A stretch of DNA of 64,000 nt from a bacterium (GTDB lineage Bacteria > Electryoneota > Electryoneia > Electryoneales > Electryoneaceae), in contig JAZDLX010000007.1 of the NCBI GenBank assembly GCA_043801585.1, positions 9,379 to 73,378 of the forward strand. Reading direction: 5' to 3'. A program made the translations under genes and the position numbers. Shown here piece after piece: positions 1-64,000 of this stretch; position 1 is the first letter of the stretch, and each line of letters opens with the position of its first letter. The notes under the pieces were generated by a model that ran no database searches, was not told the DNA's origin, and saw only the letters and a program-made list of their open reading frames with translations.

Positions 1-78
1 ATTCCCCTGGGGGTGTTCAACATTTTCTTCACGGCAGTACTGTTGACGGTTTTTCAGGCGCTGGGCGTGGCGAAATAG
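1..78 (+). CDS. nuoH: NADH-quinone oxidoreductase subunit H, C-terminal fragment (runs off the window start)
   Basis: An open frame from position 1 encodes a hydrophobic tail, IPLGVFNIFFTAVLLTVFQALGVAK, ending at TAG 76-78. nuoI, J, K, L, M and N follow in canonical order. Confidence 0.5.
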   Translation: MPLGVFNIFFTAVLLTVFQALGVAK

Positions 79-80
79 GC

Positions 81-546
81 ACAGGAAAAAACAGAATGAA
101 ACAGGATGGACAGGATTCACAGGATGGAGATGATACTAAAAATTCTTACAACATGGTGAAATCACAAAAGAAATCATAGCTGCATCATTTGACGTGATAA
201 ACGAGTTGGATTCAGGTTTTCTTGAGAAGGTTTATGAAAACTCATTAGCGCTTCTCTTGCGCGAGAGGGGTTTTCAAACGGATCAGCAGGTACCATTGAT
301 TGTGAAGTTTCGTAATCATGAGGTTGGAACCTGCACTGCTGATCTTATTGTTGCTGAGAAGGTATTGGTTGAACTGAAATCAGTTAAAAATCTTTTACCA
401 GAGCATTCAGCGCAAGTTATTAATTATTTAAAGGTAATTGGGTTGCAAGTCGGATTATTAATCAATTTTGGTAGTCCAATACTTGAATATAAAAGGTTTT
501 ACGCTGTTTAAAATCGTTATCTTGTTAATCTTGTACATCCTGTTTC
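81..546. mobile_element. Putative miniature selfish cassette: a GxxExxY nuclease gene bounded by inverted arrays of ACAGGAT heptamers, filling the nuoH-nuoI intergenic space
   Basis: The left array has ACAGGAT-like units at 81, 91, 101, 110 and 119. The right array has ATCTTGT, ATCTTGT and ATCCTGT at 519, 528 and 537, which is the reverse complement at 9-bp periodicity. The interior is AT-rich compared with the flanking nuo genes. Confidence 0.4.
194..511 (+). CDS. GxxExxY protein (PD-(D/E)XK nuclease superfamily, PDDEXK_3/TIGR04256-like)
   Basis: Motifs read GFLEKVYENSLALLLRERGF ... ADLIV ... ELKSV, the typical GxxExxY layout. The GTG at 194 is the ORF-caller start, but the open frame extends upstream to about 140 (..KFLQHGEITKEIIAASFDV..), so the true start is probably upstream and non-canonical. 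Base composition is low-GC. Confidence 0.8.
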   Translation: MINELDSGFLEKVYENSLALLLRERGFQTDQQVPLIVKFRNHEVGTCTADLIVAEKVLVELKSVKNLLPEHSAQVINYLKVIGLQVGLLINFGSPILEYKRFYAV

Positions 547-561
547 GGAAGGATACATGAT

Positions 562-1086
562 TTGGAGGCGGGTGTGTTGAAACCACAGTTTGAAGACGAT
601 CCGTTCCGGAAATACCATCTGACGATGATGGAGAGGCTCTACCTGCCCGCGATCATGAAGGGCATGGGGGTGACGATTTCCCACTTCTTCAAGAAGCCGG
701 TGACGATTCAGTATCCAGAGGAGAAGTGGGAGGTGAACCATCGTTGGCGCGGACGTCATGTGCTCAAACGTGATGAGTTCGGCCGTGAACGGTGCGTCGG
801 CTGCCAGATGTGCGAGCTGGCGTGCCCCGCGGACGCAATCACGATCCAGGCGGGCGAGGTTCCGCCGGAACGCCGACACCTCCATACGACGGAGCGGTAC
901 GCGGTGACGTACGAAATCGATATGTTGCGCTGCATTTTCTGCGGCATGTGCGAAGAGGCGTGCCCGGAGGCGGCGATCTTCCTGACGCCGTTCTACGAGT
1001 TCGCCGAGGATAGCAGGGACAAGCTGATCTACACCAAGGAAATGCTTACCGAAAAGGTCGGCAGTCCGATTTTCTACAAGGATTGA
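562..1086 (+). CDS. nuoI: NADH-quinone oxidoreductase subunit I (2x[4Fe-4S] ferredoxin)
   Basis: Two CxxCxxCxxxCP motifs are present ([12 protein letters not shown] and [12 protein letters not shown]). The start is TTG at 562; a GTG at 574 is an alternative. Confidence 0.9.
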
Positions 1087-1175
1087 TTGCCAGGTAGTCG
1101 GTTGTAGTCACCGTGTTCGTAAGGGACAGGTGCTTTGTTCTGAGATCAACACTCTCTCAGTAGAGAGGAAAAGTC

Positions 1176-1682
1176 ATGCAGACAATCATGTTCGCCATGC
1201 TGGCCATCGTCGCCCTGTTCGGTGCGGTCATGGTCATCACGCGGCGGAACCCGGTGTTCAGCATTCTCTGGCTTGTGCTGACGTTCTTCTGCTATGCCGG
1301 ACTCTATGTCCTGCTGGGCGCCAATTTCCTCGCGGCGGTTCAGATCGTGGTGTACGCCGGTGCGATCATGGTCCTTTTCCTGTTCGTGGTCATGATGCTG
1401 AACCTGCGCGAACCCGAGAAACTCGAAGAGCGGAAACCGATATGGATCGGCCTCGGGACCGTCGTCGGACTCGGGATCGGCCTGGTGCTGATGGCCTACC
1501 TGGTACGCGGCGGCGTCGAACTGATGGCGGACCCCTCCGAGCATTCCTGGGTCCTCGGCAGTTCGAAGTGGCTGGGCAAGGAGCTGTTTACGAATTATGT
1601 CCTCGCGGTCGAGATCGCAGGTGTGCTGCTGCTGGTGGCGGTGATCGGCGCTGTGGCGCTGGCGAAAAAGAACAGGGTGTAA
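1176..1682 (+). CDS. nuoJ: NADH-quinone oxidoreductase subunit J
   Basis: A 168-aa polytopic membrane protein with a NuoJ-like N-terminus, [20 protein letters not shown]. It sits between nuoI and nuoK. Confidence 0.9.
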
Positions 1683-1684
1683 CC

Positions 1685-1993
1685 ATGATCGAAATCGGAT
1701 TGAACCATTTCCTGTGGCTGGCGGCGGCGCTATTCACCATCGGGGTGATCGGGGTTCTGACGAGGCGCAATGTGCTGATCATCTTCATGTCGGTGGAGCT
1801 GATGCTGAACTCGGCGAATCTGACCCTGATCGCGTTCAGCCATTACCTGGAGATCATCGCCGGGCAGGTCTTCGTTTTCTTCAGCATGACCGTGGCCGCC
1901 GCTGAAGTCGGCATCGGTCTGGCGATCGTCGTCACCATTTTCCGCAACATCGAATCGCTGGATGTGACGAAACTGAATTTGTTAAAGAACTAA
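1685..1993 (+). CDS. nuoK: NADH-quinone oxidoreductase subunit K
   Basis: A 102-aa protein, [46 protein letters not shown], with the NuoK signature. The ATG at 1685 lies inside the longer 1130..1993 ORF. Confidence 0.9.
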
Positions 1994-2003
1994 AATCTTT
2001 GAA

Positions 2004-2084
2004 ACAGAATTAACAGGATAGGCAGGATGAAAAAGACACACAGGATAATTCATTTAACAACAAAATTATTTTGGTTTTATCCTG
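2004..2084. repeat. Gene-less hairpin copy of the ACAGGAT heptamer inverted-array element
   Basis: The left units are ACAGAAT 2004, ACAGGAT 2013, GCAGGAT 2022 and ACAGGAT 2040. The right units are ATCCTGT 2069 and ATCCCGT 2078, followed by TTCAAGAAG. Confidence 0.55.
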
Positions 2085-2164
2085 TACATCCCGTTTCAAG
2101 AAGTTGTTGTTTAAGTTGAAGTTGTGTCAGGTCGTGCGCCGTATTGGTAATAGTGTCTTTTATC

Positions 2165-2200
2165 ATCTTATAAATCTTGTGCATCCTGTTCCAAGAAGTT
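2165..2200. repeat. Solo right-arm heptamer array (ATCTTAT, ATCTTGT, ATCCTGT) ending in TCCAAGAAG
   Basis: The units sit at 2165, 2174 and 2183 with a 9-bp period. The terminal motif matches the right arms at 519-553 and 2069-2098. Confidence 0.5.
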
Positions 2201-2260
2201 GCAGTCGTTGCTGTCTGAACATGTGAACCAAGAGATCCTGCGAACGCAGGGAGGACTTTC

Positions 2261-4273
2261 GTGGAACACCACGCTACTGAAATGGTCCAGACCGCTGCTG
2301 CATCGATCGACATGGGCTATGCGGTCTGGCTGCTGATCTTTCCGCTTATCGGTGTGATCGTCAACGGCCTGTTCACCCGACGGCTGCCGGAGAAAGTCAT
2401 CGGCTGGTTTGGCAGCGCGACGATTATCGCCAGCTTCGCGGTGGCGGTGAGCTTGATGATGCAGCTCGCCGGACTCGAACCGCACCAGCGGTCGGTGGAA
2501 GTTGTCGTCTTCAACTGGCTTCACGTCGGCCAGTTGAACCTCGACTTCGCTTTCCTGATCGATCCGCTCTCCGCCGTGATGCTGCTTGTGGTCACCGGCA
2601 TCAGCTCTCTGATCCACATCTACAGCATCGGCTACATGCATGACGATCCGAGGTTCCAGACGTTTTTCACCTACATGAACCTCTTCGTCTTTTTCATGCT
2701 GACCCTGGTGCTCGGAAACAGCTACCCGATTCTTTTCATCGGTTGGGAGGGCGTCGGCCTCTGCAGCTACCTGCTGATCGGGTTCTGGTGGGAGGACATG
2801 GAAAAGGCCAAGGCGGGGATGAAGGCCTTTATCGTCAACCGCATCGGTGACTTCGGTATGCTGGTGGCGATGTTCCTCCTGTTCAAACACCTCGGGACGC
2901 TGACCTTCTCGGAAGTCTTTCCCCTTGCCGCGGAAACATGGGGTCACAGCCTCAACGCTGCCCCGATTGTGGCGATCACCCTGATGCTGCTGCTCGGCGC
3001 GGCGGGCAAGAGCGCACAATTCCCGTTGTACGTCTGGCTTCCCGATGCAATGGCGGGTCCGACGCCCGTGTCCGCGTTGATCCACGCCGCGACAATGGTC
3101 ACCGCCGGTGTGTACATGATCGCCCGCAGCAACATGCTCTACATGCTGGCGCCGACCTCGATGACCGTGGTGGCGCTGGTTGGTGCGTTCACGGCGATTT
3201 TCGCGGCAACCATCGGCATCAAGCAATTCGACATCAAGAAGATCCTCGCCTATTCAACCGTCAGCCAGCTCGGATACATGGTGATGGCAACGGGGGTCGC
3301 GGCGTTCAGCTCCGGCATCTTCCACCTGATGACCCACGCCTTTTTCAAAGCGCTGCTGTTCCTTGGCGCGGGCGCTGTGATTCACACGATGCACGGCGGC
3401 CTGCACCACGTCCACGACCACAACACCGACGCGCAGGACATCCGCAACATGGGCGGCTTGCGCAAGAAGATCCCGATCACCTATGTGACCTTCCTGTTCG
3501 CTACGCTGGCTATCTGCGGCATCCCCGGCTTTTCGGGTTTCTTCAGCAAGGATGAAATTCTCGCTTCGACGTTCGCGCATGGCAGCTACCTGCCCTACGC
3601 GCTGGGATTGATCGCGGCGGTAATCACGGCCTTCTACATGTTCCGCCTCGTATACCTCACGTTCTTCGGCGAGTACAAGGGACCGCGCGGGAGTGAAGAG
3701 GCGCTGCACGAGAGCCCGCCGGTGATGACCATCCCCTTGATCATCCTTGCGTTGCTGGCGGTTGTCGGCGGTTATGTCGGGCTCCCAATTGTCTTCGGCG
3801 AGAAGCTTCACATCTTCAAGGCGTGGCTGGACCCGGTGTTCGAGCCTGCCTTTGAGGCAGTTCACTACCATGCCCACCACCCCACGATGTCTCTCGAATG
3901 GATGTTGATCGGCGTTTCGGTGGTCGCGGCGCTGCTGGGGATCATCATCGCCAACGTGATGTATATCCGCCAGGGCAAGGTTGGCAAAAGCGATGAGGAG
4001 CAGGCTGGTCTCGGCAAGCTGGTGTGGCGCAAGTACTACGTGGATGAGATCTACGACGCCGGGTTCATCAGGCCGTTGATCAACCTCTGCCGCCTCGCCT
4101 GGAACAAGTTCGACGATGCGGTGGTGGACCGTGGCATGGTGCTCGGAAGTGCGCGCACGGTGTTCGGAGCGGGCGGGTACCTGAGGCGTCTGCAGACAGG
4201 GATTGTCGGCAACTACGCGCTGATGCTTGCGGTCGGCGTTGTGGTCATACTGGCGGTGGTGCTGGTCCGTTGA
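2261..4273 (+). CDS. nuoL: NADH-quinone oxidoreductase subunit L
   Basis: A 670-aa antiporter-like subunit with a long C-terminal extension typical of NuoL. The GTG at 2261 is preceded by a GGGAGGA Shine-Dalgarno; alternative starts are 2282 and 2312. Confidence 0.9.
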   Translation: MEHHATEMVQTAAASIDMGYAVWLLIFPLIGVIVNGLFTRRLPEKVIGWFGSATIIASFAVAVSLMMQLAGLEPHQRSVEVVVFNWLHVGQLNLDFAFLIDPLSAVMLLVVTGISSLIHIYSIGYMHDDPRFQTFFTYMNLFVFFMLTLVLGNSYPILFIGWEGVGLCSYLLIGFWWEDMEKAKAGMKAFIVNRIGDFGMLVAMFLLFKHLGTLTFSEVFPLAAETWGHSLNAAPIVAITLMLLLGAAGKSAQFPLYVWLPDAMAGPTPVSALIHAATMVTAGVYMIARSNMLYMLAPTSMTVVALVGAFTAIFAATIGIKQFDIKKILAYSTVSQLGYMVMATGVAAFSSGIFHLMTHAFFKALLFLGAGAVIHTMHGGLHHVHDHNTDAQDIRNMGGLRKKIPITYVTFLFATLAICGIPGFSGFFSKDEILASTFAHGSYLPYALGLIAAVITAFYMFRLVYLTFFGEYKGPRGSEEALHESPPVMTIPLIILALLAVVGGYVGLPIVFGEKLHIFKAWLDPVFEPAFEAVHYHAHHPTMSLEWMLIGVSVVAALLGIIIANVMYIRQGKVGKSDEEQAGLGKLVWRKYYVDEIYDAGFIRPLINLCRLAWNKFDDAVVDRGMVLGSARTVFGAGGYLRRLQTGIVGNYALMLAVGVVVILAVVLVR

Positions 4274-4295
4274 GGCCGGTTCGATTCGGGAGAGA

Positions 4296-5777
<1,482 letters not shown>

Positions 5778-5792
5778 AGGAAGAGGACGAAG

Positions 5793-7259
5793 ATGTTTGA
5801 CAACCTGATCGCCGGTATGCATGTCGGACGCATCCTGCCAGAAATCCTCACAGTCGTGGTCGCGATTGCGGCGCTGCTCGCGGATGTGATTCTGCCGCGT
5901 GGACGCAGCACACGGGGCGTGCAGCTCGTCACCCTCGCCGGACTGCTGCTCGTGATCGTCTCGGCCCTCTTCAAAGCGAACGACCTCGGACAGGCGTTTG
6001 GCGGCATGGTGATGGTGGACCGCTTCACCTTCTTTTTCCGCCTGATCCTTCCGCTGATCACGATTTTCATCGTCTTCGTCAGCGAAGGTTTCATCGAGCG
6101 GGCGAAAATCCGCATCGGCGAATACTACCTGATGCTGCTCTTCAGCCTGTTCGGAATGGAACTGATGGTGATGGCGCAGGACCTGCTGATCCTGTTCCTC
6201 GGCATCGAAACGATGTCCATCAGTCTCTACACGCTGGTTGGCCTCAGCCGCCACCGTCGCGCCAGCAATGAAGGCGCGCTGAAATATTTCCTGCTCGGCG
6301 CGTTCACGACCGGTTTCCTGCTCTACGGCATCGCCCTGATGTTTGGTTTGACCGGTTCAACGAACCTCATCGACATCATGGCGTTTTTCCATGGAACGCC
6401 GGACATCCCGCTGCTTGGTTGGGCTGCGAGTGGATTGATCCTGGTCGCACTGGCGTTCAAAACGGCGCTGGTGCCGTTTCACTGGTGGTCGCCGGACGCC
6501 TATGAAGGCGCTCCGACGACGGTTACCGCGTTCATGTCCACCGCGCCGAAAGCGGCGGCCTTCGCGGCGTTCATTCGCGTTTTCTACGTCGGCTTCGCCG
6601 ACCTGACGGTGGGGTGGACCCCGGTGCTCTGGTGGATCGCGGTGCTGACAATGACCTTTGGCAACCTGCTCGCCCTGCGTCAGGACAGCGTCAAACGAAT
6701 GCTCGCCTTCTCATCGATCACCCATGCGGGCTACCTCGTCGTGGCGTTCCTCACCTTCGAGGCGATGGGGGCGGCGGCGATGCTGTTTTATCTCGTCGCC
6801 TACGCCTTCATGAACATCGGTGCGTTCGTGGTGGCAATCGCTGCGAACCGGGACGAAAACGCTGAGAAAGGCTATTCCTACGACGAGTACAAGGGGTTGG
6901 CCTACCGGCGGCCGTGGATGGCCATCGCGATGATGATCTTCATGCTGTCGCTGGCGGGAATCCCGCCGACAGCGGGCTTCTTCGGCAAGTATTACATCTT
7001 CAGCGCGGCGATCCGCAGCGGTTTTGTCGGACTGGCGGTGATCGGGGTGCTGAACAGCGCCGTGAGCGTTTATTACTACCTGCGCCTGATCGTCAGCATG
7101 TTCCTCAAGGATCGTGACGAGGCGAGCGAGGCTCCGCTGTTCTGGCAGTCGGAAATGGCTCAGGCGGTGGTGATCTGCGCGATTTTGATCCTGCTGATCG
7201 GGCTGTTCCCGCAGCAATTGCTGAACGTCGCGACGGCGAGTGTCGCCAGCCTTTGGTAG
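5793..7259 (+). CDS. nuoN: NADH-quinone oxidoreductase subunit N
   Basis: A 488-aa polytopic membrane protein, the last antiporter-like subunit, with a WWSPDAYEGAPT motif and an AAGGAAGAGGA RBS. Confidence 0.9.
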   Translation: MFDNLIAGMHVGRILPEILTVVVAIAALLADVILPRGRSTRGVQLVTLAGLLLVIVSALFKANDLGQAFGGMVMVDRFTFFFRLILPLITIFIVFVSEGFIERAKIRIGEYYLMLLFSLFGMELMVMAQDLLILFLGIETMSISLYTLVGLSRHRRASNEGALKYFLLGAFTTGFLLYGIALMFGLTGSTNLIDIMAFFHGTPDIPLLGWAASGLILVALAFKTALVPFHWWSPDAYEGAPTTVTAFMSTAPKAAAFAAFIRVFYVGFADLTVGWTPVLWWIAVLTMTFGNLLALRQDSVKRMLAFSSITHAGYLVVAFLTFEAMGAAAMLFYLVAYAFMNIGAFVVAIAANRDENAEKGYSYDEYKGLAYRRPWMAIAMMIFMLSLAGIPPTAGFFGKYYIFSAAIRSGFVGLAVIGVLNSAVSVYYYLRLIVSMFLKDRDEASEAPLFWQSEMAQAVVICAILILLIGLFPQQLLNVATASVASLW

Positions 7260-7319
7260 CGAACCTGACGTTCGACGCGGTATCGCGCCAAAGCTTGGCG
7301 GCGCGACGAAATAGTTTGC

Positions 7320-7351
7320 AACCCGGGGAAGCATCCCCGGGTTCTTTTATT
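7320..7351 (+). terminator. Rho-independent terminator of the nuo operon
   Basis: The hairpin AACCCGGGGAAGCATCCCCGGGTT is followed by CTTTTATT. Confidence 0.6.
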
Positions 7352-7414
7352 AGTACCTGGACGGACATATTCAGGCTGCGCTGACGTTCAAGTGATGAGT
7401 GAAAAGAATCTCGT

Positions 7415-7446
7415 AACCCCTCTCGACAAGAGGGGTTTTCTTATTT
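7415..7446 (+). terminator. Second terminator-like hairpin, CCCCTCTCGACAAGAGGGG plus a T-tract
   Basis: A GC stem is followed by TTTTCTTATTT. A near-identical hairpin recurs at 10589-10617. Confidence 0.5.
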
Positions 7447-7689
7447 AGGCGGTAATGGGCGCGGTCTGCTCCCTGTTAATGGGCAGAGCGGAGGATGTAC
7501 AGCGTTCTCCCTTCAAAGGTATTCATACCTCAATCATTCATTCTTGAACTGGATCTCCCTGTGGTCTGTAGAGATCTATAAATCTGACACTTGCGAATAT
7601 ATCACAAATTCACAATTTAGTCTATTGATAGTTGTATAAATGGAATCAGTTGCCGTAAGTTGCGGTTTAATCACACTCAGGAGGTGGGA

Positions 7690-8241
7690 ATGATCGACAA
7701 TCGCGTTCTGATCGCGCTGTCGATAGTGCTTCTTTTATTCATCGGCTCAGCCGTCTTTGCCCAATCTGAAACTGACCAACCTGAACGACGCTGCCCCGCC
7801 TGCAACACACTGAATCGCCCCGATGCAAAATTCTGTAAGAACTGTGGTGCAGCGCTTACTCCTCTGCCTCAAAAAAGAGTGGAACAGCAGACCGATTCCC
7901 TGCAACAGGACGAAAACGGTTTGTCGCAGTCTGAACGGAACGATCGGTTGCCCGCCGGATTCAAACGCGACTTGAACTCGCTCTCCCGTGAGGAATTAAT
8001 CCAACTCCTGCAGAAGATCGACAAGTACCAGGTAAGTGCAGGGAAAGCTCCATCGCTGCCTGAAGGGTCGATTGCCTACATGACGGAGGATGAACTCCGC
8101 GCCATGGTGACGGGCATTGTGAAACAGGAACTGGATCAGCACCGGCCGCAAGCGAGGAGTGATCCGGTTGGTGCGTTTTTCAAATTCATTGGAGCGATCA
8201 CACTTTTTATACTGGTGATCGCACTGATTGCGGCATCCTGA
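7690..8241 (+). CDS. Exported or membrane-anchored zinc-ribbon protein (N-terminal signal/anchor, C4 zinc ribbon, C-terminal TM helix)
   Basis: The start sits behind CAGGAGGTGGGA and gives MIDNRVLIALSIVLLLFIGSAVFA|QSETDQP, followed immediately by CPACN..(x13)..CKNCG. The C-terminus ends in the hydrophobic stretch FIGAITLFILVIALIAAS. Confidence 0.6.
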   Translation: MIDNRVLIALSIVLLLFIGSAVFAQSETDQPERRCPACNTLNRPDAKFCKNCGAALTPLPQKRVEQQTDSLQQDENGLSQSERNDRLPAGFKRDLNSLSREELIQLLQKIDKYQVSAGKAPSLPEGSIAYMTEDELRAMVTGIVKQELDQHRPQARSDPVGAFFKFIGAITLFILVIALIAAS

Positions 8242-8302
8242 CGACTCCGCTTCCATTTCGCCGCAAGGGTAGAAGAATCACATCTGAAAGTGAGGTTTCA
8301 CG

Positions 8303-9658
8303 ATGAGAAACCGGTTCCTGTTGATTCTCGCGATGCTGGTCCTGTTTCTCGGAACTGCAGGTGCACTTGCGCAGGAAACTCAGGCAGATCAACCGATCTA
8401 CTGCCCCAATTGCCACGCTGAACTCGCCCCGGGTAGCCGTTTCTGCACGGAATGCGGGTACGACCTGTCGAATAAGACTGACCCCGTTGCCCAATCCATC
8501 TTCGATTCCACGGCCGCACCCACTGTCGAAGTTGGCATGTCAAAACAGTTTCATCTGAAAGACGGCAATGTGGTATTCGGCACCGTCACCGCGCTGGAGG
8601 AAGGGGGGAAGATCGCTGTGATCTCATCTCCGGACGGCACCCTAAAGCTTCCGGTCCGCGAGATCCTGGAAGAGATGGTGGATGTTCGCAAGACGGATGG
8701 TGCCCATTATGTTGGACCGGTACTCTCTGAGGATGAAGTCCAACTCTCGATCCGAACTCCTTATGGTGACGTGATTGTGAAGAAACTTGACATCCAGACG
8801 ATGGACCGTTATTGGGGCAGCAAGAAAGTCAGTTGGGTTGAGGAACGGGAGCGGTTCATGGCCCGTGAAGAACTGACAGATATCTTTGCCGATCCTACTG
8901 CCTTTCCGTTGAATCCCCGCGTGATCTACCTGAGTGGCATGTCAATGGGATACGGATTCACGAAGAATTTCATGCTGCGCACTCAATTTGGACTCGACCT
9001 GATCGGGGATCTGAACCTGCATCCGTTTATTCGTCTGATGCACCATACAGAAGGCGTCACCGAAACGAGTTTTTCCATGGGAATGAAGATGTACACTCAT
9101 CACAAAATGCGGAATGAGGTCGAGAAGTACAGTCACTGGATTATTGAATCCGCCACCGGAAAGCGTATGGATGAGGCGGGTCAACCGAATGTGGAACACA
9201 TCATGAGGGAACCGGATGAAAAGGTGTTTTTCTGGAGCGGCTATATGGTCTATAGCCGGCGACAGAATCTTCCAGGTGGGAGGGGCAAGTGGGGTTGGCA
9301 TGTCGGTCTCACCACAAATTCGATCATCTTCAACGACATCCATTATTTGAAAGGATACGATTGGGATAGTTCCTTTTTCTGGCCGGTACGAACCTGGGTA
9401 GCCATGGATTATGACCTGTCCAAGGAACTCAAATTCCTTATTGAGATTTTCGCTGACAATGGTCACAAATACATTGAATTCAACGATGCGATCGCAAGTT
9501 ACATGGGAGATGATGGTACACCCTTTACTGTAGAAGCACAGCGGGGATCGTTTCAACCGATCGATCTTGATTTTGGATTCCTCTACACTGTCAACGATAA
9601 TTTCCGTGTCGGAATTCATTTCCAATCGCCATTCCTTGCCCTTTACTGGAAATGGTGA
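8303..9658 (+). CDS. Exported zinc-ribbon protein with a large C-terminal domain ending in a beta-barrel-like motif; paralog of the upstream gene at its N-terminus
   Basis: The N-terminus reads MRNRFLLILAMLVLFLGTAGALA|QETQADQP, then CPNCH..(x11)..CTECG. The C-terminus ends FLALYWKW, with alternating hydrophobics and a terminal aromatic as in OMP barrels. Confidence 0.6.
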   Translation: MRNRFLLILAMLVLFLGTAGALAQETQADQPIYCPNCHAELAPGSRFCTECGYDLSNKTDPVAQSIFDSTAAPTVEVGMSKQFHLKDGNVVFGTVTALEEGGKIAVISSPDGTLKLPVREILEEMVDVRKTDGAHYVGPVLSEDEVQLSIRTPYGDVIVKKLDIQTMDRYWGSKKVSWVEERERFMAREELTDIFADPTAFPLNPRVIYLSGMSMGYGFTKNFMLRTQFGLDLIGDLNLHPFIRLMHHTEGVTETSFSMGMKMYTHHKMRNEVEKYSHWIIESATGKRMDEAGQPNVEHIMREPDEKVFFWSGYMVYSRRQNLPGGRGKWGWHVGLTTNSIIFNDIHYLKGYDWDSSFFWPVRTWVAMDYDLSKELKFLIEIFADNGHKYIEFNDAIASYMGDDGTPFTVEAQRGSFQPIDLDFGFLYTVNDNFRVGIHFQSPFLALYWKW

Positions 9659-9925
9659 TTGACAGAATTCGCCCTCGAAGATCGTTTCAGTCGATCGAAC
9701 AAGATGTTGGATTCACTGATGCGCTCATCCAATTGACTCGGTTGGGTGTTCATTTCCAGTCTCTTTGCTTAACTGTCGAGTGGGAGTGGATTGCGCCACA
9801 AATGACGAAATCAGTCAACATGAACCAATTCGGTTCATTCTGTTAGTCAGCAGCGCGGATAATTTAACTGAATGCCATGTTAGGTGCTGGCTTTCTAGGT
9901 GGAAGGCAAACAGGAGGAATTGCAC

Positions 9926-10543
9926 ATGAAAAGCAGAGAAATTTTGTTGAGGGGATTGCTGTGCGGACTTCTTTGTTTCGGGTTGATGTTCGCTTTTACC
10001 GCTTGTGAGAAAGATGAGACGACTAGTCCGAACGATAATCAGGGCAATGAAAATACGATTACCGGCACAGTCTACCTCCCCGATTCCCTGGCGAGCTACG
10101 TCGTTTGTATCGGCACCCTCGAGGGTTTCCTCGATTTCTGGACGGACTTCAGCGACACGACGTTGTTAACGATTTCATCTTCCTACGAGGGAACGGCTCC
10201 GATCGAGGTGCTGAATACGGTGGTTCTCGATGCAGGGGAGACTGAACGCACTTACAGTTTCGACATGCCCTCCGAGAATTATGAGAATGTGGATTTCGTT
10301 GTAGCGTGGGTTGACAAAAACGAGGATTCCGCCATCGCGGCGGAGGATGACGGCACAGGGAGTCTACAGTTCCTCGAACAGGCACGAGTCCCGTTGAAGG
10401 AGTACGAAGGGGCGTCCTATGTCATCGATTTTTGGGGGTATATGGCCGCTGGGGATGAATTGGAGTACTTGCTCTTTATCAACAGTGAGAATCTCGGATT
10501 AAGCATCGTCGGCACGAGTGGTTTCGATTTCCACTTCCAGTGA
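9926..10543 (+). CDS. Hypothetical lipoprotein
   Basis: An AGGAGGAATTGCAC RBS precedes MKSREILLRGLLCGLLCFGLMFAFTAC, which has a lipobox Cys. No recognisable domain was found. Confidence 0.6.
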   Translation: MKSREILLRGLLCGLLCFGLMFAFTACEKDETTSPNDNQGNENTITGTVYLPDSLASYVVCIGTLEGFLDFWTDFSDTTLLTISSSYEGTAPIEVLNTVVLDAGETERTYSFDMPSENYENVDFVVAWVDKNEDSAIAAEDDGTGSLQFLEQARVPLKEYEGASYVIDFWGYMAAGDELEYLLFINSENLGLSIVGTSGFDFHFQ

Positions 10544-10588
10544 TGACGAACTCCAGTCCTTGAAGAAAAACTTCAGCTGAATGCTCGA

Positions 10589-10617
10589 ATCCCTCTCGGC
10601 GAGAGGGGTTTCGTTTT
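10589..10617 (+). terminator. Terminator hairpin, CCCTCTCGGCGAGAGGG plus GTTTCGTTTT
   Basis: The stem-loop is followed by a T-rich run. The hairpin sequence is related to the one at 7417-7435. Confidence 0.5.
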
Positions 10618-10699
10618 AACGAAATTCAATCGTTGTGTCGGGTCGTTAGTCCCAAACGGTTGGGACGGAGACCCGACCAGATGGCGAGCAGAGACCTGA

Positions 10700-10815
10700 C
10701 ACACACAAAGATCCTTCCTCCGCCTGGCGGCGGGTCAGGATGACTGAATTGTTGCAGGCCGGAGTCTCCGGCAGGGTGGCCTGACCCTTCAGGGTCGGGT
10801 TTCTGATCGAAGCGA
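10700..10815. repeat. Dispersed repeat unit (copy A) ending in GGGTGGCCTGACCCTTCAGGGTCGGGTTTC
   Basis: It shares ACACAAAGATCCTTC, TCAGGATGAC and a 3' block of about 30 nt with the element at 39296-39405. Confidence 0.4.
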
Positions 10816-10967
10816 AAGGCTGCATAAAGTCTGGCGAGTTTCCAGACAGTATTAATATTCCTTCGGAGTTGGTGGAGGAATGGAACCAGCTAAAAGTGGC
10901 TTCCTGAATTTCTATTCTGTCTGGAAACTCACTGGAGCACTGGCAGGCCTATCTTCCAAAGTGACTG

Positions 10968-11279
10968 TCACTGCTTCATACTCATCTTGCTCAATGCCGA
11001 CCGCACCTTGTCCTCCATGTGCGCATCACGGTCTCGGCGGTCGTCGATCTTGATCACGGTTCCGACCCGTTTTGCGCCCGCCTCGAAGAGGGCTTCGTGC
11101 ATCTTCGCAGCAACCTCCATCAGCACGGGGAAATCACCCTCGATGGAGGTGAACATCGGGCCAAGTTCCCAGCGGACGCGGCCGTCCTGCTTCAGCACCT
11201 CCAGCGCTTTCGCGACGTAGCCGCTGACACCGGTTCCCTCGGAAACCGTGGGTGCGACGCTGATTGCCATGATCGCCAT
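10968..11279 (-). CDS. MTH1187/YkoF-family (UPF0045) small protein, possible thiamin/ligand-binding
   Basis: A 103-aa protein, MAIMAISVAP..YVA..L......G..IEG....V......HEALFEAGAKRVGTVIKID.R.D, which is the MTH1187/YkoF fold signature. Confidence 0.7.
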   Translation of the reverse strand: MAIMAISVAPTVSEGTGVSGYVAKALEVLKQDGRVRWELGPMFTSIEGDFPVLMEVAAKMHEALFEAGAKRVGTVIKIDDRRDRDAHMEDKVRSALSKMSMKQ

Positions 11280-11313
11280 CGTACACTCCAGGTGAAATCA
11301 CTCTATAAAAGTG

Positions 11314-11436
11314 AAAACAGCTTGAAACAGGATATACAGGATTGAACAGGATGAAAAGAATGTAGAAATCGTCAACGAACAAATGCTTGCCTTCAGGATT
11401 TATCCTATCCATCCTGCCTCATTCTGTGCATCCCGT
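11314..11436. repeat. Third copy of the ACAGGAT inverted heptamer-array element (gene-less)
   Basis: The left units are ACAGGAT at 11326, 11335 and 11345. The right units are ATCCTAT 11401, ATCCTGC 11410, ATTCTGT 11420 and ATCCCGT 11429, with about 50 nt between the arms. Confidence 0.55.
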
Positions 11437-11588
11437 AAGGTCTTTCTTCTCGTCTCTTAAATTCAATATATACAAAAATCAACTACCTGTACCTCGCAAC
11501 TCCTGGTCCACCTTGACCACCTTGACATACCCAGGGCGCGCCCCTACCTTTCATGGCTGTTAACGACGCATCTGAAAGGTCTTGGACG

Positions 11589-11798
11589 ATGAAAGCGGAC
11601 ATCCATCCGGCATACCACTACGTGACAGTCAAGTGTGCCTGTGGTCATGAGTGGAATACGCGCAGCACGAAGTCGGGCGAAATCAAGGTCGAAATCTGCT
11701 CCAACTGCCACCCCTTCTTCACGGGCAAGCAGAAGCTGGTCGATACGGCCGGCCGTGTGGACAAGTTCTACCGCAAATACGGCATACAGCCGAAGTAA
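11589..11798 (+). CDS. rpmE: 50S ribosomal protein L31 (zinc-binding type)
   Basis: The sequence [27 protein letters not shown]...[12 protein letters not shown] carries a CxxC...CxxC zinc motif and the L31 signature. Confidence 0.9.
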
Positions 11799-11873
11799 CG
11801 TCCCCTGAGCGCGAATCCCCCACAGGAAAAGCCTCTATCGAAAGTCGGTGGCCAGGCAGTCATCGACGGCGTC

Positions 11874-12767
11874 ATGATGCGTGGTCCAAAACGCATTGCA
11901 ACCGCCGTGCGCGATCCACAGGGGCACATTCGTGTCAAGGCCTACACCTTTGTCAGCGCCTCCAGGAAACACCGTGTATTGGGGCTTCCGGTGTTGCGTG
12001 GTGTGGTGGGCTTGTACGAAGCGATGTCCATCGGGATTCGTTCCCTGAACTGGTCGGCGGATGTCGCGGCTGAGGAAGAGGCGCCGCCCGCGAAGAAATG
12101 GTTCGATCCCATCCTCTCGTTTCTGATGAGCCTGGTCGCGATTGCCGTCGGGATCGGACTTTTCATGGCGATCCCCTATGCCGTTGCCGGTTTGATTCCC
12201 ACGGCTCAGAACCAGGTTCATTTTCACCTTGTGGCGGGCGGTCTCAGGATTCTGTTGCTGATCGGTTACATGTGGGGAATTTCGCTGATCCCTGAAATCA
12301 GCACGGTTTTCCGGTATCACGGCGCCGAGCACAAGAGCATTTTCGCATTCGAGAAGAACGTGAAGCGAACGCCCGCAAACGCCTGCACCCAGAGTCGTTT
12401 TCACCCCCGCTGCGGCACCAGTTTTCTGTTGCTTGCCGCCGTTCTGACAATGATCGGATTCATGCTGTTTGACAGTGCATGGACCGTTTTGGTGGGATCC
12501 TACAGCGGTGTAGCTGCTCGCATCGCCGTACACCTCCCGCTGGTTCCGGTGATTGCGGGTTTCTCCTATGAATTCCTCCGGTTGGTCGAACACCATTCGG
12601 AGGAGCCTGCCTGGCAACCATTCGTCCGCCCCGGTTTCTGGCTGCAGAAAATCACCACTCGCGAACCGGACGAGCGCCAGGTGGAAGTGGCCCTCGCTGC
12701 CCTCGAGGAAGCTCTTATCGAAGACGACAGGGACTATCTGGGTGCTCCGCGAGTCAACGGCTATTGA
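11874..12767 (+). CDS. DUF1385 (YqhQ-like) membrane metalloprotein
   Basis: The N-terminus ..GGQAVIDGVMMRGP.. and the HGAEHK motif match DUF1385, which is commonly found downstream of rpmE. The frame is open upstream to 11799 with no canonical start, so the true start may be a non-ATG codon upstream. Confidence 0.75.
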   Translation: MMRGPKRIATAVRDPQGHIRVKAYTFVSASRKHRVLGLPVLRGVVGLYEAMSIGIRSLNWSADVAAEEEAPPAKKWFDPILSFLMSLVAIAVGIGLFMAIPYAVAGLIPTAQNQVHFHLVAGGLRILLLIGYMWGISLIPEISTVFRYHGAEHKSIFAFEKNVKRTPANACTQSRFHPRCGTSFLLLAAVLTMIGFMLFDSAWTVLVGSYSGVAARIAVHLPLVPVIAGFSYEFLRLVEHHSEEPAWQPFVRPGFWLQKITTREPDERQVEVALAALEEALIEDDRDYLGAPRVNGY

Positions 12768-12849
12768 GTGACAGTTACCTAATTCGAGTATTTAATCGAG
12801 TCCTTCATCACACCGCTAACTGGAATTAGGTAACTGTCACTCAATAGCA
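12760..12849. repeat. Perfect 26-bp inverted repeat (GCTATTGAGTGACAGTTACCTAATTC) with a 38-nt spacer
   Basis: The left arm is 12760-12785 and overlaps the DUF1385 stop codon. The right arm is 12824-12849. No arm mismatches. Confidence 0.6.
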
Positions 12850-12900
12850 AAGAAATGAAAAGTAAAGTGTCCCCTTTTTTAATTCACATAGAGAACAACC

Positions 12901-13422
12901 ATGAAATCACACCAGAAGGTGATGGGGAACCCAGGGTCGGCATACCTGACCGAAGCAATCGCCGAGGAAGCCGTTGCCAAACTGGAAACCTACCTCGAAT
13001 GGCTGGACCATGCCGTTGGTATGCTCGATGCGGAAACTCTCTGGTCCAGACCATCCGCCAACCTCAATAGCGTCGGAAACCTGCTGATGCATCTCGAAGG
13101 AAATGTCCGGCAATGGATGCTTCACGGCCTCGGCGGAGAGGCCGATCACCGGGAAAGAGATCTCGAGTTCACCACTGAGGGCGGCATTTCGGGTGCGGAA
13201 CTGCTTAAAAAACTGCATGGTACGGTTTCGGCTGCCGGTGCGATCATCCGCGCTCCCCGGGCAGAGGAGGAATGGCTGCGGAAACGTGAGATCCAGGGAT
13301 ATGCAAACACCACACTGAGCGCTGTGATCCATGTTGTCGAGCATTTTTCGTATCATACGGGACAGATCGTTCAGCTTGCCAAGTCCGCGACCGGGCAAGA
13401 CATGGGGTTTTATAACTTATGA
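12901..13422 (+). CDS. DinB/YfiT-like (DinB_2) metal-dependent protein
   Basis: The H-x-EGN ... HxxxHxGQ pattern is present (LMHLEGNVRQW and VEHFSYHTGQI). The protein is 173 aa. Confidence 0.7.
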   Translation: MKSHQKVMGNPGSAYLTEAIAEEAVAKLETYLEWLDHAVGMLDAETLWSRPSANLNSVGNLLMHLEGNVRQWMLHGLGGEADHRERDLEFTTEGGISGAELLKKLHGTVSAAGAIIRAPRAEEEWLRKREIQGYANTTLSAVIHVVEHFSYHTGQIVQLAKSATGQDMGFYNL

Positions 13423-13518
13423 ATATTTCTTACGATACGATAATTAGGGACTGTCCCTGATGAAAGGGACAGTTCCCGGAGTTTCGCGACACGTTGGATA
13501 CCTGGGCTGGGAGGAAAG

Positions 13519-13983
13519 ATGAAGAAGTCTGGAATCATTCTGTTGAGCGTACTGCTGATCGTACTGGCCGGCTGCTCCAAGCAGAAAGCTGAAACGCAGG
13601 CTCAGACGCCGCCGCCGACTCAATCTTCTGAGATCACGGTGGTGGATGTCACCTCCTTGCAGGATGTGCTGGCGAATCCCTCGGAATACCTGGACAAGAC
13701 GATTCTCGTCGAAGGTGAGGTGACCGGCCGTTGCATGGGTTCAGGATGCTGGATCTCGCTGAAGGTCGGAGATGACGATCGTGGGATCATCGTGACGACG
13801 CTTGATGAATCCTACATTTTTCCGACGGACTGCATCGATAAAACGGTGCAGATCCAGGGTGCGTTGAAGGTGAAGAACGCGGATGAGATGGAAATGAAAG
13901 CGAAAGAGGTCAAGGGTGCGGATCATGAATGCCCGAACCCGGAATACTTCTTCGAGCCGCAGGCGTTGAAGGTCACCGCCTGA
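13519..13983 (+). CDS. Hypothetical lipoprotein (Cys-rich)
   Basis: A GGGAGGAAAG RBS precedes MKKSGIILLSVLLIVLAGC, which has a lipobox. Cysteine pairs are CMGSGC and C..HEC. Confidence 0.6.
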   Translation: MKKSGIILLSVLLIVLAGCSKQKAETQAQTPPPTQSSEITVVDVTSLQDVLANPSEYLDKTILVEGEVTGRCMGSGCWISLKVGDDDRGIIVTTLDESYIFPTDCIDKTVQIQGALKVKNADEMEMKAKEVKGADHECPNPEYFFEPQALKVTA

Positions 13984-14007
13984 TCCCAGCAGATTGATGA
14001 AAGTGCA

Positions 14008-14041
14008 GCGGACGCCAAATGGGGCGTCCGCTTTCTCATTT
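14008..14041 (+). terminator. Rho-independent terminator
   Basis: The hairpin GCGGACGCCAAATGGGGCGTCCGC is followed by TTTCTCATTT. Confidence 0.6.
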
Positions 14042-14094
14042 GCAGAAAAATGTACCAGGTACATGATGCAGAGTACCTGGTGCATTTTTCTGCA
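14041..14094. repeat. 22-bp inverted repeat (TGCAGAAAAATGTACCAGGTAC / GTACCTGGTGCATTTTTCTGCA), 1 mismatch, 10-nt loop
   Basis: It lies between convergent genes and may act as a bidirectional terminator or protein-binding palindrome. Confidence 0.5.
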
Positions 14095-14180
14095 ATGAAC
14101 GAGTGCTTATCGTTCGTTCAGGGGAACGGGTTCGCGACAGGTGAGTAAAAAATCACCGCGCAAGCATCAGTCCGGTACCC

Positions 14181-14879
14181 TTAGGGCAACGGCGCGGGTT
14201 TTCCCGAGAGCGCATAGGCGATCAGGTTGACACCCATGTGCAGGGCCGCCTGCCGTTTCTCCTCGGGGTCGTGGTGCACTTCGGGATCCTCCCAACCATC
14301 CCCGAGGTCGCACTGATAACTGTAGAAGAGGACAATCCGGCCATCCATGACGATTCCGAATCCCTGGGCGGGCAGACCGTCGTGGTAATGGATTTTCGGC
14401 AGTCCGTTCGGGAAATCGTAGACCATGTGATAGATGGGATGTGTAAAGGGGATCTCGACCAGTTCGCGGTCAGGGAATACTTTACGGATTTCCCGCCGGA
14501 AGGATTCATCCATGCCGTAATTGTCGTCAGCGTGCAGGAACCCTCCACTGAGCAGGTAGTCACGCAGACGTGACGCTTCCTCGTCGCTGAACCGGATGTT
14601 GCCGTGCCCGGTCATGTACAGGTAAGGATGACGGAAGAGGTCGGGGTCCAAAAGACGGACGGTCGTTTCACGCGGCGCCATCGGGATTCCCAACACCTGT
14701 ACGGCGGCTTTCTGCAGATTGACCAGCGAGGAGGGATCGCTGTACCAGTCTCCGCCTCCGTCGTAATGCACTCGGGCGATGGCGAACAGATCCTGAGCTG
14801 CCGTGGTCCTGATCCCCCCTGCAACGAACACCACAAGCGCCAGGGAAAGGAGCCTCTTCGACACCGGCCAGTGGAACAT
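14181..14879 (-). CDS. DUF4159-like secreted protein
   Basis: It has a signal peptide and a HYDGGGDWYSDPSSL motif typical of DUF4159. The protein is 232 aa. Confidence 0.6.
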   Translation of the reverse strand: MFHWPVSKRLLSLALVVFVAGGIRTTAAQDLFAIARVHYDGGGDWYSDPSSLVNLQKAAVQVLGIPMAPRETTVRLLDPDLFRHPYLYMTGHGNIRFSDEEASRLRDYLLSGGFLHADDNYGMDESFRREIRKVFPDRELVEIPFTHPIYHMVYDFPNGLPKIHYHDGLPAQGFGIVMDGRIVLFYSYQCDLGDGWEDPEVHHDPEEKRQAALHMGVNLIAYALSGKPAPLP

Positions 14880-15950
14880 TTAAAACGGGATCCTCGGGAT
14901 GTGCAGCGCATCCAGCACTTTGCCGAGCAGGGCTTTACGTTCGGCGTAGGGGAGGAAGGCGGATTTAAAGCCCATGATGATGATGCTTTCCAACTCATGC
15001 CTCGTAAAGCCGAGAGCCTTGTGAGCGAGATAGTACTCGTCGGACACCGTCGTCGCGGACATCAGCCGGTTGTCCGTGTTGATGGTCACACGAAGGCCGA
15101 AGTCGAAATAAAAACGAATCGGATGTTCGTCCAGGGACGGGACCGTTCCCACGTGCACGTTGGAGGAGATGCAGCATTCGAGCGGTATACGGTTATCGTT
15201 CACGTAATTGAGAAGTTCGCCATCCTCCTTCAGGCGGGTGCCATGTCCGATGCGATGGGCGCTCAAGTCATGGAGCGCCTGTTTGATTGAATCGGGACCC
15301 CAGGCTTCACCCGCGTGGACGGTGCAGGGAATGTTGTTCTTGCGGATCAGGTAGAAGGCGTCGGCATGGTCTTTGGCGGGGTAATGGTCTTCCTGTCCTG
15401 CGAGATCGAATCCGACGACTCCACGTCCCTTGTAAGCGACTGTCAGTTCCGCCAGCCGCAGGGAGACGGCCGGTTCGATCGAACGTATCCCACAGACAAT
15501 CACACCGGTGCGGATGCCGGTCTTTCGCTCGCCGGCGTGCAACCCGCTGAGCACCGCATCCAACACTTGAGTGAGTTTCAGGCCCTTCTGCTGATGCAGG
15601 ATGGGGGAAAACCGCACTTCCAGATACCAGACACCGTCGGCCCAGGCATCTTCGCAGAGTTCTTCCGCGATCCGCGCAATGTCCTCCTCGGTCTGCATGA
15701 TTGAGAGGGTAATATCGAAGGATTTCAGATAATCCTTGAGACTGTTTCGCTTCGCTCCGATTTCGAGAAGTTTTTCCAGCTGTTTCCCATTTTCGGCGGG
15801 GAGGTTTACACCCCGTTTTTTTGCAAGCTCGAGGATCGTGGGAACTCGGACCGATCCGTCAAGGTGGCAGTGCAGGTCTGTCTTTGGAAGTCGGCGGATT
15901 TCCTCAACTGTCAACTCGTCCTTTTCTCCCTGCGTATTCAATTCAGACAT
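14880..15950 (-). CDS. add: Adenosine deaminase
   Basis: Motifs LPKTDLHCHLDGS, HAGE, RIGHG and TINTDN place it in the adenosine/AMP deaminase family. Confidence 0.9.
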   Translation of the reverse strand: MSELNTQGEKDELTVEEIRRLPKTDLHCHLDGSVRVPTILELAKKRGVNLPAENGKQLEKLLEIGAKRNSLKDYLKSFDITLSIMQTEEDIARIAEELCEDAWADGVWYLEVRFSPILHQQKGLKLTQVLDAVLSGLHAGERKTGIRTGVIVCGIRSIEPAVSLRLAELTVAYKGRGVVGFDLAGQEDHYPAKDHADAFYLIRKNNIPCTVHAGEAWGPDSIKQALHDLSAHRIGHGTRLKEDGELLNYVNDNRIPLECCISSNVHVGTVPSLDEHPIRFYFDFGLRVTINTDNRLMSATTVSDEYYLAHKALGFTRHELESIIIMGFKSAFLPYAERKALLGKVLDALHIPRIPF

Positions 15951-16129
15951 GGTATTGCTCCTTAGGGATAATCACGCAAGATAGGTGACAGTGATCGGAC
16001 ACGCCAGTCCCGGCGTGTGAGAGGAGGGGACATGAAAAATGTGATTCCTCATTACCTTATGACGGAGTCACAAGGCTTAAGAAATCACATTGCAAGGAAC
16101 TCACCGTGGTGAGGTGCTGAAGCAAGGCA

Positions 16130-16333
16130 TCAAATGTAAAAGTCGTACACTGATCCAGTACCTGAGACTGAGGAATCCTGGGTGGAAAGATTCAGATCGA
16201 CCGAGACAGCCAGTTGCCCCAGGTCTTTTGTCATCATATTGATCGTCTCGGTGACAATTTCAGTGCTCATCGCCTGAATGTTCAGGGCGTCCTTCAGCGT
16301 ACTGAAGTCAAGTGCGTCTACATGCATTTCCAT
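16130..16333 (-). CDS. Small hypothetical protein (67 aa)
   Basis: A compact ORF in tandem with a second small ORF, downstream of a STAS gene. It has a Ser/Thr/Gly-rich C-terminus and was not recognised. Confidence 0.4.
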   Translation of the reverse strand: MEMHVDALDFSTLKDALNIQAMSTEIVTETINMMTKDLGQLAVSVDLNLSTQDSSVSGTGSVYDFYI

Positions 16334-16367
16334 GAATACACCTCCCGCTTGAAAGCGTAACTATTCG

Positions 16368-16583
16368 CTATGCGAGCAGGTTGATTTTCAAAGGATTTGC
16401 ACCCTTGTTAAGGGCGGGCACATTGATCTTGCTGGCTTGGCCTTTGTTCGGCTGTTCACCAAGCTGGCGAACGGAAAGCCCCGAGGTATCCAGCATTTTC
16501 ATCTCTACCTTTGTGTTGATTCCAAGGTTCGGTACCATCGAACGGATGCCGCTGCCGCTGCCTTGCATCTGAATCTGCATCAT
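16368..16583 (-). CDS. Small hypothetical protein (71 aa)
   Basis: A compact ORF between the STAS gene and the 67-aa ORF, rich in G, N, K and Q. No domain was recognised. Confidence 0.4.
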   Translation of the reverse strand: MMQIQMQGSGSGIRSMVPNLGINTKVEMKMLDTSGLSVRQLGEQPNKGQASKINVPALNKGANPLKINLLA

Positions 16584-16652
16584 CGTTACCTCCTCGCGAT
16601 CACGCTGTTCTTACGAATGTTCGAGGATGCTGCCACATCCTCTGATTGTTTG

Positions 16653-17093
16653 TTATCCAAGCAAACGTTGCACCTGATCAACGTCTTGTTTGAACCTCTC
16701 ACGAACCGTTTCAATGGCAATCCGCGCCTCACCGGCCGTCGAGTAATATTCTGGACCCTCGACACGGCTGTTGCCGAATCGAAAACGGTTTTCGACACTC
16801 CAAAACCTCAACATGCTGCGGACAAACCAGGGGACATCCACGAGAGTGACGTCCCCATGCAGCGATCTCAAGTGCCTCTCCACGGAGAGCAGGGCGGAAG
16901 TCAGAGTGGCATGGAGAAAACGCATCCCGCGGAGGCAGATTCTGAGGTGCATTGCGCCGTCCGCGATCTCCCGCCACAGCACTTCTTCAAGACCTCCCTG
17001 AAGATCCACGTCGACATGAGAACCGGCGATGATCGTCACGGTATCGCCGTCGCGGCGTGTTTCCCAGGTAGTCACCTTCATCTCAGCCTCCAT
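16653..17093 (-). CDS. STAS-domain protein (anti-sigma-factor-antagonist-like)
   Basis: The pattern ..LRICLRGMRFLHATLTSALLSVERHLRSLHGDVTLVDVPWFVRSMLRFWSV fits the STAS/SpoIIAA pattern. The start is M77 or M81 of the ORF-caller protein; M81 at 17081 has a GGAGG RBS. The upstream 76 codons of the 222-aa ORF look non-coding. Confidence 0.6.
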   Translation of the reverse strand: MEAEMKVTTWETRRDGDTVTIIAGSHVDVDLQGGLEEVLWREIADGAMHLRICLRGMRFLHATLTSALLSVERHLRSLHGDVTLVDVPWFVRSMLRFWSVENRFRFGNSRVEGPEYYSTAGEARIAIETVRERFKQDVDQVQRLLG

Positions 17094-17984
17094 CTCCGTG
17101 GATAATGCTAAAGTCAGCCGGATCAACTGCCGATAAAGATAGGGGTGAGTCTGTTCCAGCTGCCGATCTCTGGATAGGCAACACCTGTGCCAAGTGACGT
17201 GAAATCGCCGGGAGAGAAATATATCTAACTGATAAATCAGAGGATACGAAGTTGTTTTTCGTCTTTTCTTCTTCCCTCCAATCCGCTGGAATCTCTGAAA
17301 ACCGCCACCTTTTCGTAGCACCTCGCAGTCAATTCAAGTTAAACACCTGTTCCTAATGGGATTTTCTATGGCACGGAGGGGTATCACCGGGGTCAATGCC
17401 GCCCGAAGGTGCGGTTTTAACAGCGAAACTTGAAGCAAGTGACGAGGGATCATTGAGTAACAGGCTAAAGGTTTTCGGATTCAAAGCCGATAACAGTAGT
17501 GACGTGGTGTACCCGAAAGGACCGGATGAGCCCTCGCGTTGGACCGACTGGCCTGCCCCGGCCGGAACCCATCAAGGCTGGCAACTCTCCCCGCCTGCCT
17601 CAGGAGGACTCCGTTCCCGCCACGACAACTCCACCTGCCCCGAAAACACCTCAGGTTCCAGGATGGGCAACAGCAGCCGGACATGCGCTTTATCGCAGGG
17701 TTCAGGACCTCCCGAATGGGGGAAAGACAGGTTCGACCGAACAGACTCCGAAGAACCCTGAGGAAGCCCGCCACCAGGGCATCGGCCGCATGATCGACAC
17801 CTGGGCCTGATGGGTTTTTCCTTCGAACAAGGTATGTACGTGAAAGCGAAGCGGGAATTTCCAGTCAGTCAAAAGGGATATTCTTATACTTAACTGAATA
17901 GTAATCTCAATTAAATAGGAACAGTCCCTATTTCAACTCAGGATGATATACCGTTCAGATAGTGACGCTGCAGCTCTCCGTTGT

Positions 17985-19358
17985 TCAACCTTTTTTCTTC
18001 TGCAGGTTGCGTTTGCGGAATTCCTGCCACGGTTCTTCGCCCGCCTCGCTGACAACACCGCGGATGATTGGCGGAATCTCCATTGGGTCATCCCGCAGGT
18101 CGATCGCCTTTCGGATGCGTTCGCCGACTTCCCGGCATTGTGAATCGCTCGCGCCGAGGACAGTGACGAGTGGGTCTCCCTTGTTCACCTTGTCACCCAT
18201 CTCCGGGTGGATCAGAAAGCCCGCTGAGAAATCGATGTCCTCTTCCGCGTTTTTTCTTCCCGCGCCCAGCGCCACACCCGCGAGACCCATTTCCAGCGCG
18301 TTGATCCCGTGCAGCCAACCGTTCCTGTCGGCTTCGAGCACAATGGACGAGGGCGCAGGGTGGGGGTTTGCTCCCTTTTCCAGGGCCGCCGGGTCCCCGC
18401 CCTGGGCGATGACAGCATTGCGGAAGGTTTTGAAACCCTTGCCGGAGTTCCACAGGTCCGTGAGCCGTTTCTCACCGTTGACAGGAGAATCGTCGATCCC
18501 GATCAGCGCGAGCAGAGTACCGCCGAGGGCGAGCGTCAGTTCGTGCATATCGTCACGGACGCCCTCGCCGCGCAGTGCCACCAGGCACTCGTCCGTCTCC
18601 AGCCAGTTTCCCACTGCCTTGCCAAGCGGGTGGTTCATGGACGTCACCAGGGAGGCGGACTTCAATCCGAAATGGGAAGCTGTTTTCACCAGCCACCTCG
18701 CCAGTTCCCAGGCGTCTTTCTCCTCCTGCATGAACGCGCCGTAACCGCATTTGACATCGAACACGATGGCTTCGATGCCTTCGGCTACCTTTTTGGAGAG
18801 AATCGAGGAGGTGATCAGGGGAAAGGAACGAACGGTGCTTGTCACATCACGAAGGGCGTACATCCGTTGATCGGCGGGAACGATGTCCTTTGTCTGTGCG
18901 CCAAAGGCGAGGCCAAGATCACGAACCTGGGATTGCAGCTCGGAAACGCTCAAATCCGTGCGCATTCCGGGAATGCTCTCCAGTTTGTCCAGGGTTCCAC
19001 CGGTGTGACCCAGTCCCCGGCCGGTGATCGTAGGAACGTAAATCCCCGCCGCGGCAACGAGAGGAGCGAGGATCAGGGTAATCTTGTCGCCAACGCCTCC
19101 GGTGCTGTGTTTGTCGCCGAGAGGGTTGACGCCGTCGAAATGGATCGTTGCGCCCGACTCGATCATCGCCTCGGTGAGCGCAGCGGTTTCGTCCAGTTCC
19201 ATGCCGCGGAAATAGACGGCCATCAGCCACGCTGTCATCTGGTAATCGGGAATTTCACCTTCGACGAATCCCCGGATGAAATCACGTATCTGTTCGGGAG
19301 TGTGAGTCCGGCCTGCTTGCTTGTCGGCTATAAATTCACCGGGTAATCGAGTTGACAT
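17985..19358 (-). CDS. deoA: Thymidine / pyrimidine-nucleoside phosphorylase
   Basis: It carries the STGGVGDK motif and is 457 aa with the full glycosyltransferase family 3 pattern. Confidence 0.9.
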   Translation of the reverse strand: MSTRLPGEFIADKQAGRTHTPEQIRDFIRGFVEGEIPDYQMTAWLMAVYFRGMELDETAALTEAMIESGATIHFDGVNPLGDKHSTGGVGDKITLILAPLVAAAGIYVPTITGRGLGHTGGTLDKLESIPGMRTDLSVSELQSQVRDLGLAFGAQTKDIVPADQRMYALRDVTSTVRSFPLITSSILSKKVAEGIEAIVFDVKCGYGAFMQEEKDAWELARWLVKTASHFGLKSASLVTSMNHPLGKAVGNWLETDECLVALRGEGVRDDMHELTLALGGTLLALIGIDDSPVNGEKRLTDLWNSGKGFKTFRNAVIAQGGDPAALEKGANPHPAPSSIVLEADRNGWLHGINALEMGLAGVALGAGRKNAEEDIDFSAGFLIHPEMGDKVNKGDPLVTVLGASDSQCREVGERIRKAIDLRDDPMEIPPIIRGVVSEAGEEPWQEFRKRNLQKKKG

Positions 19359-19511
19359 GGGTGCGCCTGTAATGTTGGATCGATTCAGGGTCTATTCGTT
19401 ACGTTCATGCTTCCGAAAGGATCGGATCTGGACTGGCGAAAGTCCCCCTCAACGCGAACAAATTCAACCTGGTTACCGTCGGTTGGGGGTCTTCACAGCA
19501 CTCCTGCATAC

Positions 19512-20159
19512 CTACAACTCACTATCATCATCTTTTTCTTCTTCGCCTTCACCCGCGGCCTTTTCCTTCTCCCATTCCTCCTCGGCCATGATGTTCAACT
19601 GGTGTCGAACCTCACGTGCGAGCGCCTTTCCGGAAAGCCTGTCGATATCGGACCACTGACCATTGACGATCAGCGTTCCTGCCTCCTCGCCGGGTTTCAA
19701 CTTCATCACCTTCATCTTCGCGGTGCCGATAATGTCCAGGGGGGGTTCCGACGCTGTGACGTCGAGATCGATCCCCTCGACGATTTCATCGGTCGGGTCA
19801 AAGAGAATCAGCCTGACACCACCTGCGGAAATGTCCAGAATCTCAGCCTGAAACCGATCGGTACCGTCGAGCGAGCTGACGTCGACCGTAAACGTCTTTT
19901 CCAATCGTGGAGTGTGGCGCCGGGAAGTGGTTACACCGATTCCCTTTTTCTGACGCCATTTTATAACGCGATGAGGGGGTTTCTTCATCCGCCGGAACGC
20001 TTCATCGTCACCGGCGATTTTTCGAAGCCTGACTTCCCGTAAAGCGAGGAATGCGATCAGTGCGAGGAACAGCAGCAACAGGATGATGATGACATAGTCA
20101 TAGATCCCTGTTGTGGATCCCTTGAAATATTTGAGAATTCCCTCGACATCCTGCCCCAT
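19512..20159 (-). CDS. PilZ-domain protein with an N-terminal TM helix
   Basis: The RRHTPR ... DISAGGVRL motif is PilZ (RxxxR / DxSxGG). The N-terminus has the hydrophobic helix YVIIILLLLFLALIAFLAL. Confidence 0.65.
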   Translation of the reverse strand: MGQDVEGILKYFKGSTTGIYDYVIIILLLLFLALIAFLALREVRLRKIAGDDEAFRRMKKPPHRVIKWRQKKGIGVTTSRRHTPRLEKTFTVDVSSLDGTDRFQAEILDISAGGVRLILFDPTDEIVEGIDLDVTASEPPLDIIGTAKMKVMKLKPGEEAGTLIVNGQWSDIDRLSGKALAREVRHQLNIMAEEEWEKEKAAGEGEEEKDDDSEL

Positions 20160-20270
20160 AATGCCTCCAGCCCTTGAACGGTAACAACAGGAAAAATATA
20201 CGATACTTTTGAAGGGGGTCTAAGGCAACTCTCGCGGTACCTCAAATCTCGGTGATTTGCCCCGTTAGAG

Positions 20271-21344
20271 TTATTCCGGGAGGATTCGGATTGGATTGGT
20301 AAAGACCCATCCCCTGCCGCGACGGTAGGTCTCGAGACGCCAGATGCCATCGTCCCGGGTGGTGAATCTCAATTCCTTGCCGCGGAGCCGGATCACCGGG
20401 GTGCCGTTCCGCACCAGGATCATGTCTGCGTCGAGGGGCGAGTGGGCGACAAAGGTCACCTCGCCTCCAGGATCGAGGCGTTGAATCGGGAGAATACGCT
20501 GACCCTCCGAGATGGCATAGAAACGGAACCCGTGGGGGCGGCCGACACGGTGGTTTGCCCCGAAGTGACGCCCCTCACGGAGTGCGGAATAGATCTGCCG
20601 TTTTGCCACCTCGTAGGTCTTCGAGAGCGGCTCTTCCAGCAACAGGTGGGTGAGCAGGCTGCGAAACTGGACCTTGTAGTGGAACACCTTGACGTGGAGC
20701 AATCCCCAGAGGAGGGGGTATTTCAGCGAGTGCGCATCGACCCCCACGTATCCGACCACCGGGCGGTTTCGGTTCAGCAGATCCCACGTCGCCAGGGTTT
20801 CGGGCTCCGGACGAGTGAGACTTTTCAGTGGGTGGAGGAAGCGCTGCAACCTGTTGAATCGTGTCAACCCCTCGACCCATTGGCTGAGCTGGTTCCAGAT
20901 CTCGATTCCGTCAATCGGCGCATCCCAGGCCGTCCATGGGAAGGGTGGCATATCCTTGAATGCAGTTCGTTTTTCGTGGGGGTGGGCGATCGCTCCAAAA
21001 CCGCCCATCTTTTGAACCGCGCGGACGTACTCCGCAATGTTGGACTGGTCAGGAACGTGATCGATATCGAAGGCGAGGTAATGGTTTGGCAGGTCCTCAT
21101 CGCCGAGTTCCGAACCGATCATCACGTTCACCCGGCCGTATTTCCCCTCCTGACCAAGCTCGTACGCTTTGAGATGTTCGTGATCGGTGATGATCAGCCA
21201 ATCGAGTCTGCGTTCGTTGGCATAACGGGCGATTTCCTCGGTCGTGCCGGTCCCATCCGAATAGAGAGTGTGCATGTGAAGCACGCCCACCGACTCGTGC
21301 AGCCGGGGTCCCGGACCGTCGTCCATTTTACGCCCGATGATCAT
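20271..21344 (-). CDS. PHP-domain metal-dependent phosphoesterase
   Basis: The N-terminus LHMHTLYSDG plus later His and Asp residues are typical of the PHP (polymerase/histidinol-phosphatase) fold. Confidence 0.75.
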   Translation of the reverse strand: MIIGRKMDDGPGPRLHESVGVLHMHTLYSDGTGTTEEIARYANERRLDWLIITDHEHLKAYELGQEGKYGRVNVMIGSELGDEDLPNHYLAFDIDHVPDQSNIAEYVRAVQKMGGFGAIAHPHEKRTAFKDMPPFPWTAWDAPIDGIEIWNQLSQWVEGLTRFNRLQRFLHPLKSLTRPEPETLATWDLLNRNRPVVGYVGVDAHSLKYPLLWGLLHVKVFHYKVQFRSLLTHLLLEEPLSKTYEVAKRQIYSALREGRHFGANHRVGRPHGFRFYAISEGQRILPIQRLDPGGEVTFVAHSPLDADMILVRNGTPVIRLRGKELRFTTRDDGIWRLETYRRGRGWVFTNPIRILPE

Positions 21345-21910
21345 AGACCGAGCTCGCTGGAGATGGAAGCCATAGCGTCACGTGCAAGCAACAGAAACTC
21401 GACCAGTTCGAGCCCGAGTTCCGAACATGTCTTCATCTGCTCGCGATCCGCACCGGCGGCGAATCGTTTCTCCTTGAAACGGCGTAACATGAAATCGGCG
21501 TCCAGCGATGCAACTTTCTTCTCGGGATGCATCAACGCACAGGCAACGATGAAACCGGTTACCGGATCCCCACAATAGATCGCCTTTTCCATCGCTGCCG
21601 ACCTCGGAACGAAACCAGCATGAGCGTGAATGGCATTCAACATCTCTTCTGAAACATTGCCTTCAGCTTCAAGGAACTCGCGGGTGATATACGTGTGGTG
21701 CGGAAAATCGTCCTTCGTCTCTTCATAATCGAGATCGTGCAGCAGTCCTGTCAGCCCCCAGACCTCCTCGTCGGCGCCTTCCAGTCTCGCCAGCGCACGC
21801 ATCACCGCCTCGACAGCGTAAACGTGCTTGCGGAGGTTCTTGTTCACGAGCTTCTCGTGCACCAGTTCAAGGGCGCGTTCGCGGCTGATCATGACAATGC
21901 TCCCCTGCAA
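21341..21910 (-). CDS. HD/HDIG-domain metal-dependent phosphohydrolase
   Basis: H..HD motif: HVYAVEAVMRALARL..LTGLLHDLDY. It is translationally coupled to the PHP gene by a 4-nt overlap. Confidence 0.65.
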   Translation of the reverse strand: MQGSIVMISRERALELVHEKLVNKNLRKHVYAVEAVMRALARLEGADEEVWGLTGLLHDLDYEETKDDFPHHTYITREFLEAEGNVSEEMLNAIHAHAGFVPRSAAMEKAIYCGDPVTGFIVACALMHPEKKVASLDADFMLRRFKEKRFAAGADREQMKTCSELGLELVEFLLLARDAMASISSELGL

Positions 21911-21919
21911 GTGGACGTG

Positions 21920-22630
21920 CTAATGGTCGAACGTTATGCGCAGACCTGTTGTTATTCCATCTCCCTGGGGTGTGACACCGAGCGTTGGGTCGATGTGGAA
22001 ATCGTAAAGATGTGCTTCAACATAGGCATCCGTCGCTGCGAGCAATGTGACTCCCGCTGTCCACCAGATCAACTTGTTGCGGTCGCTCTTGTAGAAATCC
22101 GCCAGGTAGTAGTGCCATGTATAGACTCTTTCCGGTGAACCCTGTGCAAGGGTTTGATCTGCCAGTTGGCGATTTGTCTTTGAGAGCCGGTCCTGCTGGA
22201 GAATACCCGCTATCATCCCTGCGTCGGTTCCAAAGAAGGCAAGTGACTTGAAATAATTGTGAGTGTAGAATTGTCCCAATCCCGGCACCAGAAGGCTCAT
22301 GATAAATGCCTTGGTGGGACTTTTCCGGAGCGGGACTCCGTGGTCCATGTTTACCTGGTGCATGTCGATCTGGGGTCCGCTCGTTCCGAAGCTGCGGTTA
22401 TACTCGTCTTGAAAGCGATTCACTTTCGGTTCGAGAGAATCGCCCGGCTGCGGGGCGGCAGGGGGTTCCATCTCTGCTCCCGAACGTGTCGAATCCACCG
22501 AAACCGTTGAGTCCGAACGCACCGCCGACTGGCCATGAACGGGCGTGAACACCCCCGATCCCAGAAAAAGCGACAGCCCGAACAGCAGAACGGCAGAGAG
22601 CGGTATCAGTCGCTGATTAGTGCAACGCAT
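21920..22630 (-). CDS. DUF5683-like membrane protein
   Basis: It has a signal peptide and the [17 protein letters not shown] motif characteristic of DUF5683 (FCB group). Confidence 0.6.
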
Positions 22631-22992
22631 TCGATCTCGACGAGTACGTTCTTTGGCAGACGGGAGACTTCAACGGCGCTCCGGGCAGGAGGGTTCTCTC
22701 CGAAATACCCGGAATAGACCTCGTTCATCGTCGCGAAGTCGTCCATGCTCTGTAGAAACACTGTCGTTTTCACAACTTGTTCCAACGAGGACCCCGCTGC
22801 CTCAACGACTCCCTTCAGATTCTCCAGGACGCGACGGGTCTGCTCGCGGATCTCGACACCGACAACGTTTCCCGTATCCGGATCCATCGCGATCTGTCCG
22901 GCGGTGAAGAGGAAGGAACCTTGAGCGATAATCCCCTGACTGTAGGGGCCAATGGCTTGGGGGGCGTTTTCGGTGGCAAGAACACGGCGCAT
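22606..22992 (-). CDS. ridA: RidA/YjgF-family reactive-intermediate deaminase
   Basis: The product starts [20 protein letters not shown] and carries the YjgF signature. The start was moved to M22 of the ORF-caller protein. Confidence 0.85.
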
Positions 22993-23183
22993 GATCACCT
23001 CGAGTAGGTTGAATCCGAACCCTTTCAACGTAGCGAGTTCCGAATACCGGGTCAAGAAGAGTCGGCGCTGGAAAGAGGGCGTCAGGATGACTACGGTGGG
23101 GACGTCAGGATGATGTAAGTGGAACCACCGTCCTCAGGTCGTTCATCCGCAAGCGGCGATCAGGGGACCTGCCACAAAAGCGT

Positions 23184-24086
23184 TCACCTGATATGAAAGA
23201 TGTCCTTGAAGACATACCCGGCGACACGCGGATTTTCCTTGAGCCGCCGCGTCGAATAGGCGTACCAATCCTTCCCGAAGGGGACGTAGACACGCATTTT
23301 GTGACCATCGGCAATGATCTGGCGCCGCAATGTTTCGGTGACGCCGAGCAGCATCTGAAATTCGTATTTATCCGGGGTGATTTTCAGCTCTCTGATGATC
23401 CGGTTGGCTTCATAGACGAGCATCTCATCGTGGGTGGCGATGCCGATGTATATGCCGGATGAAAGCGCTTTGCGCAAAAGCATCACAAAATTGCGGCGGA
23501 CGATGTCAAAATTCCTGTGGGCAATCTCAGGCGGCTCAATGTAAATGCCCTTGCAAAGGCGGATGTTCGCTCTCGCCGGAATCAGGCGGTCATCCAGATC
23601 CTTCACCGTCCGGCGCAGGTACGCCTGCACGACGACTCCGACCTCTTCATATTCCTTGCGCAGGTCTTCATAAAGATCGAGGGTGAGGGTCGTGAACGGG
23701 CTGTCCTCCATGTCAATGCGCACGAAATTGTTCTGTTCGCGCAGCTTCTCAATGATCTGAAGAAAATTGTTCCTGCACAGGTTGTAATCGAGGGCCAGGC
23801 CCATCTGGGTTGGTTTGATTGAGATGTTGGCGTCCAGTCCTTCATTGGTGATGGTATCGATAACGCCGAGGTACCGCTGAACGGCATCCTTCGTCTCTTC
23901 CGGCCGGGTTGCCGATTCCCCGAGGACGTCGATGGTGGCACAGGCGCCCTGGCGATTTAACGTTTTCACGGCGCGGATCGCGTCCTCGATGGTCTCACCG
24001 GCGATGTAGGGTTCTGCAAAATGGCGGACAATGGGTTTGGGGACGAAGGGCAGAGTGGCGACGATAAATCGATCAAGCAGACTCAT
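23184..24086 (-). CDS. Proline dehydrogenase (monofunctional PutA-like)
   Basis: A 301-aa protein from the MSLLDRF start. It has a ProDH TIM-barrel pattern, including LLGVTETLRRQI and YVPFGKDWYAY. Confidence 0.8.
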   Translation of the reverse strand: MSLLDRFIVATLPFVPKPIVRHFAEPYIAGETIEDAIRAVKTLNRQGACATIDVLGESATRPEETKDAVQRYLGVIDTITNEGLDANISIKPTQMGLALDYNLCRNNFLQIIEKLREQNNFVRIDMEDSPFTTLTLDLYEDLRKEYEEVGVVVQAYLRRTVKDLDDRLIPARANIRLCKGIYIEPPEIAHRNFDIVRRNFVMLLRKALSSGIYIGIATHDEMLVYEANRIIRELKITPDKYEFQMLLGVTETLRRQIIADGHKMRVYVPFGKDWYAYSTRRLKENPRVAGYVFKDIFHIR

Positions 24087-24204
24087 CTCAAGCTCCTGGC
24101 AAACGTTCAGGGGCGAATCCCCACGGTCAGAATTGCTGCAAATATACCATGAACCCCAACGTGCTCGCCAGCGATGCCTCGGGCCGTACGTGTCAATAAA
24201 ATCA

Positions 24205-24260
24205 GGCCCTTCGCAACTTCGGTCATCCGCCGGTTGGCGGACTCCTGCTTGCGAAGGGCC
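24205..24260 (-). terminator. Putative terminator of the GT2 operon on the minus strand
   Basis: A 12-bp stem (GGCCCTTCGCAA / TTGCGAAGGGCC) with a 32-nt loop is followed on the minus strand by TGATTTTATTG. Confidence 0.4.
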
Positions 24261-24323
24261 GAGGTCGCACGGCTTTCGCCGCTGCAATCAGATTCTAACA
24301 AAGGGATCAGCCCCAGTCAAGTT

Positions 24324-25499
24324 TCAGCGAGGCCGCCGGTAAATCTGGCCTTTCCAGACCACGGGCCAGCGAGTCAACCAGGCGAACAACAACAGATGGT
24401 TCAGTGCGATCTGGTAAAACTCCTGCAGAAAGATCTCCCAGGTGTGGACTTTATCCCCGATACGCGTGCTGATCCGGCGGATGACGATCCAGTCGCCGAT
24501 GGCCATCATCACCAATGCGGTCAACGCCTGCCACGGGTACAAGAAGATCATCCAGGGCACCACGATCCGGATCAGAAAGATCAGCGAAAAGATCAGCGTG
24601 TTCAGTGGGTTGAAGATTCTCAATCCAGCAGCCCAGCGCCGTTTCTGCCGCCAGAGGATTTTCAACCTTTGGATCGGTGCGGTGATGATTCGGGCTTCAG
24701 GTTCGAGAATCATCGCCATGGCGCCGCGGCTGTGATGCATAAAATGGTTCATCAGGGCGTAGTCTTCGATCACCGTGCTCCCGATGACTCGGTAGCCACC
24801 CGTCCGCCGGTAGGTGCTCATCCGGATCCCGAGGTTGTTCCCGATGAGGAATGCGGAGTGAAAACGCCCTGTGATTCGAGTGATTGCTTGTGGCAGCCTG
24901 TCGAACCAGCAGTACCTGCCGTCGCTGGGTCCGCAGGAGTTCGTCAGGCCCGCCATCATGCCCAGGTAGTACCAGTGGTCGACTCGCTGCATGTGCTCCA
25001 CCGGTCGTTCGATTCCCTGTACTTTCTCAACGGTCACCAGCCCGCCGATAGCGTCCATGTCATCGGTGAAATGACTCATCATCGAGGACACCCAGGTCGG
25101 TGGAATGACGCAATCCCCATCGGTTATCAGGGAGTATTCGGTGTCCACAAGTTCAAGTCCCTCCGCAAGGGCATGAACTTTACCCTTCAGCGTTTTGTCC
25201 TCATCCTTCAGATGAAGTACACGAGTGGAGAACCGCGAGCGCCGGGCGTACTCTTCCATCATCGTACCGGTGGCATCCGTCGAAAGGTGGTCGACGAGGA
25301 TGATTTTCAAATTCTTTTCGGGGTAATCCTGGGTGTCGATGGAAGCGAGAAGGTTCAGGAGGTTCTGTTCTTCATCCCGAGCGCAGATCAGAACCGTGAC
25401 CTCCGGCTGATCATCACGGGTGGGGAGTGGCCGGCGCATTCCATTGACGATCAACAGCGCTGTAATGAGACAGAGGAGACCGATCAGAAGGGCAATCAT
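24324..25499 (-). CDS. Membrane glycosyltransferase family 2, processive type
   Basis: The DxD motif is ITDGDC and the QxxRW motif is RQKRRW. TM helices lie N- and C-terminal to the catalytic domain. The start was moved to M21. Confidence 0.8.
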   Translation of the reverse strand: MIALLIGLLCLITALLIVNGMRRPLPTRDDQPEVTVLICARDEEQNLLNLLASIDTQDYPEKNLKIILVDHLSTDATGTMMEEYARRSRFSTRVLHLKDEDKTLKGKVHALAEGLELVDTEYSLITDGDCVIPPTWVSSMMSHFTDDMDAIGGLVTVEKVQGIERPVEHMQRVDHWYYLGMMAGLTNSCGPSDGRYCWFDRLPQAITRITGRFHSAFLIGNNLGIRMSTYRRTGGYRVIGSTVIEDYALMNHFMHHSRGAMAMILEPEARIITAPIQRLKILWRQKRRWAAGLRIFNPLNTLIFSLIFLIRIVVPWMIFLYPWQALTALVMMAIGDWIVIRRISTRIGDKVHTWEIFLQEFYQIALNHLLLFAWLTRWPVVWKGQIYRRPR

Positions 25500-26242
25500 G
25501 CTGCTCTCCCCGCAAGAAACTCCCTGATTGACCCGAGACGCAACCCGGCATGTTTCCACAATGGCAGCACCGTGTCGAGCACCCTCGGCAACAGGTGGCC
25601 GTTGACCCCGCCGTCGTGCAGCACGATGATGTCCCCCGGCTTCGCGTGTTTCAGCAGCCGTTCGGAAATCTGGCTGGCCTGCACACCCTCCTTCCAGTCT
25701 CCGACGACGAGGCTGAAGAGGATCAGACGGGCGTTCAGTTCCGCCGCCGAGGCGACCGCAGCGTAATCGAAACGTCCAAAGGGAGGACGCAGCAACAGGG
25801 GAGTATCACCCGCAAACGGCGAACCTTTTGAAAGAGGGAGGATGGCGGGGTTCATTTCGATGCTGCGGCGAAACCGGGTGAGGAACCACCAGGCTTGATG
25901 GCTGGCGCCATGATAGCCGATGGAATGTCCTTCGCGGCGCATGCGGGCAATCACTTTTTCCTGCCCTTCGATACGGTCGCCACGCAGAAAGAAGACAGCC
26001 TTGACGTGGTGGCGTTTCAGGCTGTCCAGTACCAATGGAGTGATCTCCGCAACCGGGCCGTCATCAAAGGTGAGCAGAAGAGGACCCTGTTCCCGATCAG
26101 GGTGTCCCCAGAGCGCATCGGGAAACAGACGGATGAATACCTCCGGGGTTCGTTGAACAGGTCCACGGAGGGTTTTCAGATCGTCGAGGAGCTGTCGCGG
26201 ATCGCGGTATCGTGCAAGCTCCCGCCATACGCGGTCGAGCAT
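25496..26242 (-). CDS. Polysaccharide deacetylase (NodB homology domain)
   Basis: The LLTFDDGP motif and downstream His residues mark a NodB domain. The start is M129 of the ORF-caller protein, which overlaps the upstream stop as TAATG. The first 128 codons of that ORF belong to the upstream gene's reading frame. Confidence 0.8.
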   Translation of the reverse strand: MLDRVWRELARYRDPRQLLDDLKTLRGPVQRTPEVFIRLFPDALWGHPDREQGPLLLTFDDGPVAEITPLVLDSLKRHHVKAVFFLRGDRIEGQEKVIARMRREGHSIGYHGASHQAWWFLTRFRRSIEMNPAILPLSKGSPFAGDTPLLLRPPFGRFDYAAVASAAELNARLILFSLVVGDWKEGVQASQISERLLKHAKPGDIIVLHDGGVNGHLLPRVLDTVLPLWKHAGLRLGSIREFLAGRAA

Positions 26243-27420
26243 TAACTCGCCCTCCGCGATGACTTCCCCTTGATCATCGGTTGCAGACCGCCGAAGGTTT
26301 GTCCCTTCCAGGTGAACGAGAAGAACTGGCCACGGATGCCCGCGTAGAGGATTGCCGGGGCGTGGAGGAGTTCCGTGATCAGGAACTTGCCGATAGGAAG
26401 CCGTTCTCCGAACCGCTTCGTTCCGATCTGCATGATATGCGTCTCGGCCACCAGTTTGCCGGCGACCATCGCCAGCGAAAGGGCCGGGTTCATTCTCCCG
26501 AGAATCGTGATTGGGATCGACAGCGCCGCCGCAAAGTAGTAGGCGAACGTTCCGACGAGCAGCACCATCAAATACGGCGGATAGTAGAAACCCTTCGAGG
26601 ACCAGCGTGCTCTCTGATTCACCCACTGGCGCGTCGTGTCCACCGGCTTGCTGAACACGTATCCTTCAGGCCGGTCGATGAAGATCACCCTGCCGCCGTG
26701 CGTCATCACATCCTGCAACAGGAAAACGTCATCACCCGAGGCGACACGGTCGTTGCTGCCATACCCGCCGATCCGGTCGTACACGCTGCGGCGGGCGGCA
26801 AGGTTGGAGCCGTGGGCGTTCTGCACGTGACCAGCGCCGATCGCTCCAGCGGCCATCACCGAGTAGGAGAGATGCTCCAGGCTCTCGTAATCGGACCACC
26901 AGGGAACCGGATCTCCTTTGTCACGGATGAACCGGCTGACGCCTGTCGCACCGTCCACATTGTGATCGGAAAACGGCCCCGCCAACGCCCGCAACCAGCG
27001 CGGTCCCATCCAGCAGTCCGCGTCCGTGGTGACGATCACCTCGCCGGTGGCCAGCTCGATGCCCCGTGCGAGGGCGTATTTCTTCGGAGCGCGGCCCTGG
27101 CTCGATTCCTCGTCACGGATCCGGAGCACCTTGTATTTGACTCCGCGGCCTTCCCGCGATCGCACGAGATCTCCGGTTTGATCGCGGCTGCGGTCGTCGA
27201 CGACGATCACTTCGAACTTGTCTTTGGGGTAATCCTGTGCTTCGAGGGCATCCAGCAACCGTCCGATCCGGGTCTCCTCGTCCCGTGCGGCCACGACGAT
27301 GGACGCCGTAGGCAGGTCGGCATCCTTTTCGACCATCGGGGCACGGGGGAGAATGCGCAAGCCCACTCGCACGATGATCAGGAAGGCGAAGTAGACCAGC
27401 GCCGACAACCAGGAGAACAT
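26242..27420 (-). CDS. Membrane glycosyltransferase family 2, processive type
   Basis: It has VVDDRS, a TTDAD DxD motif and a QRARW QxxRW motif, with multiple TM helices. The start was moved to M66. Confidence 0.8.
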   Translation of the reverse strand: MFSWLSALVYFAFLIIVRVGLRILPRAPMVEKDADLPTASIVVAARDEETRIGRLLDALEAQDYPKDKFEVIVVDDRSRDQTGDLVRSREGRGVKYKVLRIRDEESSQGRAPKKYALARGIELATGEVIVTTDADCWMGPRWLRALAGPFSDHNVDGATGVSRFIRDKGDPVPWWSDYESLEHLSYSVMAAGAIGAGHVQNAHGSNLAARRSVYDRIGGYGSNDRVASGDDVFLLQDVMTHGGRVIFIDRPEGYVFSKPVDTTRQWVNQRARWSSKGFYYPPYLMVLLVGTFAYYFAAALSIPITILGRMNPALSLAMVAGKLVAETHIMQIGTKRFGERLPIGKFLITELLHAPAILYAGIRGQFFSFTWKGQTFGGLQPMIKGKSSRRAS

Positions 27421-27431
27421 GTAGAAGATGG

Positions 27432-28490
27432 TCACGGCGTATCCTCCCGTGACAATCCGAGACGACGGAGCAGCGCCTGGGGACGCATCCGGAACAGCAC
27501 CCACAGCCCGAAGATCCCCGGAATCAGGACGTTCATTCCGAACAGGATCAGCGATGCGGAGAATCCGGTTGTGTTTGCAATGGCATAGCGCTCGTAGAAC
27601 GAAACCGCCGCCCATTCACCAACGCCGAGGTTCCCAAGCGAAATGGGGAGGGCGGTTTTCACGAACAGTGCCGCCGCGTACGTATGTGCCGCCACCCACC
27701 AGGCAACCGGTTGAAACGCCAGGCTGATCAGCCAGAACTGGGTCAGGATAATGATGAACTGCAACGCTGTGGCAAGGGTCAGCCGAATGCAGTGGACAGG
27801 CTGGATGCCGTCATAGGCCCTGAGCAGCTCAAGCGTCCGCCCCTTCGCCCCGATCGCCAACTGGATCGCCAACAGCAAGGATTTCAACGGTGTCGGTGTC
27901 AACGCGAAGATCAGGTAGACGAGGGGCAGCAACGACACGATAACGCCCACTTCCGTCCTCAAACCGGAGGGCAGTGCAGTGTTGAATCCCGGCATCCAGA
28001 ACAGCAGGAAGGGTCCGAGCAGGGCGACAGCGCCGGCGAAATACATTTTATCGAGAACGTGCAGACCCGCGAGTCGCAATCGTGAAGGAGCTTCAAGGAG
28101 GAACACCCTGCCGATTTCACCGACACGTCCCGGAGTGATCAATCCCAGCGAAAGACCTCCGAGGAAACTGGCAAATGTCCTGCCGAAACGCACTGATGGC
28201 AATTCGGAACGGACGAGGATCCACCAGCGAAGTCCCTGCAACGCCAGGTTGATGGGAACCAGGAGCGCCGCCAGCAGGATCAGGGTTCCATTCGCTTTTG
28301 CCAGCGCATTGCCGAGTGCGTCCTTCTGCATCGTTTTCACGAGGAGGTAGAGCAGGGCGAAGGACAATGCAGCTTTCGCAAGCCGGATCAACCACGTCAG
28401 GAGAGTCCGGCGCTTCACACCATTGGGTTGGGGTGAGGTCGAAAGTTTCGGGGCCGCTTCAGCGCCAGGATGTTGGGACATCGGTGCCAT
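27432..28490 (-). CDS. UPF0104 / flippase-like (LPG-synthase TM-region-like) membrane protein
   Basis: A 352-aa polytopic membrane protein with a GRVGEIGRVFLL motif typical of the TIGR00374/AglD-like family. Confidence 0.65.
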   Translation of the reverse strand: MAPMSQHPGAEAAPKLSTSPQPNGVKRRTLLTWLIRLAKAALSFALLYLLVKTMQKDALGNALAKANGTLILLAALLVPINLALQGLRWWILVRSELPSVRFGRTFASFLGGLSLGLITPGRVGEIGRVFLLEAPSRLRLAGLHVLDKMYFAGAVALLGPFLLFWMPGFNTALPSGLRTEVGVIVSLLPLVYLIFALTPTPLKSLLLAIQLAIGAKGRTLELLRAYDGIQPVHCIRLTLATALQFIIILTQFWLISLAFQPVAWWVAAHTYAAALFVKTALPISLGNLGVGEWAAVSFYERYAIANTTGFSASLILFGMNVLIPGIFGLWVLFRMRPQALLRRLGLSREDTP

Positions 28491-28505
28491 CAGGTTGGTT
28501 CCGCC

Positions 28506-29675
28506 TCATTCCGTTTCTGACATCGCGGGGTCGTGAATTTCATCTTCGATCGGTTCGCCCGCTCTTCCGCGCACAAACGTACGACCTTTCCAGTGTACGT
28601 TGCCAAACAGAGCTTTCGGCCAGATCGCCCAGAGCAGGAAAGGAGCCGAGGACGCGGTTGCCATCGCCATGACGGCGCGTGGTGGATCTCCAATGACCCG
28701 CAGGGCCGAGGAGGCGAGAATCAGATCGAACAGCCATTTGCGCTTCCATGCACTCCACACTGTCGCGGGTTTCACCAGGCCAAAGAACACGGCGACTGTC
28801 GCCAGTCCCAGTCCCATGAACAGAGCGCTGCTGATCGCACCGATCGCCACCCAGCCCGGAGCGTATTTCGGTCCCACCGAAAGGTGGCGGGCTTTGGTTG
28901 ACAGGATTTTCGACGTCGGAGGAGCCGCGGAGGGGACGAAGGAACGCGGGTCCGCGGAAAAAGCCGCCTTCCAGTCCGTACGTGCGGTGATGTGCTGCAG
29001 GAACAGGTCGTCATCGCCGGAAGCCATTGTGCTGCCGCTTCCGTAGCCGCCGAGATCAAGGTAAAGCTGGCGGCGGTAGGCGAAATTCCGTCCAAAGGCG
29101 TTGAACGGGTACCCGGCTCCGACAGCCGCCGCGCAGAGGACGGCAGCAGACCAGGATTCGCCCGCAGCGAGCACCTGGATGGGATTGCGGACACCCGTCA
29201 ATGGAGCGTATCCGAGAACAACTCCGATGTTTTCCCGCATCGATGATGCCAGGGAGCGCAGCCATCCGGGACCCGGCTGGCAATCCGCATCCGTGGTGAC
29301 AATCCACTCGGCGTCGCAGGCTCGGATGCCGGTGTCGAGAGCCCGTTTTTTCGGGGAAGCGATCGACGACAGGGGGTCGGAACGGAGGGCGTGAAACCGT
29401 TTGTCCCGCTTTTCCGCGGAACGGGCAATGCGCCACGTGGCGTCTTCCGAATCGTCGTCCACGATCAGAAAGTTCACCTTCGATTCGGGGTATTCCTGGG
29501 CGACCAGTGCACCAATCAGGTTGGGCAGGTTCCGCTCCTCATTCCGCGCCGCGACAACCACAGCCACCGTCGGGAGATCATCTTCGGGCACACTGGGGCG
29601 CCTCCGGATCATTGTCAGCCCGAACGAAGCCAGACCCGCCAGGATGCCATATAACATCGTGAAAGTCTTAAGCAT
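28506..29675 (-). CDS. Membrane glycosyltransferase family 2
   Basis: The motifs are LIVDDDS and VTTDADC. The QxxRW position is degenerate (TKARHL). The start was moved to M37 (MLKTFTMLYGILAG). Confidence 0.75.
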   Translation of the reverse strand: MLKTFTMLYGILAGLASFGLTMIRRRPSVPEDDLPTVAVVVAARNEERNLPNLIGALVAQEYPESKVNFLIVDDDSEDATWRIARSAEKRDKRFHALRSDPLSSIASPKKRALDTGIRACDAEWIVTTDADCQPGPGWLRSLASSMRENIGVVLGYAPLTGVRNPIQVLAAGESWSAAVLCAAAVGAGYPFNAFGRNFAYRRQLYLDLGGYGSGSTMASGDDDLFLQHITARTDWKAAFSADPRSFVPSAAPPTSKILSTKARHLSVGPKYAPGWVAIGAISSALFMGLGLATVAVFFGLVKPATVWSAWKRKWLFDLILASSALRVIGDPPRAVMAMATASSAPFLLWAIWPKALFGNVHWKGRTFVRGRAGEPIEDEIHDPAMSETE

Positions 29676-29913
29676 ACGGTTGACTCCCTGCGTCAGGAAA
29701 GCCTGAACATGCCCCAAACCAATAAGATTTGTAATATAGGTGGGGCCGTGAAGCGCTCCAAAGTCTTCGATCAGCCTTTGCAAGCAATAGCTGCCGTAAC
29801 GTATCCTTACCCGAACAGTGTTTGGGATGCCAAAGAATAGTCAACGGGCATCCGGATGTAAGCGTTGTCTCTCACGTTTACAGGCAGTCGGTACTTTTAT
29901 ACGAGCGATCGCG

Positions 29914-31662
29914 ATGCTGCCTTTCCTGAGAAATCTGTCCCCCTATTACCGGTCTTACCGTGGCCGCGTTTTTCTGGGACTTTTCTTTTCCCTCGTCGGG
30001 AACATGTTCACCGTGGCGGGGCCGTGGTACATCCGCCTCGCGATCAACGGGTTGCAGACGAGCATCACCCACCAGAAACTCTGGACCTACGCGGGTATGA
30101 TCCTGCTCGTTGCAGCCGCGTCCGGACTCTTCCGTTTCTTCACGCGCCGTCTGGTGATCGGCGTCAGCAGGTTTATCGAATACGACATGCGCCAGAAGTT
30201 GATCCGGCATCTGCTCAAGCTTGAACCCGCTTTTTTCGACCGCAGCCGCGTGGGCGACCTGATGACTCGATCGACCAGCGACATCGAGCAGGTGCGGATG
30301 GTCGTCGGTCCCGCGCTGATGTACATGACAGGGACGGTCACCAGTTTTATCTTTGCCCTTGTGTTGATGGCGAAGATCAGTCCGAAGATGACCACCATCG
30401 TGCTGTTCATTGCGCCGCTGATGGGAGTGTTGGTCTATTTCCTGGGGCGGCTTGAGCACAAAGCCTCCGCGGAGGCACAGGCGGCATTTTCCGACATTTC
30501 CGCGATGGTGCAGGAAAATCTTGCGGGTATTCGTGTTGTCAAGGCATTCCGCCAGATCCCGCAACAGGAGGCGTTTTTCGCCAGGCGAAGCGACACTCTT
30601 CGTCTGAAAAACCTGAAGATGGTGTTCATTGACGGCTCCTACATGCCGCTGATCATGCTGGTGATGGGCAGCGGGATCGCGGGAATTCTGCTCGTCGGTG
30701 GGCAGCAGATCATCGCCGGAAAATTGCTGGTCGGCGATTTCGTCGCCTTCATCAGTTACCTGATGATGCTCGCCTGGCCGATGATCTCCACCGGCTGGGT
30801 GGTCAGCCTGCTGCAACGGGGGCGGGCCAGCCTTGAGCGCATCCATCATCTGCTCGACAGAGAGCCGCGACTTGTCGATCCCGTCGAGGGCGCCGTTGTC
30901 GAGCCCCGCAAACCGGGGACGCTGGAATTCGGCAAAGTCTCCTTCCGTTATCCGGAGACTGACGTTGACGTGTTGCGTGAAGTATCCTTCAAGGTGAAAT
31001 CCGGCGGGACACTCGGCATCGTCGGGCGTGTGGGCTGCGGCAAGTCGACGATTGCGCATCTGTTGACGAGGATGTATGCGACGGAGCAGGGGAAGGTTCG
31101 CGTCGAAGGGGTGGACATGCGTGACTGGGAGTCCGTCGCCCTGCGAAAGGGGATCGCCGTGGTTCCCCAGGATCCGCTCCTGTTCAGCACTTCGATCCGG
31201 GAAAACATCAATCTTGGCGGGGATTACAGCGATGCAGAGCTCGATCGGGCGGTCGAGATCAGCCGTCTTGTTCAGGACATTCCGGACTTCCCCAACGGGC
31301 TGGAAACGGAGGTTGGAGAACGTGGGATCACACTCTCCGGCGGCCAGAAGCAGCGTGTCGCCATTGCCCGCGCGTTGATCCGCGATCCACGGATCGTCAT
31401 CTTCGATGACGCCCTCTCCGCCGTGGATGCGGAAACGGAAGAGATGATTCTGAAAAACTTCAAGACTTACTTGAAGAATCGGACAACCGTCATCATCAGT
31501 CACCGCGTCACATCGGTCGCCAACGCCGACGAGATCATCGTCATGGATCGCGGCGAGATCCTCGAACGGGGCACGCACGCCGACCTCGTGCGGAAACGCG
31601 GAGCCTATGCCCAACTCTTCCGCGAACAGAGGATCAGCGCGGAGCTGGAGGATGCGGCATGA
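29914..31662 (+). CDS. ABC exporter, fused permease/ATPase half-transporter (MsbA-like)
   Basis: A 6-TM domain precedes Walker A (GRVGCGKST), the signature LSGGQKQR and Walker B (IVIFDDALSAVD). Confidence 0.85.
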   Translation: MLPFLRNLSPYYRSYRGRVFLGLFFSLVGNMFTVAGPWYIRLAINGLQTSITHQKLWTYAGMILLVAAASGLFRFFTRRLVIGVSRFIEYDMRQKLIRHLLKLEPAFFDRSRVGDLMTRSTSDIEQVRMVVGPALMYMTGTVTSFIFALVLMAKISPKMTTIVLFIAPLMGVLVYFLGRLEHKASAEAQAAFSDISAMVQENLAGIRVVKAFRQIPQQEAFFARRSDTLRLKNLKMVFIDGSYMPLIMLVMGSGIAGILLVGGQQIIAGKLLVGDFVAFISYLMMLAWPMISTGWVVSLLQRGRASLERIHHLLDREPRLVDPVEGAVVEPRKPGTLEFGKVSFRYPETDVDVLREVSFKVKSGGTLGIVGRVGCGKSTIAHLLTRMYATEQGKVRVEGVDMRDWESVALRKGIAVVPQDPLLFSTSIRENINLGGDYSDAELDRAVEISRLVQDIPDFPNGLETEVGERGITLSGGQKQRVAIARALIRDPRIVIFDDALSAVDAETEEMILKNFKTYLKNRTTVIISHRVTSVANADEIIVMDRGEILERGTHADLVRKRGAYAQLFREQRISAELEDAA

Positions 31663-33434
31663 GCGCGACTTCCATCCACGAAGAGGAAAAGCTCGGAGTC
31701 GTCTTCGAGCCTCAGCTCATCCGGCGTCTGTTCAAATACGTCAGGCCTTACAGCTGGAAGGTCGCGATCTCGGTCGTGCTGCTGCTGGCGGCGGCAGGGT
31801 TGGAACAGGTCGGGCCGTGGTTGACAAAACTCGCTGTCGATGAGCACATGACGAAGGGGGATTACCCCGGCCTGCTGAAAATCGTGATCCTTTTCGGCGG
31901 TGTCTACCTGGCCCTCAGCATCATTCGGATCGCCCAGACGTTTCTCACCGGGTGGGTCGGGGAGTCGGTGATCTACGACCTCCGCCGGGAACTCTTTTCT
32001 CACATCCAAAGCCAGAGCCTGCGGTTCTTCGATCGCAATCCGGTGGGGAGGCTGGTAACCCGTCTGACCAGCGATGTGCAAACCCTGTCCGAAATCTTCA
32101 CCAGCGGTATCGTCGTCTTCTTCGGGGATATTTTCACCCTCGTGGGAATCATTGTCGCGATGATGCTGCTGAACGTCAAGCTTGCCATCGTCGCGTTTCT
32201 GATGGTTCCGCTGATGGTGTCCATCACGTTCATCTTCAAGAATCGGCTGCGTGATGCATACCGTAACGTGCGTTTGAAAACGGCGGCGATCAATTCATTT
32301 CTGCAGGAACATTTGAGCGGCATTCGGATCGTTCAACTCTTCAACCATCAGAAGCATACGGACGAGGCGTTCGCCGAAGTCAACCGTGATTTTCGCACGG
32401 CGAACCTCGGCACCGTTGCTCTGTTCAGTGCGTTTTTCCCGTTGCTGGAACTGGTCAGCGCCCTCGCGGTTGCGGCAATCATCCTGCGAGGAGGTTATCT
32501 CTCTCTGGAAGGCGCGGTGACAGTGGGCGTATTGATCGCCTTCCTGCAATACACTGAGCGGTTTTTCCGGCCGATCCGTGATCTCGCGGAAAAATGGAAC
32601 ATTTTCCAGTCCGGGATGGCCAGCGCGGAACGCGTTTTCAAGCTTCTGGACACGGCTCCGCAAATTGTTGACGCCAAGGATGCCGGTTGCTGCGATGAAG
32701 CACAGGGGAGAATTGTCTTTGACGATGTTCACTTTTCCTATGACGGGAACGAGGAAGTGCTTCGTGGCGTCAGCTTCTCCATCGAGCCGGGACAGACGGT
32801 GGCGATTGTCGGCGTGACAGGAGCGGGGAAAAGCACCATCATCAACCTCATCGGCCGTTTCTATGATACCACAAAGGGATCGATCCTGATTGACGGCAGG
32901 GATGTCCGCCAGTGGAAACGGGATCTGCTCCTGCGCCACATCGCCTATGTGCATCAGGACGTATTTCTCTTCAGTGGGACCATTCGCGAGAACATCGCTC
33001 TGCTCGACGATTACAGCGACGAGGTGGTGCTTAATGCGGCCAAGACCGTGCATGCGGACCGGTTCATCCAGGCGCTGCCGCGGAGGTTTGACGAACCTGT
33101 GACCGAGCGGGGAAGCACCTTCTCGAGCGGTCAACGGCAATTGCTCTCCTTTGCGCGGGCGCTGGTACGCGATCCGAAGATCCTCGTGCTCGACGAGGCA
33201 ACCAGCTCGGTGGATCCGGAAACGGAGCGGCTGATTCAGGACGCCATGGAGAAATTGATGGAAGGGCGGACGTCGATCATCGTGGCGCACCGTTTGAGCA
33301 CGGTGATGAACGCGGACCTCATCCTGGTGATGCACAAAGGCCTCCTCCGCGAACAGGGAACCCACAAAGAACTGGTTGCCGAAAAAGGCATCTACTGGCG
33401 TCTGTTCCAGACTCAATACAAACAGGTTTCCTGA
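31659..33434 (+). CDS. ABC exporter, fused permease/ATPase half-transporter (heterodimer partner)
   Basis: Walker A is GVTGAGKST, the signature is FSSGQRQL and Walker B is LVLDEATSSVD. It has an ATGA start/stop overlap with the upstream ABC gene. Confidence 0.85.
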   Translation: MSATSIHEEEKLGVVFEPQLIRRLFKYVRPYSWKVAISVVLLLAAAGLEQVGPWLTKLAVDEHMTKGDYPGLLKIVILFGGVYLALSIIRIAQTFLTGWVGESVIYDLRRELFSHIQSQSLRFFDRNPVGRLVTRLTSDVQTLSEIFTSGIVVFFGDIFTLVGIIVAMMLLNVKLAIVAFLMVPLMVSITFIFKNRLRDAYRNVRLKTAAINSFLQEHLSGIRIVQLFNHQKHTDEAFAEVNRDFRTANLGTVALFSAFFPLLELVSALAVAAIILRGGYLSLEGAVTVGVLIAFLQYTERFFRPIRDLAEKWNIFQSGMASAERVFKLLDTAPQIVDAKDAGCCDEAQGRIVFDDVHFSYDGNEEVLRGVSFSIEPGQTVAIVGVTGAGKSTIINLIGRFYDTTKGSILIDGRDVRQWKRDLLLRHIAYVHQDVFLFSGTIRENIALLDDYSDEVVLNAAKTVHADRFIQALPRRFDEPVTERGSTFSSGQRQLLSFARALVRDPKILVLDEATSSVDPETERLIQDAMEKLMEGRTSIIVAHRLSTVMNADLILVMHKGLLREQGTHKELVAEKGIYWRLFQTQYKQVS

Positions 33435-33499
33435 ACGGGTGGACCTCACCCCTGATGATGTGCTATTTTGGCCCATCCAAGACCCCTGACAGGCGGCGT

Positions 33500-34555
33500 A
33501 TGGCTCAGATCCGACGCAAACGATCCTCAGCCCCGGCGGGCATCACACCACGGGAGTTTCACTCGCGAGCTTCGGCGGGGACTCTCGCGCCTGTCTATGT
33601 CGCTCTCGGCGGCGAACCGCTGCTGCTCGACGAAGTCCTCGAAACCATCCGCACGGCTGTCGTTGATGAGACCACCCGGGATTTCAATCTGGATATCGTT
33701 TATGGCGAGGACACGACCGCGCAGGCGCTCGCCGCCGCCATCGGTGCATTGCCGATGATGTCGGCGAAACGTGCCGTTGCGGTGAAACGCGCGGGAGACC
33801 TCCCTGTCCAGGCGAGAACCTACCTTGCGGAGTACTCGAAAAAACCCGTGGACAGCACCGTGCTGGTGCTGCTGTTCGATGAGGAGACTTCGGCAGCGTG
33901 GGTGGAGAAATTCGTGGAGGCGGTGGTGGTGATCGATTGCCGCTCGCCACGCGGAGCGGCGTTGCGTCAATGGGCTGTTTCCTGCGTTCACTCCCTCGAT
34001 GCAGAGATCGATGATGACGCTCTCGACCTGCTGACGGATTCTCCGGGAGTCCGCCTGATCGATCTCGCGGGCGAACTGGAAAAAGCCTCGCTGCTCGCGG
34101 GTGATGGAGGCAGAATCACCCTCGAGATCATGCAGCAGGTGTGGGGCGTCGAACCCGAGATCAACATCTGGGCGTTCATGGACCGTATCGCCGCTGGCAA
34201 CCGGCTGTCCGCGCTGCGTGACATGGGAAAAATGCGGGAGAACCTGTCCAAACCCAAGGAATCAGGACTGGTTTTCTCTCAGACCATCCGCCGCTGGCGG
34301 ATGGCATTGAAAGAACGGATCTACGACAGGCAGCGAGTCCCCTTCGATAAAAGGACCTGGTCGGGCAACACGAAGCGTCAGTGGCAGATGGCTGCATCGG
34401 ACCTCAAATCGCTTCCGGAGTCCGTCGCTGAAAAGGCGCTGGACAGGATGCTTACCTTTGACCGCGATCGAAAAACCCGCTCGATGGATGTGCTGAATGC
34501 CTTCGAGCGCCTGATTCACACAATTGCTCTGGACCGTCAGCGAACGAAAAAATGA
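33500..34555 (+). CDS. holA: DNA polymerase III subunit delta
   Basis: The N-terminus PVYVALGGEPLLLDEVLETIR and its length fit HolA. The start was moved to M16. Confidence 0.65.
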   Translation: MAQIRRKRSSAPAGITPREFHSRASAGTLAPVYVALGGEPLLLDEVLETIRTAVVDETTRDFNLDIVYGEDTTAQALAAAIGALPMMSAKRAVAVKRAGDLPVQARTYLAEYSKKPVDSTVLVLLFDEETSAAWVEKFVEAVVVIDCRSPRGAALRQWAVSCVHSLDAEIDDDALDLLTDSPGVRLIDLAGELEKASLLAGDGGRITLEIMQQVWGVEPEINIWAFMDRIAAGNRLSALRDMGKMRENLSKPKESGLVFSQTIRRWRMALKERIYDRQRVPFDKRTWSGNTKRQWQMAASDLKSLPESVAEKALDRMLTFDRDRKTRSMDVLNAFERLIHTIALDRQRTKK

Positions 34556-35136
34556 ATGATCCCGGCTACCATGACATGGCTGACGAGGAGCTGATGGCCC
34601 TCGTTCAGGAGAATGATGAGGTCGCGTTCGAGCTGCTGGTCGAACGCTATCAACACGTTCTCGCCTCATTTGTCAGTCGCTATCTCGGGCACGGCGACCA
34701 GGTGCAGGACATCCTTCAGGAGACCTTCATTCGGGTCTGGCGCCACCGTAAGCACTATAGAACCGTTGCCAAGTTTTCGACCTGGATTTACACTATCGCC
34801 GGAAATCTTGCGAAAACGGAGCTCCGCCGTTGGAAAGTGCGCCGCTCCGTGCCGATTCGCACCGGTGGTGAGTCACCGGAAGACGAAGCGGTGGACCTCG
34901 TTGACGAAGATGCCGATCCCACGGACAATACCCGTCGTGAAGAGATTCGCGAAACGATCACGCGTGAAATTCAGCTTCTTCCGGAGGTTTACCGGCAGGC
35001 GGTGATTCTTCGTGACCTCGAAGACAAGAGCTACGAAGAGATTTCGGAACTCCTTGATGTTCCAGTTGGTACTGTAAAATCAAGAGTTAATCGCGGACGT
35101 GAACGCTTGCAGGTGCGTCTTCGCGGGCTGCTTTGA
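34552..35136 (+). CDS. RNA polymerase sigma-70 factor, ECF subfamily
   Basis: The sigma-2 region is FELLVERYQ...FIRVWRHRKHYR and the sigma-4 region is YRQAVILRDLEDKSYEEISELLDVPVGTVKSRVNRGR. Confidence 0.85.
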   Translation: MNDPGYHDMADEELMALVQENDEVAFELLVERYQHVLASFVSRYLGHGDQVQDILQETFIRVWRHRKHYRTVAKFSTWIYTIAGNLAKTELRRWKVRRSVPIRTGGESPEDEAVDLVDEDADPTDNTRREEIRETITREIQLLPEVYRQAVILRDLEDKSYEEISELLDVPVGTVKSRVNRGRERLQVRLRGLL

Positions 35137-35297
35137 GTCTCCGGAGCAGTCCTCGGCAAAATTGCCGTGTTCAGGGAACCGGAGGCGGTCAACTGCGTAT
35201 CTCCTTCAGAACAGGAGGCCGGGAAAGGGGATTTCGGTTAGAAACGTTCGACCCACATTGGAGTATTTACCGACACATTTGAACAGGGTCCGGGTGG

Positions 35298-35861
35298 ATG
35301 ATGAAGCTTCATGAGTTTGAGAACCTGTGGGCGCGGCGTGAAGAGCTGTCGCCACAGCAGCGTGCGGAGCTGGAACGCTTCGCGCAATCCGATCGGTTTG
35401 CTCGCTCATTCGTCCAAAAGGGCGAAAGTGTCCGAAGCCTGATGAGGGGATTTGAGGGCGAGCGGGCTCCCGAAGGGTTTGCCTACCGTATGCGGGTGTA
35501 CGCCGCAAATCACCGGGATGAAAGTGTACCGGTTCCAGTTGATCGGAGAGCATGGCTCCGTTGGCCGGCAATGTCCATGGGGCTGGTAGCCGGCGCGATG
35601 CTGGTTCTCTTTGCCTTTGGTCCGATGCTCGGCAAACACGGACAGGTTCCGAGTGCAGGCATGGCTGAGGATCAAGCCAACCAGGTGAACGCCGCTCCTG
35701 AAGTTGAGAAAGGCTTGCCGGAAACGGCTGTGGCGCAGGACGACCTCGCTGAGAACTCTGACAGTCTTTCGGCGCAGGAGCGCACCCAAGACCGTGGCCC
35801 GCGGGCACAGGAATCATTGCCCGACTGGGATTTGCACACTGTCAGTACCGGGGACAATTGA
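35298..35861 (+). CDS. Putative anti-sigma factor (single TM)
   Basis: It lies immediately downstream of the ECF sigma and has a central TM helix, WPAMSMGLVAGAMLVLFAF. Confidence 0.45.
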   Translation: MMKLHEFENLWARREELSPQQRAELERFAQSDRFARSFVQKGESVRSLMRGFEGERAPEGFAYRMRVYAANHRDESVPVPVDRRAWLRWPAMSMGLVAGAMLVLFAFGPMLGKHGQVPSAGMAEDQANQVNAAPEVEKGLPETAVAQDDLAENSDSLSAQERTQDRGPRAQESLPDWDLHTVSTGDN

Positions 35862-35959
35862 TCGGATAGGGCGTTTGGGCTGAATTCGTCTTTAGAAAAC
35901 AGATAGATGGACTCCAACTTCCGGCGCTCTCGACGGCGTCTGGTGTGATTGCAGTTTCA

Positions 35960-36004
35960 GCGTCACGGCGTTACCTTTGTCGCCTGTGACGCGTTTTTTT
36001 TTAT
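35960..36004 (+). terminator. Rho-independent terminator
   Basis: The hairpin GCGTCACGGCG...CGCCTGTGACGC is followed by T9. Confidence 0.6.
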
Positions 36005-36024
36005 TTGCACATCAGGAGTAGAAC

Positions 36025-36222
36025 ATGGCGAAGGCAAAATCCTTCCAGGCCAAATTGGCCAAAGGCAAAAGCGTCTCGAAACGGTTCAACCGGGCGGGGG
36101 AAGAAATCATCACGGTGAAAGTGCTGAAACCGACCGAAGTTCTTGGAAAACCGGGAGTTTTCCGCTACCGTGAAGTGTTTATGGACGTTACCCCCTCAAA
36201 CGAGAAAGAGATCTTTGGCTAA
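36025..36222 (+). CDS. Small Lys-rich hypothetical protein (65 aa)
   Basis: It has a strong CAGGAGTAGAAC RBS. Its stop overlaps the probable TTG start of deoB. It was not recognised. Confidence 0.4.
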   Translation: MAKAKSFQAKLAKGKSVSKRFNRAGEEIITVKVLKPTEVLGKPGVFRYREVFMDVTPSNEKEIFG

Positions 36223-37396
36223 GCCGCTTCGACGAGCTTTTCTGGTCGTGATGGATGGCGTCGGGGTGGGCAATGCCCCCGACGCCTCTGCATTCGGTGA
36301 TGAAGGGAGTGACACCCTCGGGAATCTGTCCCGCGCCGTAGGGGGGCTTCGTTTGCCCACGTTCCAGAAGCTCGGTCTCGGTAATCTCGCCGTCATCGAA
36401 GGGGTGCCACCGGTCCAGTCCCCCCTCGCCGCTTATGGGCGGTTGCAGGAGGTTTCTTCCGGGAAGGACTCCATCAACGGCCACTGGGAACTCTGCGGCC
36501 TGCCCACGGAGCTTCCATTCCCGACCTACTCGAATGCGTTTCCCGCAGACGTTGTCGAATTGGTCCGCAGGATTTCCGGACGCGGGGTGATCGGCAACGA
36601 GGTCGCCAGCGGCACGGAAATCATGGCACGGTTGGGCGGAGAACACGTTCGCAGCGGCGATCTGATCCTTTACACCTCCGCCGATTCCGTACTCCAGATC
36701 CTGGCGCATGAAGAGGTCGTGCCGCTTGACGAACTCTACCGTATCTGCGAGGACATTCACAAGGCTCTGCCGCCGAAACACCGCGTCGGGCGTGTGATCG
36801 CCCGTCCGTTCGTGGGTGAGGATGGCGCGTTCGTGCGGACTGCGAACCGCAGGGATTACGCGGTGGAGCCTCCAGCGGATACCGTGCTGGACGTGCTGCA
36901 CCGGGCGGGAGTGCCCGTACACGGCGTCGGAAAAGTGGACACGCTGTTTGCGGGACGCGGGTATGCCACTGCGACCCACACCAAGGACAACAGGCAGGGC
37001 TTCGACCTGACGCTCGAGAAAATCAATACCATGGACCGTGGGCTGGTGTTCACGAACCTTCTCGACTTTGATACGCAGTGGGGCCATCGCAACGACATTC
37101 CCGGATTCCATAAGGGAATGGAAGAGCTCGATCAGTGGCTTCCGAGCTGGCTGGAAGCTCTCAAGCCGGGCGATCTGATGCTGATGACCGCTGACCACGG
37201 CAACGATCCGACGACGCCCAGCACGGACCATTCACGGGAGCATGTCCCTCTTCTCGCGATTCTCGAGGGAGGGGTGCAGGGTGTGGACCTTGGACTGCGC
37301 CTCGGATTCATGGACGCCGGTGCAACAATTGCTGAATTCTTCGATGTCCCGTGGGCAGGTGCGGGCAAATCCTTCCTCTCAGATCTTCAACGCTGA
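36215..37396 (+). CDS. deoB: Phosphopentomutase
   Basis: Motifs RAFLVVMDGVGVG, GNEVASGTEI and DHGNDPT match the DeoB family. The start was moved to the TTG at 36215, after GAGAAAGAG. Confidence 0.85.
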   Translation: MAKPLRRAFLVVMDGVGVGNAPDASAFGDEGSDTLGNLSRAVGGLRLPTFQKLGLGNLAVIEGVPPVQSPLAAYGRLQEVSSGKDSINGHWELCGLPTELPFPTYSNAFPADVVELVRRISGRGVIGNEVASGTEIMARLGGEHVRSGDLILYTSADSVLQILAHEEVVPLDELYRICEDIHKALPPKHRVGRVIARPFVGEDGAFVRTANRRDYAVEPPADTVLDVLHRAGVPVHGVGKVDTLFAGRGYATATHTKDNRQGFDLTLEKINTMDRGLVFTNLLDFDTQWGHRNDIPGFHKGMEELDQWLPSWLEALKPGDLMLMTADHGNDPTTPSTDHSREHVPLLAILEGGVQGVDLGLRLGFMDAGATIAEFFDVPWAGAGKSFLSDLQR

Positions 37397-37404
37397 GGCA
37401 TCCC

Positions 37405-37992
37405 ATGCGACGGCTGTACGTCTCCACTCGCAACCGTCACAAGCTGGAGGAGTTGCGCATCCTCCTGGGCGATACGGTCGAGTTGCACCATCCCGGTCCG
37501 GACGATCCTGATGTGGAAGAAACCGGGCAAACCCTGTTTGAAAATGCGCTGCTCAAGGCCCGTGCGGGTTTTACACGGTCCGGCATCCCTACTCTCGCGG
37601 ATGATACCGGGCTCGAGGTGGACGCGCTGGACGGGGCCCCGGGGGTCTATTCTTCCCGTTACGCAGGCGAGCGTGCAACCTATGAAGAGAATCGGCACAA
37701 GCTTATCGAAGTGATCCGGCAGTTTCCCGAGGAGGCTCGGACGGCGCGTTTTCGCAGCATCATCGTCTATGTTGACGGGGTTCGGGAGTTGCACTTTGAG
37801 GGAGAAGTTGAGGGGACGATCCTGACCGACGAACGGGGAACCAATGGTTTCGGGTACGACTCCGTTTTTCTTCCGAAGGGGGAGACCCGGACGATGGCGG
37901 AAATGACGGACAGGGAGAAAAACGCCATTAGCCACCGGGGCAGGGCGCTACGGGCATTTTTGCAATGGTGGAAATCGGAGGATGCTGGATAG
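37405..37992 (+). CDS. rdgB: Non-canonical purine NTP pyrophosphatase (RdgB/HAM1)
   Basis: It carries STRNRHKLEE and TLADDTGLEVDALDGAPGVYSSRYAG. The start was moved to M19. Confidence 0.85.
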   Translation: MRRLYVSTRNRHKLEELRILLGDTVELHHPGPDDPDVEETGQTLFENALLKARAGFTRSGIPTLADDTGLEVDALDGAPGVYSSRYAGERATYEENRHKLIEVIRQFPEEARTARFRSIIVYVDGVRELHFEGEVEGTILTDERGTNGFGYDSVFLPKGETRTMAEMTDREKNAISHRGRALRAFLQWWKSEDAG

Positions 37993-38021
37993 ATGGATCT
38001 GATGGCAGGGAGCGAAACGTC

Positions 38022-39197
38022 ATGACTGGCGGTGGAAGCGGCAAAAGGTTTGTCTATCTCGACCACAGTGCGACCACGCCCGTCGATCCTCGAGTCGCTG
38101 AGGTTGTGCACCGTGCGATGGTCGAGGGTTGGGGAAATCCGTCGAGTCGCTACGAGAAAGGCAACGAGGCGAAGCTGATCCTTGACGAAGCCCGCCAAAG
38201 GATAGCGGAACTGCTCGGAGTGCAACCCGATGAGCTTTTCTTCACCTCCGGCGGTACGGAAGCGGACAACCTTGCGCTATTGGGCGCCATGGAGGTGTTG
38301 AGGCAAAAAGGGCGCAATCATCTCGTCGTCAGCACTCTTGAACACTCGGCGATCCTTCTGGCGGCGGAATACCTCCGTGACGAGGGTTTCGACGTCACGT
38401 TTCTCAAGGTGGGGAGTGATGGCGTTGTCGATCCGTCCGACCTGCGCAAAGCGATGAAAAAGACAACGGCCCTTGTCAGCGTGATGCATGTGAACAACGA
38501 GATCGGCACGATTCAGCCGGTCGCCGAACTTGCCGAAGTCGCACACAAGGCCGGGGCACTGTTTCACACCGATGGCGTTCAATCGTACGGGAAGCTGCCG
38601 CTGCCGGTCAGCGAGATCGGTGCGGACCTCGCGAGCATCTCTTCACACAAGATTTACGGGCCAAAGGGTGTCGGCGCCCTTTTTGTCCGCAAGGGTGTCG
38701 AACTTGTTCCACGGAGTTGGGGTGGCAAGCAGGAACGCGGCATCCGCACCGGAACCGAAAACATGCCGGGGATCGCCGGTTTCGCCGAGGCATCGCGCAT
38801 CTGCGCTCACGTGATGAGTGAAGATGCCGAGCGTATCGGCGCTCTGCAGGAGGAGTTCCATCGGCAGGTTGTGGATGCCTGCGACGGCGACGTTTTTCTG
38901 AACGGCAGCGCCGATCAGCGCATTTATCTCAACCTGAACCTCCGCTTCGAGGGAGTTGAGGGTGAGTCCCTGTTGCTCGCGCTGGATCTGGACGGTATCG
39001 CGGTTTCCACCGGTTCGGCGTGCAGCAGCGGGTCGACGAAACCGTCCCATGTGCTGATTGCGATCGGGATGAGTCAGCAGGCTGCTCACGAGTCGCTGAG
39101 GTTGACCCTCGGCCGCTCGAACACCGGCGAAGATCTCACCTGGGTAGCGTCACGTATCGGCTATCATGTCAAACGCCTGCGGGCGATGGCGTTTTAA
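38022..39197 (+). CDS. Cysteine desulfurase (class V aminotransferase, IscS/NifS/YrvO-like)
   Basis: It has the PLP-lysine motif SSHKIYGPKGVGAL and an active-site Cys loop STGSACSSG. It lies directly upstream of mnmA, as yrvO does in B. subtilis. Confidence 0.85.
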   Translation: MTGGGSGKRFVYLDHSATTPVDPRVAEVVHRAMVEGWGNPSSRYEKGNEAKLILDEARQRIAELLGVQPDELFFTSGGTEADNLALLGAMEVLRQKGRNHLVVSTLEHSAILLAAEYLRDEGFDVTFLKVGSDGVVDPSDLRKAMKKTTALVSVMHVNNEIGTIQPVAELAEVAHKAGALFHTDGVQSYGKLPLPVSEIGADLASISSHKIYGPKGVGALFVRKGVELVPRSWGGKQERGIRTGTENMPGIAGFAEASRICAHVMSEDAERIGALQEEFHRQVVDACDGDVFLNGSADQRIYLNLNLRFEGVEGESLLLALDLDGIAVSTGSACSSGSTKPSHVLIAIGMSQQAAHESLRLTLGRSNTGEDLTWVASRIGYHVKRLRAMAF

Positions 39198-39223
39198 GAG
39201 TCGCGTAAAGGCTCAATGAAATA

Positions 39224-39405
39224 GTCATCCTGAACGAAGTGAAGGATCTATGTTTTGCAGTTGTTCAGGTGAACACAGAGGCGGATCTGACGCTGAGAAC
39301 CAACACAAAGATTCTTCACTTCGTTCAGAATGACGAAGGGGTGAGCGTTTCAGGCGGATCGCGGGGCGGGTGGCCCGATCCTTCAGGGTCGGGTTTCAGG
39401 TAGGA
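39224..39405. repeat. Dispersed repeat (copy B): 25-bp inverted repeat with a 61-nt spacer plus a GGGTGGCCCGATCCTTCAGGGTCGGGTTTC block
   Basis: The arm 39224-39248 pairs with 39310-39334 (2 mismatches). The 3' block at 39370-39405 is nearly identical to 10779-10812. Confidence 0.5.
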
Positions 39406-39431
39406 TTTAGTTAAATTGGTGGTGTAACAAC

Positions 39432-40586
39432 ATGATAAAGCCTGGCAGCAGAGTCGGGGTGTTGATGAGCGGGGGAGTGGACAGCTCCGTCGCCGCACTG
39501 CTGCTCCGCGATCAGGGGTATGATGTCATCGGGATCACCCTCCAGCTTTGGGATTACGAAACGGCGGCGAGCCGTCCCCGGGGCGAGCGTGGATGCTGCG
39601 ACATCTCCCACCAGATGGACGCGCGGCATGTCTGCGCCGGCATCGGAATTTCGCACGTCGTGCTCGACCTTCGCGACGAGTTCACACGCAACGTTGTGCA
39701 GCCCTACGAGAATGCCTATCTCACCGGCATCACGCCGAATCCCTGTGTCACCTGTAATAGCAGGTTGAAATGGGGAGCGGTTCTCGCCAAGGCGGCGGCG
39801 CTTGAGGTAAATGCCATCGCCACCGGACATTATGCCCGCGTGGAACATCACCCGGAGGGGCCGATCCTGCGCAAGGGGCTGGATCCGGCCAAGGATCAGT
39901 CCTACGCCCTCTGGCAGGTGCCGCGTGAGGCGATTGCAAAAACCCTGTTTCCCCTCGGTGAGTGGACGAAGGAAAAAATCCGCCGGCGAGCCGTGTCGGC
40001 GGGATTGCGCAACGCGGACAAGCCCGACAGCCAGGAGGTCTGCTTCATCCCGGACCGCTACGACGAGTACCTTCGTGAACGGTATCCGGATCGTACGAGC
40101 ACGATTGGCGGTGGGGAAATCGTGGACGAATCCGGCCGGGTAGTGGGCCGGCATGACGGTTTCTTTGGTTTCACCATCGGCCAGCGCCGGGGATTGAACA
40201 TTTCCGACGGCCAGGGTCCCTATTATGTCACCGGCCTGGACGCCGAGCACAACCGTGTCATCGTCGGCAGTGCGGAGGGGCTCGCCAGCGAGGGATTGCT
40301 CGCCACGGCGGTCAACTGGAGCTCCTTTGATCCTCCCGGCGAGCCGACGCCCTGTACGGTCAAGGTCCGTTACAACGATCCTGAAGGAACCCCGGCAACA
40401 CTGCTGCCGGTGCGTGAGGACGGCCGTGTGGAAGTCCATTTCCACCGACCCGTCCGCGCTGTCACTCCGGGCCAGTCGGCGGTCTGGTATCGCGGCGATG
40501 CTGTCTGGGGCGGAGGTATCATTTCACGGGCTGTCAGGCGAATCCATCGTGAAGAAATGCTTGCCGGTCAGGAGGCTATGCGATGA
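39432..40586 (+). CDS. mnmA: tRNA-specific 2-thiouridylase
   Basis: It has a PP-loop, SGGVDSS, and the conserved catalytic Cys residues. Confidence 0.9.
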   Translation: MIKPGSRVGVLMSGGVDSSVAALLLRDQGYDVIGITLQLWDYETAASRPRGERGCCDISHQMDARHVCAGIGISHVVLDLRDEFTRNVVQPYENAYLTGITPNPCVTCNSRLKWGAVLAKAAALEVNAIATGHYARVEHHPEGPILRKGLDPAKDQSYALWQVPREAIAKTLFPLGEWTKEKIRRRAVSAGLRNADKPDSQEVCFIPDRYDEYLRERYPDRTSTIGGGEIVDESGRVVGRHDGFFGFTIGQRRGLNISDGQGPYYVTGLDAEHNRVIVGSAEGLASEGLLATAVNWSSFDPPGEPTPCTVKVRYNDPEGTPATLLPVREDGRVEVHFHRPVRAVTPGQSAVWYRGDAVWGGGIISRAVRRIHREEMLAGQEAMR

Positions 40587-41413
40587 GCACGACACGTGAA
40601 GCGGGGGGTAACGGCGTAAAGAAAGTGACGGTTCCCAACATTCTGGCGATGAAGCAGCGGGGTGAGAAAATCGCCGCATTGACCGCTTACGACGCCACCT
40701 TCGCCGCCGTTGAGGATGCCGCGGGACTAGACCTGATTCTCGTCGGAGATTCCGCCGGGATGGTGATCAAGGGCGAACCGGACACAATTTCGATCACTCT
40801 TGATGAGATGATCTTTCTGACGCGAAACGTCAGCCGTGGAGTTCATCGGGCGCTGCTTGCTGTGGATGTGCCCTTTGGGGTGATTCACCGCGGCACTCAG
40901 GCAACGCTCGACGGTTCCGTCCGCCTGATGAAAGAGGGTCGTGCCGAAGCGGTAAAAATCGAGGGCGCCGGTCCCGCGCTGGAACCGATACAAAGATTGA
41001 CCGAGTTGGGCGTGCCGGTGATCGGGCACCTCGGCCTGACCCCTCAGTCGGTACATGCTTTCGGGGGTTACGGTCTTCGCGGTGCGGAGGAGGATGAGGC
41101 TGCCCGGATCCGCCGGGATGCGCTCGCATTGCAGGAAGCGGGCGTGTTTGCGATTGTTCTCGAGAAAATTCCGCGAAAACTGGCCGCCGATATCAGCGCT
41201 TCCCTTCGCATTCCAACCATCGGCATCGCTTCCGGTCCCGAGTGTGATGGACAAATCCTGGTCGGCTATGACATGCTCGGCCTCGGTCCCAAATTCCGTT
41301 TCGCCCGGCGTTATCTGGAAGGCAGGGAACTGATCCGGAACGCTGTGGCGTCCTACGTCAAAGACATCCGCGAGGGCAGTTTCCCCAGCGAGAGCGAGAG
41401 TTTCGAGGCGTGA
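40583..41413 (+). CDS. panB: 3-methyl-2-oxobutanoate hydroxymethyltransferase
   Basis: The sequence TAYDATFA...LVGDSAGMV places it in the KPHMT family. It has an ATGA overlap with mnmA. Confidence 0.9.
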   Translation: MSTTREAGGNGVKKVTVPNILAMKQRGEKIAALTAYDATFAAVEDAAGLDLILVGDSAGMVIKGEPDTISITLDEMIFLTRNVSRGVHRALLAVDVPFGVIHRGTQATLDGSVRLMKEGRAEAVKIEGAGPALEPIQRLTELGVPVIGHLGLTPQSVHAFGGYGLRGAEEDEAARIRRDALALQEAGVFAIVLEKIPRKLAADISASLRIPTIGIASGPECDGQILVGYDMLGLGPKFRFARRYLEGRELIRNAVASYVKDIREGSFPSESESFEA

Positions 41414-41414
41414 G

Positions 41415-42269
41415 ATGGAGATTCTGAGCTCCGCAGCCGAGATGCGGAAGTGGTCGTTGGCAAAGCGGGCGCTGGGTCAACGGATCGGGCTTGTCCCGAC
41501 CATGGGATCTCTTCACGATGGACATCTGAGTCTCATCGACACGGCGAAAAAGCAAAGTGACCTTGTCGTCGTGTCGATCTTCGTTAATCCCCCGCAATTT
41601 GACCGCGCCAGCGACCTCGAAACCTATCCGCGAAACACGGAACGGGACCTTGAGTTGTGTCGTCAACGGGGGGTGGCTGCCGTCTACCTGCCGGATGCAC
41701 CCGGGATGTATCCCGATGGATACGCTACGTGGGTCACGGTGGAGAGGCTCGGTGATTTTCTGTGCGGGGCGACGCGCCTGGGCCATTTCCGCGGGGTCAC
41801 GACCGTCGTTGTAAAACTCTTTCACGCCGTCACGCCCCATCTCGCTGTCTTTGGCAGGAAGGATGCGCAGCAGGCGAGGATTGTCGAACGGATGACCTCT
41901 GATCTTGATTTCGGCGTTGCCATCGTTCTGGGCGACATCGTCCGTGAACCGGACGGACTGGCGATGTCGAGCCGCAACGCGAGGCTTGAGCCGGAACTCC
42001 GGAAACAGGCTCCTGCAATCCATCAGGGGTTGCTGGCAGCGAGAGAACGGTGGGCGAAAGGGGAGAGATCCTCATCCAAGTTGCGCGAAACCGTAACCTC
42101 CCACTTGAAGCGGCACGCACCCGATGCGAGGGTGGATTACATCGAAGTCGTGGATTGGGCCACTCTCTCTCCGGTCGACACGGTTCATGGCGATGTACTT
42201 CTCGCCACAGCCGTATTCTTCGACGAGGTGCGGCTGATAGACAACGAACTGCTGCTGGAGGAAAGATGA
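41415..42269 (+). CDS. panC: Pantoate--beta-alanine ligase
   Basis: It carries the PTMGSLHDGHLSLI (HIGH-like) motif. Confidence 0.9.
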   Translation: MEILSSAAEMRKWSLAKRALGQRIGLVPTMGSLHDGHLSLIDTAKKQSDLVVVSIFVNPPQFDRASDLETYPRNTERDLELCRQRGVAAVYLPDAPGMYPDGYATWVTVERLGDFLCGATRLGHFRGVTTVVVKLFHAVTPHLAVFGRKDAQQARIVERMTSDLDFGVAIVLGDIVREPDGLAMSSRNARLEPELRKQAPAIHQGLLAARERWAKGERSSSKLRETVTSHLKRHAPDARVDYIEVVDWATLSPVDTVHGDVLLATAVFFDEVRLIDNELLLEER

Positions 42270-43015
42270 GCGCCCCGCGCCTCGCCGCGGTGATTCTCGC
42301 TGCCGGTCAGGGTAAACGGATGAATTCCGATCTGCCGAAGGTGATGCACAAGGTCGGCGGACGTCCGATGGTTGAATTCGTCATCGAACGGGCGCAGGGG
42401 ATCGGAGCGGATCCGGTGATTGTCGTCATTGGACACGGCCGCGATCTGCTGATTCCGCTGTTGGAACAGAAAAACACTAAATATGTTGTTCAGGAACAGC
42501 AGCTTGGAACCGGTCACGCAGTACTGTGCACCGAATCGCAGCTCGCCGGGTTTGAGGGGACGGTCCTCGTTCTTGCGGGCGATGTTCCGCTCCTCTCCCA
42601 AGCAACCCTGACTGCTGCCGCAACGTTGCATCACGAGAAACATGCGTCCGTCACGATCATCACCGCCGATGCGCCCGATCCATCAGGGTACGGCCGGATT
42701 CTACGAGATTCCCATGGGGCGATTGTTGGCATCCGCGAACATAAAGACGCTTCCAATCAGGAACGTAATATTAAAGAAATCAACAGCGGTATTCTTCTTT
42801 TTGACGCCCGGTTTCTGTTCGACGCCCTCCGGAGGATTGGGAACGAAAACGCACAAGGGGAGTATTATTTAACGGACGTGGTCTTTCAGGCGTTTGACGC
42901 GGGCAGACCGGTCGCCGGTTTTGTTGCTCCCTATGACGAAATCCAGGGTGTCAACAGCCTCGAAGATCTTGCTCGTGCTGAAACCATCTGGCAGGAGAGA
43001 TCAGGTTTGTCTTGA
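42266..43015 (+). CDS. GlmU N-terminal-domain-like sugar-1-phosphate nucleotidyltransferase (no acetyltransferase domain)
   Basis: Motifs AVILAAGQGKRMNSDLPKVMH, LGTGHA and LAGDVPL match GlmU. The protein ends at the linker (GVNSLEDLARAE) where the LbH domain would normally begin. The start was moved to M73, giving an ATGA overlap with panC. Confidence 0.65.
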   Translation: MSAPRLAAVILAAGQGKRMNSDLPKVMHKVGGRPMVEFVIERAQGIGADPVIVVIGHGRDLLIPLLEQKNTKYVVQEQQLGTGHAVLCTESQLAGFEGTVLVLAGDVPLLSQATLTAAATLHHEKHASVTIITADAPDPSGYGRILRDSHGAIVGIREHKDASNQERNIKEINSGILLFDARFLFDALRRIGNENAQGEYYLTDVVFQAFDAGRPVAGFVAPYDEIQGVNSLEDLARAETIWQERSGLS

Positions 43016-43067
43016 TTATCTCTTATGCCAAATGGTACTTTAGGTTGTTCAGTGCGGAGGGTGCACG

Positions 43068-43637
43068 ATGCGAAAAAACCGTTTGGCAGCAGCCGGTCTG
43101 ATTGCGCTTCTGTTCGTCGCAAGCGCGTTTGGCCAGGCCCCCTACCGAGATCAACCACAGCAGACAACCCGTGAATCCATTACTCAGCCAGTGATACAAA
43201 ACGGGATTTCAGGTCTACTGGATCCCAGCAGGATTTCGATGAATCAGCAGTTCGGTATGAGTTACATGAGTTCGGGAGGACGGGGGTTCACTCAGGGCTA
43301 CTATCTCAACACTCTTTCATACCGATTCAGCGCTCCTGTGATGCTCAAACTTCATCTGGGCGCGACGAATAATCCATTTGCCCAATCGACAGAGTTGCCT
43401 GGTCAATCGGCGATTTCATCGCTGTTGTCCAATGCGGAATTTTTTGGCGGAGCCGATCTGATCTGGAAGCCACGGGATGACATGCGTCTCCAGCTTTCGT
43501 TCTATCAATATCCGTCCACATACAGTAACCCCTATGGTTACGGTTACGGAAACCGGCCGGGGTATGGATATGCAGGGATCAGCCCGTGGAGGTATTCCAA
43601 CCCGGCAATGATCAACTTTGACGATATCCAGCCTTGA
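43068..43637 (+). CDS. Secreted hypothetical protein (Gly/Tyr-rich)
   Basis: Signal peptide MRKNRLAAAGLIALLFVASAFG|QA. The C-terminus has a low-complexity repeat, YGYGYGNRPGYGYAG. Confidence 0.5.
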   Translation: MRKNRLAAAGLIALLFVASAFGQAPYRDQPQQTTRESITQPVIQNGISGLLDPSRISMNQQFGMSYMSSGGRGFTQGYYLNTLSYRFSAPVMLKLHLGATNNPFAQSTELPGQSAISSLLSNAEFFGGADLIWKPRDDMRLQLSFYQYPSTYSNPYGYGYGNRPGYGYAGISPWRYSNPAMINFDDIQP

Positions 43638-43693
43638 ACCAGTGGCATCATCAGAAATCGACGTTACACCAACCGTTGTAGGGAGAACTCCGC

Positions 43694-44242
43694 ATGAACC
43701 GGGTACCGCTGCGCGAAACCGGTCGTAAACCTTCGGAACATCTTGAGCGGCGTGTTAATCTCTTGACCATTCTTGTCGGCATTCAGGTCATCCTGCTTGT
43801 CGTCTTGCTTATCCTCGATTTCGCTCCCCGTTTACGGATCGGAGGAGGTGGGGAAGGCAGGATCAGTCCTGAACAGATGGCGGAGAATCCCACCGTGGAC
43901 ATGCCCGAACGTGGCGATCTGCCTCCGGAAGTTGAGCCGACGCGTCCCGTTCGCGTGGAAATCCTGAATGGTTGCGGGATTTCCCGTCTGGCGTCACGGT
44001 TTGCCGAAGTTCTTCGGGCGAAAGGATATGACGTCCGTGACACGCGCAACGCCGACCACTTGAACTACAGTAAAAGTTTGATCTATGACCGCACGAATCT
44101 GCAGGGTCAGGCGTTGCGCATAGCGCAATTCCTGTCGATTCCGGCGGACCGGGTGCTCGATCGGCCGAACCCGCAGCTCGTGGACATTGATCTAACCCTG
44201 ATTCTGGGAAAGGATTACGCAACCCTGACAACCGATCACTAA
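43694..44242 (+). CDS. LytR_C-domain membrane protein
   Basis: It has an N-terminal TM anchor and a C-terminal VEILNGCGISRLASRFAEVLRAKGYDV block typical of LytR C-terminal domains. Confidence 0.6.
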   Translation: MNRVPLRETGRKPSEHLERRVNLLTILVGIQVILLVVLLILDFAPRLRIGGGGEGRISPEQMAENPTVDMPERGDLPPEVEPTRPVRVEILNGCGISRLASRFAEVLRAKGYDVRDTRNADHLNYSKSLIYDRTNLQGQALRIAQFLSIPADRVLDRPNPQLVDIDLTLILGKDYATLTTDH

Positions 44243-44245
44243 GCC

Positions 44246-44611
44246 TTGACTTCCCGACAACTTGCACAGACCATCGGGGATCGCATGCTTGACAAGCAGG
44301 CGATGGATGTGGTGATCATCGACCTGCGCAAAGTGACTGCGATCGCCGATTTCTTTGTTATCAGCACCGGTTCCGTGGACGTCCATGTCAAGGCGATTGT
44401 GGACCATGTGGAGAGATCTTTGAAAACCGCGAGAGCCCCATTGCGGCCCCTTCATACCGAGGGATACAATCACCTGAACTGGGTGCTGCTGGATTATGGG
44501 GATGTTGTCGTCCACGTGTTTCAACCCGAGGCGCGCGCTTTCTACCAACTCGAGAGGTTGTGGGGAGACGCTCCGATAAAACGGGTGGAAGACGTTTTCC
44601 CCTCCGCCTGA
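44246..44611 (+). CDS. rsfS: Ribosome silencing factor RsfS (iojap)
   Basis: The sequence DVVIIDLRKVTAIADFFVISTG...NWVLLDYGDVVVHVF matches the family. Confidence 0.85.
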   Translation: MTSRQLAQTIGDRMLDKQAMDVVIIDLRKVTAIADFFVISTGSVDVHVKAIVDHVERSLKTARAPLRPLHTEGYNHLNWVLLDYGDVVVHVFQPEARAFYQLERLWGDAPIKRVEDVFPSA

Positions 44612-44652
44612 CCGGAAAACAGTGCCCATCAACCCAAAAGACAGATTGACAG

Positions 44653-46251
44653 ATGACGCTGAAAGACCGTTTAACGGACGCGGTTCGCTCCGCTTTGGCG
44701 ATTGATCAAATGCCCGAAGTCCAGTGGCAGGTGCCGAAACGTACCGACCTTGGTGATCTCGCAACAAACATTGCGATGGTCCTCGCCAAAACCCTTGGCA
44801 AAAATCCACGTGAGATCGCTGAACGGATTGTGGAACAGGTGGACTGGGAATCTCTGGGAGTGGAGCGCGTCGAGATCGCCGGTCCGGGATTTCTCAACCT
44901 GTTTCTCGGTTCCAGACATTTTCACGATGTCGTCAGATCCATCCTTCGTGAAGGGCCGGATTACGGCAAGTCGGATTCCGGCGGCGGCAGGAGTGTGCTC
45001 GTCGAATATGTCAGCGCCAACCCGACGGGGCCGTTGAACGTCGTCTCGGCGAGGGCGGCGGCAATCGGGGACAGCATCGTCCGTCTTCTGCGCAAAGCCG
45101 GTTGGAAGGCGGATGCCGAATTCTACGTCAACGACGCCGGGCGACAGGTTCGAAGGTTTGGCGAATCGATCATCGCGCGGGTGCGGGGTGTGGACGTTCC
45201 GGAAGACGGGTACCACGGAGAGGATGTCATTGCACGAGCCCACCAGCTTTTTCCCGATGGGACGATTCCTGACGATGCTGATCCGGAGGAAATCGGCCGC
45301 CGCGGGGCGGAGCTGAATGTCGCCGATCAGAGGAAAGTGCTGGAAACCTACGGCGTCAGCTTCGACCGCTGGTATTATGAGAGCGAGCTCCACGGATCCG
45401 GCGCTCCGATGAAAACGTTGTCGGAATTGAAGAAACGCGGGGCTGTCGCCGAGCGGGAGGGGGCGCTTTGGTTCCAGGGTACCTCCTATGGCGACACCGA
45501 GGACCGGGTTATTGTCACCTCCGAGGGGCGGCCGACCTATTTCCTGCCGGACATCGCCTATCACCTTTCGAAAGCACAGCGCGGATATAGCCGCGCGGTC
45601 GATCTGCTCGGCCCCGATCATCATGACTACGTAGGACGGATGCAGGCGGCACTGAGGGCTCTCGGGTACGATGGTTTTCTCGAGGTTCTGATCGTCCAGC
45701 AGGTGCATCTGATCGAAAGCGGCGAAAAGGTCAAGATGTCCAAGCGCGCCGGCAAACTGGTGACCCTCGAGGAATTGGTCGAGGAGGTCGGGAAGGATGT
45801 TGCCCGCTATTTCTTCCTGCAGCGGCGGACATCGTCGCCATTGGATTTCGATCTCGATCTCGCAAGGGAACAGAGCGACCGGAATCCGGTTTTCTACGTC
45901 CAGTACGCTCACACGAGGATCGCGGGAATCCTGCGCCAGGACGGTTGTCCGGCACCCGCGGTCGAGGCGGACCTGAGTCCGTTGAACCAGGAGACGGAGT
46001 TGGATCTGATCCGTCATCTCGAACAGTTCCCCGAGGTGATCGCCAGGGCTGCGGAGAGTTATGAACCGCAAAAAATGGTCGGCTACCTGGCGGAGCTTGC
46101 AACACGGTTCCACAAATTCTACACTTCAAGCCGTGTCGTCGGAGTCCAGGACGATGTATCCCTGGCACGTGCGTCGCTGGCGGAAGCGGCACGCATTGTA
46201 CTGGCGGAGGGACTGAATCTTCTGGGGGTCAGTGCTCCGGAAAGGATGTAA
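44653..46251 (+). CDS. argS: Arginine--tRNA ligase
   Basis: It is 532 aa with an N-terminal Arg-tRNA-synthetase domain, SANPTGPL at the HIGH position (HIGH is degenerate), and KMSKRAG. Confidence 0.9.
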   Translation: MTLKDRLTDAVRSALAIDQMPEVQWQVPKRTDLGDLATNIAMVLAKTLGKNPREIAERIVEQVDWESLGVERVEIAGPGFLNLFLGSRHFHDVVRSILREGPDYGKSDSGGGRSVLVEYVSANPTGPLNVVSARAAAIGDSIVRLLRKAGWKADAEFYVNDAGRQVRRFGESIIARVRGVDVPEDGYHGEDVIARAHQLFPDGTIPDDADPEEIGRRGAELNVADQRKVLETYGVSFDRWYYESELHGSGAPMKTLSELKKRGAVAEREGALWFQGTSYGDTEDRVIVTSEGRPTYFLPDIAYHLSKAQRGYSRAVDLLGPDHHDYVGRMQAALRALGYDGFLEVLIVQQVHLIESGEKVKMSKRAGKLVTLEELVEEVGKDVARYFFLQRRTSSPLDFDLDLAREQSDRNPVFYVQYAHTRIAGILRQDGCPAPAVEADLSPLNQETELDLIRHLEQFPEVIARAAESYEPQKMVGYLAELATRFHKFYTSSRVVGVQDDVSLARASLAEAARIVLAEGLNLLGVSAPERM

Positions 46252-46252
46252 G

Positions 46253-47170
46253 ATGGCTGAGGCAAAACCGATCCTTGTCGTTGGTTCAGCTGCGCTGGAT
46301 ACACTGAAAACTCCGATTGGCAACGAGGACGATGCGCTTGGTGGCTCCTCCTTTTATTTTTCCGCCGCGGCGAGTCTTTATGCTCCCGTGCGTCTGGTTG
46401 CCGTTGTCGGCGATGATTTTCCCATGGAGAAGATTGAGTTCCTGAAATCACGGAATGTCGATCTCTCGGGACTGGAAATCGCGAATGGCGAAACGTTCCG
46501 CTGGGGAGGACGGTATTACCACGACCCAAACAAACGCGATACCCTTTTCACGCGCCTGGGTGTCTTTGAATCCTTCGATCCGAAAATACCTGACCATTTT
46601 CACGACAGCCCCTTCATCTTTCTCGGAAACATCCATCCAGCCCTGCAGTTGAAAGTTCTCGACCAGATTGCAAACCCGGAACTCGTCGTCCTCGACACGA
46701 TGAACTTCTGGATTCAGGGCACTCCGAAAGAATTGGACAAAGTGATCGCCCGGGCGAACGTCCTGATTGTCAACGATGAAGAGGTGGTCGAGTTGACCGG
46801 GAAAGAGGTCCTCATCGACGCTGCGGAGGATCTCCTCGCGCGGGGTCCCTCCACGGTGGTTGTCAAGAAGGGGCAGCATGGAGCGGTTCTGTTCCGTGAG
46901 AAGGGCGATATTTTCTTCATGCCCGCGTTCCCCTTGAGATTGGTGAAAGACGCCACCGGGGCGGGGGACACGTTTGCCGGGGGCTTCCTCGGTTATCTGG
47001 CGACCCAGAAGAATCTGGACGATCCGATGGTCTGGAGACGCGCTGTTGTGCATGGTTCGGTTGTCGCCTCCTATGTAGTTGAGGAATTCTCAATGCGGCG
47101 CACGATGACCCTTTCGCAGAAGGACATCGAGGGAAGAGTGGAAAAATTCCGTGAAATGACGGCGTTCTGA
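46253..47170 (+). CDS. PfkB-family carbohydrate/nucleoside kinase
   Basis: It has an N-terminal GG motif and a C-terminal DATGAGDTFAGGF motif (the PfkB signature 2). An RBS, AAGGATG, precedes the start. Confidence 0.75.
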   Translation: MAEAKPILVVGSAALDTLKTPIGNEDDALGGSSFYFSAAASLYAPVRLVAVVGDDFPMEKIEFLKSRNVDLSGLEIANGETFRWGGRYYHDPNKRDTLFTRLGVFESFDPKIPDHFHDSPFIFLGNIHPALQLKVLDQIANPELVVLDTMNFWIQGTPKELDKVIARANVLIVNDEEVVELTGKEVLIDAAEDLLARGPSTVVVKKGQHGAVLFREKGDIFFMPAFPLRLVKDATGAGDTFAGGFLGYLATQKNLDDPMVWRRAVVHGSVVASYVVEEFSMRRTMTLSQKDIEGRVEKFREMTAF

Positions 47171-47173
47171 ATC

Positions 47174-48184
47174 ATGGACGAGCTCCGAGGCCTTCTCTGG
47201 AACGGACGGGAACTCACCTACCTCGACCAGACGCTCCTGCCACACGAAGAGGTCAGGCGGACAACGTCTGATTGGCGTGAGGTTGTCGATGCCATCAAAC
47301 GGCTGGCAATCCGGGGAGCGCCTGCCATCGGTGTCGCCGGGGCATGCGCCGCCGCTCTTGCAGCCGCTGAACACGGTAAAGACAGAACGGCCTGGGAACT
47401 GGCGCTCGACACCATTGAGAACGCACGTCCAACGGCAGTCAATCTTTCTGCAGCCGTGGAGCGCCTCCGCCATGAATGCCAGGGACTTGAGGGGTTTGCG
47501 CTCGCAGTCAAATCCGCCGGTGTCGCCGCGGAGATCGCGGACGAGGATGAGTCGCTCTGCGAAGCGATTGCGGAACACGGCATTCAACTCTTTGATTCCC
47601 CTAAAGTTGTGCTTACGCATTGCAATACTGGAGCGCTCGTCACGTACGGGATTGGCACGGCGTTGGGAGTTGTCCGCCGCGCTCATGAGAAAAAGTTGAT
47701 TAAGAGGGTGTATGCCTGCGAGGCGAGACCGCTCGGGCAGGGCTCCCGTCTGACGATGTGGGAGTTGGATAAGTTGCAGATACCCAGCACCTTGCTCGCG
47801 GACAGTGCGGCGGGATCGCTGCTCGCGAGCGGTGTCGTGGACATGGTGATCGTCGGGGCGGACAGGATTGCGGCAAACGGTGATACCGCCAATAAAATTG
47901 GAACGCTGAACCTTGCTGTGCTGGCCAACCGTTACAGGGTTCCCTTCTACGTTGCAGCTCCGTCATCCACATTCGATCCCGGTACACCAGAGGGGACATC
48001 GATCCCCATTGAATTTCGGGAGCCGGACGAAGTTCGAAAATGTGGCGGAAAATGGATCAGTATTCCCTCCGCGGAGGTGTACAACCCGGCGTTCGATGTC
48101 ACTCCTTCCGAGTTGATTTCGGGAATCATTTTCGAACGGGGAGTGCTTCGTCCGCCGTTCCGTATCGGGGATAACCGGCCTTGA
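47174..48184 (+). CDS. mtnA: S-methyl-5-thioribose-1-phosphate isomerase (eIF-2B alpha/beta/delta family)
   Basis: The sequence LTYLDQTLLP...IRGAPAIGVAGA and its length match MtnA. Confidence 0.85.
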   Translation: MDELRGLLWNGRELTYLDQTLLPHEEVRRTTSDWREVVDAIKRLAIRGAPAIGVAGACAAALAAAEHGKDRTAWELALDTIENARPTAVNLSAAVERLRHECQGLEGFALAVKSAGVAAEIADEDESLCEAIAEHGIQLFDSPKVVLTHCNTGALVTYGIGTALGVVRRAHEKKLIKRVYACEARPLGQGSRLTMWELDKLQIPSTLLADSAAGSLLASGVVDMVIVGADRIAANGDTANKIGTLNLAVLANRYRVPFYVAAPSSTFDPGTPEGTSIPIEFREPDEVRKCGGKWISIPSAEVYNPAFDVTPSELISGIIFERGVLRPPFRIGDNRP

Positions 48185-48293
48185 CAGATTGTGAAGAAAA
48201 AAGATATATTGAACTCTTGATTTTTTAGGGGGATGGGAACCTGTCCCCTGAGGTTCTTATTGCTCAGTACGTTGAGTAAAACCAGAGGGAGTC

Positions 48294-49370
48294 ATGAAGA
48301 GCTCATGGGGCCGGTGGGGATTTGCGGCCATTTCGCTGCTGTTGATCTTTTCGCTGATTGGGTGTGCGTCCAGCTCTTACTATGTGCGCTCAGCAAAACT
48401 GCACATCAACAACAAGAACTACGCCGAGGCGGAAAAGATCCTGTTGGAGGGAACGAACACCCCTCCGAACGATCAAGATCCAGAGCTGTGGTATACGCTG
48501 GGGCTGATTCGTTTCGACAAGAAGGACTGGGTGGGGATGAACGAGGCCTTCGATAAATCGTTGGCCCTCGACGCCAAGTTCGCCGAACAGATCAAGAAGA
48601 CCAAGTACCACGCATGGCAGCGTATCGCCAGTGGGGCAGTCAAGGAATTCCAGGGAAACAACTACCCCCAGGCCATCAGCGATTTCCAGACGGCATTGAT
48701 TGTCCGCCCGAGCGATTCCGAAACGTTGACCAACCTGGGCCTTAGTTACTTCAAAAACGAGCAGTACAATGAAGCGGCAGAGGCGTTCAAAGAGTCTATC
48801 GCCAACGATACGACCAATCTGGTCAAGTTGACCAAGTTGAATCTCCTTGAAACTTACCGTCTGCTGGAGCGTTCCGAAGATGTGATCACCCTCGCCGATG
48901 ATATCATCAACACGGCGGATTCGCTCAACACCACTCGCAAAATCATAGTGATTCAGGCAAAGGCGGTGGCGTTGCAGAAGCTTGGTCGGACGGAAGATGC
49001 CGTTGGTGAATGGGACAAGCTGATGTTGGAAGATCCAACGAACGCCGACTTCGCCTTCAATAAAGCTCTTCTTCTCGACATGCTCGAGCGTTATAACGAA
49101 GCTGCGGCGGTGTATCTGAAAGCAATCGAATTGAATCCAAGCGACTACGAAGCGCGGATGCGTGCGTCGAATGCGTTGCTTGGCAACCAGCAATGGGCAA
49201 CGATCGAGAAAGTCCTTGAACCATGGCTGTTCCCGGATGGCGTGAAAGTGTACGAGCCTGAATTCAAGGATCTCCACACGTGGATGACCCTGAAGGCGGC
49301 CTATGCCAACCTGGATGAAATGAAAAAAATGAAGGTTGTTGACGAGATTCTGAAGAAGATCTCGGGTTGA
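48294..49370 (+). CDS. TPR-repeat lipoprotein
   Basis: Lipobox LIGC. It has multiple TPR-like helical repeats (AEAEKILLEG, YNEAAEAFKESIA, YNEAAAVYLKAIELNP). Confidence 0.65.
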   Translation: MKSSWGRWGFAAISLLLIFSLIGCASSSYYVRSAKLHINNKNYAEAEKILLEGTNTPPNDQDPELWYTLGLIRFDKKDWVGMNEAFDKSLALDAKFAEQIKKTKYHAWQRIASGAVKEFQGNNYPQAISDFQTALIVRPSDSETLTNLGLSYFKNEQYNEAAEAFKESIANDTTNLVKLTKLNLLETYRLLERSEDVITLADDIINTADSLNTTRKIIVIQAKAVALQKLGRTEDAVGEWDKLMLEDPTNADFAFNKALLLDMLERYNEAAAVYLKAIELNPSDYEARMRASNALLGNQQWATIEKVLEPWLFPDGVKVYEPEFKDLHTWMTLKAAYANLDEMKKMKVVDEILKKISG

Positions 49371-49440
49371 CCCGCAAGCTGAGAAAAGATTGTGACAGGC
49401 GAAGCGGGCCATCGCGTCCGCTTCGCTTTTTCACGAGGAT

Positions 49441-50211
49441 TTGATGGCAAAACGATCGATCAAATCGTTTGAAGAGAATTTGCGTGCCAACGCCGACCGT
49501 TTGCCCGCGCATATTGCGTTCATCATGGACGGCAACGGGCGATGGGCGAAGGAACGTGGGATGCCTCGCATGTTCGGTCATCGCGAGGGTGTAAAGTCAG
49601 TCCGTGAGATGGTTGAGACGGGCGTGGAACTGGGCATCAAGGTCATGACCTTTTACACGTTTTCCACGGAAAACTGGAAGCGCCCGAAATCGGAAGTATC
49701 AGGGTTGATGAAGCTGCTCGTTTCGACAATCCGTAAAGAAGTGGACGACCTCGACAAGAACAACGTTTGTCTGCGCACCATTGGACAGCTTGAGGATCTG
49801 CCACCGGGACCTCGCGCGGAATTCAAGGCTGCGAAGAAACAGCTTGAGAAGAACGACGGCCTTCTGCTTGTGCTGGCGCTGTCCTACAGCGGGCGGCGTG
49901 AGATCACTCAGGCTGTCAATCGTCTTCTCGAGCAGGGGGTTAAACGAGTCGACGAGAAGGTTTTCGCCGCGGTCCTCGATACCGCCGATCTCCCCGATCC
50001 GGATCTGTTGATTCGAACTTCGGGCGAGATGCGACTGAGCAATTTTCTTCTGTGGCAGACAGCCTATACCGAACTTTACGTCACGGATACTTACTGGCCG
50101 GATTTTCGCCGCGCTCAATTGATTGAAGCCGTACATGATTATTTGCATCGAGAGCGCCGCTTTGGACGCACCAGCGAACAACTGGTGTCATCGAATGGTG
50201 AGGCAAGGTGA
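49441..50211 (+). CDS. uppS: Undecaprenyl diphosphate synthase
   Basis: Motifs HIAFIMDGNGRWA, FSTENWKRP and a RxG C-terminus are present. Confidence 0.9.
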   Translation: MMAKRSIKSFEENLRANADRLPAHIAFIMDGNGRWAKERGMPRMFGHREGVKSVREMVETGVELGIKVMTFYTFSTENWKRPKSEVSGLMKLLVSTIRKEVDDLDKNNVCLRTIGQLEDLPPGPRAEFKAAKKQLEKNDGLLLVLALSYSGRREITQAVNRLLEQGVKRVDEKVFAAVLDTADLPDPDLLIRTSGEMRLSNFLLWQTAYTELYVTDTYWPDFRRAQLIEAVHDYLHRERRFGRTSEQLVSSNGEAR

Positions 50212-50891
50212 GTTCCGAATCGATCAATTCCGCCTTCCCTGATCTGTGGGTGGAGCAAGCGGCCTACCCGGCGCTGATGCCACGCAGCAGCGAAGACGTG
50301 ATGGGTGTCGTCCAGTGGTGCCGTGATCACGGAATGCGCATCTTCCCCGTGGGAAGCGGACATTCGCTGGGAGAGAAATTCGCCGTTCCAAACGGTGTTG
50401 TCAGCATGATCTCTCTCGCGCGGGATGGTGTTTCAGAACCGGATACACATGACCTGGCGATCGAGGTGGAAGCGGGCGTTCCTGCCGTTCTCCTTCATCA
50501 GCTTGTGCATGACGCCGGTCTGCGCCTTGACGGTTGGCCGGAATCATACCCGGGAACGGTCGGAGGGCTTTTCGCCGGAGCACGGGGTCTTGAGTTACGT
50601 CACCTTGTCCTCGGCATGGATATCATCGACGGCCGCGGCCGCAGCCTCAGATTCGGAGGACGAGTTCGCAAGAACGTGAGTGGGTTTGATGTGCCCGGTG
50701 TGATGATCGGAAGCAGGGGGATGCTTGGCTGGATCGATCGCCTCTACCTGAAATTGAACCCGGGTGGCTCCCCCTTGCTGGATCGCAGGGTGCCCACGCC
50801 ACTCGGACAGATCACGTCCCCAAAGGGACTTTACCAACGTGTCGCCGTTTCGCTGGATCCTGACGGCGTTTTTCTAAAGCCCGGGGAGTAA
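50208..50891 (+). CDS. Short FAD-binding (PCMH-type) domain protein
   Basis: It reads RIFPVGSGHSLGEKF...GWPESYPGTVGGLF, which resembles the FAD_binding_4 N-terminal domain. At 227 aa it lacks a substrate domain. It has an ATGA overlap with uppS. Confidence 0.55.
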   Translation: MSSESINSAFPDLWVEQAAYPALMPRSSEDVMGVVQWCRDHGMRIFPVGSGHSLGEKFAVPNGVVSMISLARDGVSEPDTHDLAIEVEAGVPAVLLHQLVHDAGLRLDGWPESYPGTVGGLFAGARGLELRHLVLGMDIIDGRGRSLRFGGRVRKNVSGFDVPGVMIGSRGMLGWIDRLYLKLNPGGSPLLDRRVPTPLGQITSPKGLYQRVAVSLDPDGVFLKPGE

Positions 50892-50898
50892 TTGCGGA

Positions 50899-53800
50899 AT
50901 GCAGCGGCGACCCTGGGTCATCGTCGTCACGCTGTTGGCTTTTGCATTGGCTTTCAGCGTCCTCGTGGCAATCCGTTACCTTAATCGCTCGGACCGTCTC
51001 CGGCAGCAGATCATCAAGCAACTGCAGGACGTTCCTGGCGAGATCTCCATCGGATCGGCAAGTATCGCCGCGACAACCCTGCAACTCACCAACATATCGT
51101 ACCGAAGTCCCGACCATGGCATCACAGCCCAGGTGAAACGAATCAGCATTCGTTTCTCCCTGGGAAACTGGATCGTCCACCAGGGACTGTTCGAACGGCT
51201 CATTGAAAGCGTGACCATCATCGAACCCGAGATCACCGTTCGACCGGCGATGATGAAAGGAAACGTCGGGAAGGAAGACAGTTTAAAAACTTCGGATTAT
51301 TCACGGTTGAATTTTCTCCGGCATGCAATCCTTCGCGGAGGACATCTTCGTGTTATAGACCGCTCGGGGTCTGCATGGATGTCAATGCACAATCTCGACG
51401 GGTGGGGACAGGGGGTCGATGAAAATCGCATTCGAGTACAGCTTGCGGGAAGCCTCTATCGAACGGAAGAACAGAATTTCACGGTTGAAGCCACAGTCGG
51501 TTTGAATCCACTGAAAATAGAATCGGACGTCGCGTTGCGCTCCTACGATCTGTCGTCGATTGAGCTTCCCCCTGGATCGCCCCTTGAATCGCCCGTCGGC
51601 ATGTTTTCCTCGCATGCCCGTCTTGTCTGGGACCTGGACAATTGGGATCTGACCGCGAACATGCAGCTTGTTGACGGAGGTTTTCGAATCCGCCGGGGAC
51701 CGCGAGTCACCGATGTGAACCTCAGTGGCATCGCCGAGGATGGCCTCCTGACCATCGGCGGCGAAATGGTCACGGAAGGCGACCCGGGAACGTTGGAAGC
51801 CGCGATATCCTATTCGAACGGTGTTCGATTATCTGTTACCGGGAACATCCCGGAGGTGCACCTCGGCACGCACCTGGGGACGTTCACCCCTTTGCCGAAG
51901 TCGCGGCAGCCGACGGGGACGATTCACGGAATCACGGATTTTCGCTGGAATTCCGCGGACAGGAATTGGTCCTGGACCATCCGCGGGACCTCACCTTTGC
52001 TGGGGACGGTCGTTGGAAATTTTCACGATGTAAGTACCACTCTTCATTGGGATCGCGAAGCACACACCCTTCGATTCGATTCCCTGGCTGCAACATGGCA
52101 GGGCCTGACGCTGAACGCGACCGCGGTTTTTCAGCCACATCAGAAAGAGCGTTTCATCGTCAATGGCGATGTGGACGGGCGCTTCGACCTGACTGAATTG
52201 CCCGGTTGGGTCGTTCCGCTCGCAGAGAAAACGACTCATGGCCAGTTGAACATCCGCGAGGTCGTTGGAGATGGTTGGACTGTTTCGGGGACTGGGCGGA
52301 TTCGCGACGATGACAACCCAGCCATCGGAGAGTATTCTGCAACGTACAGGGCGGAGGGGTACAAACTGCGCCTGGATCTCTATTCTCCTCAGCGGAGAAA
52401 TGCCTGGGTGATGGTGGACCGGATGGCCGAACGTCCGCTGAAAATAACCTTTCAGGATCCTCAGACCTTGGCGAATTGGTGGGATCAGGCTATAACGGTC
52501 CCATCCCGTATCGATGAGATCGAGACCAGGGCGACTGTCGAACTCTACCCCAAGGAGATCAGAGGGCAGGCCGATCTTTTCGATCCCGCCACCGGATTGG
52601 GTGTCCACCTTTTCGGCAGCCTGTTTGGACGTCTGAAAGAATCGGTGGCGGGAACCTATGGCTATCGGTTGAGCAGGCATGAACAACAGGTTGGCTATGG
52701 CGACTTCGATTTTGCCTATGGAGATGGCCTGCTCGACGTCAAACGTTTCAGCCTGATGGATTACCTCAGCTTTTCCGGACGAGTCGATCTGAAGGAACGC
52801 CGGTTCAACAAGCTTGAACTGACAATCGAAGATCTTGACCTAAGTCACGTCGTACCTAGCATTTCGGCAATTCCTGAGAGCAGGATCGACGGAAAGGTCG
52901 GAGGGCAGGTTATGGTTGATGGATCGTTCTCTCAGCCAACGATTGAAAGTCACTTTGAATTATACGATGGACGCTATGGAGACCTGAGTCAGTACTGGGG
53001 AGTGCTCACCTTGTCGACGAACCTTCAGGGTGACGTATTCATCCGCCGTGGATTGTTGGGCCGTTCCGGCACCACCATCCTGAGTATGGAAGGTGGGTAC
53101 AATATACCGAACGATCATTTCAACATTCGCCTCGAAGCACCTCGAACGGATGCCGGGGCGCTGGCTGAAGCAGCGGCGGGAAAGAGAAACCTGCTGGATG
53201 GTCCGATTGCGCTTTCCGGGCATCTGGGCGGTTCCCTCGCATTGCCTCAATGGACGGCGTCGATGAACATGGTTGATGCGAAAGTGGCCGGAATCGCGTT
53301 CGACGATGTGAACATTGAATTGCGAGGAGTGACTTCCGAGCGTCTTGGGCACATTCTTTACATTGACCGATTCACGATGCAGCGTGAAAACCGATACCAA
53401 TTCACTGCGAGTGGTGCCGCCCCGATTACGCGGGGCGCCGGTCAGATTTCAGCACGGCTCGAAGGCGAAATGCTCGATGTCCTGCCGCAGTTGACCTCCT
53501 TTGTCAAGGGTGCGAGCGGTTCAGGTTTCATTGACTGGACGGTGACAGTTGTTGCCGGAAATGTCGCGGCGAGCAACGGCGAGATCCAGATCAAGAATGG
53601 AGATGTCAGTTTCCAGGATGTGTTCCCGACACTGAAGGACCTCGAGATCGATTTGAACGTGGGAGTGGACGGTTCCCTGACGATCAACAAATTCGATGGC
53701 ATCTTCGGCGAGAATTCTCCTGCGGTGATCCGTAATGAACGTGGAACGCCGGACAATTCACAGAACCTGCCTATCATCCTTCAGGGGGTGGGCCTCGATC

Positions 53801-55146
53801 TGGGAGTTCTGAAGTTGAAAACGCCTGCCGAGGGGGGGATCCCCATGAGGATTCCGGGCGTGATGACCACGGAAGACTACGGCAGGATCAAGTTCAGTGG
53901 TCGTGAAAATGGCGAATGGTTCCGAGTTTCCGGCCCCGTGGATAGTCTCCTGATGACCGGCAGCACGAGGATCGCAAGTACCAGGATGACCCTGCCTCCG
54001 ATTCCCCGCAACGGCACGGGCTCTTCGACGAGTGCGCCGGGGGCTGGGCGGCCCCGTGCATCTGTGCGGGGAATTCTCACATTGCTCCGGAAGGCACGCT
54101 GGAACAGCCAGGTTCGGATCGCAGACAACGTTCACTATGAGCGTGATATTGTCGGTCTGGAAAACACCCCTGTTCTTGGTGCGTTCTCAGAGATCCTTTC
54201 CCAGATCACTGTGGATCTGACACTGGATCCCACGGAGTCGAACCGTCCGTTGGAAGTGACCGGACGAGTTTCCAGCAACAACTTCCGTCTGGTTGGTGAA
54301 CTTTCATCCACCCAGGGTCGACTCGAACTACTCGATCTCAATTTCGATCTTCAACGGGCGGATGTCACCTTTGACAGAACTTCACTGCTTCCGGTTGTCA
54401 GCGGGAGGGCGGTGACCTACACCGTGGAGGAATCGTCCGATCCGAACACCCCACGGTACAGCCGTGAACTCTACCTGACGCTGTACGTGATCGACCCGGT
54501 GACCGGGGAGCGAACGACTCGTGGCCGCTGGGGTGACTTTACCTTCGTCCTCGAGGATCAGGAGGGATCGAGCCAGGAACAGGTGTTGAACGCTCTCGGG
54601 TACCAGGCGGGGTCGCTGACCAAGCGGGCCACCGCGATCGGCGCCGGAGGACTGGAACGTGCGTTGATCCGGCGATGGCTGCGCCCAATCGAACGGGACA
54701 TTGCGCGAGTGTTGGGACTGGACCTCGTTCGCTTTGATCCATCCATCGCGAGCTACCTGATCCGGGACAATACCATCGGACTTGACTCCCTTGGCGTAGG
54801 TGCTACAAGCCAGATTAAATCGAGCAGTGTGAAAGTTGGTAAGTACTTATTACCCAACCTCTTCCTAAGCTATACGGGACAACTCGGGAGCGATCCATTA
54901 TTGCGCTACACGACGACTGGACCAACCCCCACGAGCAGAATTGCATTCCTTCAAAGTTGGGACGTGGAATATCGCGTGCGGTCGATTTCTCCGAACCTCG
55001 TATTACAGGGAGGATGGGAATATGACAACCTTGCGCCGAACGAAGCTGGCAAACGGAACAACCGGTCGATCCGACTGAAATACACCCTTGTCTATGATTT
55101 GACCAAGGTGAGCATGGCAAAAGTGTGGCGGAAGCTGTGGAACTGA
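50899..55146 (+). CDS. TamB/AsmA-family translocation-and-assembly-module-like giant protein (1415 aa)
   Basis: It has a single N-terminal TM anchor (VIVVTLLAFALAFSVLVAI), a very long beta-rich periplasmic region and a DUF490-like C-terminal region. It lies immediately upstream of bamA. Confidence 0.6.
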   Translation: MQRRPWVIVVTLLAFALAFSVLVAIRYLNRSDRLRQQIIKQLQDVPGEISIGSASIAATTLQLTNISYRSPDHGITAQVKRISIRFSLGNWIVHQGLFERLIESVTIIEPEITVRPAMMKGNVGKEDSLKTSDYSRLNFLRHAILRGGHLRVIDRSGSAWMSMHNLDGWGQGVDENRIRVQLAGSLYRTEEQNFTVEATVGLNPLKIESDVALRSYDLSSIELPPGSPLESPVGMFSSHARLVWDLDNWDLTANMQLVDGGFRIRRGPRVTDVNLSGIAEDGLLTIGGEMVTEGDPGTLEAAISYSNGVRLSVTGNIPEVHLGTHLGTFTPLPKSRQPTGTIHGITDFRWNSADRNWSWTIRGTSPLLGTVVGNFHDVSTTLHWDREAHTLRFDSLAATWQGLTLNATAVFQPHQKERFIVNGDVDGRFDLTELPGWVVPLAEKTTHGQLNIREVVGDGWTVSGTGRIRDDDNPAIGEYSATYRAEGYKLRLDLYSPQRRNAWVMVDRMAERPLKITFQDPQTLANWWDQAITVPSRIDEIETRATVELYPKEIRGQADLFDPATGLGVHLFGSLFGRLKESVAGTYGYRLSRHEQQVGYGDFDFAYGDGLLDVKRFSLMDYLSFSGRVDLKERRFNKLELTIEDLDLSHVVPSISAIPESRIDGKVGGQVMVDGSFSQPTIESHFELYDGRYGDLSQYWGVLTLSTNLQGDVFIRRGLLGRSGTTILSMEGGYNIPNDHFNIRLEAPRTDAGALAEAAAGKRNLLDGPIALSGHLGGSLALPQWTASMNMVDAKVAGIAFDDVNIELRGVTSERLGHILYIDRFTMQRENRYQFTASGAAPITRGAGQISARLEGEMLDVLPQLTSFVKGASGSGFIDWTVTVVAGNVAASNGEIQIKNGDVSFQDVFPTLKDLEIDLNVGVDGSLTINKFDGIFGENSPAVIRNERGTPDNSQNLPIILQGVGLDLGVLKLKTPAEGGIPMRIPGVMTTEDYGRIKFSGRENGEWFRVSGPVDSLLMTGSTRIASTRMTLPPIPRNGTGSSTSAPGAGRPRASVRGILTLLRKARWNSQVRIADNVHYERDIVGLENTPVLGAFSEILSQITVDLTLDPTESNRPLEVTGRVSSNNFRLVGELSSTQGRLELLDLNFDLQRADVTFDRTSLLPVVSGRAVTYTVEESSDPNTPRYSRELYLTLYVIDPVTGERTTRGRWGDFTFVLEDQEGSSQEQVLNALGYQAGSLTKRATAIGAGGLERALIRRWLRPIERDIARVLGLDLVRFDPSIASYLIRDNTIGLDSLGVGATSQIKSSSVKVGKYLLPNLFLSYTGQLGSDPLLRYTTTGPTPTSRIAFLQSWDVEYRVRSISPNLVLQGGWEYDNLAPNEAGKRNNRSIRLKYTLVYDLTKVSMAKVWRKLWN

Positions 55147-55258
55147 GGCGGGGGTGCGCACGTACACCCCTCGTGGGGCTTGTGCTCAAGGGATTGCTTG
55201 TCTGTGGGCGGGCGACTCCGTACCTTTCAACCTTCGTTCAAACGAAACGACTCAAACG

Positions 55259-57583
55259 ATGCGAAACGGGATTCTGAAGACACTTATTTTCACCGGGTTG
55301 GCGCTATTCTATTTGGGTTTATCGCAGGCCTCTGCACAGCCCAGCCGCCCGCAGGGAGTCAAGGTACTCGGCGTCCGTGTCGAAGGCGCCAAGACCGCGG
55401 ATGAAGGTCTCATCATCGCCAACAGCGGACTTGTCGTTGGCAAGGAAGTGGTCGGCGACGATATCCAGACCGCGATCAAACGGATCTGGTCGTTGAAACT
55501 CTTCCGAAACGTTGACATTGTCATCGAAAAAGATCTGCCGGAGGGCAGCTATTTCGTCATTAACGTGGAAGAGTATCCTCGCATCGCCAGCCTTGAGATT
55601 ACTGGAAACCGCAAACTCAACGACGACGACATCAACGAACAAATCACTCTGTACCGGGGGCAGGTGCTTCGTCCGGCGCGTCTGCAAAAAGCGCGGAGAG
55701 ACCTGCTCAGAAAATACCATGAGAAAGGTTATCTGCTCGCTGAAGTAACCACCGAAGTGCAGGACACGGACGACCCGATGCAGAAGAATGTTCGGGTTGT
55801 GATCGAGGAGGGCAAAAAGGTACGGATCAGGGATATCTACTTCGCCGGGAATCAGGCATTTAAAAACAGGATCCTGCGTAAGCAGATGAAGGATACCCAT
55901 CAGCGCGGGTTCCTGCGAAGTGGATCCTTCGACCGTACAAAGTTCGACGAAGACTTGAAGTTGGTTGTGCAATTCTATAAAAATCGTGGTTATCGAGATG
56001 CTCAAATCGTTGGCGATTCGCTTTCCTATACGGACGATCTGAAAAGGATGATCATCACGATCCAGATGTATGAAGGATCACAATACGTGTTCGGTTCGAT
56101 CGATTTCGAAGGGAACACGCTGTTCAGCAAGAACGAACTGCTTGCCCAACTTTCCTTCAAGCCCGGCGACGTTTATAACGAAGAAGAGCTGATGGTAAAC
56201 ACTGCGGAACGTCTCGGTAACCTTTACTACGAGAAAGGCTACATTTATTCTCGAGTCGAACCGCAAATGATTCCGACTGTCGGCGATACCTTGAATATTC
56301 TTTACCAGGTGAACGAAGGAAATCAGTTTAATGTCCGGAAAATCAATATATTGGGTAATACAAAAACGAAAGAAAAAGTAATCCGTCGCGAGTTCGTTCT
56401 GTTCCCGGGAGAAACCTTCGACGTGCTGAAACTGCGGCGGTCCATCCGTGAACTGACCATTCTCAATTATTTCTCGAACATTACGCCTGACGTTCAGCCT
56501 GTGAGTGATAACGAAGTCGATCTTTTCGTGGATGTCGAGGAGAAACCGACCGACAACGCCAGCGTTTCAATCGGTGGCAGCCAGCTCGATGGTGTCATTG
56601 GTGCAATCGGATTTGCCATGCCGAATTTCTTTGGAAATGGGCAGCGCTTTTCACTCAACTGGAACTTCGGACAAATCTATCGCAGTTTCTCGGTGAGTTT
56701 CACCGAACCATGGATGTTTAATACTCCAACCCTCGGCGGCATAAGCTTTTATAATTTGCGTCGTGGTGGGTCCTATTACGGCTTCGATGAAAACGTGACT
56801 GGCGGATCCCTGCGGATCAGCCGCCGTTTCAAGTGGCCGGATGACTACACCCGTGGCGACTGGATCTACAAGCTGGAACGCGCCCAGTACAGCAATTTTA
56901 GTTCAGGATACAGCAACGTTTACGGGTACAAAGAGGATGTGCCGAGGATCGGCAGTTCTATCACGCAGATCTTCAGCCGTGACAGCCGCGACAACCCTGA
57001 ATTCCCAACTCGGGGAAGTGTCGTCAGTTATTCGATTCAGTTGGCGGGTTCCATTTTCGGCGGAGATGACCAGTTCAACAAGCATTTCCTGAGTGCTGAG
57101 TGGTATTTTCCGTTGACGAGTAAACTCGTTCTCTATAACCAGACCAAAACGGGTCTGATTTTCAACCTTAGCGATAACCGCAGCGACGTGCCTTACATTG
57201 ACTATTTCTTCATGGGCGGAAGCGGCATCAGCTTTGGCGAATCGCTGCGCGGATACGAAGACGGCAGGGTTGGGCCGCAGACCGGGGGATACCCGATGGG
57301 CGGCAACAGCCTGTTCAAGGAGAGTCTCGAGCTTCGCTTCCCGTTGATCCCGAATCCCACGGTGTTCATTCTGGGATTCATGGAAGCGGGCAATACGTGG
57401 GCGACGCGCGGCGAAATGGATCTGAACGATCTGCGCCACAGTGCGGGACTGGGAGTCCGGCTCTACATGCCGCTTGTCGGATTGATTGGGCTCGATTATG
57501 GATATGGTTTTGATTATTACTCGAGCAATGGCACCCGTTCCGGGAGATGGGTGCCGCATTTCCAGTTTGGTCGAACATTCTAA
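55259..57583 (+). CDS. bamA: Outer membrane protein assembly factor BamA (Omp85)
   Basis: It has a signal peptide, POTRA-domain periodicity and a C-terminal beta-barrel ending ...HFQFGRTF. skp and lpxD follow. The start was moved to M36. Confidence 0.85.
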   Translation: MRNGILKTLIFTGLALFYLGLSQASAQPSRPQGVKVLGVRVEGAKTADEGLIIANSGLVVGKEVVGDDIQTAIKRIWSLKLFRNVDIVIEKDLPEGSYFVINVEEYPRIASLEITGNRKLNDDDINEQITLYRGQVLRPARLQKARRDLLRKYHEKGYLLAEVTTEVQDTDDPMQKNVRVVIEEGKKVRIRDIYFAGNQAFKNRILRKQMKDTHQRGFLRSGSFDRTKFDEDLKLVVQFYKNRGYRDAQIVGDSLSYTDDLKRMIITIQMYEGSQYVFGSIDFEGNTLFSKNELLAQLSFKPGDVYNEEELMVNTAERLGNLYYEKGYIYSRVEPQMIPTVGDTLNILYQVNEGNQFNVRKINILGNTKTKEKVIRREFVLFPGETFDVLKLRRSIRELTILNYFSNITPDVQPVSDNEVDLFVDVEEKPTDNASVSIGGSQLDGVIGAIGFAMPNFFGNGQRFSLNWNFGQIYRSFSVSFTEPWMFNTPTLGGISFYNLRRGGSYYGFDENVTGGSLRISRRFKWPDDYTRGDWIYKLERAQYSNFSSGYSNVYGYKEDVPRIGSSITQIFSRDSRDNPEFPTRGSVVSYSIQLAGSIFGGDDQFNKHFLSAEWYFPLTSKLVLYNQTKTGLIFNLSDNRSDVPYIDYFFMGGSGISFGESLRGYEDGRVGPQTGGYPMGGNSLFKESLELRFPLIPNPTVFILGFMEAGNTWATRGEMDLNDLRHSAGLGVRLYMPLVGLIGLDYGYGFDYYSSNGTRSGRWVPHFQFGRTF

Positions 57584-57608
57584 ACGATACCATAAGGGAG
57601 TAAGAGGG

Positions 57609-58133
57609 ATGAAACGCATCACCACCCTGGCGATGGCGGCCCTAATGTTGACGGCTGTCTTTGCGCCTCCGGTCCTGGCGAAAGATTTCAAGGTGGGTAT
57701 CATCATTTCCGAGCGGCTGCTCAACGAGTACCCCGAAGCGCAGGACGCTCAGAAAACACTCAATGAAGAGATCAACGAGTGGCAGCGTCAGGCTCAATCC
57801 ATGCAGGACGAATTGCAGTCCTTGCAGAAGGAATTGAGCGAAGAGGCGATGATGTTCTACACCGCGGAGAAGAAAGCTCAGAAGCAGGCGGAGTTTCAGC
57901 GGAAACTTGGAGCATTCCGCGATTTCCAGCAGAGCATCGAGCAAAAAGCGATGCAGCGGAATCAGGAGCTTTTCGCCCCGATCAACGAGAAGATTCAGAA
58001 GGTGCTGGACAGCATTGCCGAGAAGGATGGGTATGACATCATCCTCGATGCAGTCGGTGCGTCCATCGCCTATGCGAATCCGGAACTGGACATTACCGAT
58101 CGTGTCCTTGAGGAACTGAAGAACCAGAAGTAA
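57609..58133 (+). CDS. skp: OmpH/Skp periplasmic chaperone
   Basis: It has a signal peptide and a coiled-coil, Q/E/K-rich body. Its position between bamA and lpxD is conserved. An RBS, AAGGGAGTAAGAGGG, precedes the start. Confidence 0.8.
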   Translation: MKRITTLAMAALMLTAVFAPPVLAKDFKVGIIISERLLNEYPEAQDAQKTLNEEINEWQRQAQSMQDELQSLQKELSEEAMMFYTAEKKAQKQAEFQRKLGAFRDFQQSIEQKAMQRNQELFAPINEKIQKVLDSIAEKDGYDIILDAVGASIAYANPELDITDRVLEELKNQK

Positions 58134-58138
58134 AGCCC

Positions 58139-59161
58139 ATGACCTTGACCGCTCGTGAGCTCGCCGATCAAATCGGCGCCGAGGTTGTGGGTGATCCCAA
58201 TGTCATTATCGAAGGGGTCGCGAAGATTGAGGAGGCTTCTCCTCAAGAGGTCACCTTCATCTCGAACCCAGCCTACCGGAGATACCTGCAAACCACCAGG
58301 GCTTCTGCGATTATTATCGACAGCGTCCCGGAGGGAGGGGCAGCTACCTACCTGGTAACCCCTCAACCTTACTTGGCGTTTCTAAAGGTTCTGCGCCTGT
58401 TTCACCCTGAATCACCACCTCCAGCCGCAGGGGTGCATCCTTCCGCGGTGATCGGCGAGAACGTCACCATCGGGTCTGGCGCCTCCATCGGCCCGCTCTG
58501 TGTGCTCGAGGATGGGGTGACCGTTGGCAAGAACAGTATTCTCCGGGGACTTGTGTTCATTGGCAGGAATGTCGAGATCGGCGATAACTGCCTTTTCCAC
58601 AGCCGTGTCAGTATCCGTGAGGGGTGCCGAATCGGAAACCGTGTGATCCTGCAGGACGGATGTGTGATCGGATCGGACGGATTCGGCTTTGCCCAGGCGG
58701 AAGGTGGGTATGAGAAGATTCCTCAGGTGGGCATTGTCATCCTCGAAGATGATGTCGAAATCGGGGCCAATACCACAATTGACCGCGCCACCCTCGGCCA
58801 TACGATTCTCCGCCGTGGGGTCAAGCTGGATAATCTCGTTCAGATCGCCCACAACGTTGAGGTTGGTCAGAGCACGGTCATGGCGGCGCAGACAGGTATT
58901 GCAGGCAGTACGACCATCGGAGCGAAATCGGTGATCGGGGGACAGGTGGGCGTTGCGGGTCATCTGCACCTTTCGGACGGAATCATGGTTGCGGCCCAAT
59001 CCGGGATTACGAAAAATCCGGGAGCTGGGAAGATTGTCGCCGGGTCTCCTGCACGGGACATCCAGGTGTGGCGGCGCATTGAAGCGTCCCTGTCGAGGCT
59101 TCCGGAGTTGATCAAGCGAATCCGTAATCTGGAAGAGGGGGGAGCGGAGGACAGGGAATAG
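58139..59161 (+). CDS. lpxD: UDP-3-O-acylglucosamine N-acyltransferase
   Basis: It has an N-terminal LpxD domain and hexapeptide (LbH) repeats: IGENVTIGSGASIGP...IGDNCLFHS. Confidence 0.9.
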   Translation: MTLTARELADQIGAEVVGDPNVIIEGVAKIEEASPQEVTFISNPAYRRYLQTTRASAIIIDSVPEGGAATYLVTPQPYLAFLKVLRLFHPESPPPAAGVHPSAVIGENVTIGSGASIGPLCVLEDGVTVGKNSILRGLVFIGRNVEIGDNCLFHSRVSIREGCRIGNRVILQDGCVIGSDGFGFAQAEGGYEKIPQVGIVILEDDVEIGANTTIDRATLGHTILRRGVKLDNLVQIAHNVEVGQSTVMAAQTGIAGSTTIGAKSVIGGQVGVAGHLHLSDGIMVAAQSGITKNPGAGKIVAGSPARDIQVWRRIEASLSRLPELIKRIRNLEEGGAEDRE

Positions 59162-59182
59162 GACGGAAGAGGGAGATGTGCT

Positions 59183-60577
59183 GTGCTGAAAAACCAGAGA
59201 ACAATCGCCAGGGAAGTAAGCCTGGATGGTATCGGGCTGCATACGGGTGTCAAAACCAGGATGACCTTCAAACCCGCCCCACCGGGTACGGGTTACTATT
59301 TCGAACGCGTTGACCTCGAGGGAAATCCGAGGATCAAGGCGGACATCGATCATGTCATCGACATCTCACGTGGCACCACGATTGCCCAGGGCGAGGTGAA
59401 AGTTCACACCGTCGAGCATGTGCTTTCCGCGCTCTCCGGACTGTCTATCGATAACTGCATCGTTACCCTCGACAATATCGAACCACCCGTCATCGACGGG
59501 AGTGCAAAGCCGTTCGTCGATGCGCTTCTTTCGGCAGGACTCGCGGAACAGGAAGCGCCCAAGGAGTACCTGGAGATCAGCAAGACGTTGATTTACCACA
59601 ACGAGGAAAAGGGCATCGACCTCGTCATCGTCCCCTCCGACGAATTCCGCATCACCTACATGACCGACTACCGCAACCCGGCACTGGGGACGCAATACAC
59701 CTCGATGTACAGCCTTGAAGAGGAGTATGTCACCGAGTTCGCATCCGCGCGAACCTTCGCCTTTCTCTCAGAAGTCGAAGCGTTGAAATCACAAGGGTTG
59801 ATCAAGGGCGCCAGCCTTGATACAGGTCTGCTGATTGTGGACAAGGAAATCAACAAAGATGAACTCGAAGATCTCAAGAAACTCTTTGGAGTCGACGTTG
59901 ATATCAAGGTAGGAACCACAGGCATCTTCAACGATCACCCGCTTCGTTTTTACAACGAGCCGGTTCGGCATAAGGTGCTCGACTTGATCGGTGATTTCGC
60001 CCTGCTTGGCATTCCGATCAAGGGCCATGTGATGGTCGCCCGCGCCGGGCACGCCGCGCACGTCGAGATGGTGCGCAAGATGCGCAAGATCTATCTTGAA
60101 CGGCAGCTCAAGAAGAAATACCAGCGGACCACGACAGATAGCTACGTCTTCGACATCAACGCCATCCAACAGCTGCTACCGCACCGGTATCCCTTCCTTC
60201 TCGTTGACCGAATTCTCGAACTGGAACCGGGGGTACGGGTCACCGGGATCAAGAACGTGACCGCCAATGAGCCTTTTTTCCAGGGACATTTTCCCGGCCA
60301 TCCGATCATGCCCGGTGTGCTGGTGATCGAGGCGATGGGGCAGGTTGGGGGTGTTTTGCTCCTGAATGAATCCTCGGAACCCGAGAAAAACGTCGTTTAC
60401 TTCACCGGTCTCGACAATGTCAAATTCCGCCGTCCCGTGATACCTGGCGACACACTCTATTTTCGCGTTGAGATGATCTACAACCGCCGCGGGATTTGCA
60501 AAATGAAGGGCGAGGCTTTCGTCGGTGATGAACTTGCGGCACAGGCGGAGATGCAGGCGATCGTGAGGGGAAAGTAG
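59183..60577 (+). CDS. lpxC: Bifunctional UDP-3-O-acyl-GlcNAc deacetylase / 3-hydroxyacyl-ACP dehydratase (LpxC-FabZ fusion)
   Basis: LpxC motifs are HTVEHVLSAL and HELD-like. The C-terminal FabZ hotdog domain has LLPHRYPFLLVDRILE and FFQGHFPGHPIMPGVL. Confidence 0.9.
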   Translation: MLKNQRTIAREVSLDGIGLHTGVKTRMTFKPAPPGTGYYFERVDLEGNPRIKADIDHVIDISRGTTIAQGEVKVHTVEHVLSALSGLSIDNCIVTLDNIEPPVIDGSAKPFVDALLSAGLAEQEAPKEYLEISKTLIYHNEEKGIDLVIVPSDEFRITYMTDYRNPALGTQYTSMYSLEEEYVTEFASARTFAFLSEVEALKSQGLIKGASLDTGLLIVDKEINKDELEDLKKLFGVDVDIKVGTTGIFNDHPLRFYNEPVRHKVLDLIGDFALLGIPIKGHVMVARAGHAAHVEMVRKMRKIYLERQLKKKYQRTTTDSYVFDINAIQQLLPHRYPFLLVDRILELEPGVRVTGIKNVTANEPFFQGHFPGHPIMPGVLVIEAMGQVGGVLLLNESSEPEKNVVYFTGLDNVKFRRPVIPGDTLYFRVEMIYNRRGICKMKGEAFVGDELAAQAEMQAIVRGK

Positions 60578-60578
60578 C

Positions 60579-61397
60579 ATGTCGCACTTTGATCCTCTTG
60601 CTTCGGTGCACGCAGGCGCGAAACTGGGCAAGGATGTGACCGTCGGACCCTTCGCCGTCATCGAAGAGGGCGCCGAAATTGGTGACGGCTGCGTGATCGG
60701 GCCGCACGTCTTGGTTACGAGATGGGCGAGATTGGGGAAGGAAGTGAAGCTCGCGAAAGGTGTCGTTGTCGGCACCGATCCCCAGGACCTGAAATTCGCC
60801 GGTGAGGAGACGACGGCTCATGTAGGAGACAGAACGGTCATCCGTGAATTCGTCACTGTCAACCGTGGAACCACGTACCATATGAAAACGGTTGTCGGCG
60901 CCGACTGCCTGTTGCTGGCGTACAGCCATATCGCGCATGACTGTATCATCGGCGACCATGTCATCCTCGATAACGCTGTACAGCTTGCCGGACATGTTGA
61001 GATCGGCGATTGGGTGATTATTGGTGGTCTCAGCGGTGTGCAGCAGTTCGTCCACATCGGCGCTCACGCCTTTATCGGCGGGAAATGTGGTGTCAGAAAG
61101 GATGTTCCGCCCTTCATCAAAGCGGCGGGTGAACCATTGGTTTTCGCCGGGACAAACAACATCGGCCTGGCGCGGCGGGGATTTGACAAGGAGCGGATTA
61201 CCGCCATCCAGCAGGCGTACAGAACTCTCTACCGCAGTGGTCTGCTGTTCAAGGATGCCGTCGAGAAGTTGAAGAGTGATGCCTCCACTCCCGATGTGGA
61301 GGAGATCATCCGGTTCATCGAAAATCGAAGCAAACATGGTGTGATTGGCGGTCAGAGAAACCGCAGGAGTTTTGAGCAGAATCCTGACGAGGAGTAG
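60579..61397 (+). CDS. lpxA: Acyl-ACP--UDP-N-acetylglucosamine O-acyltransferase
   Basis: It has hexapeptide repeats plus the C-terminal helical domain and is 272 aa. It starts 1 nt after the lpxC-fabZ stop. Confidence 0.9.
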   Translation: MSHFDPLASVHAGAKLGKDVTVGPFAVIEEGAEIGDGCVIGPHVLVTRWARLGKEVKLAKGVVVGTDPQDLKFAGEETTAHVGDRTVIREFVTVNRGTTYHMKTVVGADCLLLAYSHIAHDCIIGDHVILDNAVQLAGHVEIGDWVIIGGLSGVQQFVHIGAHAFIGGKCGVRKDVPPFIKAAGEPLVFAGTNNIGLARRGFDKERITAIQQAYRTLYRSGLLFKDAVEKLKSDASTPDVEEIIRFIENRSKHGVIGGQRNRRSFEQNPDEE

Positions 61398-61601
61398 GGA
61401 ATGAAGGGATCACAGCACTTCATTCCGATTGTTCAGAAAAGGAAACAAGACCGCGCAGGTCGGAATGGAGCACATTTTCCCCTTCATTCCGGCAATTGAT
61501 CAAGATCACAGATTTTGGTGTTTCGATCTTTGATATTGAAGAAAAAGGGGCTGTAGCCAGGCCGTTCCTTTCACCTGTAGCAAGATGCCATGGAGGCGAA
61601 C

Positions 61602-62312
61602 ATGAGAGTTGGCAAACTCTTTTTTGCCGTTGTTGCATTTCTCCTCATCGCACCGACAGCATGGGCACTACCCGGAATTCAACTCGGAGTGCATGGAAAC
61701 TACCAGAACACGGTGATCTCGGAGCAGGTCCAGGAATTCAGTTTCCCGAATGATCCGGGCACATGGTCCAAGACAACTTTGACCCGGACGGAAATCGGCA
61801 ATCCAATCGGCGCCGGTGTGGATCTTACCTTCACCTTCATTCCGGTCATCGATCTGCAGATCGCTGCGGACATGATGATCCAGACCTATGATTTCGTTTA
61901 TACGCCCCCGCCTCCGGAGATCTCAGGCCAGTCCCCAATCAGCCAGTCGAGCATCCCCTACGGCCGTCTTGGGGTGGATGTTTCTATCATCAAGAATCTT
62001 GTCAGTTTGCCTCCGGCGGTCCATGTGCTCAATCTGTACGTGGGCATCGGTCCGAGCGTCGCTTTTATCGCGCCAATCGCCAGCCAGCAACTGATCCTCG
62101 ACAACATCGCCACTGCCAGCGAAGAGCCGGATATCGAAGGCTATGCGAAAGAGCAGGGGATGAAGATCGGTTTCCACGCTGTTGTTGGTATGACGCTGAA
62201 AGTGCCGATCATCCCCGGCATTCGAGTCCAGGCGAAATACATGAGTTTCGGAGATGTCACCGAACCGGATAAGAGCAGTTTCATCGTCCTCCAGGCTGGA
62301 CTGTTCATCTGA
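61602..62312 (+). CDS. Putative outer-membrane beta-barrel protein
   Basis: Signal peptide MRVGKLFFAVVAFLLIAPTAWA. It has alternating hydrophobic beta-strand patterning and ends ...LQAGLFI. Confidence 0.5.
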   Translation: MRVGKLFFAVVAFLLIAPTAWALPGIQLGVHGNYQNTVISEQVQEFSFPNDPGTWSKTTLTRTEIGNPIGAGVDLTFTFIPVIDLQIAADMMIQTYDFVYTPPPPEISGQSPISQSSIPYGRLGVDVSIIKNLVSLPPAVHVLNLYVGIGPSVAFIAPIASQQLILDNIATASEEPDIEGYAKEQGMKIGFHAVVGMTLKVPIIPGIRVQAKYMSFGDVTEPDKSSFIVLQAGLFI

Positions 62313-62640
62313 TTGTAAAGAGTTGATATTCAAATCAATACGGTTGGATCTTAATACCAGTTTATTGATTTGGAGCGAAATCGGGTCGTTTGGCGGTCGT
62401 TGAGATCTGCCTTGCCTGGTTCTTCTCCTGAATACGATTTCTGGTTCGGAACTTCTTGGATTCAAAAGGAGTACATAGTCTGTCGGCATTCGATCGGAGC
62501 CGGCCTGTAGGTTTCAGGTCGGCTCGTTATCTCCTGTGCGGGGAGAAAACAGATTCCCGGGTCGTCATCGATTGATGTAGATTGACGATAGGGCTGTTTA
62601 TTCAATCATTTGAGCCGAAAAACAACTGCTACGGGTCGTT

Positions 62641-63711
62641 ATGCTACTGACCGGTTTATCCTTTATCGTCGTCCTTGGTGTCGTGGTCTTCGTCCATGAA
62701 TTCGGGCATTTTATCGCGGCTCGCCTGATGGGTGCGCGTGTTGAAGCGTTTTCCATCGGATTTGGCAAACTGTTTGGCGTGCGCCGGGGCGAAACGGAAT
62801 ACCGGATCGGGTACATCCCTCTCGGCGGGTATGTCAAGATCTCGGGGATGGTGGATGAATTCATGGAGGGGGATGCCGGTGTGAAAGGCGAACCCTGGGA
62901 ATTCCAATCCAAAAGCACACTGGCGAAGGTGTTCATGATTACGGCCGGGGTGCTGATGAATTTCATCGCCGGTTTTCTGCTTTACAGTCTTGTCATCTTC
63001 TCGGAGGGTGAACCGCGGATTCTGCCGACTCCCACGGTGGGTAACGTCGCCAAGGGGTATCCCGCCGAAGAGATTGGCCTGCAACCCGGTGACCGGATCC
63101 TCAGTGTGGACGGCATCGCAACCGGGGAATGGGAGCCCTTTCGCGACTACGTACAGGCACGTCCGGAGCAGACGATCCAGTTGGTCTGGCTTCACGGTGG
63201 AGACACCCTTTCCACTGCCGTTGTGCCGAAAGGTGTCGAGGTCGACCGTGACGGTGAGAAAACCACCATCGGCCTGATCGGAATCGATCAGGCGTACGAG
63301 CACGTGCCGGTTGGGATTGGCCGGTCACTGGTCGTTGGCGGCGAAACCACCTGGGATATCATCTCGCTCAGCCTGAAATCCGTGGGCATGCTGATCACTG
63401 GAAAGGCATCCGTAAAGGATCTGACCGGGCCGGCGGGGATTATCTACCTCTCGGGTGAGACCGTTCGTGCGGGATGGGTCACCTTTATCGCTTTCATCGC
63501 GCTGATCAACATCAGCATCGGACTGCTGAACATCCTTCCGTTTCCCGTTCTCGACGGTGGACATCTGGTCTACATCCTGATTGAGGCGATCATCCGCCGT
63601 CCGATTTCGACAAAAGTCAAACTGGCTTTGCAGCAGGTGGGTCTCGCGTTGCTGCTGGTCCTTGTGGTGGTCGTTACCTATCATGACATACTTCGCTTCT
63701 TTGTCTCGTAA
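62641..63711 (+). CDS. rseP: RIP (site-2) zinc metalloprotease RseP
   Basis: Motifs are HEFGHF (HExxH) and LDGGHL, with a PDZ domain between the TM segments. Confidence 0.9.
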   Translation: MLLTGLSFIVVLGVVVFVHEFGHFIAARLMGARVEAFSIGFGKLFGVRRGETEYRIGYIPLGGYVKISGMVDEFMEGDAGVKGEPWEFQSKSTLAKVFMITAGVLMNFIAGFLLYSLVIFSEGEPRILPTPTVGNVAKGYPAEEIGLQPGDRILSVDGIATGEWEPFRDYVQARPEQTIQLVWLHGGDTLSTAVVPKGVEVDRDGEKTTIGLIGIDQAYEHVPVGIGRSLVVGGETTWDIISLSLKSVGMLITGKASVKDLTGPAGIIYLSGETVRAGWVTFIAFIALINISIGLLNILPFPVLDGGHLVYILIEAIIRRPISTKVKLALQQVGLALLLVLVVVVTYHDILRFFVS

Positions 63712-64000
63712 GGCGGTTGTTCCGGCGCTTTGCCTCGCGTTGCTTGTTGCGGGATGCGCCGGGACGAAAGATGTCCGGAAATCCGCCGCTGGAAAAACGT
63801 CCCGCGAATTCGCAGATCTGCCCCCGCGCGTGCTCGACAGGGTCATTTCAGGCTCTCTCTTCGAGAGCCAGGGCGACTACCTGCGCGCCTTGCACGAGTA
63901 TTCGAACGCCCTCGCCTACGACAGCAGCCAGGTCGAACTCTACGTCGCGATTGCGGAAATGCACCGGCAGTTGGGCGAGATGGACCTTGCCGAGAAAGTC
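63701..64000 (+). CDS. TPR-like lipoprotein, N-terminal fragment (runs off the window end)
   Basis: A TTG start overlaps the rseP end. The product starts SRKAVVPALCLALLVAGC (lipobox), and TPR-like helices follow. Confidence 0.4.
   Translation, partial: MSRKAVVPALCLALLVAGCAGTKDVRKSAAGKTSREFADLPPRVLDRVISGSLFESQGDYLRALHEYSNALAYDSSQVELYVAIAEMHRQLGEMDLAEKV

Follow-up and report, generated by a model that had tools for sequence, protein, structure and literature searches.

The window analysed here, the whole stretch of 64,000 nucleotides, begins on the plus strand with the 3' end of nuoH (1-78, stop codon TAG at 76-78), assigned from the sequence and by synteny with loci L121 and L215, in which a PF00146 NADHdh gene comes before the cassette, and continues on the same strand with nuoI (562-1086, start at 562 or 574), assigned as an ORF and by synteny. 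The gap between these host genes is fully taken up by a GxxExxY gene whose ORF encodes a PD-(D/E)XK nuclease domain (155-511, plus strand, stop codon TAA at 509-511), identified by profile matches and an AF2 model and bracketed by two arrays of short words. The left arm (81-125, plus strand), evident in the sequence and by array detection, consists of five direct heptamers, ACAGGAA at 81, ACAGAAT at 91 and ACAGGAT at 101, 110 and 119, spaced by 10, 10, 9 and 9 nt, and the right arm (519-552, minus strand), read from the sequence, of three inverted units, ATCTTGT at 519 and 528 and ATCCTGT at 537, followed by the flank TTCGGAAGG. An initial annotation had placed five left and three right heptamers at these positions around an AT-rich GxxExxY gene filling the nuoH-nuoI gap, and both statements hold, with 38.5% GC in 62-607 as compared with 56.1% for the window, matches to the PF13366 and TIGR04256 profiles, and the flanking stop and start codons where expected; its equation of the 9-bp period with one helical turn does not hold, as that period falls short of one turn of B-DNA. 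The window has 20 exact copies of ACAGGAT where 7.1 +/- 2.8 would be expected, and 0 of 100 shuffles attain 20. Defining an array as at least three units with at most one mismatch and a period of 8-12 nt, we find five arrays at three loci in the window and none in 300 shuffles preserving local composition.

The array pair around the nuclease gene had been the only one listed, but two further pairs, both gene-less, lie at 2004-2189 and 11318-11436. In the nuoK-nuoL gap, a left arm (2004-2046, plus strand, units at 2004, 2013, 2022 and 2040) is followed by an inner right arm (2079-2105, minus strand; ATCCTGT and ATCCCGT with TTCAAGAAG) and by an outer, duplicated right arm (2165-2205, minus strand; ATCTTAT, ATCTTGT and ATCCTGT with TCCAAGAAG). 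The other pair is a hairpin upstream of rpmE, with ACAGCTT and three ACAGGAT units in its left arm (11318-11352, plus strand) and ATCCTAT, ATCCTGC, ATTCTGT and ATCCCGT, preceded by TCAGGAT, in its right arm (11393-11436, minus strand). The 64-kb window has three palindromic-repeat loci and the 20 kb of L215 has four, and elements occupy at least three junctions inside the nuo operon (nuoE-F, nuoH-I and nuoK-L); window positions 1-13000 gave only sub-threshold chance matches to Rfam.

The cassette protein matches PF13366 (E 4.8e-37, 127 bits, cut-off 22) and TIGR04256 GxxExxY (E 5.5e-38, 130 bits, cut-off 35), scoring above both curated cut-offs over the full profiles (profile positions 1-115 of 116). 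Its catalytic residues, the E of GFLEKVY, the D of TADLIV and the E-x-K of VELK, occupy columns that are invariant in alignments A1 and A2. The AF2 model (pLDDT 95.5) finds its best structural matches in the PDB in Cas4 SSO0001 (4ic1; E 1e-4, TM 0.63), MGME1 and lambda exonuclease, and the predicted fold class is Cas4/RecB/lambda-exonuclease-like, with the E...D...ExK active site of that group; a sequence search of the PDB returned no relative, and PADLOC and PHROGs returned no matches. Unlike Cas4, the window protein is only a core of 118 aa with a single Cys and no four-cysteine Fe-S cluster, and its neighbours are nuo genes, with no cas gene or helicase. Clustering at 50% identity gives about 30,160 representative clusters for the family, which has no assigned function (PMC3424549). 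Genera with members of the family include Gemmata, Spirosoma, Chthoniobacter and Methanoperedens. The intact nuclease of L121, of the ACAGGAT clade, is 128 aa long.

The domain frame contains a TAA at 137-139, and its first ATG, GTG or TTG is GTG194, a start at which would delete helix 1. The frame opened by ATG96 (MKQDGQDSQDGDDTKNS...) runs through the left array and ends at TAG 177-179, one base out of the nuclease-domain frame; we annotate it as the remnant of an array-encoded leader ORF (96-179, plus strand), on the basis of the sequence and of the array-encoded N-termini that are intact in the relatives P0122 (MDEQDRQDTESHSGLQFGEITK...) and L121 (MQDKQDSKDKKDELTGK...). Because the ATG96 frame stops there and the domain frame offers no early start, the window copy is frameshifted by one base relative to P0122 and L121, and it thus lacks a canonical in-frame start; the NCBI annotation uses the non-canonical start ATC161 (MFH0881434.1). 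Judged from its sequence, this copy is probably defective, and the frameshift may be a sequencing error in the MAG. P0121, 99% identical to the window protein, is apparently the same gene as MFH0881434.1, and the next nearest database relative is 64% identical.

Arrays of three ACAGGAT or three ATCCTGT units occur at 120 or more genome loci in many phyla, archaea included, and hairpins are carried by Bacteroidota and by Methanoperedens/Methanosarcinales archaea, among others. Their polarity, unit number and architecture are regular: a convergent partner lies within 250 nt at 53 of 120 genome loci and a partner of opposite polarity at none, 48 of 79 hairpins have three units in each arm, 273 of 306 intervals show the 9-nt period, and the arms share the consensus TTTT[AT]G plus three repeats of ACAGGAT NN. 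The T-run and A-run that flank the arms are inverted, not direct, repeats. On either strand the T-run comes before the stem and the A-run after it, an order that does not suit an intrinsic terminator, and that reading is rejected. Complementarity between arms is 95.4% in the cores and 45.5% in the spacers (chance, 30.7%), and heptamer columns at orthologous sites are 66% identical as compared with 45% for other intergenic columns (p = 2.5e-6); it is the identity of the core word, rather than pairing, that is conserved. Tandem runs of hairpins and cassettes are seen in L133, L139, L160 and L166.

Loop length is bimodal: 83 pairs have loops of at most 150 nt, and six have loops of about 390 nt that hold a GxxExxY gene, a ratio of about 14 gene-less arm pairs to each gene-bearing one; a search of the hairpin loops, long ones included, for gene remnants found none. 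The cargo is specific: GxxExxY is the sole recurrent protein family beside ACAGGAT arrays in the 120 loci (1.5-8 kb each), with four copies, all abutting an array. Between distant array pairs, the search for other cargo genes yielded only ordinary host genes, such as that for RNase HII, and no recombinase recurs among the neighbour genes of array loci. The co-occurrence of arrays and GxxExxY genes in the same geometry, by which the initial annotation had proposed to judge the element, is seen at every ACAGGAT-array locus with a GxxExxY gene (L004, L013, L090 and, in part, L014) and in the closest metagenomic GxxExxY clade; L014 has the right-hand array, with only one degenerate heptamer on its left side.

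Arms of this kind extend to the wider family, where most of 80 metagenomic GxxExxY genes have inverted arms of about three units at 9-10-nt spacing. In an arm-alignment test of 68 of these genes, the local score of upstream against reverse-complemented downstream sequence had a median of 40.5, versus 18 for cross-locus controls, and 40 genes exceeded the 95th percentile of the controls; a strict periodic-array detector applied to 67 genes found upstream arrays at 36 and downstream arrays at 32, with 7 and 7 of wrong polarity, and array density is about ten times higher near a GxxExxY gene than farther off. The units fall into dialects, ACAGGAT in the window and CACAGAT, CGCAGAT, CACGGAT, CACCGAT, CGCAAAT, CACGAAT and CACAGAC elsewhere, that co-cluster with protein clade. 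Proteins of one unit class share 56.9% identity and those of different classes 51.0% (reached in 0 of 2000 permutations), the nearest neighbour has the same unit class in 32 of 60 cases versus 7.7 expected, unit classes form blocks in the UPGMA protein order, and hairpins on the same contig carry the cassette's dialect. Exceptions include the roughly 10% of cassettes with reverse-polarity arms or complete flanking hairpins (L131, L160, L166 and L207) and the ACAGGAT-armed genes of L004 and L090, which lie outside the main protein cluster. This co-clustering could result from co-inheritance or host lineage rather than from recognition.

Sites differ in occupancy between related genomes. Two relatives carry an element between nuoH and nuoI and, as an empty-site hypothesis required, an outgroup has none there; the window and/or L215 carry elements at nuoH-nuoI, nuoE-nuoF and rpmE where L216/L124 have empty sites, the rpmE hairpin having an orthologue in L215 and none in L216. 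Comparison of empty with occupied junctions, which are too diverged to define a target-site duplication, identified none. Cassettes are also replaced: DNA identity between the window and L126 is about 94% in the flanks and about 60% in the cassette (55-59 of 60 identical bases per block across nuoI-K, 32-40 of 60 in the cassette), and the cassette proteins of the window and L126 are 62% identical, as compared with 85% for L121 and L126. On this sequence comparison, the window cassette is exchanged relative to L126 at a fixed site. Identical copies at different loci were sought with one protein, P0227, which is identical on 24 contigs that all represent a single locus and therefore gives no sign of recent transposition. 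Orthologous cassettes and hairpins persist between lineages with about 82% NuoJ identity, a persistence to be expected of a domesticated or host-beneficial element no less than of a selfish one. Of the initial suggestion of a minimal mobile or selfish cassette, then, one half stands, in that the arrays form defined termini of the GxxExxY cassette, with analogous arms of other units in other clades, and not ordinary intergenic DNA; the other half must be softened, as the signs of mobility are indirect and most elements are gene-less hairpins. That such a structure was previously undescribed agrees with the literature on GxxExxY/PF13366/TIGR04256 and on heptamer or 10-nt-unit arrays, in which we found nothing on flanking repeats and no published account, and the repeat system is apparently new.

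We tentatively favor, at somewhat less than an even chance, a two-part system resembling REPIN/RAYT, in which the arms are putative cis-acting sites of a minimal Cas4/RecB-like nuclease. Its first part is the GxxExxY gene, encoding a PD-(D/E)XK nuclease of about 120 aa with a minimal Cas4/RecB/lambda-exonuclease-like fold, and its second the inverted arms, each typically made up of three direct cores of 7-8 nt at 9-10-nt spacing behind an outer T-rich flank, with the cores of both arms pointing inward. The nuclease would bind or cut the arms, probably recognising them in a folded, single-stranded form, as hairpin or cruciform, which we infer because the loop separating the arms may be as short as 3 nt or as long as about 150 nt. 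Gene and arms diverge jointly into dialects, and gene-less arm pairs would be non-autonomous copies in intergenic gaps, operon interiors included, that may be propagated or maintained in trans, by analogy with REPIN/RAYT, through a putative copying mechanism. Turnover is slow, with orthologous copies keeping their cores as spacers and loops drift, and sites may also be empty and cassettes exchanged.

Given the preponderance of gene-less arrays, REP/REPIN elements with an associated nuclease are a better analogy than a simple minimal transposon; GxxExxY genes (TIGR04256) are reputedly multi-copy per genome, whereas RAYTs are typically single-copy. The likenesses to REP/REPIN and RAYT systems (PMC3116915; PMC3337134; bioRxiv 10.1101/2021.07.10.451892) are short palindromic repeats scattered in intergenic DNA, mostly as inverted, hairpin-forming doublets, an associated nuclease gene that is itself flanked by repeats, co-variation of repeat sequence and protein between lineages, and long vertical retention of copies. 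The differences lie in the protein, a PD-(D/E)XK Cas4/RecB-like core as opposed to the HUH Y1 (IS200/IS605-like) transposase of RAYTs, in the arm, three 7-8-nt words spaced at 9-10 nt as opposed to a single stem-loop tagged with GTAG or CGTC (PMC3733652), and in the sharing of the ACAGGAT dialect by many phyla and archaea. MITEs and those compact insertion sequences that have terminal or sub-terminal repeats similarly show inverted ends that enclose one small gene, its ORF extending into them, abundant gene-less derivatives, and empty and occupied sites among relatives, but the cassette has no DDE or other known transposase, each of its ends consists of three short words in an array instead of a single unique inverted repeat, and neither a target-site duplication nor identical copies at different loci were seen.

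A broader proposal, possible yet more doubtful, is that GxxExxY proteins are the trans-acting nucleases of an unrecognised hairpin-replicator superfamily, neither HUH nor DDE, that read three-word arms in folded single-stranded DNA through a protein-to-word dialect code diversified across bacteria and archaea. If this is true, a PD-(D/E)XK counterpart of RAYT/REPIN would explain thousands of unexplained intergenic palindromes and account for some 30,000 clusters of one protein family without known function. The system provides a second, independent case on which to test the ideas on long-lived intragenomic replicators that come from REPIN/RAYT. The defined cis structure offers a concrete, testable substrate for PF13366/TIGR04256, and the gene-less hairpins constitute a cross-phylum repeat family in essential operons that, with no match in Rfam or the literature, is invisible to current annotation. 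Co-varying dialects could also show how a nuclease core of 118 aa, which has no separate DNA-binding domain, reads sequence.

An RNA-level module, which may coexist with the DNA-level model, is an unlikely alternative but the strongest of those we weighed. In this reading, a read-through transcript of the cassette would have its arms paired as a long closing stem that masks the Shine-Dalgarno sequence carried by the array, together with the start codon, and/or serves as an RNase III substrate; the gene would be a selfish one tolerated in operons, and gene-less hairpins would be elements of mRNA processing or stability. The model is the 23S rRNA intervening sequences reportedly described by Ralph and McClelland in 1993, with an S23p/four-helix-bundle ORF (PF05635), which likewise combine a small ORF of a high-copy family without known function with bracketing inverted repeats able to close a stem, inserted in essential transcription units; the window copy differs in lying in an mRNA operon between nuoH and nuoI rather than in rRNA, in its protein fold, in arms that are periodic word arrays, and in the lack of any sign of selection for RNA pairing. 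The minimum free energy (MFE) fold of 70-575 does close 98-127 with 518-546 (z = -4.7; 0 of 100 shuffles), yet the window's gene-less hairpins are no stabler than shuffles (z = -0.36 and -0.20), and the spacers are mostly unpaired, the core word and not pairing being conserved. Mismatches compatible with G-U pairing show no strand asymmetry in 55 oriented cassettes (104 versus 92, p = 0.43, with 230 transversions), and Rfam gives no match. In L090, L004 and L121 the last left units put an AGGA 8 nt ahead of the start codon, ATG or TTG, but dialects such as CACAGAT have no GGA resembling a Shine-Dalgarno sequence, and the reading of the arrays as such sequences is not general. Also consistent with an RNA role are the co-orientation of GxxExxY with its upstream neighbour (53 of 65) and downstream neighbour (42 of 57), the elements at three or more junctions inside the nuo operon, and a palindrome that yields the same RNA from either strand.

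It is improbable that the arrays are binding sites of a host regulator of RNA or DNA, such as a CsrA-like protein, with GxxExxY as an incidental passenger. ACAGGAT resembles the CsrA SELEX consensus, RUACARGGAUGU, most copies have no gene, and arrays are kept at orthologous intergenic sites over long divergence; the same architecture, however, is built in other dialects from units lacking GGA, for which reason a CsrA-site reading is not general, and where GGA is present it lies in the stem arms, not the loops. Carriers include Bacteroidota and Methanoperedens/Methanosarcinales archaea, in which, to our knowledge, CsrA is not expected, and GxxExxY is the sole cargo, with a clade that tracks the unit.

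We consider it quite improbable, somewhat more so than a host regulator, that the cassettes are moved by an unlinked integron-like or Xer-like recombinase, with the arms as recombination sites and the nuclease as cargo. Discrete units that are empty or full, a cassette exchanged at a fixed site, genes co-oriented with their neighbours and the tandem hairpin and cassette runs noted above would suit such a system, but no recombinase recurs near the arrays, there is one cargo family only, attC-like R'/R'' boxes are absent, and the elements are dispersed singly rather than arrayed beside an integrase. Chance, low complexity or a coding repeat, such as collagen-like G-Q-D repeats that give GGACAGGAT at a 9-nt period, is refuted for the window and for paired genome loci and scarcely credible overall: matches in IMG/VR are mostly long one-directional runs, with at least six units at 57 of 120 IMG/VR loci, and L021 and L078 in genomes look like the IMG/VR runs, but the window arrays are short, intergenic, inverted pairs of a kind absent from all 300 shuffles, the 53 paired genome loci are convergent with none divergent, and a coding origin of the 9-nt period is rejected on the ground that in most dialects the period is 10 nt. 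Viruses are an unlikely vehicle as well, with one relative in IMG/VR and viral matches to the pattern that are collagen-like repeats.

The GxxExxY nuclease gene in the nuoH-nuoI gap and the inverted heptamer arrays that form its arms are best supported, by analogy, as members of a REPIN/RAYT-like system that runs on another enzyme; the likeness to REPIN/RAYT systems (PMC3116915, PMC3337134), palindromic repeats with their associated transposase, would lie in the design of the system, and the enzyme differs, being a GxxExxY nuclease. The left arm reads ACAGGAA at 81, ACAGAAT at 91 and ACAGGAT at 101, 110 and 119 on the plus strand, and the right arm, on the other strand, ATCTTGT at 519 and 528 and ATCCTGT at 537, followed by TTCGGAAGG. 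These words and positions agree with the initial annotation, which missed two further array pairs that enclose no gene: one in the nuoK-nuoL gap (2004-2205), where the right arm is duplicated, and one upstream of rpmE (11318-11436). The window contains 20 exact copies of ACAGGAT (7.1 +/- 2.8 expected), and arrays of at least three units, of which the window holds five at three loci, were absent from all 300 window shuffles preserving local composition.

Scanning one genome per species for ACAGGAT-N2-3-ACAGGAT-N2-3-ACAGGAT returned at least 120 loci, and the carriers among the matches listed include Chloroflexota, Verrucomicrobiota, Planctomycetota, Acidobacteriota, Bacteroidota, Gemmatimonadota, Nitrospirota and Proteobacteria, the archaeal Methanoperedens/Methanosarcinales, and the isolates Gemmata algarum and Spirosoma telluris. 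In 53 of these loci a convergent partner array lies within 250 nt, and paired arrays of the opposite polarity occur in none. The canonical hairpin is TTTT[AT]G-(ACAGGAT NN)x3 - loop - (NN ATCCTGT)x3 - C[AT]AAAA, with 3+3 units in 48 of 79 hairpins and a 9-nt period in 273 of 306 unit intervals. Arm-to-arm complementarity reaches 95.4% in the core and 45.5% in the 2-nt spacers, against 30.7% by chance; what is conserved is the word rather than the pairing. Loops measure at most 150 nt in 83 pairs, the short ones showing no detectable gene remnants, and about 390 nt with a GxxExxY gene in six. GxxExxY is the sole recurrent protein family adjoining arrays among the listed loci, and all four copies within them adjoin one: three (L004, L013 and L090) repeat the order array, gene, inverted array, and L014 has a right-hand array, just one degenerate heptamer on its left side and a domain match that is weak and pseudogene-like. 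The reading of the arrays as the ends of a selfish cassette has partial support and applies far beyond the window. In the Chloroflexia MAG locus L013 (3070-3360), the left arm and about 110 bp stand in three tandem copies upstream of the gene.

The window's own gene lies in a segment (62-607) of 38.5% GC, against 56.1% for the window, and its ORF occupies the gap from the nuoH stop (76-78) to the nuoI start (562/574). PF13366 and TIGR04256 both match at full length (E about 1e-37), which bears out the family call, but the account of the gene itself needs correction: the domain frame is stopped by TAA at 137-139, GTG194 is its first canonical start, and NCBI annotates the start at ATC161 (MFH0881434.1). 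ATG96 opens another reading frame that runs through the array and encodes MKQDGQDSQDGDDTKNS..., and intact relatives begin likewise (MQDKQDSKDKKDELTGK in L121, MDEQDRQDTESHSGLQFGEITK in protein P0122). Because the array and domain frames differ, the gene is either frameshifted by one base or carries a MAG sequencing error, and this copy is probably defective. Arrays of 9-nt period are translatable, as QDx from one arm and NPV from the other.

An alignment-based metagenome scan added 80 GxxExxY loci, in which ACAGGAT arms surround the clade nearest to the query (L127-L137 and a few others) and the remaining genes share the design in different words, or dialects: GCAGATGAACACAGATGAACACAGAT ... 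ATCTGTGTTTATCTGTGTTTATCTGC in L143, ACACGGATGAAACGGATGATCGGATGG and its complement in L161, and units of CGCCGAT (L146), CGCAAAT (L182), CACGAA (L167) and CGCAGAC (L158). Local alignment of the upstream with the reverse-complemented downstream flank gave a median score of 40.5 (cross-locus controls, 18) and exceeded the control 95th percentile in 40 of 68 loci. Under a strict criterion of three periodic 7-mers, arrays of the expected polarity were found upstream in 36 and downstream in 32 of 67 loci (wrong polarity, 7 and 7), at a density about 10x higher close to the gene than farther off (shuffles, 0.035 per kb). Protein identity is 56.9% within and 51.0% between unit classes, a difference reached in 0 of 2000 permutations; the association persists with the query clade removed, the nearest protein neighbour shares the class in 32 of 60 cases (7.7 expected), L004 and L090 stand apart from the blocks that the classes form in UPGMA ordering, and hairpins on the same contig as a cassette use its word or one a single base different. 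Stop codons or frameshifts occur in several cassettes, and in L128, L130, L132, L142, L144, L149, L151, L164, L167 and L178 the arms are still recognisable around an interrupted GxxExxY ORF, which may mean that the gene decays faster than the arms or may reflect metagenome assembly errors. By crude ORF calls, gene orientation matches the upstream neighbour in 53 of 65 cases and the downstream one in 42 of 57. The family comprises 30,160 representatives at 50% identity (E up to 1e-3). Many proteins among P0241-P0387 carry two GxxExxY domains in 250-295 aa and may be fused tandem cassettes. In the sub-clade L207-L214 and L131 the arms are reversed: the gene follows an ATCCTGT-type array and precedes an ACAGGAT-type one, and an extra inverted arm lies about 150 nt beyond, so the gene sits beside a hairpin and not within one.

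Relatives were found through NuoJ homologues (amino-acid identity 97% for L126, 82% for L121/L215, GCA_964538455.1, and 76% for L124/L216). The nuoH-nuoI site is occupied in L126 and L121, where the gene is intact (128 aa), and the empty site sought in relatives is present in L124/L216 as a 65-bp gap without arrays. All four lineages carry the nuoK-nuoL hairpin; the rpmE hairpin is shared by the window and L215 and absent in L216, and L215 has an extra hairpin in nuoE-nuoF where L216 has a 19-bp gap. Heptamer columns of orthologous hairpins are 66% identical, other intergenic columns 45% (p = 2.5e-6). Per 60-nt block, the window and L126 are 92-98% identical across nuoI-K and 53-67% across the cassette, whose protein identity is 62% (85% between L121 and L126); since the flanks are alike and the cassette has diverged, the window's cassette has been replaced at this site by a different member of the family. 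One protein examined, P0227, is identical on 24 contigs and at one locus only, which gives no hint of recent spread to several sites. In the nuoK-nuoL element, the right arm and its flank, ATCCYGT-TYCAAGAAGTTG, stand in two copies about 95 nt apart (2079-2205) and in one copy in L126 and L215; the doubled arm is a local duplication inside the element. L211 and L207, from the same population and with identical GxxExxY proteins, diverge abruptly from position 3519, some 630 nt past the gene, and carry different genes from there on.

The invariant residues are E (of GxxExxY), D and ExK. An AlphaFold2 model (pLDDT 95.5) has as its best PDB matches Cas4 SSO0001 (E 1e-4, TM 0.63), MGME1, lambda exonuclease and the AdnAB/AddAB nuclease domains, and the protein is accordingly a minimal nuclease core of the RecB/Cas4 type that lacks the Fe-S cluster and any additional domain; no sequence relative was found in the PDB, and PADLOC and PHROG searches gave no match. 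The arms might instead serve at the RNA level, in an intervening-sequence-like role able to coexist with the REPIN/RAYT-like reading: the predicted RNA fold of 70-575 pairs the left with the right array (z = -4.7), and the last left units can supply a Shine-Dalgarno sequence and start codon. However, arm mismatches in 55 oriented cassettes, which include 230 transversions, show no sense-strand excess of G-U-compatible changes (104 vs 92, p = 0.43), the window's gene-less hairpins are not stabler than shuffles, and GGA is missing from most dialects. The loop is freely variable, from 3 to 150 nt, which suggests that the arms work when folded onto each other and not as two phased duplex sites. 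Against the REPIN/RAYT-like reading, the arrays could also be a host regulator's site or belong to an unlinked recombinase. The REPIN/RAYT-like reading would make the inward-pointing word triplets putative cis sites of the nuclease, which we infer binds and cleaves the arms, any copying step being likewise putative; gene-bearing cassettes and the about 14-fold more numerous gene-less hairpins would be one family, in which gene and arms diverge jointly and copies are long-lived, yet sometimes absent, gained or exchanged. As the initial annotation supposed, we found no description of such arms or hairpins in Rfam or the searchable literature, although database family notes may hold remarks on them.

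In IMG/VR, ACAGGAT-N2-ACAGGAT loci (L218-L297 and beyond) are mostly long one-directional runs, with at least six units in 57 of the 120 loci listed, and only one GxxExxY relative was found; the runs fit coding repeats of the collagen-like G-Q-D type, especially those in giant-virus MAGs, and call for caution in pattern scans, with no bearing on the paired loci. An AT-rich intergenic gap in the window (12760-12848) holds a 30-nt inverted repeat around a 29-nt loop. The repeat is 97% complementary and has no sequence relation to the ACAGGAT arrays, and its Rfam 'MIR7723' match is spurious (31 bits vs a gathering score of 200). A small hairpin at 2235-2254, ATCCTGCGAACGCAGGGAGG, overlaps the nuoL Shine-Dalgarno sequence and is kept in L121/L215 and L124, where the spacer around it has diverged.
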